Notes: generated by a model from the letters alone, not told the origin. Counted from the stretch's first letter, positions 1 through 64,000 are shown. The stretch is DNA of 64,000 bases from Tubulanus polymorphus (GCF_964204645.1 NC_134035.1:13424451-13488450); one strand, 5' to 3'. A program made the numbers and translations.

Positions 1-271
1 TCAATCGAGGATCTCTTATCTCAAAAATAAACTCTCAGGAATTGTTTAAGAAATGATACAAAAAAATGCGTATACAATACTAGAATGAAACTGTATGTAT
101 TAGATATAGGCAGCAGGGACTGTGAGCTGCTGCTTTACAGTCAGCTACACAACTGACATATTATCAGCAGCTTAAATAATTATCATGTGCCGAATCAATT
201 AATAATAACAGAAAGAACAAAATTAATATTTCTGACTGTCCCCTCAACTACTGTCATCATCTACTTAAGAC

Positions 272-710
272 TTCAGTTCCACAGTTCTGCACCCAGTTCC
301 GTAGTTCTGGATCCAGTATCACAGTTCTGGATCCAGTATCACAGTTCTGGATCCAGTATCACAGTTCTGGATCCAGTATCACAGTTCTGGAGCCAGTTCC
401 ACAGTTCTGGATCCAGTATCACAGTTCTGGATCCAGTATCATAGTTCTGGAGCCAGTTCCACAGTTCTGAACCCATTTCCACAGTTCTGGACCCAGTTCC
501 ACAGTGCTGGACCCAGTTCCACAGTTCTGTACTCAGTTCCACAGTTCTGAACCCAGTTCCACAGTTCTGGACCCAGTTCCACAGATCTGGACCCAGTTCC
601 ACAGTTCTGGACTCAGTTCCACAGTTCTGGACCCAGTTCCACAGTTCAGGACCCAGTTCCACAGTTCTGTACTCAGTTCCACCGTTCAGGACCCAGTCCC
701 ACAGTTCAGA
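272..710. repeat. 20-bp minisatellite (CACAGTTCTGGA[T/C]CCAGT[A/T]TC-like), ~21 copies
   Basis: Visible tandem array. It explains the repetitive ORFs at 187-848. The unit matches the CCAGTTCCACAGTT terminus of the MITE at 28209-28374. Confidence 0.95.
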
Positions 711-717
711 ACTCGTA

Positions 718-868
718 GCCACCAGATGCCACACCTGATTGGTCACCAGTTACCACACCTGATTGGTCACCAGTTACCACACCTGACTGGTGATCAGTTA
801 CCACACCTGACTGGTCATCTCACACCTGACTGGTCACCTCACAGCTGACTGGTCACCCACACTGACCA
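718..868. repeat. ~24-bp tandem repeat (GGTCACCAGTTACCACACCTGATT), degenerating
   Basis: Visible tandem units next to the 20-bp array. Confidence 0.85.
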
Positions 869-893
869 GACAAACTTCCAAACTGTTTCATTC

Positions 894-1052
894 ATCAGAG
901 TTCTGTGGTCTAGTGGTAAGGCTCAGGGTTTGCAATCCGTGGACCCAGGTTCAAATCCCGCTAGGGTTGAAGAGCTAGGGTTAGGGTTAATCGGTGGCTG
1001 ACTTAGGGTTACGGCTCCCTGGGATAGAGACCATAGGGTAAGGGTTAGGGAA
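894..1052 (+). mobile_element. tRNA-derived SINE-like element with TTAGGG-like body
   Basis: A-box TGGTCTAGTGG, B-box GGTTCAAATCC and an imperfect cloverleaf, followed by AGAGCTAGGGTTAGGGTTA. A related copy lies at 54185-54320 (-). Confidence 0.65.
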
Positions 1053-1668
1053 ATTTTGACGAAATTAAATTAAATTGTTTGAATTTTTTTTTTAATGAGT
1101 CAAAACTTGAGTTAGATTCTTCCCTGCACTGGATCAGTGTGTATTGTGTGTGGCAGGGATGGAGGAGGGGAGGATGGGGGAGGATGAGGGGGGACTCTGT
1201 GTGGGGAGTGAGATACAGGTCGCACTGACACTAACTGACTGGCTCTACACACAGAAGGCCTACTATATTATAAACAATAGTAGAAGAATCAGTTGTTGAT
1301 AGTGATTGAGAGGAGACCGACTGGATGGATGGATGAACCAATTCCCAGTCTCTTATACTCAAGTGGTCCAGGGTAGAGGAGAATCTTGATGACCAGGTCC
1401 ACACACACACACACACAGGGTCCGGGATGTCCACTGGGCGCAAGAATACAAGTAAAACTAAAATAGACAGCAGTTGTTGCTGTCTGAGGAAAATAAAGAC
1501 ACTTAAATAGACAGCAGGGGGAAAGAGTTGAGCGGAGAGACTCGATCTGCAGAGACAAAATGAATGATGACCCGTTGTTGGACTCAGCCAGCAGCAGCCA
1601 CCGAGCAGCCGCTAGACTCCCTCCTCCTCAGTCTCAGACGTGTTTTATTGAATACTATTGTCGCTTAC

Positions 1669-1679
1669 CTGTCCGACAT
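1669..1679 (-). CDS. Possible first coding micro-exon (ATG TCG GAC AG|gtaagc) of a gene running off the left window edge
   Basis: Strong donor AG|GTAAGC after an ATG, with CpG-rich promoter-like sequence at ~1810-1890. No downstream exon was identified in the window. Confidence 0.3.
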
Positions 1680-2282
1680 GTTTCAGCCGTCTGTCTGTAG
1701 ATAGAAACCTGTTCTTCACGATCATATATATTCACGCATACAACTGCATTAAATCCTTCCGACGTCAAACAATAACAATAACACCGATCAGGATACGATG
1801 ACAATTTCTATGAACGGCCATTTTGTTCTTACCGAAGGTGTGTGTGTGACGTACGGAAATTGACGGAATTTGCCGAGCGATCAGATCGCTACCTGGGGAC
1901 AAAATTTGGAACTAGGGAAAAGGGTACATAAAAAAGACGGAATGGGACTCTGTACAATACGGAGTCCAACACTGGGTTCGAACCCGGGGCACCCCTGTAC
2001 ATCCTCTATTCAGTATCAGAATTCCAAATAGAACAGGTTCGAACCTGTAACACCCCTGTAAATCCTCTATTTGACGGCATTATAACAAGGATCACTCAAA
2101 ATCAGATTCTCACAAGTCCGGGTTTGAACCTAGGAGAACCCCCTGTTTTTATCGTCATTCAGCATCAACTCAACACAAAATTATAACAAATAAACTGAAC
2201 ATTTATGAAGTTTTTTATTAAATACGCATGGATTGATTGTAAACAGCAATAATAGCACTTTATATGATTGAGACCAATGACT

Positions 2283-3147
2283 ACAGTTTAAACACTGATT
2301 AATTACAAGCCTAAGGAATAGATCTAAACCCATACAGTTTAAACACTGATTAATTATTAACCTTCGGAATAGATCTAAACCCTAACAGTTTAAACACTGA
2401 TTAATTATAAGCCTAAGGAATAGATCTAAACTCATACAGTTTAAACACTGATTAATTATGAGCCTAAGGAATAGATCTAAACCCTTACAGTTTAAACACT
2501 GATTAATTATAAGCCTAAGGAATAGATCTAAACCCTTACAGTTTAAACACTGATTAATTATAAGCCTAAGGAATAGATCTAAACCCTTACAGTTTAAACA
2601 CTGATTAATTATAAGCCTAAGGAATAGATCTAAACCCTTACAGTTTAAACACTGATTAATTATAAGCCTAAGGAATAGATCTAAACCCTAACAGTTTAAA
2701 CACTGATTAATTATAAGCCTAAGGAATAGATCTAAACTCATACAGTTTAAACACTGATTAATTATGAGCCTAAGGAATAGATCTAAACCCTTACAGTTTA
2801 AACACTGATTAATTATAAGTCTAAGGATTAGATCTAAACCCAAACAGTTTAAACACTGATTAATTATAAGTCTAAGGATTAGATCTAAACCCAAACAGTT
2901 TAAACACTGATTAATTATAAGCCTAAGGATTAGATCTAAACCCAAACAGTTTAAACACTGATTAATTATGAGCCTAAGGAATAGATCTAAACCCAAACAG
3001 TTTAAACACTGATTAATTATAAGTCTAAGGAATAGATCTAAACCCTAACAGTTTAAACACTGATTAATTATAAGCCTAAGGATTAGATCTAAACCCAAAC
3101 AGTTTAAACACTGATTAATTATAAGCCTAAGTATTAGATCTAAACCC
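2283..3147. repeat. 51-bp minisatellite, ~17 copies
   Basis: Unit ACAGTTTAAACACTGATTAATTATAAGCCTAAGGAATAGATCTAAACCCTT. ORF 2688-2996 shows the matching 17-aa period. Confidence 0.97.
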
Positions 3148-3262
3148 TGCTCCTTTTAACATTGGATAAAATAACATAATAAGAGACGGATTGGAATATG
3201 TTTGAAATCACCACCAATTTCGAATGAAGCGACACAAACGAGAAACAAGGAATTGAATCAGT

Positions 3263-6200
3263 TCAGCCTAAAACTTCGTACAGATAAACATTGTGTAATT
3301 GATTGTCTTCGATCGCGTCGATTTCATCGGGAAATAATTCACGCGAGATGATTTCACGTTTCGAATCGAGGTCAATTTGACAAAGCCAGTTCTGAGGGAA
3401 CTGTAACTGAAATGATACAAAATAAAGAGATCATGATGAAAACCATTGATGAAACAACGAATCTCACGATAACAAATAAAATAGATATTCATTGATTCAT
3501 TACCTGTAATTGTTTCATTGATTCTTCAATACTTGGTAAAGTAATAATTAATGCTCCCGATTTACGAACTGTTTGTGACAAAAACATCCACATTCTAAAA
3601 ACAGATATAAACTTTTTAATTGACTTTTACAGGATCCAGTGTTTATACAGGTATCAATATGGTATTTGGGCCATGTTACTCCTTCAGATATCACAATTCT
3701 TCCAATTTCTGTTCATCCATACTTGTAACATATGTTCAGAAGTTCACAAGAGACATTTTTAATTGAAAATGAACTACTAACACCAGAGACATTTTATCAG
3801 CACACTTTCAAAAACTGATCATCCACACTTCACATGTGTTCAGTGCTTCACCTGAGATATTTTCAATTGAAAATGAACTACAAACACCAGACATTAGACA
3901 TTTTATCAGCACACTTTCAAAAACTGATCATCCACACTTCACATGTGTTTAGTGCTTCACCTCAGACATTTTAATTGAAAATGAACTACACCAGATATTA
4001 GACATTTTATCAGCACACTCTCAAGACTTCGCACAACTGTAGTGACGAATGTCTAATGGGGGATGATTGAGAACTGCAGAATGATACTACAGTTATCAGG
4101 TAGTGGGCAGATCTGGGATTATTGAAGTCAAACTTACTTCTTTTGTTCTTCATCAGGCATGAAATATTCGAAGACATTGTTCATAATGACCACATCACCT
4201 ACAAACATAGAACGCGCCATCAACGAACGATAACTTTTAGACATATGAAATATATCGACGATGAAGATGACAGATCATCGCTTACCGGTAGACAATAAAC
4301 TAGACTGCAAGCTAACATCTGAATTAAGTACCTGAAAATAGAGAATTAAAACCAAATATACAATCCTTTAAATTTCCAACATACAGTTAAAATTGCTGAA
4401 GTTGAGACAACTAATCATCGAAATAATGACTCAAACTTATCAAATTGAATTAGAAATACAAATTGGGAGACAATACTAGAGATGACTTAGCAATATGAAT
4501 CAGGGGCCGGTTCCATAGTCATGGCTTTGACTTAAGACTAGTCTAAGACTATTTTAGTTATATAGCTAATCTAACAGCTTAAGACCAGTCTTAAGATGTA
4601 AGAGCACTTTTGGACATAAGTCTCGACTACGGAACCAGCCCCTGCAGCGGTCATGTGTGTTCTAGTCGGGTTACTTATAAGTTGACCGTATCGTGGCTTA
4701 ACCGAACTCATCTTAATACTGCTTACCTCAATACAGCTTATCTCAATACAGCTTACCTCAATTCTATCACTCAGTTTATATTTCTCAATAATTTGTTGTT
4801 GAATTCGACACCAATCAGCGCTGATTTCAACACCAACGATTCTCTCTGCCGAACTGTAAAAATAAGCCTGAAATCAAAACCAATGCACAATCACTAGTGT
4901 TTGAAACATGATGGCTTTTTTACTGCAGCCATAAACTAAAGTCTAAACGTACACAAAATTGAACTGATATCGCACAGGGGCCAGTTCCATAGTCAGGGCT
5001 TAGACTTAAGACCAGTCTTAATATTCAAGACCACTTTTGGACTTAAGTCTCGACGATGGAACTGGCTCCTGTTGTTACTTAAGTCTAACAGTAGTTTTAA
5101 ATCTTAATATAAGTCTTAAGTTGTAAGATTGGCTAGAGAATCAAGATAGTCTTAAACTGGTCGTAAATCTAAGCCATGATTCTGTGCACCTGGAGGCTTA
5201 TGGTATCGCATATGCATATTACTTCACAATGGAGCCAGGGTCTTATGTACAATTCCTAAATTTCTAATTACATGCTTCTCAAAATTAAAGCAGTTTTGAA
5301 GGAGTTTCTGGCATTTTGCTCTCATGAAATGAGTTTCAAGCACCTTAAAATGCATTTCAATTTAGAAGGAGTTTTAAATTAATTGAAGCGTTGTAAGGAC
5401 CAGGATCCATATATCTGTGTAGTCTAGCATGTAACCGGTAGTAGTAGTAAGTGTAACCGTAAAACATCTAGATCTATTGCATCAACCGCAGAGAGTGAAG
5501 GTCACTTACCCCGTAAAGTAAAGCGCCGAGTCGAGAACCGATATCAATCACTGTTTTTCCGCGAAGATCCGACAAAATATACTCAAAAATAAACTTCACT
5601 TGAATCAAAGACGCAGAATGTGAAATAAACGCTGAAATAGAAGTGAAAATGAAAATCTGAAACGGTTGTTTTTTCGAACGAAGTCTTAAAAACGATACTC
5701 ATAGTTTATAACTACAGTGGAACCTCGTTATAATGAACTCAGACACAACGATTCATTGGATATAACAAATATCAAAGTAACACAATTTCACTATCGATTA
5801 TAACAGATTTTCTGGTCACTTTCTACTGTACTGTACTCTCTATTAAAGAGAAATTACATTTATATTTACATCGAGCGGATCGTACAAAATCTAGACTGAG
5901 GGGGTTCAGGGTCGTATGATCCAATTTCCCAGTTAGAGGGGTGGCAGGATGAGGGTCCTGGTAGTGAGGGTGCTTGGTCTTGGCCGAGGGATGCGAGGGT
6001 TACACTCACTGAGAGGTGACACCTGATGACTTCCACATAGCTGACAATAATTACGAGAGATTTTTCCGAGTTCGCAAAGTTCATCCAGTTTCTCATCATC
6101 GTAAATAAATGAATCGACGTGAATCGTAGTAGAGCGTGACGAATCGGAATTCTGAAAAACAAGCATCCACAAATGAATCAATTAATTGAATCAATGTATC

Positions 6201-7810
6201 TGTGCCTGGTGTAGATTAACAGCAGAAAACAGATAAGTTTAAAACCCCCTATATACAGAACTTAACAGATTAAAAAACGGAATTTCATTTATCAAGAGTT
6301 GAAATCATATACACAATATTTCAAACTCTCACTTGAGATCATTGTCATGATCGGATATTTTCACCAACCACATATTTAAGCCCATATACGATTATAAGCT
6401 TAACACCAACAACGATTAGATAACTAACTAGTAAAATCTTTAAGATTACTAGCTCGCTAGGGATAAATCAACTCTTTTGACCCCCTCAGTGGCCTTCTGC
6501 ATCTGATCATGTCCCTTTGGATACTCCCTCTCCCTTTCTCCCCCTCTGCTCTCCTCTCTCTCGACCTACCTGACTTTGAGACGAGGATGGAGGCAACCCC
6601 TCTCTCTCTCGACCTACCTGACTTTGAGACGAGGATGGAGGCAACCCCTCTCTCTCTCGACCTACCTGACTTTGAGATGAGGATGGAGGCAACCCCTCTC
6701 TCTCTCGACCTACCTGACTTTGAGATGAGGATGGAGGCAACCCCTCTCTCTTTCAACCTACCTGACTTTGAGACGAGGATGGAAACCGTATATGTTCATC
6801 CTGAACCGTACAATCAATAGGTAAAATGTCTCTCAGATCGTCCTGAATGTTTCTGATCATAACGTCTGAATTTCTATATCTCACACGATTTCTTCCCTCC
6901 AGTAATTCTACAAACAAATACAAACCAATATTGTTGTGAAACATCAGGGGCGGATCTAAAGGGGGATGTCAGGGTGTCCGGACCCCCCTCAACTTTGAAG
7001 TGCCCTCAAAAATGTCACTCCAAAATTTTTTTGACCAAGGTTTTCCACCTATAACAATTTTTTCAACGCATGAAATGACCGAAAGCGCCCCCTGAAATTG
7101 TGTGGAAGTATCCAGAGTATGTGGTGCTTCGTAAAATGTGTCCTTTTTTCTCATTGGACACCCCTCCCTCCCATGGAAAAGCCCCTAAACATCGATCAAC
7201 ACACAGGGGCTCGTAATTTAAAATTGGGGGTAAAAAGTAGCAAAACTAGATTCGCCCCCAAACTTCAAAAGTACAAGCACCTATGCATCAACAGATTGTC
7301 GACAGACGACCGTCTGTGTGCGGGGGGCAGAGGATTCAGGGGGTCTACGCAGACCGCCGCCCCCCTCCCTCCCCCACATCTTATTGAGAAGATAACATTT
7401 TCACAACATGGGGCCAGTTGCTCAAAAGTTGGTTAAAGATAACCGGTCATTAAATACCATAGTCACAATGAAATTTCAATTGTCACCGTATAAACTATCC
7501 ACTGGTTAACTCTAACCAACTTTTGAGCAACCGGCCCATGAAAGCAACACATACAGTGGCAAATTATCATCAGTCATTTTGTTCTAGAAGCTAAGACGCT
7601 CAGAAAAAGGGATCTATCTTTTCAAGTTTTGCTCAAGGAATATACATGCTCACATTCACGTACCAATTACGCGTAGGTCTCGTATTTTCGAGGTCCCCTC
7701 GAGATCTCGTTACCTGTTGCCGTTTTCTGAGTCCAGCGAAGGAAATTGTCGATCATATTATCGGGAAGAGTCTTGAAGATCGCTGTGAACTGTTCGCATT
7801 GTTGTAGCAT
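3263..7810 (-). CDS. Class I SAM-dependent methyltransferase, 2700097O09Rik/zgc:109986-like, 9 coding exons, 319 aa
   Basis: Exons 7810-7714, 6907-6762, 6151-6010, 5631-5510, 4867-4757, 4331-4286, 4198-4138, 3594-3504, 3406-3263, all GT-AG with consistent phases (960 nt). Motifs HVDSFIYDDEKLDELC..ISRNYCQLCGS, VIDIGSRLGALLY (motif I), VGVEIS and DVVIMNNVFEYF. Confidence 0.9.
3749..4025. repeat. ~105-110 bp tandem units (~2.5 copies); second locus at ~35232-35400
   Basis: GATCATCCACACTTCACATGTGTTCAGTGCTTCACCTGAGA...CAGCACACTTTCAAAAACT recurs here and downstream of the LITAF stop. Confidence 0.8.
4504..4641. mobile_element. PIF/Harbinger-like MITE family A (~140 bp)
   Basis: TIR GGGCCGGTTCCATAGTC...GACTA(C/T)GGAACC(A/G)GCCC with CWG flanks. 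Other copies at ~4977-5070, 16380-16521, 26985-27107, 27111-27248, 50735-50879, 51993-52131, 52435-52572; degenerate at ~38270-38400 and 62565-62790. Confidence 0.85.
5712..5830. mobile_element. Tc1/mariner (Tigger-like) MITE remnant
   Basis: TA-CAGTGGAACCTCG...TTCTACTG-TA termini. Confidence 0.5.
6546..6790 (-). repeat. 48-bp tandem repeat (5 copies) made of the exon-2 end plus splice donor
   Basis: Minus-strand unit CCATCCTCGTCTCAAAGTCAG|GTAGGTCGAGAGAGAGAGGGGTTGCCT. Confidence 0.92.
7411..7537. mobile_element. Harbinger-like MITE family B; second copy 23700-23834
   Basis: TIR GGGCCAGTTGCTCAAAAGTTGGTTA / TAACCAACTTTTGAGCAACCGGCCC. 3-bp TSD ATG here and CTG in the second copy. Confidence 0.85.
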
Positions 7811-7924
7811 CGTTAAACATCAGACTTCAAACTACATTCATTCAACGACGACCTGAGGAGATTGACAATAAATCACACTGTGACACTGTCTGCACTGTGA
7901 CAGTCAACTGGTGGAAAGCTGAAC

Positions 7925-8202
7925 TAAAATATCGTTTTTTAATCCACTTTAAACTGTATAGAAGGATATACAAAAAGTCTGCATTGAAAGGGGTTCCTGA
8001 GAGAAAAGAGACTCCATGATTTGAAAGTTTAACAATATGTCTCCATGCCTACCAACTGAAGTTTGGTACGTAGGCATGGAAACATATCGTTAAACTTTCA
8101 AATCATGGAGTCACTTCTCTTCATTTAACCCCTTTCAGTGAAGTCTTTTTGGATATCCTTCAATACAGTTTCAAATGGATTAAAAAATGATGATTGATTT
8201 AG
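7925..8202. repeat. Long imperfect inverted repeat (fold-back), arms ~125 bp
   Basis: ATCGTTTTTTAATCC...CCATGCCTAC / GTAGGCATGG...GGATTAAAAAATGAT with a ~17-nt spacer. Confidence 0.88.
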
Positions 8203-8433
8203 GTCGACTGCCTGTCCTTTCTGGTCCTATTAAGACCTTTATCAGGTATGTACTACCAAAAATGAGCAAGCTAGGTCACCTGGAATGCTCTCAAGTCAGG
8301 TTGAAATAGACATTAGCCGTTGTTCCTCAAACAACTGTAGGGAATCGTAACAACGACTGAGGTTAAGGACAAGGTATAATATTCAGTTCATCACATTCAC
8401 ACTCACAGACTATTTCTGGGGTCTTTTTTCATA

Positions 8434-8751
8434 ATCGGCGCTATTGCACTTTCGTACCCCCTCCCAAAAATTTTAATTTCTGTATGTTATTAATCGGGGA
8501 GGTCTGTAGAGTCAAAATAAATTACTTTTGACAAAAAAAATAATTTTTTCCAAGCCAACATTGTGATAATTTGCGGCCGATCTCCTCGATTCAAATCGAC
8601 GGGTCGGCCATGTTTCCGCACTAATTACCACCTAAAAACATCTGGATCTCAATAAATTAAATTGAATTGACAAAATTTCGTTTTTGGGTATATAATATTT
8701 ATTCATCAGAACATCTTTGGGAGGGGGGTACGAAAGTGCAATAGCGCCGAT
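8434..8751. mobile_element. MITE with ~35-bp TIRs
   Basis: ATCGGCGCTATTGCACTTTCGTACCCCCTCCCAAA and its reverse complement at 8716-8751. Confidence 0.85.
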
Positions 8752-9816
8752 ACGGCGATACATTATATATAACTCCAGAAACTGTGCTCAAGATGGCAGG
8801 TACCTTCTCAAAAACTGAATGGGACAGGCAACCAGTCTAAATTTGAATCGAGTGATACCGAATCCAGTGCTCACTTCACGACGGTACAATAGACAGGTTA
8901 CTGACTCCATTTGAAAAGATGTCCTTTCTATGTCGGCGATACAATATTTGTCATCACACCATTCACAATTAGACCTAAATTCCTTCACTTCAATCAACTA
9001 ACCAATAATATACAGGCCTTGGTCCTTGGTTAGCACTAATAGACGGCACGAAGTCGGTATTCCGGTTGTGGCATGCGAGTAGTAAAGATTGATTTTCTAA
9101 TCGAGCAAATTCGATTACCACGGCGAATATATCAAATATTTAATACTACCATTGAAAATTTTACTTTAGGGGTAAACCTGCTTTCTAAAAAGAGTCGTTT
9201 GCGACAGAACTGTTTTATGCAACGATTGTAGTTAGCGTGGGTTATTAACCGGCGACGCAGTGATCCCTCGCGTGCCAAAGGAAGAATTTGAAGTGAGATT
9301 CGGAATTCTAAATTCTACAAAGAACGATAAAAGGAAGAAGTCCCACAATTCGAATTGTTCGAACTGATTCATTAGAACGACTTCTACGATTAATTAACAC
9401 GGACTAGTGTTTCGATTCGACTTAACTGACATCATTATCCTACCTAGTGGGTGTATACACTGTATGAATCAGTGTCACTTCTTAGAACCCGGGGACCGCT
9501 GGAAGGCAGTTCAGGATCCTCGAGCCAGGTACAGCAGTGGGCTTGAGACCAGGGAACCTCTACGGCTCCATCTTCCAGGAAGGAAAGACAGTCCAGTGTT
9601 TGGTTCGCCACACAAAGTCATTTTTCGTTAATCGATTTCAATACACTTATCCTTCAGGGGCATGTTTAATGATTCCATCATCCATTCAGACGACTGAGGG
9701 ATATAACTATGTCCGAGGGTCGGTTCACTGTACTGTCATGTACCATTAAGCACAATATGTGAAATGGCCGAGTGTAGGAGGAAGCATTAATAGCGAGGCA
9801 GGAGTCAAAACACTGG

Positions 9817-9853
9817 CTCTTTCTGGGAGTTTTAGGTGGTCCTGACAAGGACC
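9817..9853 (-). promoter_or_regulatory. Histone 3' stem-loop plus histone downstream element
   Basis: Minus strand GGTCCT-TGTC-AGGACC-ACC (9853-9838), then purine-rich CAGAAAGAG (9825-9817). Confidence 0.9.
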
Positions 9854-9885
9854 GATTCAAGAGTTCAAAAGACCGTCGAATTCAT

Positions 9886-10488
9886 TTACTTCTTTGCTGC
9901 AGTTTTCTTAGCGGCGGTTTTCTTCGCTGGAGTCTTTTTCTTGGCCGGTTTGGCTGCTGCCTTCTTGGTCGGAGTTTTGGTTTTCTTGGCAGGCTTGGCC
10001 GCGGCTTTCTTTTTCGGCGAAGCTTTCGTCGCTTTCTTGGCGGTTGTTTTCTTAGCGGCAGGCTTCTTCGCTTTCGTCGGTTTAGCTGCTTTAGGTTTGG
10101 TGACCTTCTTGGCGGCTGGTTTCTTTACGACTTTCTTCGGTTTGGCGGCATCTTTCTCTTCTTTCTTCGCTCCCTGACTCAATCTGAAACGTCCAGAAGC
10201 GCCTTGACCTTTGTTCATGTAACGAACGTAAGTTCCCTTCTCGAGTCCGGATTTCAGTTCTTTACGGATGAAGGCGCCTTGACGTTCGATGTCGACCTTG
10301 TAGTGTCCGGCGATGTGCTTCTTGATGGCGACCAGAGACGATCCGGTTTTGTCTCCCAAGGCGGTGATAGCGGCTTTCACCATAACGTTGAACGAAGGAT
10401 GAGCGGCCGGAGCTTTCGGTTTCGCGGTCTTCTTGGCGACGGCCTTTTTAGCGGGCGAGGCTGGAGCGGCGGCTACGGCGTCAGACAT
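9886..10488 (-). CDS. H1: Histone H1 (linker histone), intronless, 200 aa
   Basis: Globular domain HPSFNVMVKAAITALGDKTGSSLVAIKKHI...KGQGASGRFRL, a K/A/P-rich tail with SPKK/TPKK-like motifs, and the downstream stem-loop. Confidence 0.98.
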   Translation of the reverse strand: MSDAVAAAPASPAKKAVAKKTAKPKAPAAHPSFNVMVKAAITALGDKTGSSLVAIKKHIAGHYKVDIERQGAFIRKELKSGLEKGTYVRYMNKGQGASGRFRLSQGAKKEEKDAAKPKKVVKKPAAKKVTKPKAAKPTKAKKPAAKKTTAKKATKASPKKKAAAKPAKKTKTPTKKAAAKPAKKKTPAKKTAAKKTAAKK

Positions 10489-11617
10489 GGTTGTAGTCGT
10501 TGAGTTGATAATCTCGTAGATCAGAACGCGACGTGTTGAATGAACGGTTTCTACAGTTCGAGTGATGTCCGTTCAGCCGATACGCGCTTGTATATGTTCA
10601 ACTATTGCCGACGCGCACGTACCGCTGCTACGCGCAGAGCGCTCGATTCTATTCAGCTGAATTCACCGACGCGGATTTTGTGCTGGATGATTTTAATAAA
10701 CGGTTAATTTCTCGAATTATCACCGCTCAAACCCAAACATAACTAACATATTCTGAAAGCCAAGATCTGACTCTATCAATCTATGTGATCAAATCGATAT
10801 TTCATATTTGTTAACGGTATCGAAATCTCAGTTGTTTGAAGACAATCGCGGAAAATAAAATAAAACTTTGTTCTAAAGCTAAAAATTAATACGTTTCGCA
10901 TCTCGAAATCCATCTAACTATTATTTCAGATGAAAGATAATGTTGTTTTTTATCAACTGACGAAGTTTTGTGAAATTTGGAGCGGTAAAACTGGTGGAAT
11001 TTGACGATTTATTTTGACCCTACCAGAGCAGTTTCGTCAGACGCGGTATGACGCCGCCAACTCGGGTCCTTTTTCTAAATCGACCCCTGGCGCAATCAAA
11101 CAATAATTTACACCTAACAAACATAATAACATGATAACTTTTTATATTTCCGATAATCTTGATATCAATTTTGGTAAATATTTTGATGGGAAGTTGTTTA
11201 ATTTCACATATATCTGAGTTGAAGTGACGGTGATATCGGCAGCGACTGAGACGCGTAGCCTGGCGGTGATCGGCCATTTCTCATCTCAATATTCTTCTCC
11301 ATTGTTTTCTTTTTCGCGAATCAAGAATATCTTAAACAACGAGGTTCTATGAGTCTCGAATTACAATAATTTCAATATCTAGTTTCATTCATGTTTCGCA
11401 TCTGTACTGAGGAGAAATATACTTCAGATGATGAAAGTGAGGAGAGGCCAGTCGGCGTCCCGGAGACAAAGCGACGATCATCGGTATGATTGATCTAATA
11501 TCCTCGGGTAATTCTTCGTCTGAGAAATCAGGAAAAATATTCCACGAGTAAATAAATAACAATTTACAATATGATAAGACTGAATCATCCACTAATGCCA
11601 TTGAATCATTGAAATTC

Positions 11618-11937
11618 AGTGGCGGATTTAGCCTACCGCACTTGCCGCTAATGCGATAGTCAACATTTTTCCTCTAACAACATTTTATTTATTTCATGGA
11701 TGGATTTGACTTAGCTGATTCCTTGGAAAAAAGTACCCGTATTAAAACAGGATTTTTCTCTTCCAAAACCCAGGAAATGTCATCTCAGCCCTTTAAATTT
11801 TTCAAAATTATCTGGGGGAGGGCCCCCAAACCCCCCGTAGGCACGTCGTGCCTATGACACTCGTATTGCACATCTCGTGCCTTCGGCATTCGGTTGCCGA
11901 AATGCGGTAGTCATATTATGCCTCTGGATCCGCCAAT
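11618..11937. mobile_element. MITE with CAGTGGCGGAT(T/C) TIRs (hAT-like family)
   Basis: CAGTGGCGGATTTAG...CTGGATCCGCCAATG. Related ends at ~6945, 47066-47290 and ~60340-60352. Confidence 0.6.
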
Positions 11938-13979
11938 GAAATTGCATAAATAATCATCATTTGATATTCGAAGCTTGGGAGAGTGGCCTTTTCTGGACCT
12001 TTTTAAGGCAAAATATCTATGAAATTTCCGAAAGGTGGAAACTAAAACTAAATTTGTAACGAAAGAAAATGCGGAATTGTGGAACCCCCCAAAAGCTTTC
12101 AAAAAGTCAGTATACAGATTCGCGTAAAATACAAGAAAATAATTCGAAAAAATTTGTATTCTTCTATTCCACAATTAGGGTAGTCTCTGGTGCTGAGCCG
12201 GGAAAACCGCGCTGCATTACAGAAAACGAGATACGAGAATTTTGAAAAAAAATCAACTACTGCGATCCAGTCCAGACATCTTCCATTCATTAATTAGTTC
12301 ATTTAATGCAAGATATTTTTCAAAGTTTTTAACATGAAAAATGAAAAATAAACAAAACAAATAAAAAGAGCCGACACTAGGCGCGGAATTTTGATAATGA
12401 TAGATTTGATAAAATATCTTAATCGGTTCCGACAATTTACTTCGGCGCGGGTGGAAATGAAATAAATAAGTTTGTTTGTTAATTTTTGTTTGTTTGTTTG
12501 TTTATACTGAACGAGAGGTTTCACGGAGTGAGGTCATGAACGAGAGGTCTCACGGAGTGAGGTCAAGACGTATTTAAAGATTATAAAACATAACATATAG
12601 AATATGAAATACATTGAGAATATGAAATAAACAATAATAATTATTTGACTGAGAAAAGAGACGACAATAACTGTGTACAAAATGTATGTATGTTAGGGCT
12701 ACCTGCGAGCAATTTAATTACTTGTAGGGGCTACAAAGGAGAAATACAGAAGCTGTTATACACAGGTGCGTATTCGATTTGCACGTCAGAATCGCCACGG
12801 ACCTCCACCAGAGTTTCCTCTGGCTTCGTCCTGCTCAAGCATAGTTCACCATCTTTCGGGTCAAATATAAATATTGACAAAGGACCGGAATGATGAAAAA
12901 GATGACGATATGTGTTGATTAGCTTCACTTAAGTTTTTAAAAAAATTCCTAATTTCCTAGAGATGTCGCAAAAATACATCAAGATGCTCTTTACGATTTT
13001 TTGAATTGTAGTTAATACACTCGCCCAATAGTGAGTTAGACGCCATCTATCGGAATGTGGTGACAACAAAACTGCAGATCGCAAACGATGGCGGTATTAG
13101 TTACGTATTTTAAAACAGACAACTAAAAACGTTTATATGATTCAAAACTATTGGCAATAATTAATGGTGAATAAAGAGTTTATACAATTTCAGGCAGCGA
13201 TTGAAACAATTTAAATTTGAATTGAAATTGAATCGCCCGCTAATGAAAAAGTCTTGGGATGACAATAATAAGCGCCAGAGATAAAGATGATAAACTTTCA
13301 TTCTTCCGACTACGAAACTATGAGGTTAAAAAGGCAAAAATTGTCAAGTGCTGCCTCTATATACAAAGGTAGCGGTAGATATCAGCACCTAGTGTGCCCG
13401 GCCTTTTCAGCCCTTATGCCTTTTAAGCACTTGCAAAGCAAAACCAAAGTAAGGGGGGGGCAGGAAAAAATAAAATGAAATTTTTTAAGATCATAATAGG
13501 CGTTTTAGAATGGAAGGGTAGATAAAAAAAATTAAAATAATTTTTTTTAATTATTTTAGTAAGAATTTTGTAAACGGCAATAAAATTTGGAATCAGTTTC
13601 TGTTATTGTTTGCTTGGTGACGATTCTAAGAGAATGTACAGGGTAGATAGGGCGGCTGGCCAGGTGAACAAACCGAGTGAACGAAGCTCAGCGCAGTAAT
13701 GAGAAACAATAGTATCATTATCGCTCAGCCTTTGTTCTCACGCGGTTCATTAGCAAAAAAGGCTTTTTCATTTCACAATGGGTCGGATTTTTTTTATTTA
13801 TTGAATCGTAAGCTCAATGAAATAATAGAAATTGCAGATAGATCGTAAATTGCGAACAACCGCTCATTACAGTTCTTTCCTTTGTTTGAATCCAGTCGCC
13901 GAGATGCCCCCCGGCATCAAACACATCGCGCGGAGATGTCCCCCTGGTAACACATCGCACAAGTCTTCCGGTTCAGTCG

Positions 13980-14070
13980 TCAATGCGCATGCGTTCCGGA
14001 AATGAACGACGGCACTGAAACCGGAAGTGAGAATAATCGAGCTGACTAGCACAGCTGACTTCCGGTGGAT
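13980..14070. promoter_or_regulatory. CpG-rich housekeeping-type promoter (NRF1 and ETS motifs)
   Basis: TGCGCATGCG (~13985), CCGGAAGTG (~14021) and ACTTCCGG (~14059). A possible minus-strand donor lies at ~13868. Confidence 0.45.
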
Positions 14071-14860
14071 GAAATCTCACGGGTGATTGTTTGAAGAATG
14101 GGTCGATGTTTGATGGAGATATGTTTGAATATCCCCTGTCGGGTTAGAGCGTATCTCACTCGATCGCTCCCCTCTCTCTCTCTCTCTCCTCTCTCTCTCC
14201 CTCTCTCTCGTTGTGTCAATGGGGGAAATTGAAATAATGGAAAGAATTGAAACAAAAACAGCAAAACAGGATACGATTTCTCGTTCAGAAAATCTCGCCA
14301 TAAATCAGTCCAACAGAAAGCAGCAAAATTAAGAGTTCAGCAAAGTGCAATATTTCCAGAACAAAAACATGGTATATGCAGGGCTGATTGTAAATCATAA
14401 AGGAACGATATAATCTAATTATAGCAAAAATACATATTTTTTGTATTTTGTATTTTTTCCTTAGAATTCTTTTATCCCTGACGCGCTCATGAAATACCTT
14501 ATATCTAATCGACGAGCTCGTCGAATAAACTTATACTAAATCGAGGACTCTGAAACTCAGAGTAATTTCGACCACCCAATCTCATAAAACGATAACTTCG
14601 AATTCCGATTTTAAAACTCAATCCCCTGTTTCGCTCCCGGCAGGTGTGGTGCGGGCTAGTAGAGGGATACTAAATCATGACAAATTTGGAGAACAATCCC
14701 TACTTCAAGATCAAAACGAAGAGGGACCGGAGTGGATGATAGTCTCGGTTGTATCGACGGACGACCTATAGAACCGCTGCAGATTGTTGAATCACAGGCC
14801 CCAATTGCATACGATATAAACCGTTAATTCATACAAATTCCAAAAAATAAAAACGAAGAT

Positions 14861-15061
14861 TAGACGATAGGATACACAATATCCGTGTGTGATGATAACG
14901 AGAGAAATCCCACAATAACGAAGCCAAGATTGAAAAATTCTATATCAGAATGATTATATTTGAGGAGGCGACATTTCGGCTAACAACTGTTGGCCATCAT
15001 CAGGCATTCTGATATAGAATTTTTCTCAATCTTGTCTTCGTTATTGTGGGATTTCTCTCGT
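14861..15061 (-). mobile_element. Penelope-type fold-back insertion with one minimal hammerhead ribozyme
   Basis: 13-bp direct repeat TAAAAACGAAGAT at 14848-14860 and 15062-15074; inverted arms; minus-strand CTGATGA-T-GGCCAACAGTTGTTAGCC-GAAATGTC at 15005-14968. Confidence 0.8.
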
Positions 15062-18000
15062 TAAAAACGAAGATGTGTTCATTAAAAGTTTGAAAATTTA
15101 AGATTTATTGTGCCAGGTCTCTCGCTAGAGACCGTGTGGTGTGTGCGTCATCTACTGGTATAGTATAATCATGGACTCTAAATCGTTTTAGAGTCCATGG
15201 TATAATCGTTTGGCAATGTCGCCTGGTTACAGAAAGGTCACGTGAATATGTATAGCACCTGTTCTATTGTTAGAAAGACTTCACACAACACAGAAAGTCA
15301 AACAAACAGGAAGATCTAATTTGACTATATATGTGTCCCTGGGCTGATTACTATACAACGTGTCAAATTCAATCTATCTTCAAAACTACTTAATTATTGA
15401 AATACTTTATGCAAATAGGCGGAAATTTACATATATACTTTCAGATTAAGAGTTGCGTTCAAGCGAGGACTTAGAATGTTAAAAGCAGTTTTAGACTTTC
15501 AAATTAATGGAGATTATAGAAGCCTTTCACTGAGACGTGGAGGAAAATGATAATATCAAAACCCACTCAATATCTCACTATGTACAAATATAAAAGATTA
15601 AAAAAGTTAAAGAAATTTATTTATCGAATCACGAATTAAAAAGAAGATATATCTGAGTGTGAGGTTCATATAGTTTATCGAGTTATTAATACTAACAAAT
15701 ATTAAACTATTATTTGCGACAGAGTTCTAATCGTGAAACTGTGTAAATTACAAAGCAAACACGTCAATATAAGGTATTATTACTGAAGCGAGTGACTAGG
15801 ACCTGTCAGGACCTGTCAGGACCTGTCAACAAACAATCTAAAGTGATAATTGTTATGATATGACAGCTGTGCTATACGCGCTGTAACCAGTTATCAGTAA
15901 TAAAACATTGATTAATATTTATTCATTAGACATCAGTATTGAGAGACTTATCGGCCATACGGGCTGTGACGGGCTAGGGGTGGCTGATAGGCCCACCTCG
16001 GATCTATCGAGAACAGTACTCTAGTCCTCTAGATCAAAATCATGTTTTCAAAAATAATAAGAATTTCTATAAACGTTAATGTTACTCCTGATATGACGTA
16101 TATAATAGTTAATAGTAATCTCATTAAATAGAAAACTCTCAATGTCGTTATTAATTAACATTGCGGCAGTAATTAGTTCCATCTCTGCAATTCTTATGAA
16201 TTTTCCTTGGCTTTTTTATTTTCCTTGGCCATATTTTTCCGGCCCTACAATCGATTGATGAAGCTTTCTGGAGCCTCGTGACTCAATTCGCAGTCGTTTA
16301 GGTATTCTGAACATTTCTACTCCCATAACTAGATGTCATCTTCCCCAGTTAAACCCCTGCAGCCAGCCAGACCCCGGGCGGGCCGGTTCCATAGTGAGGG
16401 CTTAGACTTAAGACCGTTCTAAGACCAACTTAGTTCTATAGCAAATCTAACAACTTAAGACCAGTCTTATTAAAGATTTAACACCGCTTTTGGTCTTAAG
16501 TCTTGACTATGGAACCAGCCCCAGCAGATTACTTAAGTTGACTTTTCAAGACCGAATATGAGTTAAGTCCGATCTTAAGCTAACTATGGCCCGGTTAAAT
16601 CGAGCGAATCTCGCTATTATTTTCTCTCCACATTTTGGCGAAGAAAATCGACCAGAACTTTTCTCCCCCTCTTAGCAACCGGTGAAATATTGAGACATAT
16701 GGCTAATACGCGACGGATGACATCCTGCAGCCTGGGAGGCTGGTGTTGATGAGACTGATTTGTGATTTTAGAGCGCGCGTTGCTAAGAATCACATTTCTA
16801 CCCCGTAAAAGGACTCGTCGCGTATTTCGGTTGTCAGCGCGCATGGAAACCACTGATCGGATCCGAGGTCGTCGGGTCGAGCCTAGCAGGTGTTTCGACT
16901 CGGCCCTGTGTATACGCGAGTAGCGCAATGACAGAGGCATTCTTAGCGGCAGCTATCTATACGCCGGAGTTAATGCCATTCTACGTCATTAGACTCTGCT
17001 TTCATACGTAATTCTCAAAAGGTCAACAACATTTCGAATTAAAAGAAACATATGGCGACAATAGAATTATAGAGTTATTAAGGCTCTCTATAGCCGCGGA
17101 CACCAGGAAGCGATTTCTAATTTGTTCCGTGTTTATTCCCCGACTAATTCTCGGTAATTTCTCTACCCGGAAAACATTTTCATAAAACAAGGATCCGAAG
17201 GTTCGGCGTTTAGATAATTGTCCTGGCCGATTCTGGGAAGAGATTGATAAACGCAAGCTGACGCGCCCCATCCCCAAATAAACTCCACTTATTGAAACCT
17301 GGCACTCGCTGAAACGATCCCGATATCAAACTATAATCTAGTTGCTCCATACTTTTAAAAAGCCTGCTCCATTTATGATACAATGAATTTGACGTCAGGG
17401 GTTGATTACTGAACAGACTGGACCCAGTTTTTCATATAGTAAATTTTCACAAGCCTTGATTTTGTCAATGAAGAGAACAATAATTGTTCTCTTAGCAATT
17501 ATTGTTTATCAGTCATTTTCGTATACATAATCTATGCTATCTAATTCTCAGTATTTCCAACTGGTAATTTCTATCCATGACATTTTTACCTCTGACATTT
17601 TTACCAATACCGATATGAGTTCTCGGTGTAAAGTTTCGGTCCAAGAAATAATTGAATCTTGAATCAAATTGTAACTACTGAGAACCGTACTATCACCATT
17701 CTAGCGCGGGAATAGATCAGCTTAAAAGTGAAAATCATCAGTTCATTGTTTAAAGTTGATTTCAACTCAGAGCTGAAGAGCTTTATTGCAGATAACTTTG
17801 GTCACACGAGATTGTTTTAAATTATAAAACGATCGTTTTAGAATCTATGGTTTCAATATCATTATGCACGACTGCAGTATTTTTGACCAGCCTATCAAAG
17901 AGCCACCTTAACACTTCGAATTTTTCGATTTCAATTTATTCATCCTCCAGGTATAGGTTCTCACACAGGGATCTAAAACTTCAGATATAGCAGGGAGGTG

Positions 18001-18346
18001 GGAGTGAACTCCCACCTCCCTGGATATAGTAATCGAATATTCACAGTAACTTTGATTGCGTCGTACGCCGGGTGCCAAGGGTCGAGTGGAGTCATTACCA
18101 CTCCACATAAAACACAAGTAGCAATTTTGATAATGGAAAAAAGTCATCTCGTTTAGATGAGATAACATATGTGTGGTCGGTCGATCGGGCGAGCGGGCGG
18201 GTGGGGGACATTTCACTATATAAACACAAACTGCCTCTCTATGAATTATTATCGCTTATTTGATTTTCTCACACTTAAAACCGTCGTCACTTCAAAACGA
18301 GTAAATACACTTATCTATACAAGTTAGTTAAACTAGGAGAGTATTG

Positions 18347-18650
18347 TCACACTCTCTCCCGCTGTCTCCAACACCAGTCTGTCAGCCTGACCCGCTCTCT
18401 CCCGCTCTCTCCCACACCAGTCTGCCAGCCTAACCCGCTCTCTCCCGCTCTCTCCCACACCAGTCTGTCAGCCTGACCCGCTCTCTCCCGCTGTCTCCAA
18501 CACCAGTCTGCCAGCCAGTCCGTTCTCCCCCGCCCGCCCACCAGCCTGACCCGCTCTCTCCCGCTCTCCAACACCAGTCTGCCAGCCAGTCCGCTCTCCC
18601 CCGCTCGCCCACCAGCCTACCAGCAGCCCACTTTCTCCCACTCTCTACCC
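18347..18650. repeat. C-rich degenerate minisatellite (ACACCAGTCTG[T/C]CAGCC...CCGCTCTCTC)
   Basis: Visible tandem units that explain ORFs 18347-18723. Confidence 0.85.
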
Positions 18651-19046
18651 CCCCCCTCCCCCAGTAATATTTGACTACAACCAAGTTCATATTCACTACG
18701 GAAAGTATAAAGGTGCCTTGCATCAGTCAATGGCAAGACTTCTTGTTGACTATAACTACTCTATTGTTGCAAAACCACCGATCATCTCTCAATCTCTCTC
18801 CCTCTCTACTGAAGCGTCGCATATAGTTTCAATAACCGGACTCACAAACATATGTGACACGACAACTAAAACTAATTGGTGTAATAATCATTAAACAATT
18901 TACTCTCGGACTAAACCCGTGTACACGAGTCCAGCCCGTATTTAATTCTAGAGTAAGACTGTATAGTACCGGGTGTTATTATTATATAGTGTCTGATACG
19001 GGTTTCAGATGTAAGCAAACTGGTGCAGGTGGATAATTTTTGATAA

Positions 19047-19083
19047 TTGCTGCTGCTGCTGCTGCTGCTGGTGGTGGTGGTGG
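19047..19083. repeat. (GCT)n(GGT)n compound microsatellite
   Basis: Read directly from the sequence. Confidence 0.9.
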
Positions 19084-20529
19084 TACTCATGACGATGAGG
19101 GTGTCTGCGCATGAAATACTGGTGTATGAAATTGCGGTTTTCTATATAATTACAGACGCAGCTGAAATTGGTGACAAAATTGAAAAGACAATTTCCCAGT
19201 AATTTCTCTGTGGCAGATGTGTATACGCAGTATTTTTCTCGCTGAGATAATCGGTTGTTGTTTTTGACGCAGGCGGGCTGGCGGTCGGGCTGGCGGGCTG
19301 GTTGGCTGGCGGACCGGGTTAGAATAACACCTGTTTCTAGTCGCACGAGTTGGCGAACGAACCATGTTCACCTTTCTGTTCCCCGTTCGTTATTTTGAAT
19401 TCAGTAATTATTTAATAATGTTACTGATGAATTATTCAGGGTTCAGTGAAAACACGCGTCTGTATCTAACACAAAAAAAAAAAACAAAGAGAGACATTGA
19501 GAGAGAGATTTTGGCGCACGCGCACGCCGCAGTAAGCGCAGTCACACGGGTTTGAATATTTTATTTCTAACGGTTCAATATTTAAAATCGTTGAAAATCA
19601 ATACAACTCAAATTCATGTATGAACATACAAGAAAAATCTACTTCAAAGTTTTGCCGTCGCTCGTACCGCGCGAGGCCTGGTCGATTGTGACCGAAAATA
19701 CCCTCAAATTTAAAATGATATCAGAGAATTCGTTTCATATTCAAGGAATAAACATTTTCAGATGTGGAAATTTAAAACTCCTAATATAGTTTCATAAATC
19801 CACGATCCAAATACAAAAAAAATGTATGGTTGAAGATCAGGATTTGATTCTAAATTGTTTGGTACATAAAAACTTAATAAACTTGAAATGAGTAAATTTC
19901 CGATGTTTTCCGATATTTGAGCTCAAAGGCAACTGGACTGGTGGCCGTACAAATCAGCATTGTCAGGGTTTGTATATATTAGTTACATAAAACGGGTGTT
20001 AAATCTGGGAATATATCGATTTTGTGCAAATGGTCCCTGATGAAGAAGCCCCGCAGTAGCACTAGTGTAGAATACAACAATACTGAAGCCATATTGTCAT
20101 AGAGACGATTTCTCTCGAACTATCTCGTGTTGTTTGATGTTAAGCACGTGGTTACTCGTGTTCGGAACGGAAATCCTGTCAATCCATCGCTACCGGGCTC
20201 CATATACCTCCTCAAACTATCGGAACTTAATTCCGCGCCTCAATAAATATCCCTCAATCATTCCCTGATACAGATACAAACTTTCTGTAAGTAATAACCA
20301 TCTATATTTGCGATCACCGTTTCGTAGGTTCGGTTAAAAAGGATAACCGCCGAATTCGGCTAAGATACGGGGAAACGAAATCCGCGAAAATAAGATCGTA
20401 AATTAGGCGGGTGACAATGGGAATAATGGACACTTGGCGGTGAGATATGCGCGTGACATGCGCATCTGGTCTGACTACATTGCAGTCAACTGCATAGCGA
20501 CGGCAACCGACAAAACTACCCACCCGACT

Positions 20530-20720
20530 CGTGACGTCATCGATCTCAGCCCGGTATATAAAGCGAGCGATTTGACAGATTAGATCAGTCTAGATCGTGA
20601 CCAGATCCGCAGCAAGTTCGACTACAGGAATAACTCTCAAAAGTCGCGTCATCCGTAGTTCTTATAGGATTTATATTCTTCATTATAACGAAAGACTTAC
20701 TCACCACACAGACGAGCAAG
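20530..20720 (+). promoter_or_regulatory. Core promoter and non-coding exon 1 of the HLH gene
   Basis: CRE TGACGTCA (20532-20539), TATATAAA (~20555-20562), donor CAAG|GTTTGA at 20720/20721; acceptor TTACAG sits immediately before ATG 21311. Confidence 0.65.
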
Positions 20721-21310
20721 GTTTGAATTCTTTCATTTTTTCAAAGATAATTTCAATTTTTCATGAAATACAGTTTGATCGTAGCGAAACAAGAGGTCGA
20801 CTATCACGTGCAACTGGAATTTCTACTCGAATTTATTCTCGAATTCATGAAAACGTTTTTATGATGAAGAAATTGAAGTTAAACTTTTCCATGGGAATTT
20901 TCAAAAATTTTGATTCATACACAATGAAGTCATGTGAATCTGATCGCCGTGGACTTAGAGTTCATGATCTGATTACAAACGTTGAAGCATTTCTTAGTTT
21001 TTGTAATGTTGTTTTGATACTTTGCGTGGTGCCAAATCCATCTAATATATTATATTTGAACGTATGAATCAGGCGGAAAATTAACATAATATTGTAACAA
21101 TGCTTTGAGTCTATATAAATTGTGATATAAAAAGCATTGAGCTAATGGTTAACTCGACGAAGCAATGTCTATAAGGATTAAGCTTAACCAAACGTTGAAC
21201 ATGCCACAGCTCAGGTTGTGCAGGGATTTTATATCTTTACAACAAGGACTCGTTAATCTATTAGTAAACTCATCAAAGTTATCTATAATCGTCTTATCGA
21301 CTTGTTACAG

Positions 21311-24300
21311 ATGTTGAGACTCAGCGAACCGACGACATTATCCTCGTCATCCAACACGAAATCCGAACTGATGAAGAAAAAAGCGAAGAAGATCGTGATG
21401 AGAGCTCGTATGAAAAAACTACACAAACGTGAATACTCGAAACTACGAGCGATGGTGCCGGCCGTGGCCAAACAGGAAAAAGTTTCTAAGGTACAGAACA
21501 AACGACAATTTACATATATAACAGAAATCATCAGTGGTTCTCTCCGCCTGACTAAAACATGGACCCTAAAATCTAAGTGTTCTGGATGCAGTTTTACAGT
21601 TCTTTAAGTTTAATATTTGAATCTAGAGTAGAAAGAAATATTATCAGAAAAGAATTGATTTAACTAAGGGCTTAAAATCTAACTCGCAACTAACGAAACC
21701 GGGTCCAGTTCCTGCGGTCAGTATTTGACTGATATGGGTTTACAAACCTATCTTAACTTAGGCCAAGTACAGGAGCTGGGTTCACATGGATTCTGCCATC
21801 GTTAGAACTTCAGTTTTTTATATCTTCAGTGACTTTTAACTTAAGGGATCGGTTCCGTTCGTATAATCTCAGAAATGGTGTCAAATTAAACATTTTGTTT
21901 TTAATATATTAACTATATCTCAGAAGCTGTACGATAACGGTATTTTGAGGGTTAAGTCGTGTAGGTGTGGAAATGGTGTTGAATAGCGTCAAAGTTCACG
22001 TTTAGTAGTAATTTCCTCAGCTGTGTTGATTTCATTTCAAAAACCGATTATTATTCAAGTTAACATCTAGTAATGGATCTATTATTCCAGGATTAACTGT
22101 GAGAATACGACTACAAACCGCTCCTGTTATTGAGTTAATCCCGCAACTTAATCTTTACGTAATCACTATTCTATAGAACAGGGAGATAGATATTAATCCC
22201 TTTTTGCGTCTTGACTCGAATTAAATGAAGTTTTAATGGATTTCAATTCGTGCAAATACACGATTAGTGAATGTACACTCCTAGCTGATTTCTACGCGGT
22301 TAAACCTTTCTAATTATTTCCTTGTAATCGACATAATCTAACATCGTGCAATAGGTATAATTATCTATTTGTACCAACCCCTATAGCCCGCACCCATTGC
22401 GCAAAACTGAATATCGCTTTCTTTTTTACGAACCTAGAAAGTTAATTTGTAAAACACAATAGTAGTCGATTAATAGTTCTGCAACGTTACATCATTTCAA
22501 ATGTAAAGAATGTTTTGTTGTGAAACATTGTACGAGTACAATGTAAAATAGTGTAAAATGAATGTTTTAGAAGAAAATCTGACAGGAATTGCTCTAGGGA
22601 TGGTTATAAATCTCAACCAGTTGGCAACGGGGGTCTAAACACTGAATATATTCATACAACTTATTTTACATACACGCTGAGACCAGATCCGTTATTGTGA
22701 TTCCAAATAACTCTAGATAACAAAATACCCCCCAATAATATCCCCTGTTCGCCGGGTAATATTGTATCAAGCCTATTGAATTTCTATAATAACCAAGATC
22801 CACTTTTACCACCAGTGATGAGTCAATTGCGTTGCTAGCGCTTCGTGCAGTAGTCTATACGCTCTCCTTAAGTCTGATCTTATTGGACTGTAAAAACAAA
22901 TCTGTCCAACTTGATGAATATCTAAGTTAGATGTTACAGATATTGTCACAAAATATATCGACAAAAATCTATCCGAGTTAAATGGATATTTCATTAATGA
23001 GTTTATCGAATCCGACTTGTTCATCTATTACAATGCAAGATAAACTAAATCAAATAATCAATTTCAAATTTGAAAGATATACTGCTTATTTAATTGGCCA
23101 TTAGTAGATTTTGCTTGGGAAGCACTTTTTTTCTCATAGGCTCCACGTACGGCGCCGCATCGGATCGTGGGAAATATACGATTTTTTCTATAGAGTATTT
23201 GTTTCGGATTTTCTATGTGCGTTCGGTCGAGTATACGACCGCGCACCTGTGTCTATTGTTGAGTTGGAATTTCGGCAAATTATCCTTGTGTCAATTTGTA
23301 TATTGTATTTGCACGACAATAAGACACATCAGTTTACGGGGTTTGTGTTTAAGTTGTAGCTTGCGGGTGATCGGATGATCGCGGGTCTTGTCACCTCTGA
23401 CCCTTCTCACAGTTCTGGCACCTTACATACAGCAATCAACACCAAACACACAAACACCTTTATTCGAGGTGTTAAAATAGATAATTGTTCGCGCCGTTGT
23501 TTGCGCGTAATTAACGGACTGTTAATTACTGGCACTAATTACTGGATCAACACGACATGTCGCCAGGTACCGAACACCTGGACGTCAGTTGAAAATTGTG
23601 AAGTTTGAGATGAATTGTTTCATGCCAAAATTGTTTGCTTCTTGGAGACGATATAAAGATCCAACAATGATAAAGAAAGAAATGTAATTAAAGAATCTGG
23701 GCCCAGTTGCTCAAAAGTTGGTTAAAGATAACTAGCTGTTAAACACCATACTAACAATGAAATTTCAATTGTCACTATGTCAACTATCCAGCTATCCAGT
23801 GGTTAACTCTAACCAACTTTTGAGCAACCGGCCCCTGGAAGTCAAGAACTGTTAAACTGGATCCATGGCCCAGGCTTCGATTCTGATTTAAAGGTCGCAG
23901 TTTAGAGGTCGAGATTACGATAGATTTCTCTAGTTTTTTTTCTCTATTATTTACAGATTACGGTGATCGAAGAAGCGATAAAATACATCGATGAATTACA
24001 CAATGCTTTGATAGAGCGATTACAGAACAATAACAATAACCAATCACAATCAGCAACTCTGTCGCACAGCAACAGCAACAGCAGCAGTAGTCAAACCGGT
24101 AAGTAAAGAGTGTTCAGTGATTACAGACTCCGAAGTGTGACGTCATCGGTGGATGAGTTTTAATGACTGTTCAATACTTTCACGACTCTGACCGTTAGTA
24201 TCAGAGATATCGTCTGGTCGCGAATTGATAATTCTATGACTGAAGGCAAAGTATATGACGATAGGTAATTGAAATGACAGAGGAAAATAGTTTCCACTAA

Positions 24301-26240
24301 GACCAATTCGACTTCCCGCGGCGGTCCCGGTGCAAACGACTCAGCTCAAGAGTCCATTTCGAGATTTTGATATGATATTTCATTTTAACGATGTCAGTCA
24401 AAAATTCCCACACACACCACCGGCAGTCGTGTCGTCTGATGACAGATGGAACCATCAAAATGTCGTATCATTAATAGGTCAAATGCCAAACTTGAACCTT
24501 GCGATCGTGGGAACCACTTCCAGTTGACAATAGCCGGTCTTACAATAACCACACAAATCAATAGACTTCACTCTAAAAACCGGGCGCGTTTTACCTGTGA
24601 GCGATTCAACTTAGAAAACGTTTTGTTTTTCGGTCGGCGACCGAGTCAATAAACAATATATCATATTGTCAAAAATCACGATAGACACTGAGATCAGACC
24701 GCGGCTCTAGAGAGCCTAAGATCGTTATATCATCGCGGCACAGATGGTCAGAGAACTCTGAACCGATCGCAAAGTAGTACAGTGGGAACCCGTTCGGGCC
24801 ATGGTTCCCACGGGAGGACCTACGCCCTCGCATTCAAAACCCGAGAGGATGACACGTGACTTTTCATTTTTTATCTATAGTCAACGGCGTGTCTATAGCA
24901 TCGTGACGTCACACTGACTTCCTGTTTCTCCTATCTGTCTTTAAAGCAAATACACGGGGCCTTGTTGTACAGTCAATAGTTAATACCAGTCTAAACTCAT
25001 TTTGGTTCTATAGAAAATCTAACAACTGAAGACCAGTCTAAGCTCGTTTTGGTTCCGTAGACAATCTAACAACTAAAGACCAGTCTATGGTCATTTTGGT
25101 TCTATAGCCAATCTAACAACTGAAGACCAGTCTAAGCTCATTTTGGTTCTATAGCCAATCTAACAAATTAAGACCAGTCTAAGCTCATTTTAGTTCTATA
25201 ACCAATCTAACAACTGAAGACCAGTCTAAGCTCATTTTAGTTCTATAACCAATCTAACAACTTAAGACCAGTCTAAACTCATTTTGGTTCTATAACCAAT
25301 CTAACAACTTAAGACCAGTCTAAACTCATTTTGGTTCTATAGACAATCTAACAACTTAAGACCAGTCTAAACTCATTTTGGTTCTATAACCAATCTAACA
25401 ACTTAAGACCAGTCTAAACTCATTTTGGTTCTATAGACAATCTAACAACTTAAGACCAGTCTAAACTCATTTTGGTTCTATAACCAATCTAACAACTTAA
25501 GACCAGTCTAAACTCATTTTGGTTCTATAACCAATCTAACAACTTAAGACCAGTCTAAACTCATTTTGGTTCTATAGACAATCTAACAACTTAAGACCCG
25601 TCTAAGCTCATTTTGGTTCTATAACCAATCTAACAACTTAAGACCAGTCTAAACTCATTTTGGTTCTATAACCAATCTAGCAACTTAAGACCAGTCTAAA
25701 CTCATTTTGGTTCTATAGACAATCTAACAACTTAAGACCAGTCTAAGCTCATTTTGGTTCTATAACCAATCTAACAACTGAAGACCAGTCTAAGCTCATT
25801 TTGGTTCTATAACCAATCTAACAACTGAAGACCAGTCTAAGCTCATTTTGGTTCTATAGACAATCTAACAACTTAAGACCAGTCTAAGCTCATTTCGGTT
25901 CTATAACCAATATAACAACTTGAAAGTCCATCTTAAATAAGATGAAGTATAATCTACAATTGGATTTAATTCCCGGCTGTGCGAGACGCCTTATTTCTAA
26001 GAAAAAATGAATTACATGCACGTGAAATGTGTTAGGTACATTATCTTTAATGTAGTTTTTGATTATGTACTTACAGGTTCTCCTAGTCAAACAGAAATAA
26101 ACCAACGTATGTTACACGAGGTGGTGATGAGGAATCTGGCTCCGTTAAACAGTTTAAAACAGAACCCGGTGTGCGAGAAATCGAGAAAACTACCCAGCTA
26201 TCTAACCAATCAAAAACTATCACGCGCCGATCACACATAG
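21311..26240 (+). CDS. ID/extramacrochaetae-related (group D-like) helix-loop-helix protein, 3 coding exons, 161 aa
   Basis: Exons 21311-21490, 23957-24098, 26077-26240 (phases 0, 1). Spliced HLH: KREYSKLRAMVPAVAKQEKVSK|ITVIEEAIKYIDELHNAL. Confidence 0.88.
24781..24812. promoter_or_regulatory. Su(H)/CSL sequence-paired site (SPS)
   Basis: AGTGGGAA-N16-TTCCCACG, head-to-head, in intron 2 of the HLH gene. Confidence 0.6.
24985..25915. repeat. 47-bp minisatellite, ~20 copies, derived from the interior of MITE family A
   Basis: Unit AAGACCAGTCTAAACTCATTTTGGTTCTATAACCAATCTAACAACTT. Confidence 0.95.
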
Positions 26241-28208
26241 AGGATTGTATGCTGATCACTATCATATGTACGACTCGATGCAGGACCGATCAGTGTGCCG
26301 ATCATGGACTCGTAAACCCCTTGTTTTAGAGTCCATGATATTATATCGAGTAAGATTCGACTCCTAGAGTTAAAACATCTGGAATTGAACTGGTTTAAAC
26401 TCAAATCGAACTCAACTGATAACTGTGGAACTAGATCCTGGGTTGTACCTTATCCAGATTCTACAAAAAAAACTAGTCATTAATTGTTTATATATTGTGT
26501 ATAATGTCTACTAGACTGGTTACCGGTCTCTATCTTCAATAAGAATGGGGCAGGCAACCAGTCTATAATGTTTACGCGACCAAAACGAACAAAAAATCTA
26601 ATTGCGTTGATTCGTGCCCGCACTCTTGTTGTTGGGTTCGAATCCTGCTTTTTTTTTCTTAACGGCGCGACAGGCGAACAAACCAACGATTATTTTGTAA
26701 ATAATTATCTACAGAGAAAGATATGAATCCTCTATTAAACGGGATTTCATTATTAAAATGTAAATATTTATAACGGATGAATTTTGTGTACAGAAAATTT
26801 TGTAACTTTGTAATTTTTGATAATAGAAATTTTAAGATAATTCTTCGATATGAAAAAAATCAATTTTTTTGTGAGTTGTTTTTATCTGAGTTTATTGGAA
26901 TGGGAGCTTATTGATTCAAACATAGGAAGGCAGAGTGAACTGCAGATCTGAGCCGTGTCTGAGTAACTGGCCCTACAGGGACAAGTTCGTTCCATAGTCG
27001 TGGCTCAGATTTGATACCAGTCTAAGACCATCCTAGTTCTATAGTCAACAATCTAACAACTTAAGACCATTATTTAGAGTCTCAAGTCTCGACTATGACA
27101 CCCATCCCTGGGGCCAGTTGCACAGTCGTGATTTAAGTCCAAGAGTGGTCTTAAATCTTGAGGCTGGTCTTATGTTGTTAGATTGGCTATAGAACTTAAT
27201 TGGTCTTAGACTGGTCTTGAGTTTAAGCCATTACTATGAAACCGGCCCCAGAATTTCTTATTACAGAAATCAAGAGGAAAGGATGACATTGAATAAACCG
27301 TTGGCCCAAGGAAACATTTCAGACTCTTTTCACTCCCTTAATGTGCAGAAATACCTGTCAAACAAGTTATTATGGTGACGAGTAGGACGAGGAAAAATGC
27401 GCCAGATTTTTAACGAGGGCGATGAATTCATCACAATTTCGTGGGAATAAAACACAAACCAAACAGATGTGAAATCAACAACGTCAATAGACGCGAAACC
27501 TTTTATAGCCTAAAAAAATAGTCGCATTTCTTTTGACCAGTGTTCGAGATTTATCGCGGACAATGGGTCGGTCAGTCGCGGTGTGGTCAGTCAGTAATAG
27601 ACGCAGGTTGACACTGGTCAGTCGACGATGAGGTTTCTTTTATTAACAGTTCGTTTTCTACGATACGCTAACAGATGTGTTTTTGATAAAAATTGAACGA
27701 CTCCGCGACGCGGCCGGAGTAAAAATGAGTGTCAATATTTGAACCGACACAAACATGTGGCGCGTTACTCTCTCCCTGTCGAACACAAAAGTACTCGGCG
27801 TGTTTATATTTGACAGTCTCACGGTAAAATTGGGTACACTCCTTGATGTTTTCTAAGTGGGCGCATTTTTTTTCGGCGCAACTATTTTTCAGACACAAAT
27901 GTTGTCGAGTTAGCTCGAAGATGACATAACGATCACACACCCACACACCCACACACCCACCATTATATAACCGACATTTTTCTGAAGATCAAGACACATA
28001 GAAATGGTTCGCTGATTCTATTTGAAATTACGAGTTTTCGCTGCTATGGTGGAGCTTAAGAGATAAAATAAACCTTTTTTATCAATAATAAACCATTTTT
28101 TCCGAATTTATATTGTTTTCTTTTAACCAATAATTTCCTAATTTTGTAACAATAACCTATTTCTTTTGGTTCCACGGTGGCTTAGAGTTGACTCAGGGCT
28201 AAAATCAG

Positions 28209-28374
28209 GATCCAGTTCCACAGTTCTGAGTTGAGATTAGACTCAGAGGTATCTCATTGAAAATGAACTAGCTTGAACTCAGACTTAACTCACAACTGTG
28301 GAACTGGTTCCTGGTCAATTTCAATGTTTTAACTCTAGAACCAAATTTAACTCAGAACTGTGGAACTGGATCCT
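28209..28374. mobile_element. MITE family C (GGATCCAGTTCCACAGTT termini), compound copy
   Basis: GGATCCAGTTCCACAGTTCTGAGTT...AACTCACAACTGTGGAACTGGTTCC plus a second right end at ~28349-28374. Confidence 0.7.
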
Positions 28375-31300
28375 CGACTTTTTTCCCGAAAAGCTTTGAC
28401 ATCTCAAAAACAGGCAAAACTCTTCAATTAAATGATAAACTGATACAGGTTTGTGGTAGAATCTGTAGCTATACCCGGCGGGACTACGCCCAGGTGTCAT
28501 CTGTATAGAAATCGAAAATCAATTCACGAAGCGACGAATACACTGGTGATCACGTGACCGCGACAATGGCCGTCCGGTCGGCGACACGTGCGCGGCATTA
28601 TGGGTATTTAATGAGTATGCGGGAACAAATTAACACAAGATGCATGCGCTAAGTTTTGAATAATACATGGGAGGAATACTGATACTGATAATAAACCATC
28701 ATCTCATTCCAGTCCAGCCTCTCACTTGAAAACATAGCAAGTTTTATCGGTCCCAGGACCCGTTTCAAACGGTGTGTGGACCTTAACATTAGCATTCAGT
28801 CACTCTTTCCAGACCCGCACCGAGGGGGCGTACAAAAAATCGGGTCAACAATTTTAGAAATTTGAAGACCTGACGATTGTCAATTTTCATATCTTTTTCG
28901 GAAATGATCCATTCTCAAATGTTTATATTTGTTTCTTTTTTTGTTCAAGTTAAGGTTATCGAAAAAATCTAAGATCTGTCCTTTTTCAGGAAAGTGTCCC
29001 TTGTCACTTGTGAAAAAGTATCCTCTTAGAATAGAACTACAACGCAAAAAGCCGGGTACTGGCCTGACTCGTTTTAGAGGCCATGATCTATCTAATGTAA
29101 TTTTAAAGCCCTTTTTGTAAAACGGGTCCCAGCAGATCATTGGTCACTTCGGTCACATGTGCTACCTGCAGGGTCTCTGAAACTCAGGGGGGATCATTTA
29201 CAAACTGAGACTATATCAGTCATCCGGACATATTGAGCTAACTGGAGAAAAGATATCTTTGTGTCCCGATAATCTACTGATTAGGGAGAGAAGGGGGAGG
29301 GGGGAGGGGAGGGGGAACTACGCGGGTCTTCATTAACTGTAATTACACCGATCGTATCCATAGTTTCTTAACAATAATCGCCTTAACGACGACGTGACAA
29401 TCGTGAGAAACATGTGACTGCGTCAACGTTGCTACCCCAGCTGCAGAACACTGCAGACAACACAAACCTTACAAGTTACACCCGGTTTAGTTTTATATTT
29501 CATCAGCTCCGTCGCGCAGCGCGTTCAACAATTAACGCTAAACTACAATACGTCACATCCGCCGACGATGAGACAAAAAACTAATATGCAAATTTATGCA
29601 AATGAAGCTTGTTATTTTGCGCGTCGCGTATTAATTTATAACGAAGCGGCGTACGAACACGGTCATGAATGAATGATGCGTCCACGTGTGAGACAGCGGC
29701 TCCGGAGAGCAGGCGATAGTTTGTGGTAAAAATCGAACATCGGTTCGTTAAACCGTCATCATTTTATAATCACCACCGAGAAAAGAGAGAAACAATAGAA
29801 CGGTCACGTGTCGTAACAATAGCGACCGCGCGTTACCAAGTCAACCACTTTTGTTCGTCTGAAGATGAACATTCTGTATTATTATTATTTTTCTTTCTTA
29901 AGAATCTACTTCTGGGTAATTTTTGAGAAACTTTTTGACGCCATATTTCTGAGACAGAAGCAACACTAAAGCGGCAGTTGTGTATCAATTACGCTTGGAT
30001 CACTGAAGCCTATATAAGGGAGTGAGACAGAGACAGAGACAGAGACAGAGAGAGGAGAGATAATGCTTTATTCTGTTGGCTTCTTCTTATGATCAACCGT
30101 CACAATAAATACCAATTCTCATCTCTACTCAACTATGTGACGTTAACAATGAACAGATTTGCGTGGCAACAATGAAATCCATAGATCACATAACATTGTT
30201 AGCTCAATACACGTGGCTTAAGTTAATCCTATATGAAGCAGGTGTATCCTGATTAATCTACGACTATCTATGGGGTAAATTATACTCTTTGTACATATCA
30301 ACATCAGCAGACACTAGTCGCGGATTTATTTATCTTTCCACTCAGATATCTGGTTGCGCACACGTGAGTTCCCCGGTGTAATTTAATTCCGAAACGCCCA
30401 AGGGCACGTCGTGTCCTCCGGGGGCCCGTACACAATACCTGGAAAAAACAACGTTGAAAACGCGTTTTACACCAGTGACGTATCGTATTACCGTCAGGCA
30501 TCTAGACGCGTAACGTCACGTTATTTTACGTCAAAAAGCCTCAAACAATTGATCACTAACAATTATAGATCAGTGAGTTCACCCGGGTAACAACAGATCA
30601 GCCAGCATCCCCCTGGTTACATCTGTCACGTTATCGCTATGCGGTTTCGGTTTACCCTAGAAATTGGGAGTTTAAGAATTTAACTTGTTGCCCGCCGTCG
30701 CCTTATTTCAAACGCCGCAGGAATTCCCGATTCTACCGGCGAGAGTTTGAAACTGACACGCCCAAAGGGAACGTGTGCAGGACCCGCCGCTGCCGCCGCC
30801 GCCTCGGGCAATCTGTAAAATACTAATCTACAATTCGATTGATATGTATCAAAGTTGGTCCCGTGTGTTCAGATACAGGAATAATAGTAGCGCGTATCTA
30901 GAATGAAAATATAACGTATTTCATTCATCTCCAATTCGATTATATTAGACGTGGGGTATTTAATTTCACTATAGCGTTCGTGATAATCCACTAAAAGTGC
31001 TCTGCTCGCTGCGGGTGTTACCGGGTGTGACCCGGGTTCGGCACCGGCCAACGCGGATCCTTTGCAGATATTCTCAAAATATCAAAATCATGGTGTGTTA
31101 AGGCATGGAATCGAGGCATACATTGGCCAACGAGTCGAATGATACATTTCAGTGTTTCAATGTTCAGCTCCGTTCTAACAAAGTTTGGCATTCCTTCCTC
31201 ATGATTGGCATGCCATCGCCAAAGTGTAAAACAACCCCGGGTGGTCTACTATTTCCCAGAAAAACCATTCAACCTCGTTAATACGATTCTGTTTTAGACG

Positions 31301-31837
31301 AAAACCGTTTATTAGCATGATTTTCAGCATGTCCCTGCTCAGCAAGGATAATTAATCTTGGATCGGAACACTAAACCCGTTGGAAATTAGCCCGTTCCAG
31401 GCTTACAAGAGTGCACTGGAAACTGGAGGTTTCAACCTTTAGCACTTTATTTTGTGAAACTCAGATTCCATTCAGAAACTTCATAATGGTTTTTAATTGC
31501 GCAATCGCTCTCTTTCGTAGAAAAAAAACTACCCGCTTGCGGCACAAGGTAGATTGTAGGTCTTGGTCGGTGCTTGTTGGTTCATAGTAAGACCTTAGTA
31601 AAGGTTGGTTCACATCTGGCACAGATCTGTATGCGCGCGAGATTTCATTGTATTACTGACACCACTTCGTTAAGAATTTCATTATCATATACAGCAGGTC
31701 CGTACTAAACAACAAATTCTGTTCAAATCTAGCATTGGTGAATTTTCATTACACAAATTTTCCACTTTTCAGCGTGACGTCATATGCGACACGTCACCGA
31801 GTTTCATATACAATATTTGTGTGGCGCCATCCATCGT

Positions 31838-31919
31838 GCTGCGATGGCCGAGTGGTTAAGGCGTTGGACTCGAAATCCAATGGGATATTCCCGCGCAGGT
31901 TCGAACCCTGCTCGCAGCG
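31838..31919 (+). tRNA. trnS-CGA: tRNA-Ser (anticodon CGA), 82 nt
   Basis: Complete cloverleaf with acceptor GCTGCGA/TCGCAGC, anticodon arm TTGGA-CTCGAAA-TCCAA, long variable arm, GGTTCGAACCC, discriminator G, and an oligo-T Pol III terminator at ~31924-31931. Confidence 0.97.
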
Positions 31920-33024
31920 TCGATTTTTTTTACATATTTTTAAAATCATTTTGAACCAACATTGTCCGCCTGAAGTCTGCTGAAAAAATTCTAAAGAGGT
32001 ATTAGGTATGGATCGCTTTTAACTCAAATTAATGTCTACTGATACTAATGACTAAGAGAGAGTCGTTTTCAGATCTTCCACACAGTGGAGCCACTATCTA
32101 ATAAGACGCACGATGTGTTATTGTTTACTCAGCTGTATTTTATTGCACTATTTTACACATTGATTAAGTACAGAATACACCATAAATCCTCTGAGAGAAA
32201 AACCGTTAATAAATACTGACTGACATCAATACATGGGGGATCCGTGAAAGTATAGAATTATCGAAAAATCCCACGATCATGACAATCATGATTATAAATC
32301 CATTAGAACTTTGCTTTAGAACATTATTTGTTTGACTGTAGGCCTACTTCAATTTCTAATTTAAAAGAAAATCAAAACGTCTGTTTCGTTCTAAGCCGGG
32401 GCTGGGTTTGTAAGGGACGTATCAAAAATAAATACGGAACGATTAGAACACACTCTTCAAGATGGGGTAGGGTTGCCCCTCCCAAAAATTACATCTTATT
32501 CACTGTTATATGATCGCGGAATCTTTATTAACAATATATAGTTAAATATCTCTTCATGTAATACTTTTAGGGAAGACTCACGTATGGTTACTAGGGGTGA
32601 CCATCAACAATGGGGACGAGGAAGGGAGCCCGGCCGCACCAACTGACGTGTGTGGTACCCGTAACTCTACAGAATGGAAGACTTGTGATATCTTTCAGCA
32701 AGAGACAGCAGTTGAAATTGCATCAGTTGTGTATTTTAAATACAATAAATATATATTATCATAAGTGAAAATATTTCAATTTTTAACTTTGAAATGTTTA
32801 CTCTAAAAATCATTTTTACGATTTTAACAATGATCGTAAATTGTTGACCACAACAAGAGTGTGACATTCGTAGTATGCAATTACACCTATCCATCTAATT
32901 CTAATATACCTAAACATTAGAAGAAATGTTTCATAAAATTCTCTCATTTCTAATAAAGAAAGTCATTTTCAATGACATAATTTAACTATAACAATTTTCG
33001 ATTCATCAAGCAGATTTATCTGTA

Positions 33025-33500
33025 TACAGTCAAACCGGCTTAATCCAGATCAGTTTAATCCCGATATTGATCTAATTCGGACATTATCTATGATCCATCC
33101 ATACATGAATGTATTGAAAACGTGACGTTTGATCCTGATTTTTCAAAAACTGCAGGGCCGTACATATCGGGCCCTCTCCCAGATAATTTAGAAAAGTGTC
33201 CTTTCTGCAATTATTATTGTTATACCCATTAGACATTAATGTAGAATCCTTAACCGAGGACTAAAAAGCAATTTGTTATAGGCCTAACAGATCAAATCCG
33301 TATTTCTGGTTATAGAAACAAATTGCTTTTTTAGCAAATCGGGAAGTGACAGCTCAGGGGCCTAGAAGAATCGTTGTATCAACATTTGACTCGAGGTAAC
33401 TGCCCCATTTCGGGTTTCTCTACCCTCCCCTTAGTAGGTACGGCCCTGGACGTAAGTTTCATTGGTCCCAAAACAATCCGAATGAAGCTGGTTGACAACA
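33025..33500. mobile_element. Tigger-like MITE interrupted by a CAGGGCCGTAC-TIR element (33153-33449)
   Basis: Outer TACAGTCAAACCGGCTTAATCC...CCGAATGAAGCTGGTTGAC; inner CAGGGCCGTAC...GTACGGCCCTG. Confidence 0.5.
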
Positions 33501-35582
33501 ACAGTCTGTACCCATAGACATTTATAGATCAATAACATACAAAAATATATATTCATATTTATACTAATAATAATAATACTTACGTAGCCCGAAACCTTTG
33601 ATTATGACTAAAAGATTTAAATAGCTCGATGAATAATTATACAGATAAATATATCATTCAACAGTTATTATCATTACTACCCCAGTATCTGAACTCTGAT
33701 CGGTTCGATCTGATTTTCGATGGAATTCTATGGAATGAAGTGATCGCATTTTCGGAAGCCCGAAAAACGACTTGCATATTCATTATACAATAAATTTACA
33801 ATTAACAACAAAAACAAAATAGTGGAAATGTTCAACAAAAAAAAATACTCCAGCTTAATTAACAACACTGGAACCCAGTTCCATAATTCTGCTTGAATTT
33901 AACTCTAGTGTTGACTAGAAAACTTTAAGAATTGGTACTTATTCGAAATCACCCAGCCAAAGCAAACACAGAACTTTGAAACTATACTTAATACGACCTG
34001 GTATTCCACCTTTATTGGGTTGGTTAATATTCGATTCGGGGCTGAAAACATTGGAAATGATGAAAAAGTCGGTTATAACGCCGCCATTCTTTCTAATGCC
34101 ACTGTTCACATTTTCCAGAGAATAAATTTGCTCAATTTTATTCAAATTCTAAGAAAATACCATTCTTTATACAACACTGCCTAGTTCGTAATAAAACCAT
34201 CTATTTCAGTGGTCCCAGCAGTGGCGTTATAACAGAAGACGTTTACTGTAATTCTAACACAGAACTGCGGAACTGGGTTCGGAACAATTGGGGGGTTTAC
34301 AATTTAAAAATCTATTAGTGATACTCTGTTAAACAGACACTCTAGTAGTAGCAGTACTAGTTGCTCTAGTAAATGACTCTGGTAAATGACTCTCCTCCAA
34401 CAAATGACTCCAATGAATGACTCCTCCCATGGTGTGTTTAAAGACGTCTGTGATGAGCGAGAATTGAATTACAATTTGGACAGGTGTGGGTAGAATCGGA
34501 AAGACTGGTCACACAGAACGGTATCAAACAACATCCGAACCAACATCTACAAAATATACAGATATCAAGTCAATAAAACAATGGACAATAGAGAAGTACA
34601 CAAGTCATCATAGTTAGGACACCATCATCATGATGATAACTTACCCAAGCGATGACTTAGTAAATTGAATTGCAAATATAAATTGGGAACTCAAGAATAT
34701 GTGACGACTTGTTCAGATGATGACGAATCCTCACAAACTCCTGCAGTCCATTCTAATGGCATTTACTTAGGCCTACTAGTACTCACACGATTGAAAACAT
34801 TTTCAAAAAATGACAAAAAACCTCAATTCTAAAAATTCCCAGAGTTTAAGGGGGAAGAAAACATGCATTGTCGGAAAAAAGAGAAACTAAAACCAGAAAA
34901 CGGAGAAGAATAAAGACTAAAAACAGAAAACATGCTAAAAACCACAAACTACACGAACAACTTAGATAGTTCTCGGTTTCATTTAACTCCAAACTGTTAC
35001 AATATCGATGATAATTTAAACTAATTCTAACTATAGGGTGAAATGAGAACACCAATAACTATCATTTATGACCATATTTTAGAAAACCAGAACGGCATCT
35101 AAATCTAAAACTGAGAAATTGAAGGGAAATGAAAAAAAATGCAGAAGATTTCCACTTAGTAACACAGGTAACAATCTGCTGTCTGGAACTCCCCCAGCAC
35201 CTAGTGACACATCAACATTCTTCCAATTTTTAGATCATCCACACTTCACGTGTGTTCAGTGCTTCATCTGAGACATTTTCAATTGAGAATGAACTACAAA
35301 CACCAGATATTAGACAGTTTATCAGCACACTTTCAAAAACTGATCGTCCACACTTTACATGTGTTCAGTGCTTCACCTGAGACATTTAGACATTTTCAAT
35401 TTAAATTCAATTCAATTCTAAAACTGACTGTCTGCACTTGACACTACAATGGTGAACGCATGAGGGCTGCAGGTTCCAGGCTGCAGATTGATACGTGTAT
35501 GAATTATACCAATTCCAGGAGATGAAAAAAAAAATATGCAAAATTTTGAAAATTGCCAAACGTACGAAAGGTTAGGGGTTAA

Positions 35583-38500
35583 TTATATTCTTCTAACTAC
35601 TGCAAGACAATTTCCGCATTTGGGACACGTATGTTCAACGTCTAAAGCACTGTCAACACAGCATGGAATACAAACGCATGGCCAACAGCTGCGAAAATAA
35701 GAATCCACAAAAATAAAAACAATTATTCATTAATTCATTCTTTTCATAATACACAGAACTAGATATACACGAAAATTAACAACTGACTAGCGATTCCATT
35801 TTCGTGTTCATAAAATCAACCAAAATTAGAATCGGTAGAAATAAAAATCGATGAAATTTAATGTTTATTCAAATATTCAAATTGTAAAAAATTGTTAACG
35901 CGAACACGCGGTATGAAAATCTATTAACTGGCACCTAGGAACAATTACTGCTTGAATAATCAATATTCACAATTATACATAATCACAGTAATAACACTAA
36001 CAGTTACACGATGTGAGTCTTAATGAGTTAAAATTTGCGTTAGTTTTCAATCATTTCTGAACTCCTTAAAGAGTTTTTAGTACTAACTCGCAACTGTGAA
36101 GCAGGTCCAGTTGATTATTTACAATCATTCATATCAAATCTTTGAAAAAATTTTGTTAAGTAACAAACAGAGATGATACTGGAAGGAAGGAGAAACTGAA
36201 GCAAGGGTGGGTGGGATACTGAAGGGAGATATTGAGAAGGGGGAGGGAGATACTTAAGGGAGTGGGACACTGAAAGAAGGGGAGTAGGATACTGAAGGAG
36301 GTGAAGTGGATACTAAAGGGGGTTTGGTGGGGAGGGGTGAAGAGTTAGGGGTATTGTTCAATTCAGTTAGTACGATCTGGCAATGATAGGGTTAAAACGT
36401 ACTCAACAATGGAAACCATTTTAATCTGATTCAACTGAATTAATTTCTGGAAGCTGAACATTAGAAATTCAATTACAAAACGGAATCAAAAATGTCGGTC
36501 GGCTTCCTCACAGTAGACATAGTGTCACCATGTATCATTGGTTTATACAAGTTTATCTATTAGATAGGAGGTTCCCATGTAAGGGTATCCCTTACCCTAT
36601 TACAGTAACTGGTGTTTTTTATAGAAGGTTCTGTTCCGCTGTTTTTGTCACAGATGTTTTTAATGGACACGGAAAAATAAAACCAACGTAAAATCAATTT
36701 ATATTTCATTATTTATAATATTACACGTATCAATATCGTGACTGCAGTTGGTTTGTTGGTTTGTAGTTTTACAAACCGACCGACCGACCGACTGACTGGC
36801 TGACTAATAGAATGGGGCGAAATTGATTTAAAAGTAAATTTCATATTAAATGAACAAGAGAACATTGAAACAGCTGTAAGAATGAGAGAGTGAGGGAGTG
36901 AGTTAACCAGCTGTTTGAGGTGCTACGAGTATATCATACTCAATTCATAGATAATTATTATTACATGAATTTAATTTCGAGGTTCTCAGCTACTGAACAC
37001 GACGTATTATTATAGGGAGGTCTCCATCACTGCTGATGATGGTTTCTGGAGAGAGTCTTGTTTTCATTGTGTCTTAATTTTTGATATAATCAATTTCATT
37101 TTTAAACTTTTAGATTTGTAAATAATCGGTTTTAATTTCTTTACGTATTGTCCACGTCTGAACCAGAACATATCAGTCATCCGCTAGAAATTGTCCAAAC
37201 CTTTGATGGAAACACTTGAATCATTTTCTAGTTTATTCCATGTCGTATTGAACATGGTACGAATTCTATTTTGTCGCGTGACACGGCATCAAAATAGCGA
37301 CGGAACTGATGTTGATATTTCATCGAGATGAAAATCGGCAAAACTTAAGTTTTTTTCCAATATAGTGATGAAATTCACCTACGGATCTAATCGCTATTTG
37401 CTGGACTGGAAAATCTACTTTTTCTATTGCAACAAACTGTGTGGAGGGGGTGATGTTAAAACTCACCCGAACAAACAGAGCAATCCTGATAGAATCCACG
37501 TAAGCGCACCCGGAGTATACGTCACTGTGGTTGTTACTGTTGCTAAGCAATTCGGACACTTGATCGTTGTTGGGTGTGGTCCGAACGGTACGTGATGGAT
37601 CACTACTGGTTGACCTAGATATAGGAAAAAAAATAGTTTGTAAATATTGAAAAGAATTATGATGATTTTAGAAACATTGAGGAATCTGATAATTGTGGAA
37701 CTGAATCCAAAACTGTGGCATTCGGTCAGGTAACTGTGGAACTGGATACAGAACTGTGGAATTGGATCCTGAACTGTGGAATTGGGTCCAGAACTGGAAC
37801 TGGGTTCAGTACTGTGGAACTGAGTTCAGTACTGTGGAACTGGATCCTGTACTGTGGAACTGGGTCGAGAACTGTGGAACTGAGTCCAGTAACTGTGGAA
37901 CTGGTTCTAGTTACTGTGAAACTGGGCTCATGAAGAAGAGCAGAAATATGAATAAGAGTCAATAGTTAGATAAATATAGTGATGTATCAAATACAAACCT
38001 GCAGGAACTGAACCCTGATAAGAGTAAGATGGCGGAGGTCCGAATCCGGTTTTTTCGGTGTCTTGCGCTTGATAAACTGGTGGTGGTTCATCAGGGTAAG
38101 GGGGTCCTTCACCTCCAACTGCATAATAACAATCATTACAAATATTACAATATTTAGCCAGTTACAGCTGCCCTTGAAAAGGTCGTTGAATTCTAAACTT
38201 GTGTTTGTAATAATAGATTGATTAAAAAGATGAAGAAAAATAATTCTGTGGAACTGAGTTCAAGGGTAATTTGCGTAGTCATCACTTAGATTTAAGACCG
38301 GTCAATTTATCTTTAGTTCTTTAGTCAATCCCCATCTACTACAACTTAAGATCAGTATTTTAAGATTTCAGATTATTTTTAGACTTAAGTCAAGACTGTC
38401 GAACAACTTTCAAACCAACTCACGAGAAACCCCGTGATAAGTAGGTAATAACGAGGGCCGCCGGGCCCAGAATAATCCATACTCAATCTATATTCAAATT

Positions 38501-38676
38501 ATGACCATATGACAGACTGGGCCCAGGGGCTGGCAGAAGTAAAATACTGATGATTATTACTTACCAGTTGGAGGAGGTGGGGGTACAGGAGAACTATCTG
38601 CTGGAGGTTGAGGAGGTGCCGGGGGCGGAGGCTCAACCGGCGAAGGTTGTCCGTTTGGAAGAAGTGGTTGCGACAT
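35583..38676 (-). CDS. LITAF: LITAF/CDIP1-family zinc-binding membrane protein, 4 coding exons, 161 aa
   Basis: Exons 38676-38565, 38118-37999, 37614-37467, 35688-35583. Pro-rich N-terminus with PPVY/PPSY motifs; LITAF domain CPNC...GALTWILSGLLCLFGCWPCVCIPCCVDSALDVEHTCPKC. A 5' UTR exon ends at 38846. Missed by the ORF track. Confidence 0.93.
37690..37930. repeat. 20-bp minisatellite (AACTGTGGAACTGG...), same family as 272-710; also 46550-46770
   Basis: Visible tandem units in LITAF and PNPLA2 introns. Confidence 0.88.
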
Positions 38677-38899
38677 GGTTTTTTCGGCAACCCGACTGAA
38701 ACAAACAGAACGAACATTGACAATAAAACCAGTAGATTTGAATTGCGATTGTTTTAAACGCGGACTGGTTTATACGTGAACGGGACAATCTGACAATCAG
38801 TAATTTGATTGGAAAATATTCAAACAACACAATAACAAACCTTACCAGTTATCAATCCGCGAAAATATCACTAAATTAATCCAAAATCGAAGACAAGAA

Positions 38900-39070
38900 G
38901 ACGCGACCAGTTTTTATTTCCGGGTTCCCCAGCCTTCAAGCGCCATCTGGCGGTGTATATTTATTCTAATGACGTCACACGCGGAAGTGAACGGTTATTT
39001 CCGGGTTCCCCGATATTCTGTTTATTGACGTCATCAATGTAAACACGGATTGGTAAATTACGCGTATGTC
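38900..39070. promoter_or_regulatory. Bidirectional promoter between LITAF (-) and PNPLA2 (+)
   Basis: Divergent 5' ends. TTATTTCCGGGTTCCCC twice, TGACGTCA twice (38970, 39026), CGGAAGTG, ATTGG, and CTCF-like GCGCCATCTGGCGG (38940-38953). Confidence 0.7.
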
Positions 39071-39520
39071 ACGCGATTCGTGGTCAGTGTGACTTCACAG
39101 ACGCGCAGCGATCGCTGGAATCGAGTTGTTATAGTAAAGACTTCTCAGGGAACTCATTTCGGTGTTTTATTCGTATCTATAACTGGTAGAAAGCGAGAGG
39201 GAATAGGATTCGTATATCGTACTACAATCCGAGCTGCTGAGGGTGTGTGGCCGAACGCAGCACGCTGATTGGTCGAACTCGATCTCCCATCTCATTCATA
39301 TCGATGTGTTAGTTCGTGGAAGGATTTATTGTTTAAACGGATATTTTACTCGCAGGAAAGAGGTTTAAATAGCTTTATATTCTTCGAGTAAACAGTCTAC
39401 TTTTTAACTAAATTCCGTTCTTTACTGATCCAAGAACTCGATTTGCTACAGTTGGGATTGAAACAAGCCTTTCTTCTGGCAGTAAGCCAACAATTAAGGC
39501 TCGAAGGATCTAGAGACACG

Positions 39521-42500
39521 ATGTTGTTGCCACAGCAATCTAAGTCCAGTATCTCTTTCGCTGGTTGTGGATTTTTGGGTATTTATCACGTAGGCGTTTG
39601 TAGTTGTCTGAAGGAGTATGCTCCTCATTTACTGGAAGGAACGAAAGTGTTTGGAGCCAGCGCCGGGGCAATTACAGCAACATGTTTACTATGCGATTGT
39701 CATTTAGGTATGTGTCACCTTCTCTAATATGATTCGAACAAAAAAAAGAAAAAAACCTGATAGTTTCTCAGTTTGTTTCTAAATACAAAGTTTATAACTG
39801 AATACTAGTCAATAGTACATTACAATGCTTCGTTTGTTCAACCATGTAATCCGGAGTAACCGGTCCTGCTGCAAGATTTGTCCCGAAAGTCTGAACTAAA
39901 GGATCGGAAAAAACGATTTCAAAATATACTGTCTGAGTTATTCAAATCAAATGCTCCGATTGCTCGCGGGTTGCATGATTTCACACAAAGTAATTTGAAA
40001 CCCCGAAACCCCGCGAGACGAGACGATCTGGCTAGTTGGGCTCAGGAACTTTTTAGCACGGGGGCAAAATGCGTAGAACTTCACGATCGAGTTGCAGGGT
40101 CAAGTGATTATAGGAGTTTCTTGTAGTAAACTAACAGAGACAGACACATCATATGATTAAAACTCTTCAAAGTATTGTTTATAGTTCGCGTGACTGTCTT
40201 GACCTATGACAGTTCAACAAAACAGCTACACAAGACGCCGGCACGGACTCGCCGGACTGACCGATGTTAAAGTACATTTGACCCGTCACGCGACATAAGA
40301 ATATGTATATTCGTTAAAACACGTGTGACAGTGCTAAACCCCTACTGCCCTGACAACCCCGAAAAACTTGCCTATTCCCGGAATTTTTCCTATAAAAAAC
40401 TCGTATTTTATTGCCGGACACCGATCCCGACGATGGAGACAAAAGATTTTTAATTCTTCGCATTCCGATAGATTGGTGACCTGAATTTGGCTTGTAGCCA
40501 TATAAAAGTGCGTCTATTCTGCGCATTGCCAAGTTTTGGCGGCCAAGGTCACAATGGATTCTGTTACTATTAAATATAATTTTTGCGACGCGCAAAATTC
40601 CTGGTACACGTGTCACGTACGGGGCCAGTTCTAATTTTGGACCGATTCCAAACCTGTTTTGACAAATTGTTTCCTGATACGAAACAGAATAGTTGTTCAC
40701 CTTAGTTACCCCTATATTCGAGCTGTCAAGTTGCTATTTTCGAGGGCAAATTCAGTTGTTATTAAGAAAAATTGTGATATAAATGTTCCATGAAAAAAGG
40801 CATCTTTACCGTCAAACTGAACCGCTGACATGTTTACTGACTGAAACGCGCGGTGGTACCACTGACCTGAAAAACCAGGAAAACTCGGGAATCAGAAAAG
40901 TCAAGGGAAAACTCGGGGAATTTTTCACAAATTTTACCAAAAACCTGGAAATTTCAGGGAATTCTATAATGCTATTTACCACATGTTTCTTGATCAATAC
41001 GTGATTCAATGAAAAATGAATGAATTGTAACACTTTAAACCTAGAAATTTCTCTGATTCACTCTCGGGGAATTTTGAAAACTCGGGATTTGTAAATATGG
41101 CCACCATGTAAACAGATACTTGTGTAAAATACAAATAATTCAGATGACGAATCTTACGAAATCACAACTATAAAATGTATTGTTTTGTTTATATTATTTA
41201 CAGGTGATTGTACGAGTTTCGTGTTACGGTTAGCGACTCGCGCGAGGTCTCGAACGCTCGGTCCGTTCCATCCTAGTTTTCACGTGTTACAGATTCTGCG
41301 CCAAGGCCTGGATGACATCCTGCCACCGAACGCGCATGAAATCTGTAGCGGTCGCTTACACGTGTCGCTGACCAGAGTGTCAGACCGACAGAACGTTATC
41401 ATTTCACAGTTCAAAACAAGAGATGATTTAATACAGGTATGATACAGTAATCTCTTCTATCTAACCCTGTAAGGGACACCAGCTGAGGGCCGCCAAATCA
41501 CTAGAAAAAATGAAATCTACCAATCAAATAAATATCAGCGATTTAAAGACCAATCAAATAAATAACAGGGTCAATCCCTATTAATAAGATATAAAATATC
41601 CAGGTATAATACTGTAATCTCTTCTATCAAACTTTTTGTTTCGTTACCGGCTTGTATGTGGTGGGTTTGTAAGGGACAGCAGCTGAGGGCCACCAAATCA
41701 CTAGAAAAAATGAAATCTACCAATCAAATAAATATCAGGGATTTAAAGACCAATTGAATAAATAACAGGGTCAATCCCTATTTTAAGATAGGAAAAATAT
41801 CTTTTATCTACAGTTTGTTAACGACCTAAGCATTGGTGGAAACCTTTTATAATCGGATAGGCTTATTATACCAACATGTCATGTGGTTTGTGAAAATATC
41901 CGACCATAAAACTAAACCACAGTCAGGCTACTGACTATATCTCCAGTCGGTCCGTTAGGTCGGATCATTTTTGGATTCGTTCAAATCGTTTTAGAACGGG
42001 GACCTTCGTCCGACTCGGGTTCGAATTTAAATAGTGAAAATCTGACTCTGGAAATTCTAAGATTTAACTAAACATCGCAAGTTAGGAAAATGTTTTAATA
42101 TTTAGGTTTACACTCTAGAAAGAAAGCGAATAATTGAAAAGATCGAGGTGAAATAAACAATTCAGTATAACGGGTTCAGTCTCGTGTGAACTGAACGATA
42201 CAAAACACGATAAAGGAAACAAAATAAAGGTTCTGTTTCGTTGAACAGTGAAGTCACCTTTAATTGATAAATGCAAAGTTTGTCGCGGACAAATTCTAAA
42301 CGTCTCCTCCAGAGACTAAACAGTTAAACTATGAATACTCGGCCAGACATTGTTCTACGATCGATTTTAAATTCTCGGAAATATTTTCCGATCCTAAAAT
42401 CTTTCTGGATTCGATTTTCTGACGACGTTTCGTCGAGAGGTAACTCTGAGTGCAACGGCACCAGTTAACCTCGATATTATTATCACATTTCATGGAATCT

Positions 42501-45500
42501 ATTTAAAGTGACGATATGTTTTTAATTGTGTTTATCACGAGGCCCTAAAACAATATATTAAAGATAAGATTCGACCCGTGGTTATATATTTCATTTAATA
42601 GGTACAAGGTCAATGTTCCTTTGTGATATCATGCAATTTTTGTCTCCCGTTTAGCAATGAATTGAACTACGTAAAAAATTGAAGCCGACTTTTTTTCTGA
42701 TATTTTTTCAATTGCACAAACATTGGTTAAAATCAACCATCAGATAAATACAGTTTTGGCCATCTTCTGAGCAACTGGGCTGTAAACTTCTGAGCAACCG
42801 GGCTGTAAACTTCTGAGAAACTGGGCTGTAAACTTCTGAGCAACCGGGCTGTAAACTTCTGTGCAACTGGGCTGTAAACTTCTGAACAACTGGGCTGTAA
42901 ACTTCTGTGCAACTGGGCTGTAAACTTCTGAGCAACCGGGCTGTAAACTTCTGTGCAACTGGGCTGTAAACTTCTGAGCAACTGGGCTGTAAACTTCTGA
43001 GCAACTGGGCTGTAAACTTCTGAGCAACTGGGCTCGAAACTTCTGAGCAACTGGGCTGTTAACCTCTGAGCAACTGGGTCCTGATCTGAACAACTTCACC
43101 TAAACCCCAGCAGCTCTTCTGACCAAGCGAACCCATAAACAGTTCTTTAAACTGACTCATCTTGCAACATAGTTTGATTTTTGTTGTTATTTTCAGGCAG
43201 TTTTATGCAGTGCATTTGTACCCTTTTATTGCGGTTTGATTCCTCCGACGTTTGAAGGCACGGTAAGTTTAATCTATCGACCCCGAGTGTGAATTCAACT
43301 CACTGCAACTTTCTAACAATTTCATCGTTATGTGATACCTACAAATATCAAAATCATTCAAATAGTATCGATATCTCAAATTATCAATCTCACACTGATA
43401 TACCGTGCATCTTTATCTCACACAGCAATATCACACGGTATCTCAAATTATCGTTGTATCTCAAATTATCAATATCATACAGCAATATCGCTGTATCTCA
43501 AATAATCGATATGATGATAATAGAAGAATTTGTGTGTTGTTTTTTTGTAGCGATATGTCGACGGTAGTTTAAGTGATAATCTACCGGTATTAGATGAAGA
43601 TACGATCACTGTTTCCCCGTTCGCAGGTGAAACTGATATCTGCCCGAACGATCATTCGCCGTTTAACTTTCATATCAACCTAGCTAATACTAGTCTACAG
43701 TTCACGTCGAGGAATCTGTATCGTCTGTCCCGGATTCTATTCCCGCCGCATCCTGAGATTCTCAGCGCTATGTGCAGACAGGGATTCGACGACGCGCTAC
43801 GATTCCTTCAAAATAACAGTAAGTTCATTTCATTTCATTCATAATATGAACAGAATACATATATACAGAAATCATAAACCTGCAGGGTTCTTACGGGTCG
43901 GAAATCAGGGAATTCTGAGTTTTAAGGAATTTTTGGTGTCTTGTTGTTCTTGCTGGTGACGAGTGGCACAAGAAACCTCTTGATAAGAAACAGCTCCCGC
44001 TGAGGATATCTTATGAAATAATCAGAGGGAATTTGAAATTCTGGTGTCTTGTTGTTCTTGCTGGTGACGAGTGACACAAGGAACCTCTTGATAAGAAACA
44101 GCTCCTCACTGAGACTATCTTATAACTAAACCGGGGAATTTTAATTTTAGGTCTCTAAATGATGTTCCCGCTCGGGAATTCAGGATTTATTTTTCCCTGC
44201 AGATAAATTACGATACCGAAAAGAAACATTTGATTGATTTTGTGAATTTCAGATTTGATTTCATGCGTGAAACACGTCAGTATTGTGTCGTGTATCAGAC
44301 CTAGAAATGACTCGTACTCAATAGGATCAGACGAGGTCGAACTATCTATCGACGATGATGACGATGATGATGATGCCGATACTGCTGTTGGTCGTGTTGA
44401 AGAGGAGATGTATGATGAAATAGATGATGACGGATATATAACGAATCACTGTGATATTGTCAGCTGTATTGACTGTAGGCATCGCCAGAGAAAAGCATTA
44501 GACGACACTTTACCGGAGACAGTATTGGCAGGTAAATAACCACCAGGGGGCGACACTTTACCGGAAACAGTATTAGCAGGTAAATAATCACCAGGGGGTG
44601 ACACTTTACCGGAAACAGTATAAGCAGTTAAATAATCACCAGGGGGTGACACTTTACCGGAGACAGTATTGGCAGGTAAATAACCACCAGGGGGCGACTC
44701 TTTACCGGAAACAGTATAAGCAGTTAAATAATCACCAGGGGGTGACACTTTACCGGAGACAGTATTAGCAGGTAAATAACCACCAGGGGGCGACACTTCA
44801 CCGGAGACTGTACTAGCAGCAGAATCCAGTTGACTGAGTCATGATTGTGCAATTGGGTTCCTGGATCCAGGTTCACAATTGTGTCATAGATCTCAACTCA
44901 CAACTGTGGAACTGGGTCCGTTACTTCATTTAGAGAGAAAGGGGTATTGAGTGCAGACCCCTGCTTTCCCGTTGAGGTCGCCATTATAAAAACCGTGGTT
45001 TGAATTAGAAAATTGTTAATATGATAATAATAATGATGATATTTGATATAATTTCAGTATTACAAGCTGCTTGCACTAAGAATGGTATTTTAGCTCATCT
45101 TTACGAAAGTCGTATTTATCGATTAACGGCATTAGCTTTCACTCCGATGGTTTTACCGTTAGATTACGTGTATAACTTCACTATCAGGTGCGTTTTTATT
45201 AAACGATTCCACAATATCAACAGGGTCCAGTTCGACAGTTGCTACAACCAGTTCCACAGTTATGGTGGACCCGGATCTGCAGTTACTGGAGGAGCCAGTT
45301 CCACAGTTACTGGTGGATCCAGATCCACCATTTGTCAGTAAAGTTTGACTGCAGAGTTAAAATCAACTCATTTCCGATGTTTAGACTCTTAAAGTCTAAT
45401 TTCAAATCAAAACTGTAGAACTCGATTGAGGACCAGCAACAATTAAAACGTCCATTTATAAACTAAATTCTAAGTGGGCATCATGTTCATAAATTACAAA

Positions 45501-47992
45501 TATGCAAAATCTAGCTGATTTCCCCCTCACCCTCACTCAATTTTCAAAACCCCCAAGTTTCCCTCACTTGATAAATATAGTTATTGTGTTTAAATTGTAG
45601 ATTTCTCCACTGGTTACCGACGCTTCCCGACGACAGTTTGTGGCTGTTATCAGAATTTAAAGATGTTCTACAATCGTTGTTGTATTATCTGAAACATCGA
45701 CACAACTATAAAGCCAGGTATGTTGAATTAACTTTAACCCAAGAGAACCCAAGACCAATTGTAACCGCTCAAAAAATTATGAAAATGCATTTTATTGCAG
45801 CTATAGCATTGCAAAGTACAACCCAGGTTTCATTTTTTAAATTTGGGAACTTTGACCTACATTTTGAAATTTCGCGTGTTGCTGGGACAAATATGACCCC
45901 ATGGGTTCTCTTGGGTTTTAACTGCCATCAATACCTTTTACTCACATAAATAATCCTGCTAAAAATTAATACCTTTAATGTAATTTCATTCATTTAAAGT
46001 TTTGGCAGAATTCGCAAAAATGTTTTTCACAATACACATGCTTCTATTGTGTAATGGTATCATGCTATACTATTAATTTCAATGACTCATTTACCCGATT
46101 TAACTACAATATTCAGTGGTAGCGAAAGCTTTTACTCTGAAAAAATCTATTTGACCTTTTTATTACTGTTTGTCTTTAAGTTTTAGTCTAGTATGTGAAT
46201 TTATCATATCTATAATTCCTTCTATGGACTCCATCCAGTGTCCGAAATAAACTTCCGTGATTATGTATTATACAAATTTTCAGTTTGGCAGTCCTGTTGT
46301 TAGGCAATGACGTGTCCCTAGAAAGTTTTTTGATGCGTAATAAAATAGATGAACATTGATCTGTGTATCAGATTCCGAATTGTGTTTACTGTTTAAACTG
46401 TTTTGACCATGCCATACCAGGAAGTAGATAACATTTTATTGAGCACTGAATTCATCTTTAAACCTTGTTTATCACGAATGAGACACAAATATGTAAATTT
46501 AGTTCAATTTATTTCAATGACCTTTTTGTATTCTGGGTTATGATATAAGACTGGGTCCAGAACTGTAGAACTGGATCCAGAACAGTGGAACTTGGTTCAG
46601 TAACTGTGGAACTGGATCCAGAACTGTGGAAATAGGCCCAGAACTGTGGAAGTGTGGGTTTAGAACCTTGGAACTGGGGCTGTATTCACGAACCACTGTG
46701 CAAATGGGTCCAGAGCTGTGTGTGGAGCTGGGTCTACAACTGTGGAACTGGGTTCAGAACTGGAACTGTGCTATAATTGATTTGTTTAAATCTGATTTAT
46801 TTTCAGATTTCGTTGCGAGTTGGATATAACAGAAACGGATTGTCCCGATTCGTATCATCACAATAAACGCCGTAAAGTGAATATGGGATTCGCTTTAAAA
46901 TTCCACTCCAATAGAAACTTGGCTTCGTCTCTGGTGGATCTGGCGGCGTCTCGTAACGAACTGACGGTGATAGATCAAAATCATCGTCCAATAGACTGTT
47001 TACATCAGATAGAGAAACAGGTAAAAATCTCCCCTCGACCGCCGTCCCCCCCCCCCCCCCTGTACAGCGGCGGATCTAGGGAAATTAAATAGGCCATGTT
47101 CGGAAAGAAAGAAAAGAGGCATCCTCGGTGTTCAGAAATACATCTGAAAGGTTGCGGTTTGCGAAAGTCCGACGGCGGATGAGCGTCAAATGTTCAGGTC
47201 ATTACGATCTCTGTCTTGACGATAAATGTAACCTCATTGGGAAGGCAGGGGTCCAGACCCCCGAGACCACCCCCTTAAATCCGGCCCTGCTTCTGATCTC
47301 AGTTAAGTCACTGTTTACCACAATTACCGTGCGTTACATTTGAAGTTGATTCTTGATTTAACCCCTGGTAGTACAACCCAAATTTTGGAGGGGGGTGGTA
47401 TCTGCAGGCCTGCTTGCATAATTACCAAACTTCAAATCGGGAATAAATCGATTTATTGATTTTATAGGTGATAGACGAGCGTCGTCATGGTAACAAACCG
47501 GTAAAAGAAAGCGTCGTCGACCAATCGTACGAGACTTTAGAACGATACGTCAAACAGACGGACGAGATGGATACGATAATGGCTTATTATTATCTGGACG
47601 AAGAGCAACAAGTCGTGAAAGTAACGGAAATATGCGGTGCACCACCTGCTCACGTGCCAGAGGTGGAATCTAATAGTCACATGAAACACTGCGGCGACGT
47701 GTGTGACGACGAGGAAACACTATTACACGGCAGCGTTCCGGATCTAGTCCGCGGTCCGAAGAAATCCGGTCGCGAATATTTAGATATAGATATCGGAGAC
47801 GTTGACGATGAATTATCGTTTATCGCTCGTCGTCATAGCGCCAGTTGCGTGTCGAGGATCGCGTTCCTACAATTAGAAAATAAACTACGCGCCAACAAAA
47901 ATAAACAACAACGCTACGTGACGTCATCAGTGACGTCGTCGGTTACGTCATCGGTGAATAGTTTAACACAGGAAGTGACGTCGTGGACATAA
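39521..47992 (+). CDS. PNPLA2: Patatin-like phospholipase / triglyceride lipase (ATGL/brummer-like), 9 coding exons, 672 aa
   Basis: Exons 39521-39707, 41204-41436, 43197-43262, 43551-43818, 44253-44531, 45058-45187, 45601-45717, 46807-47020, 47468-47992 with consistent phases. Motifs [46 protein letters not shown]. Confidence 0.93.
42764..43080. repeat. 23-bp minisatellite (TGTAAACTTCTGAGCAACTGGGC), ~14 copies
   Basis: Visible tandem array; the unit contains a family-B-like TIR end. Confidence 0.93.
44504..44818 (+). repeat. 48-bp tandem repeat (~6.5 copies) made of the PNPLA2 exon-5 end plus donor
   Basis: Unit GACACTTTACCGGAGACAGTATTGGCAG|GTAAATAACCACCAGGGGGC. Confidence 0.93.
45738..45915. 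mobile_element. piggyBac-like MITE
   Basis: TTAA-CCCAAGAGAACCCA...TGGGTTCTCTTGGG-TTTTAA. Confidence 0.6.
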
Positions 47993-48208
47993 TCTATAGA
48001 CACGCCACCTATTGTTATTCTTTTTTGAGCGGTAAAAAAGTTTGTAATTTAATTTCTTGAGTTGTTTGTGCGTTGTGTTCAGTTCGGTAGCGAAATGCGC
48101 CGCTTTAAAGAATAACGTGACTGAATATGGAGAGGGATGAATGAATGAAAATACCTATCTTAATACAATCATATGTGCTATTATTAAAATCAGAAATTCA
48201 TCTATCAT

Positions 48209-48610
48209 TGTGAAATACAGTAGACTCTGTCTCTTACTGCAGTAAAGTTGAGACCGGTAAAATTCTACCCAGAGTTGGTGTCAAATACTGAGTAAGAGTT
48301 TGTGAAATACAGTAGACTCTGTCTCTTACTGCGGTAAAGTTGAGACTGGTAAAATTCTACCCAGAGTTGGTGTCAAATACTGAGTAAGAGTTTGTGAAAT
48401 ACAGTAGACTCTGTCTCTTACTGCAGTAAAGTTGAGACCGGTAAAATTCTACCCCGAGTTGGTGTCAAATACTGAGTAAGAGTTTGAGAGATACAGTAGA
48501 CTGTGTCTCTTACTGCGGTTGTGACTGGAAAAATTCTATTTACCCCGAGTTGGTGCCTAATGAGGGTAGACCTTGTTTGTCCCTTACTGCAATATAACAA
48601 TGAGACTGGT
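48209..48610. repeat. 92-bp tandem repeat (~4 copies) in the probable PNPLA2 3' UTR
   Basis: Units start at 48209, 48301 and 48393. AATAAA at ~49034 lies downstream. Confidence 0.88.
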
Positions 48611-50632
48611 TTAATTTTAGCATATATTACCGAGAAAATATGTGTATTAGTGATATCATTGCTTTAATTACTGGGTGCTAATGACGTTTTTAAGGTGAAT
48701 AATTCAGTTTTAAGTAAATAGTTTGTTCAATATTGTTCATTTGAATTATTAACACGTACATGTACGTATTTAACTGTGTGTTATCAAATGAAACGACATC
48801 GGGCTTTACTGGGCCATTACTGACAACTACAGGGCATCGACGGGGCACTTATTGGGCATCTACAGGGCATTACTGGGCATCTACAGGGCATTATACATTA
48901 CAGTGACTACAATCAATATAAAGCAATTGTTTTTCGATTATATCTGATCCTAGTCTAGAGATTGAATTTACCGTTAATCGATCGGCCAGAGTTACACAGA
49001 TCCTTCAGTCTCGAAACATAATATTACTGATTTAATAAATGATGAATTATTGAAAAAAAAGTAGTTTATTTTTCGATTTTATCGTTATTTAGTGTTTTTG
49101 GTCGAATTCGATGCGCTGCTCCACGATCCAAGTGCCGATAACTAAATAAAAATCCCGTTCCCCGCTCAATCTACAGACCCTTTACAGGCGCGGTGGACTC
49201 CGACACCTCTTGATGAGGTGAAAGTTGTGAAGTTTGATTCCGGTCGCATCCAGAAATCGTCTCAGTACCTCCAATTAGAATAATTACTCTGCAGGATCTC
49301 ACTGTAGACCCTTTTCTGGGCGAGGACTTCCATTTGTGACCCGACCCGCCACATAGTAACCTTACTGATAGAATCAAACCCGCTGTGAAGGCGGATGAAA
49401 TATGTCGTTGAGTTTGTTGAATTAATACGAGGCCCTAAATGTGATAAAAATAAAAAAACTGTTGCGAGTGAATGCGCCGGAAATTAGTCGACGCAAATCG
49501 AATTTAACCCTTTCAAACTCGTGATGTGTTCGATACAGAAATCACCGGTGCTTGGCTCGAACTCGGGGCCACACGCGCAGAAACTGCAGCCATGTTTTAA
49601 ACTTTCATTTTAATTTGATTCTAGAAATTGAAATTAAGAAGTATTTTCCACTGAATCGACTCTGTTTCTGAGAACCGTCGCTTTGCGTGGGTTAACGTCA
49701 CATACTTAATCCTTCTCGAAAAATCGATAATTCGATATTACCTCAATCAAATCTTGCTTGTGGATTAACAAACATTTTGCTTGCGGTTACCAAGGTAACC
49801 ATCCGGTACCGAGATACGCTCCCATGTCTGTAGACAGGTAGGTAAGGAATTTACGTAAAACAACCAGACGAAAATGGCTAATTACTCCTCGAGCGCAGTG
49901 GGTGGTGGTGGTGTCCCTCAGGGACCCGCACGTCCACTTCACTACGATCAGTTTTGATTGTGTTTTTTGATGGTTTGATGAAGGTCGTTCTACGCGGTGG
50001 ACCCCAGCGTCATCTCGTTAGATTCACGTCGAGCACGGATTTAGTTCGGACTCTTCGAGACTATCATAACTGTTCAAATATTCCAAAAGACGACTCACAG
50101 TAAATGCGATATAGTCGAAAATACCACTAGATATCAGCTCGGGGAAACATTTCGGACTCTTTTTATTCTTAATGTGCAGGCGTTTCGTGTTACTATACAG
50201 CACGGACTCAGTGCGTTTCATCAATGTATTCTTGAAGATGACTATTTGAGGATAAACGTTAACTACTATAGGAGCTCGAGAAAAAATTTCAGACGCTCTT
50301 TGTTCTTAATGTTCAGGTATCTTTATCATCTTTACAACACGAACTCAGAAAGCGTTTCATCATCAATGGTTCATTATTAAAAGTAATCGTAAAAATGTTC
50401 AAACTCAGAAACAGTTAGTGATCTATATATATCATTATTAACCGCCGGGATTTGGATTAAACAGATTTAACTTTAACCTGATGATCTTTATTAAAGCTGT
50501 TTAAACGTAGATGCGATAAGATAATTTGTGCGTTTGTTGTGTGGGTCACCGGGTGAACGTGTACAGACTGGAACTATAAAAACAAAATGCTGAAGTGATT
50601 GAAGAAGTGTTGGAGATATCAAATGAAGAACT

Positions 50633-53571
50633 ATGTGGCGCCTCGTCCATCAACTACTGAAAATTCGCGTATTACAACTTATGGTTTTATTTGATAGTTC
50701 GCTGACAGTAACGTCAGGTAGGTAAAAATACAGTGCCCAGTCGCACAGTCGCATGGCTTCGATCTCTAACACCAGTCTTTGACCAACTTGATTCTTTAGC
50801 CAATCTAACAACTAAAGATCGGTCTTAAGATGATTTAAGACCACTTTTGGACTTCGGTCACGACTGTGCAACCGGGCTCAGGGTTCATAGGTCCATAAGT
50901 TCTACCAAAATTCGCAGTTGTAATTTCACCCTCGTGTTAAAACATTTTTACTTATTATGAACTAATTTTTACTCAGTCAATACTAAACCAGTCCGACAAC
51001 TGTGGAACTGTGACGATGGAATAAGAATATAATGAAACATCATTTAGATACAGCTGCGGATGATGGAATATTTTTGTGTCTATTTCCGCAGAATGTCGAG
51101 TCGAAGATCCAGTAGAATTAGAAGCGAGGGCGGCTCCGCAATTTCTACAGTCTCCAAATTATCCGTTTTTCTATAAACCGTACGTAATTATAACTCCTTC
51201 AGAAAATATGGCGACCTCCTAGATCCCCCTATGACATCACTAACGCACTGTCCAACATATCTTACATTCTGATAAGGCTCAAGCCCTGGTAAGCGAGGGT
51301 GGTGGGTTATAACGGGTTTTTGCCGAATCTGATATTACAGTTTGACCTACTGTAGATGGATACTGAAAGCAAAGGAGAGTCACGTGATAACCGTTGAGGT
51401 ACTCGACACTGATACGGAGGGCAGTCCGACTTGTAACAAAGACTTCATCGAGATCAGAGACGGTACGAATATATCAATCGCGATTTTAAACTATATCAAA
51501 GTCGTTTTGAGGCAGTTAATTTGATTTCAAATTGAAAGGTTCCACGATTCTGAATTTGACATACAATTTTTGGATCCATTCCCGCTAGTAAAGATTTGAC
51601 TCCTTTTTAGTTGTAAGTAGCTTCATGAACATGAGAACAATTCTACAGTGTTACAGTGTATAAATATGCTTTTGAGTCTTTTGAAAAGACATTATTAGCA
51701 AATATTTGACTCCTGATAAAAAAATTAAATAATTTTGATTTAGATCCAAATCTTGTTGATGTTCATTTATTTCACATTGAAAGGTAAATACCAGTGGGAC
51801 TACGCGTTACGTCGCTGGTGCGGAAATAAACTACCAGCGAATTTTACCGGCTACAAAGACGCCATGTTTGTGACGTTTAAAACGGACGACAGTGAACAGG
51901 GGCGTGGCTTCAGATTCAAATACTGGTCGACACCAAAACGTAAGAAATAACTTCTAGCAGGGATCGATGGATCAAGGAAAATTGGGGTCCAGGGGCCGGT
52001 TCCATAGTCGAGACTAAAGTCCCGAAAGTGGTCTTAAATCTTAAGACTGGTCTTAAGTTGATAGATTGGCTATAGAACTAAGATAGTTTTAGACTGGTCT
52101 TTAGTCTAAGCTATGGCTATGGAACCGGCCCCAGAAGACAAGAAACGGCATTTCTCGAATTAAGCAGCCATCATATCAATGGCCACCAGCGGGGCTCTCC
52201 CTCGGTATTAGACCTTTTTGTAAAAATGTCAAAGCAATTTCCGAATTTGCAGGTTTTCTGCGATCTCTGTCTTGTCATAAAGGGCAACCTCACTGGAAGG
52301 GGCCCATCCCTTAATTCCGTCCCTGTTCTAATGCTCAAAACATTTCGAACCAATTTTAACAGTTATTAGTTTGATTAACTAGACTAGCCTACTCTTAATA
52401 AATCTATGTCACGACAATGCAGCTGATTCCGGTTGGACCGGTTGCATAGTCATGGCTTAGACTTAAGACCTGTCTAAGACCAACTTAGTTCTTTAGCCAA
52501 ACTAACAACTTAAGACCAGTCTTAAGATTTAAGACCACTTTTGGACTTAAGTCACGACTGTGCAACTGGCCCATTAGCGGCCTTTCATCCCTCGAAAAGT
52601 AACCTATATGGAAATTCATACATCAGCATCGTCTAGTTGGAAACGGATGAAGGTGACATGTGTCACTTCAACGAGACTTTCATATCATTCTAATTCCAGA
52701 TTTATAAATATAAGTCACGACACCTGAATCGTGGAGTTTTAGATTAGTGGCCTTTCATCCCTCGAGGGGATCTGTACGCAATAGGGAAATCTATCAGCAT
52801 CGTCTAGTTGGAAACGGATGAGGGTGGCAGAGTCTCGCGATGCCATCGGGTTCGATTGCCAGCGATGGAGGAACATGACAAGATGCTATCCGGTTTGAAG
52901 CCCTGCCGACGAAGGTTGAGCTTCAAACCGAAAAAAAAACGCGCCATGTGTCACCTCAACGAGACTTTTATATAGAATACAATATATTTCATTGCTCACA
53001 AAATTACATTTGCTTAGAGCAAAAAGACAATACAACATGAATGTCAATCCAATCCAATACAATATGTATCACTAGAACGATGACCACACTCAAACGTGGT
53101 GAACGGATAATAAGATAAAATCCCACTATTTACAGATTAAAAGAATTTAAAAACAAGAATTTATTTATTAAATCTCTACGATGATGACGATGATCTCTAG
53201 GGTGAGTTCGAAACGTCGTGTCTTTTATATATTTAAGATTTAATAAATAAATTCTGGTTTTTAATTTCTTTAATCTGTAAATAGTGGGATTTTATCTTAA
53301 TATATATCATTCTATAATTTCAGATTTAATGCAATATAAACAGGTCGAGTTCCGCGCAGTGAATTATTTCCTGATGGCGCTGTCGGCCACGTTACTGGTG
53401 TCAGTGTTAACCACGTGTACAGTCATCTGGATAAACCGATCAGCTTCCAACTCGCAACGGCTCCTGCGATTTAACAGAAAAATATTCAACACTCCCGCCG
53501 TAGATTCCTCGGTTTCGGTCGACCAGACGCACAGAATAACGATTCATTCCGATTGCGAGTCGAACGCGTAG
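50633..53571 (+). CDS. Single-CUB-domain type I membrane protein, 5 exons, 232 aa
   Basis: Exons 50633-50717, 51092-51179, 51341-51462, 51784-51939, 53324-53571. CUB motifs SPNYP, CRWIL, CNKDFIEIRDG, WCG, FKTDDSEQGRGF; TM YFLMALSATLLVSVLTTCTVIWI. Confidence 0.85.
53072..53298 (+). mobile_element. Penelope-type fold-back insertion with a 5'-damaged hammerhead
   Basis: Direct repeat AATAT(G/A)TATCA at 53061-53071 and 53299-53309; inverted arms ATAAAATCCCACTATTTACAG; centre (A)TGACGA-T-GATCTC-TAGGGT-GAGTTC-GAAACGTC. Confidence 0.72.
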
Positions 53572-54184
53572 TACTGTTCGTGATACGTCCCGCTAGATGG
53601 CGTGCATAACAGTTGGACAACTCTGCATCAAAATCTAGTTCATTCTCAATGGAATTTCATCTAGATTTTAGCCACACCAGAAATTAGAAAAATCCTGTCT
53701 CTTTAATAAACTCAAATTGACATCAAGGGTTTATGATATGTTTGTTTGTGACTCGTGGAAATTATGGATAGATTTAAATTGAATCTAAGGAGAAATCCGA
53801 CATCCGATATCCTACAACCGGCATCCGACATCCGGCGTCGGGCATCCGACATCCGACAACCGGCATCGGGTTGGCTTTACTTCAACAGAAGTAAATTGGA
53901 AGAAAAAAGAACAAAAAACAATTTTCTATTTCACTCGAATCTAATGATTTTGTATTCTTTGATGAAATCAGATACACGTGTATATACAGACAATTCGATA
54001 TATGGAACAACGTAATAAAATAATCTGATGTAGTTTCAGTCCCTTTTGTGAGTAAATTACGTCATAGAGTGGGTTTGCTTAACATAAAAAACATAATCAG
54101 GGGATTTATAAACTAAAAACAGATTTTGAGATGTAAAATCGCTATTCGAAATTTTCAAATATGACATCAAAACAGAGCAAAATC

Positions 54185-54320
54185 TCTAATTTAACCAGTA
54201 ACCCTAACCGCGCCTATCTCACCAGTAACCATAACCCTAGCTCTGCCAAATCTGGGACTCGAACTAGTGCCACCTCCAGTGTGTCAGGTGAGCATGCTAA
54301 CCACTCGACCATAGATCTGA
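54185..54320 (-). mobile_element. tRNA-derived SINE-like element with TTAGGG-like body
   Basis: Minus strand TCAGATC..TGGTCGAGTGG (A box)..GTTCGAGTCC (B box)..GATTTGG, then AGAGCTAGGGTTATGGTTA...TTAGGGTTAC. Confidence 0.65.
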
Positions 54321-54767
54321 TGGTGCTTGACGTCTGTAAGTTTGTCGGGTCAGTGTACCGGTGAAACTGGTTAAGTTTCTCATTTGAAATAGTTAGTTGG
54401 TTTAAACAAGGTTTCTATGTACAAGCCTTATACATACAGTCAAATATAAATGATGTAATTACTAAATCAAATAATTCGGTTGATTGAATAATCAGTAAAT
54501 AAAACCAGAAACGACCTACATTCAAATTTGTAACTCTACGGGCGCCGGGATTGCATAACCAGGTGCGCATATACATGACAACATTTAGAAACTGAAATCA
54601 ATCTCTTTTGTCTTGTTGTTGTTGTATTAAAAAAATTCGGAATCTGCTTCAAATGCTGCAAATTCTAAATTGAACCCGGTGTCGTCAGCCGCCGAGGCAG
54701 TAGATCTTTATCCAATTACACTCCAAAATCTCGGTACTTGAATCCTCCAAACGGTTGCGTTACACTC

Positions 54768-56082
54768 TTACACGGAGGTGTTTTGAAATAGTTTTAACGT
54801 GCTACTACTAGTTACATTGTCCGTCGAGTTCGCTGTAGATATCTGATGTAAAGATTCATCGGTCTAAAAAAAAAATAGAAACATAGAACATAATCTACTA
54901 CTCTACTGCGATTATAACAAGTTGATCGTCCCTTCATTATGTAGAATTTGAAGAATGCAGAAGAAAGAGTCCGCCCAAGGAAGTTAAGGGGTCAGGTCAG
55001 TTAACAGGGGCCTGACACAAACCCGGTAGTTTTTATCTTATAGTACCTGTACTGAATAAACCTCTGATAGTTTAGGCATAACGTCTACGATGTCATCGGA
55101 AGTTGGTTTGCGTCTTTTAGCTTTCTGCCATTCTTTATATTTACAAGTGAAATGAATCCCGCATGATCCGCCGATCACCAACACGACGAATATATACGAG
55201 ATGACGTTGATAATGATTACATCTCGATGCGAGACTTTTAGATCTTTTTCGATTACTGTTGCATTTGTCGGGTTCGTTACGTTAGACGAACCGTAAACAA
55301 TCTGAAAAATCGTAAATATGAAGTCCTTTGTAATGCCAATGAAAAACACGGCGTTATAACGAATTTGGCAGCTGTAAGCCTAGCGCACATCGACACTGCG
55401 ATTGGAGACAACTAGTTGCTACCGAACGATTACCCCGCGCACATCGAAATCTAGTTACAACCGGTCAGTTGCAGCAACTGCATGGCGCGCGTGTCGATCG
55501 TCGAGATCCAGAGTGCGCACATCTACGGATATGACTGCGATTGAGTACAACCAGTTGCTCAAAAGTAGAACATGGGCAACTGGCTGGAACTGGAGATAGA
55601 TCGACGCTTACCTATCGTAAGCTCGCTCACATCGACACATTCAAGCAACTGATCGTATCCAGCCAGTTCCTCTCATGCGCCGAAAACTGCCTTGCAACTA
55701 GTTGTCTCCAATCGCAGTGTCGATGTGCGCTAGGCTTTATAAAGAATGGTAAATCCATTGAATCTGAGTTAGATTGGGTAAATTCGTTCTCTAAAAAGTG
55801 AACAGTGGCATTATACAGGTTGGCAGCGGTATCGAACTTCGACCGAATAGCGCTGTCATTTCTTAGGTATAATTCTTATCAGTTTTTACAAAACCTAAAT
55901 AAGGACAATTCTCAGATTTTCGACCAACTCAAACAACATTGAGATAACAGATTGTGATTAGCTTTTGATGAAACTGGATTCAGTATCGTAAATTCAAACC
56001 ACTTAACTTAGTGTAAAACTTTGAAACCTACCCTGCTCATCAGCGTTACAATTCCTAACACTGCGCATAGACGTGACAGCAT
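54768..56082 (-). CDS. Small uncharacterised type I membrane glycoprotein, 3 coding exons, ~133 aa
   Basis: Exons 56082-56032, 55301-55047 (alternative donor 55062), 54863-54768, all phase 0. Signal peptide MLSRLCAVLGIVTLMSRIVYG, NVT/NAT sequons, TM VIIINVISYIFVVLVIGGSCGIHFTC, basic stop-transfer, C-terminus -NTSV. Confidence 0.7.
55377..55736. mobile_element. Harbinger-like MITE with ~43-bp TIRs
   Basis: AGCCTAGCGCACATCGACACTGCGATTGGAGACAACTAGTTGC and its exact reverse complement, with TWA-like flanks. Confidence 0.88.
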
Positions 56083-57177
56083 CCTAAAGAATTTTATAGG
56101 AAAAAATAATTCGAACTATTTAGAACATTTTGACGATACTTTGCCAGAGAAAGAAACAGTTGAAGACATTTTCGTGAGGTCATAGTTATTGATTATATTC
56201 ATTCTTAATTATTCAGAAACAATATTCAGACTTCACATCTCTCAACCTTGGCGTACCGACCCCTGATATTCGTATACTATACCAGCCACATAAGGATCAG
56301 GGGAGCGACTGCAGTTTAGGTGTCCCTAATGGTTATGTACCTAACCTTACCGTAACACTATTCTTTAAACACTAGTGCCACCCAGTGGATAGGTGACCCC
56401 AACTGCAGTTACACCGGATCCGGTTCCCCAGTTATGGCTCATGGCTCAGATTTAAGACCATCTTAGCGCTAACGCCGATCTTAAGACCGCTAAGACAGCA
56501 GGTCGCGACTTTGCCCTGAGCTTAAACATTATCACGATTTCCTAGCGTTATCGCGAAATGAAATTGATCCGAATTTTTTATCGCTTTTTCAACATTAGAA
56601 AAAAACAGATAACTGCAGGATATATTCACAGTGCTAGACTAATACATGTTATTTTCACACTTACTTGCCACCAGTCCCAGCACCCGCGGGTAAAACCATG
56701 ATCTCCTTGGTAAGGCGTATACTATAGACCAAGGTACTCTATATATATATATACCCCTATTGTATTCAATAATATGTACTTGTATTATTCAAGACGATTT
56801 GCCCGTTTCACCTGCATATATACAGGGTGACGATGGGTCACGTGACCGCCTCTAGTGAGTGCCCTCGAATAGTTTACTGTTGTTGTTAAACCAGTTCTAT
56901 ATTTGCAGTGTGTATATTTTACCGCGCAGTGCCGGTCTTTGTGCTTTAGGGGGGAGGGGGGGGGGGGAGAATTATTCGTGCATTAGCATTGAAACTTATA
57001 CGCTGGCAAGTCGAATATCAATTAGCATTACCTAATATAGATCGAGTATTTACACAGTCGTCTCTTGTAGGGTCCTAGCACACCCAGTAAGTACCGTGTT
57101 GCTGGGTTTTCTGTAGCTTGACGCAGATTCGGCGTTTAGCTAGTTATATAGATAGATAGAATATATTGTTCGGTATT

Positions 57178-57420
57178 AGTAAAATCCCACAATAAATGAA
57201 TTAAATGATAAGATGTTTATTTAAAACATATAAGAAATATTTCGGGTGGTTACTACCACCCTTCTTCAGTCTAAAATGACTTTTAGACTGAAGAAGGGTG
57301 GTAGTAACCACCCGAAATATTTCTCATATGTTTTAAATAAACATTTTATCATATAATTCTTTTATTGTGGGATTGTACTCGTATCGTTTTATCACGGATA
57401 TTGTGATCTGCAATTGATTC
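57178..57420. mobile_element. Penelope-type fold-back insertion with two inverted minimal hammerhead ribozymes
   Basis: 13-bp TSD ATTGTTCGGTATT (57165-57177 and 57421-57433); near-perfect palindrome centred on 57277-57280. Confidence 0.85.
57285..57324 (+). ncRNA. Minimal type I hammerhead ribozyme motif (mirror copy on - strand at 57272-57233)
   Basis: AGA-CTGAAGA-A-GGGTGGT-AGTA-ACCACCC-GAAA-TAT-T-TCT: CUGANGA core, 7-bp stem II, GAAA, palindromic stem III region, 3-bp stem I. Confidence 0.72.
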
Positions 57421-57659
57421 ATTGTTCGGTATTGTTTAAGTCAGTTAACAAAATGCGGAATTGTACCAGAACGAAGCTGCTGCTCCTAATCTCCATTGGT
57501 ATGACGAGCAACCACCTCTACTTGACGTAGGAGAATTTTTCTTGTTCTTTGACTATTAAGGGATGATAATGCTGAATAGAGGACGTACAGGGGTGTCCCG
57601 GGTTCGAACCCAGGAATAACTGATCCTGATCCCGAGTGAAGCACTATTATTGTGTATCA

Positions 57660-58775
57660 TCAATTTGCAGATTTTAAATTTGGACCGCGGCAGGCCGGTT
57701 TGTTACATTTTAACTGTTTAACAGCGAGTCTGAATTTATTATTTGATAAGCAATAAACGATAAAGTTCATACATGAATCTACGACGGTCATTCCGATACC
57801 GATTTTACGCCGAATCATCAGTGTTTCTACACCAGTCAGATTTCCATAATAAACCCAAACTATTCCAAGAAAACCGAAATACTGTAGCTTTTCTAGAAAT
57901 AGCACTGATTCGCAGGCGATGTACACGGCCACTAATGCCAATGACATTCGTAAAACACGCAATTCTAATGTGTTAGTGGCGCGGCTTTTAGAACGAGTTT
58001 TACCGACACTAGAAACTTTAACGACGATTAAAACTACGATTAAAGATATATTTATAACACCCAGTGAGACCATTGGAGCCATGATGCTCATTGTTATAAA
58101 TATCCAGCCTTGCGATAGACGTTTCCACGTATCAACAAACGCAGGGTAAACTATAACATGGGTTCGTCTTATAGTTGGGGGGTTGTGAATACAGGGTACT
58201 GGTTTGAAGGCTCGATCCGGTAGAAATATCACAAAACAAAAACAAAAACTAAACAAACATAACACACCTATTATAGAATTCACTACTTTTCGAGTCCAAA
58301 ACAATCTGGATTTTAACGGGAAAACTGTAATAACGAGTCTTTCCAAACTGACGAGAATGACGCACCAGTTTCGTATTAATTGAAACGCATTATAAGGCGC
58401 CAATGCAGTTATAATGAATTCCCAACCAAAATACCAATCATCCGCACGTAAAATGACGTCACCTAAATGTATATAGAGATGCATTGCGCGTAGAGGGTAC
58501 ATCACGAATACGGTTGTCGAATAACATATGTCGAAAATAGCGAGAACTTTGATTAAATGATACACTTCATTGTTCATCTTCTTTAACACTAGAAGCGTTA
58601 TGATATTCAAAATGATACCGAGTATTGTGACTGGTCCGTAAAAGAAGATGTACATATATATGCTGAACCGATATTGCCAGTGTATTCCCATGGTACTCCG
58701 TATATGGTCACATTCTCCAGAGTAGGTTCTTACAGTTGGCGACAGAACAGTGGTAACGTTTGAAGAACTCATCAT
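57660..58775 (-). CDS. Rhodopsin-class peptide GPCR (FMRFamide-receptor-like clade), intronless, 371 aa
   Basis: Seven hydrophobic segments; GIILNIITL (TM1), LAIFD (TM2), SLERL (DRY variant), CES (TM6), DSCMNFIVYC (TM7); N-terminal NVT sequon. Confidence 0.9.
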   Translation of the reverse strand: MMSSSNVTTVLSPTVRTYSGECDHIRSTMGIHWQYRFSIYMYIFFYGPVTILGIILNIITLLVLKKMNNEVYHLIKVLAIFDICYSTTVFVMYPLRAMHLYIHLGDVILRADDWYFGWEFIITALAPYNAFQLIRNWCVILVSLERLVITVFPLKSRLFWTRKVVNSIIGVLCLFSFCFCFVIFLPDRAFKPVPCIHNPPTIRRTHVIVYPAFVDTWKRLSQGWIFITMSIMAPMVSLGVINISLIVVLIVVKVSSVGKTRSKSRATNTLELRVLRMSLALVAVYIACESVLFLEKLQYFGFLGIVWVYYGNLTGVETLMIRRKIGIGMTVVDSCMNFIVYCLSNNKFRLAVKQLKCNKPACRGPNLKSAN

Positions 58776-60932
58776 TCAATGCTCGGCAGTGACGTGGAAT
58801 ATCATTCTCTCGTCATGTTACGCCCCTTTCAAGATGTAGCATGATAGTGTGTAATTTTCTAAATGGAAATGTGCGCTCCGCTCGCGAGCTGCGACCTGTA
58901 AATCTGAATCAGTATCTGACACGACGTGTCTTTGAGCAGAGTTACTCTGATGAAATGGCGCTACCACGAATAGCTCAAACCTTTCAACGACAACTTGCAA
59001 ATACCTTTCATCTCTCTTGTTTAAGATAATTCATTTCTTTCTATTTCCTCTTTAGGCCAATAACTATATAATTAGTGCCTTGCCTATTTAACTCACAAGA
59101 AATTAATTCTTTCCATGGCCCAACCCGGACGGGGTGTTAACGATTGGAGACCGAATTCCAAGGATTCAACCAAAACCAGGATATTAAAAACTTAGTAATC
59201 TCTGACCACAACTGACCAATTCAAACTTCTAGAATATCGGAAAATGTGAAATCGAATTTGATGTAAAAATTCCGTGGATTAATGCTCATAGATTGTCCAA
59301 CAGGCACGTGACCACAATTACCATATGGGGCTTATGGAATAATGAGACGTTTTTTAAGGTTTTTCCGTCGAAAGGACTCATATATAGATTGTTTATTCAA
59401 TAACTGACCAGCAGTATTTGGGTGATGTTCAGATCAGTCAGAATGGTCTTGCATAGCGAGTTACCAGTTATTTTCAAACGAGCCAAGTGCGGGATTTCAT
59501 TTTACGTCTTATGGAATTATAATGGAAAATGTGATTTTAGTAATTCAAACAGTGTGTGTGCGCGCGCATGTTTTTAAATTCTAGTTATCCTTCACAATTC
59601 CACCCGGTACCACAGAGTTCTCTATAGATTCGACTCCAAGAGAATTAACCGATTTCAAATAAATGCAAGAAGCCGATATTGTAATTTTAGACTTGATCGA
59701 CTTTTATTTCACGAGATAAAAATCATCAATTCACATCAGTTGTAAAATACAATCTATAACGATGCTCTATGATCATATTATCACGACGAACCAATCAACG
59801 CGACAGGTTCTAGTGACGTCACCAACGTCGCAGCCAATCAACATGCACGAAGCCGTTTCTCACAGCGCGTTTTAACCAATCAACGCACACGGAGCTAATG
59901 ACGTAAACATCAATCTACGCGAGAGGGAACACTGCTGAGACGACACCTATCGGGAACTACGGGCGGTAGGATGCGTGCTAGGGGTTGCTGTAATCCCGTC
60001 ATCAGGGCCAAGCTGAAACATCAAAAACGAAGGGAACATTTATATATTTACATCTAAAACTAAAGACGTTTCTATTTAGTGATGCATCCTGCCGTTTTCC
60101 GTGCAGTGCATATATATATACTACGGGTATGAATCTGTGCAGCCTGGGAACTGAACACCAGGAAATTTTGGAAAAATTAGGCACATTTTTATGCAATTCT
60201 AGTGCATATTACTGCTTTAAGTACTGTGAACTTTTCTGTCATTGATCAATGTCGGTTGGAAGTTTTCACATGTGATTTTCAAAAGGGCTTTTGGTAAGAA
60301 AACGGGGGGGGGGGGTTGGGCACCCCGAACCGCCCCTCTGGATCCGCCCCTGTTCACCTAGAACTTCAGTGTCCGATAGGCGGATCGTGAAATAGTGTCG
60401 TAGGGCGATGGCGATCGCTGAGTGAACAGCCCACTTGGTGAACCTGGACCCTGTACCCCCTCAGCTTGGACCCAACCTGAATGGAATGATCCCTGGCTGC
60501 AAATTCATACCTGAATTACTATAGAAACATTAATTTGATTTCGGGTAGAATCAACTGTAACGATTATTGTGCTCATGCTTGATTTGTGTAAAAAAAAACA
60601 CTTAGATCCTAAAAATACCTTCACTTCCCTCGGACCCTGTTTTACACCGGGTGAGAGACCCACTACCTTGTAGTCGCAGACTGTACTTTAACTACTATTT
60701 GCGCTTCAATTGCTTCTACATTTTAATCAAAATGAAATCAACTTTTCTCTGAACTATGGAAACCATCAGGAAACACCGAGAGACGAAAAGTGAATTTTAT
60801 GCCTTTTTGCATACTATAATCAAATTTGGATTCGGCAGATTATCCGAAAAATTCAGATTTCGAATTTTAAAGTTTGTGAAATGATTTAGGCTAAAACCGA
60901 CTGTTAAAAGCGCCATCTGGTGGTGCCTGGAA

Positions 60933-63696
60933 CTAGATAATCGTACAGGTGCGACTATGGTTAGGACCCGTATTGTTATTGAAATACGGACCACAGCCGG
61001 ACGACGATAGATCGACTATCGCCGTTTTACGATGCGAGTCGGTATTCTGTGCTTGCGACTGCGATTCGTCGTCTGTTGTTGTCGCCGGAAGTTCCCGGAT
61101 GCAAGGATGCGACACTACCAGGATGGGTTTCACTTCGCCCGTTATTTTAGAACGAACTGGTGGCGTATCCTGACGGGGGATCGGGTAACTACTGGTCTGC
61201 ATTACCTCAGCTGCTGTATCAGCGTCGTTATGATGAGAAAGGTTTAGGACACTGGTCGCAGCGGCGTTACTTCGAATATCTGTCGCCCCCGAATCAGGAG
61301 TTTCAATTGTTTCTTCCTCGGCCCGTTCGGATCCATATTCGTCACGTGGTATCGTATCAATACTGCTGCTGTATGAGCATGCGCGTTCTTCAGAACTACC
61401 GATAATTCCGCACGATTTAGCAACAGCAGCAGCAGCAGTACCCAGCCTCACGTCCACCGTATCAGATCCTGTCTCCGAGACTGTACTGCACTCGTTAGAA
61501 TCACCGCCGTCGTCACAATAATGACCTTGACATGCGGATCGATCCATCGTGACGTCATCACAGTCGTCACCGACCGTTCCTTCTACCGATCTAGTAAGCA
61601 CCAGTTTGAGTTTGGCCATCGCTTTCAGTTTTGAGTGAACTCCTTCCAGATCGGTCACTGATTGTTTCATCGCCTCGCTCGGGTTAAACAACGCGCTCCC
61701 GAGATTCTCACCATCGATGACGTAACTGCTCGTATTTGATTGGCTGTCTGAGACGTTATCGTTCAGACGTTGTTTTTCTTCGAGCATCGATTGTATTTTC
61801 GGGTCGCTCGGATCCAGTTCGGTTTTACCTTGTAACCAAAACGTTTTCATTACTCCTTTACCCTGCAAATACAAATACGTGTTTATTGATTAAATACTGT
61901 GTGGACCTTGCTATGACTGGGCCTCGATATTGCTAGGTGTACTCAAATGGACCATTCCTCAGTTGGGGCCTTAGATATGACCACGTGGTAGTTATTATGA
62001 CCAGAACAATCTCAGACGCCAAAGCCCCAGCTAGCTATGACTAGGTCGTGGATTCAGTTTGCACAGTCGTTTCTCAAGTACGAAAGTGTTCATCTCAAAT
62101 TCTGTCAAATTGGCTTTAGAAGTATAAAATTGCCATAGAATGGTCTCCAATCTAAGATATGGTTATAAAACTGACTCAACGACTAGCCTTACTTCTGAAT
62201 TCGCTAAAGCCTTACCCTGGTCCCGGTCCCCGGTTCTAAACCCGTAAGATGCTACAGCTAGATACATTTCAATATTACCTTGATTTGAATTGTTCCCCTT
62301 TCCACTACGCTATACGGAAAACCTTCCAGCAAAACTTTAGTAGTTTCTGAAATGTGTATTTTCTGCGATTCGGAGTTGGATTCCATTCTGGACGCGGTGT
62401 TTACAGCGTCTCCGAACAAACAGTATCGAGGCATCTTTAACCCCACAACGCCCGCTACGACTGTACCAGAATGCGCTCCTGAAAATTATACGCCAAAAAT
62501 GTTATGCAAATGTCATCGTTAATCATAACTTATTACACTAATCATATCTAGTTAGACTACTAGCCAAGCGGTTGTGCATGTTTATGGCTTAGATTTAAGA
62601 TACGTTTAAGACCATCTTTGCTGATAGCCAATCTAAAAAAACTTAAAAGAGACATAGTCTAAGTTCATTTTGGTTCTTGAATAGATAATCTTTTGGTGGA
62701 CTGGATAGAAAAAACATTTCAGGACCAGGACCAGCATAAAACCATCTTAGTTCTATAGCCAACCTAACAACAGTCGCCTGTGCAACTAGGATAAGATGGT
62801 CTTGAATATGATAAGGCTTAACTCTACAAATGGTCAGGTCTTTTCAATTTCAAGTTTTCAATTTCCATCATGCAGTAGTTTAGGCAGACTCGTACCGACT
62901 CGAATAGTGATATGCGATCCTGATGATAAATCCATGATTTCCCACATAGTCGATACCATATCTAAACCCATATCACAAATATAACAAGCGTGAAATTTCG
63001 TTACAACCGGCGCACCGGCCGCTACCATATACGCGTCACCGATAGTCTCAACCTGGACAAAAAAAGATGAAAATTTGATAAAAATCTTCTTAATACATCT
63101 ATCAAACTTCAAACCTCACAAATTTTTATTTCATTAACACAAATAAAACCAACAAATGAAGAAAAATGCTGTACGGATTTCGACGTTTCGAGCTTCGACC
63201 AAAATCCTATCAGAATTCATCGATTGGATTTGTTTTGCTATGGGTAGCAGTTTCATAGATTGAGTATCGACGTTAACCCTAGGGGTAAATCCTCAATCTG
63301 GTAATAGTAACAATGAGAAACCATGGTTATAACTGACGAATTTCAAAATATTCCCAAGGCCCGGTTTCACGAACGGGGATTAAGTCCGTAATTTTAATTA
63401 ATTGTCTAATTCGAAATAAGCATTTTTGATTCGAATTATCACCTAATTCGAATCAAAAGTTAATCCCCGTTCGGGAAACCGGGCCCAGGGACTATTTTTC
63501 TCCACATCCATGAAACCCAGCCCTGGTGTGCGGTAGTTATTTCTCATACCTTGTAAACTCGATGTTTTTCGCTGAGTTGGTCGAATTTAGTGTACATCGA
63601 GTTGAGCATGGTGACCACTTGTAACGGGGTAATCTTACTGCAGATCGTCGTAAATCCGACCACGTCACTGAACAGAACAGTCACACATTCAAACGT
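60933..63696 (-). CDS. Atypical soluble guanylate cyclase (Gyc88E/gcy-31-37-like), last 4 exons; 5' part lies beyond the window
   Basis: Exons 63696-63550, 63052-62896, 62478-62279, 61862-60933. Motifs [62 protein letters not shown]; ends CTII-stop. Confidence 0.9.
63358..63486. mobile_element. Harbinger-like MITE
   Basis: GGCCCGGTTTCACGAACGGGGATTAA / TTAATCCCCGTTCGGGAAACCGGGCC. Confidence 0.8.
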
Positions 63697-64000
63697 CTAT
63701 AAACGAATTCAGAAAATATCTCAATTGATGATATTTGATTAACAGTTAATTTTGATAGTTTCGATGATCTTTATAAACAGTTAATTTTGATAGTTTCGAA
63801 AAGTTTTGAATGAATAACTCATCAGAGAAACTACAATGATTTTCATCATTTCATGATTTTCAAAACATCGAAAATGCAAAAAATAAACTGTTACATCATA
63901 TTAGGGATGAGGAGAGAATCCCACAATGATAATAAAAAGTCCGAAAATGAAACTTCGAGACAGTAGTTTATTTCAACGTTTATTTCTCAGTATTCCTGAA

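Follow-up and report, generated by a model that had tools for sequence, protein, structure and literature searches.

The 243-bp insert that lies between positions 57178 and 57420 of the window (the whole 64-kb stretch of DNA analysed here) is very probably the result of one integration event of a canonical endonuclease-bearing (EN+) Penelope-like element (PLE), family 1, in which the last ~105 nt of the element were copied twice, head-to-head. It is a textbook though minimal PLE product, common in this genome, and all of its structural features have already been published for PLEs. For annotation, we recommend that the insert be masked as PLE debris and not classed as a new ribozyme element. 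A first-pass annotation of the window had offered two readings, a mobile ORF-less unit or an extremely truncated PLE insertion. The latter is supported by the continuity of the arms with an element encoding a reverse transcriptase (RT) and a GIY-YIG endonuclease, by the minimal-hammerhead anatomy, by the one-sided tail and by target-site duplications (TSDs) of variable length.

The insert is bracketed by an exact 13-bp direct repeat, ATTGTTCGGTATT, at 57165-57177 and 57421-57433, which confirms the duplication and insert length reported in the first-pass annotation. The near-perfect palindrome described there is also present: an inverted repeat (57171-57276 and 57281-57386) has 106-nt arms that are 92% complementary and separated by a 4-nt spacer, and the RNA of the whole region folds as a single long hairpin (-155 kcal/mol, z = -22.6). 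The inverted repeat enters the left TSD copy by ~6 nt (TATTAGT versus the usual ATACGAGT), so the terminal ~6 nt of that copy may belong to the left arm as well, and the left boundary of the insert could be off by as much as 6 nt. The window copy has neither an ORF nor an upstream promoter region, and no tandem repeat was found at the locus.

The left arm (57178-57278, minus strand) reproduces, in antisense orientation, the final ~100 nt of a family-1 PLE, reaching the “no-tail” 3' end, in the same register as the 3' UTR that follows the RT and GIY-YIG ORF of the genomic copy L035. The right arm (57279-57385, plus strand) is the same PLE 3' end in sense orientation, as placed by comparison of the inverted repeat and of genome copies. 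Within each arm the order is CTGAAGA-A-GGGTGGT-AGTA-ACCACCC-GAAA-TATT, then AATAAA, then TTATTGTGGGATT, i.e., the hammerhead core followed by AATAAA that had been noted earlier. Beside the no-tail 3' end is the box ATTGTGGGATT (57364-57374, plus; mirror copy at 57183-57193, minus), which is common to PLE families 1, 2 and 3 and is matched 9 times in the window, where 1.85 matches would be expected. The extra tail seen in the first reading is real as well: it is ~35 nt long (57386-57420, plus), extends the right arm only, carries a CACGGATATTGTG box at 57393-57405, and is seen in sister copies.

Each arm holds a motif that matches the published metazoan PLE minimal hammerhead in every hallmark feature. 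The left-arm motif occupies 57228-57276 (minus), with a predicted scissile bond at 57236/57235, and scores 73 bits (E 6e-14) with the covariance model R1; the right-arm motif occupies 57281-57329 (plus) and scores 72 bits. Its parts on the plus strand are CUGAAGA (57288-57294), one unpaired A (57295), a 7-bp helix II closed by G10.1-C11.1 (GGGUGGU/ACCACCC; 57296-57302 and 57307-57313), GAAA (57314-57317), a palindromic UA at 15.2/16.2 (57318-57319) and U16.1-U17 (57320-57321), with the predicted cut between 57321 and 57322. Helix III is absent and helix I is short (UCU/AGA, 3 bp). When a 49-nt single arm is folded, the MFE structure has helix I (3 bp) and helix II (7 bp), with the core open.

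A hammerhead covariance search, one of the checks proposed in the first-pass annotation, gave a divided answer: R1 scored both arms highly, and the Rfam 15 hammerhead models had no match at E values up to 10 (cmscan, 56000-58600). The lack of an Rfam hammerhead match is expected for a motif without helix III. Rfam generic hairpin/miRNA and snoRNA models did give matches in the same interval, but these were far below their gathering scores and were rejected as artefacts of the long palindrome.

Two further PLE families have the same core with other helix sequences. In family 2 it occupies the corresponding position of the pLTR and has an unpaired U, helix II GACUAU/AUAGUC, a different helix I of 6 bp, and CG at 15.2/16.2. 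The family-3 core lies within the window itself (14962-15010, minus) and combines an unpaired U and helix II GGCCAAC/GUUAGCC with UG at 15.2/16.2 and a GUC triplet. From family 1 to family 2, both sides have changed in 7/13 pairs, a count to be read against few independent events because three lineages were compared; paired cells amount to 84.6%, versus 34-49% when the partners are slid. This is good support, though from only three lineages, for a conserved structured motif, with cleavage as its predicted activity.

Metazoan PLE minimal hammerheads, the ribozymes normally present in the pLTRs of these elements, share with the insert a type I topology that lacks helix III, the boxes CUGANGA and GAAA, the 7-bp helix II with G10.1-C11.1, the unpaired nucleotide between A9 and G10.1, the palindromic 15.2/16.2 (UA), U16.1-H17 and the short helix I (PMC4209133). 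The same study describes “dual min-HHRs on opposite strands 100-700 bp apart” (Cervera & De la Pena 2014) and found these ribozymes to be barely active in vitro, and then only as dimers. The family-1 motif, a predicted ribozyme, differs in having a helix I of just 3 contiguous base pairs (6 bp in family 2). A further difference is that the two motifs of the insert can pair with each other, and an RNA that covers both arms would therefore be predicted to form a ~106-bp hairpin instead of two ribozymes.

The origin of the arms comes from a search with the insert of the window's own genome (268 Mb), as the first-pass annotation had advised. It returned at least 92 matches: about 15 loci hold the whole palindrome, and many more have the right arm and tail alone. 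At the single-arm loci the similarity extends hundreds of bases upstream, into longer elements, and one of these, L035 (5676-6956), encodes RVT_1 and GIY-YIG domains in an ORF whose stop lies 60 nt before the start of the arm. Its GIY-YIG score (26.3 bits) is above the cut-off, and its RVT_1 score (28 bits) is just under, the copy being truncated. Because the arms are continuous with the 3' UTR of this ORF, they are the last ~105 nt of a canonical EN+ PLE.

Two cysteines between GIY and YIG are typical of Penelope-like elements. By inspection, family 1 has them in GVYKINCSDCNLFYIG and family 2 in GIYKIPCKVCDKVYIG, with histidines downstream. The CX2-5CxxC linker is absent from the L035 product, again by inspection, and it is by this one character, not by a phylogeny, that family 1 is assigned to the canonical EN+ (Penelope/Poseidon-type) clade of PLEs. 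Among the 98 of 1482 candidates scored, none had an intact full-length family-1 ORF, the longest open frame being 438 aa, and the source element is therefore known from fragments only.

Family 2, a sister family with 59% identity at the amino-acid level, has an intact 802-aa ORF with RVT_1 and GIY-YIG both above cut-off, and many of its intact-ORF copies have the classical pLTR-ORF-pLTR layout. It also has two alternative 3' ends, 37 nt apart, i.e., an optional 37-nt tail with the same CACGGATATTGTG box; this box and ATTGTGGGATT are both common to families 1 and 2. All of these element comparisons were pairwise or column-wise. Related PLEs are thus present in the genome as families 1-3, where their absence would have spoken against the first-pass reading.

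Family 2 looks recently active. Dozens of its copies, on many contigs of the assembly G000 (L052-L066), have open frames of 800-833 aa and nearly identical pLTRs, and several stand in nested or inverted clusters (e.g., C12:8.927-8.937 Mb).

The first-pass annotation took the insert as the type example of a family, and one of its two readings was a mobile ORF-less unit, which the sister copies do not support. On that reading, the whole 243-bp palindrome would transpose as a unit, an ORF-less pair of inverted pLTRs being copied as such. Many similar-sized copies do match the whole query at 82-96%, and the centres of L001 and L002 are identical, though flipped relative to the tail. However, in an alignment of 15 independent mini-palindromes, the differences at the centre go beyond point mutations in nearly all copies: the arms end anywhere from -3 to about -30 from the core, and the fillers between them are 0-25 nt long. 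Centres that are identical together with their flanks occur only in local or segmental duplicates (L005/L007 and L018/L026). A perfect hairpin RNA would, in addition, be a poor template for an RT. Transposition of the palindrome as a unit is therefore very improbable.

Nor do the mini-palindromes have a lineage of their own, since the subfamily variants A, B and C are each present both in minis and in ORF-bearing copies. Between the two arms of a copy, private differences (~93 overall) greatly outnumber shared ones (~9), and 20 of 21 pairs differ mostly or only at private sites; in L003 the arms have 0/95 mismatches. Because arm differences are mostly private, both arms of a copy derive from one source and were identical at birth. 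The window copy, whose 7/96 arm differences (~7% divergence) place it among the older copies, is the one exception in the 21 pairs, with 3 shared and 4 private differences. With three of its seven differences at family-polymorphic sites, it could have been made from two slightly different templates. The palindrome is not a mobile unit, and the insert is best seen as a dead-on-arrival by-product of PLE integration. The label “retrozyme-like”, which the first-pass annotation had attached to the mobile unit, fares no better, given that a tandem arrangement is absent.

The TSDs of the sister copies tell against a DNA transposon. Abutting the same boundaries as in the window copy, 11/13 independent sister copies have their own 9-15-nt TSD (allowing up to one mismatch), and in a control with mismatched flank pairs the mean repeat was 6.4 nt, with 2.4% reaching 10 nt, so the duplications are not due to chance. 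Overall, the TSDs measure 9-16 nt; in two copies none abuts the ends, and L018 has a displaced 16-nt repeat. Inverted arms inside a short direct repeat do give the insert a superficial likeness to an ordinary MITE, i.e., a DNA-transposon derivative with terminal inverted repeats. Such an element would not be expected to have arms that are the 3' UTR of an RT and GIY-YIG retroelement, asymmetric ends with a tail on one side, an arm length that varies from ~57 to 793 nt among copies, or a TSD that varies in length and is at times missing. We consider this origin refuted by the RT and GIY-YIG continuity and the variable TSDs, with next to no probability left to it; the first-pass annotation had named MITE-like behaviour with a TSD of fixed length as evidence against itself, and the copies behave otherwise.

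The palindrome most likely formed by priming on both target strands, a mechanism carried over from published in vitro work on one vertebrate PLE. The purified Anolis PLE protein cleaves and extends both strands of its target, and it initiates reverse transcription at two internal positions separated by the length of the tail (Frangieh et al. 2024, PMC11167929). By analogy, the family-1 protein would nick both target strands and prime a cDNA from each, with each cDNA starting at one of two alternative internal sites of the RNA, spaced by the length of the tail. The left, antisense arm would stop at the inner 3' end, and the right, sense arm would include the ~35-nt tail and stop at the outer 3' end. 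The two short cDNAs would then meet and be joined at the centre, and staggering of the target nicks would account for the 13-bp duplication. Priming from both nicks would put the antisense copy on the left, the sense copy on the right and the 5' side of the RNA in the centre, which matches the observed layout.

Several features of the copies agree with this scheme. When R1 was scanned over the genome and pairs were counted from the listed family-1 and family-2 motifs, at least 35 head-to-head (-/+) pairs were found, and no tail-to-tail (+/-) pair was among the motifs listed; the same scan also lists an inverted truncated copy followed by pLTR-ORF-pLTR, the classical PLE layout illustrated in Craig et al. 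2021 and Arkhipova et al. 2013. The tail (~35-37 nt) is on exactly one arm in all 15 minis and in all the long head-to-head copies examined. An inverted 5'-truncated copy and a one-sided tail of 30-40 bp are both known for PLEs (PMC8557442). Exceptionless head-to-head order, a single tail, single-source arms and clustered arm 5' ends are the predictions of the recently proposed mode of integration that uses both strands and two start sites. Families 1 and 2 also have an ATTGTG box, a possible determinant of initiation, at 15-18 nt upstream of either alternative 3' end.

A less probable route, though one that keeps some weight, has the same PLE origin and differs in how the palindrome arose: by self-priming, in which a single cDNA (or antisense template) would fold back at a terminal micro-palindrome and copy itself. 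Self-priming or snap-back would yield the same final structure, and it would make the arms of a copy essentially identical at birth, in line with the zero to few private differences seen; some centres, e.g., in L004 and L010, contain small extra palindromic fillers; and it has been argued for rotifer Penelope elements on the basis of palindromes found where inverted copies join (Arkhipova et al. 2013, PMC3846280). However, self-priming on a sense template predicts tail-to-tail repeats, of which none is listed, and self-priming alone does not account for a tail on exactly one arm. Inspection by hand of the centre junction of the window copy gave no convincing snap-back or microhomology pairing. 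Cleavage and extension of both strands have been directly demonstrated in vitro (PMC11167929). Priming on both strands is our preferred mechanism, with self-priming as a less probable rival for the joining step.

The 5' ends of the arms may carry information about the template RNA. In longer copies the truncation points are scattered over 1.4 kb. Short arms behave differently among the 40-150 candidates scored: among the family-1 head-to-head pairs listed, 12/22 meet within 10 nt of the 5' edge of the motif, and, counted from C3, the short arms of listed copies end at -7 in 11 cases and at -8 to -13 in a further 11 to 12. Several minis have one arm ending at -7 and its partner at -10 to -13. 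This clustering, 7-13 nt upstream of the ribozyme core, points to a discrete 5' end of the template RNA there. In the solo arm L040, TTTTAGAC is repeated three times at the 5' end, which is what template jumps at an RNA terminus would give.

Such a discrete end would probably be the start of pLTR transcription. The clustered arm ends carry TCATTTT, 10 nt upstream of the hammerhead core, which fits an initiator, and in family 2 a TCA stands immediately 5' of the hammerhead, with TATATATA 31 nt upstream. A TATA and Inr pair is known from rotifer pLTRs (PMC3846280). The arms may thus be full-length copies of a short pLTR transcript and not random truncations. More specifically, and tentatively, the mini-palindromes could be full-length cDNAs of a ~110-145-nt pLTR RNA that runs from the Inr-like TCATTTT start to either RT entry site. 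If true, pLTR RNA alone would be a natural minimal substrate for PLE integration, and the mini-inserts would be in vivo footprints of symmetric two-strand priming, strictly with one tailed and one untailed end.

One could go a step further and propose that a ~145-nt pLTR RNA is a self-sustaining, non-autonomous SINE- or retrozyme-like element, transcribed from the minis themselves and mobilised in trans by the PLE, with the palindrome as its normal form of insertion. The clustering of arm 5' ends at the Inr-like TCATTTT fits this proposal, as does the number of minis (at least 15 of family 1, with others in families 2 and 3). In rotifers, pLTRs alone suffice for trans-mobilisation (PMC3846280), and it has been proposed that animal retrozymes derive from PLEs. 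On the other side, the minis have no private diagnostic variants, A, B and C each including ORF-bearing copies; the arms begin at the putative start, with the other arm taking the place of the TATA-like upstream region; and tandem arrays are absent. We regard self-sustained propagation as unlikely and prefer a PLE by-product.

Among known systems, the closest are canonical EN+ PLEs of the Penelope/Poseidon type (Evgen'ev & Arkhipova 2005; PMC3846280; PMC8557442), which have in common with the window insert heavy 5' truncation, a head-to-head inverted 5'-truncated copy, a 30-40-bp tail at one end, variable TSDs and a TATA/Inr-like pLTR promoter. Compared with their insertions, the window insert is extreme: it has no ORF, and both arms are ~105 nt and abut each other. 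The system of the Anolis protein (PMC11167929) shares with the families described here alternative 3' ends ~35-37 nt apart that define the tail, and the head-to-head geometry agrees with the outcome expected of priming on both nicked strands, with the mechanism carried over by analogy. Animal non-LTR retrozymes (Cervera & de la Pena 2020; Li et al. 2026, doi 10.64898/2026.07.22.740005) are likewise small, ORF-less, hammerhead-bearing and PLE-related. However, they are head-to-tail tandem repeats thought to amplify via circular RNA, whereas the window insert consists of one inverted pair inside a TSD, is not arrayed in tandem and has no separate lineage. As a whole, the mini-insertions form a tidy natural data set for PLE biology, one that also suggests that the template RNA began at a defined position shortly before the hammerhead.

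The insert may also bear on a neighbouring gene. An intronless 371-aa ORF (57660-58775, minus; ORF and Pfam scan), given here as context, has ~7 hydrophobic segments and ends 227 bp from the insert, close to the ~240 bp given in the first-pass annotation, which called it a GPCR. That identity is plausible in the sense of a 7TM receptor, as judged from the hydrophobic segments, but the sole Pfam match, 7TM_GPCR_Srx, is sub-threshold (E 0.002). With its ERL and NFIVY motifs, the product may be a divergent, lineage-specific chemoreceptor-type GPCR.

A hexamer scan placed the first AATAAA 3' of the 7TM ORF stop at 57361-57366 (minus) and the second at 57216-57221 (minus). Both lie inside the insert and there is none elsewhere within 560 nt of the stop, in agreement with the earlier remark that the insert offers AATAAA on that strand. 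For the 7TM gene, every canonical poly(A) hexamer within 560 nt past the stop is therefore supplied by the insert, which also contains a potential 106-bp hairpin. Either could possibly matter for the 3' end of the gene or for dsRNA, and we treat both as candidate effects. DNA contigs from samples X1 and X2 bridge both insertion junctions, and among the joints listed from DNA contigs and reads none was an empty-site joint skipping the insert, which is not proof of fixation.

The window contains at least four other insertions of PLE debris, including those at 14861-15061, 53107-53303 and 63917-64000. The first is a family-3 mini-insertion (14848-15074 with its duplications) between copies of a 13-bp TSD, TAAAAACGAAGAT (14848-14860 and 15062-15074). 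Its inverted arms are unequal, the shorter (~57 nt) being without a ribozyme; the tail is one-sided and has CACGGATATTGTG; and its single minimal hammerhead (14962-15010, minus) reads CUGAUGA-U-GGCCAAC..GUUAGCC-GAAA-UG-UC. The insert at 53107-53303, probably a fourth PLE family, has inverted arms (49 nt at 90%, with inner arms of 36 nt at 94%) and ATAGTGGGATT boxes at both ends, and its central ~60 nt contain no clear canonical hammerhead core. The third, at 63917-64000 (minus), is a family-2 PLE 3' end without the tail, cut by the end of the window.

Two further observations concern the immediate surroundings of the insert. Between it and the 7TM ORF stop lies a lone ~70-nt monomer (57569-57638) of a ~76-bp satellite, where read depth is 100-250x the unique level; at other loci its monomers stand in tandem arrays, most of which are close to contig ends (726 first-look candidates). 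A tRNA was considered for this high-copy stretch and none was found there, the stretch being the satellite monomer. On the other side, 200 bp to the left of the insert, is a G-rich run at 56948-56969 (AGGGGGG three times, ~19 G).
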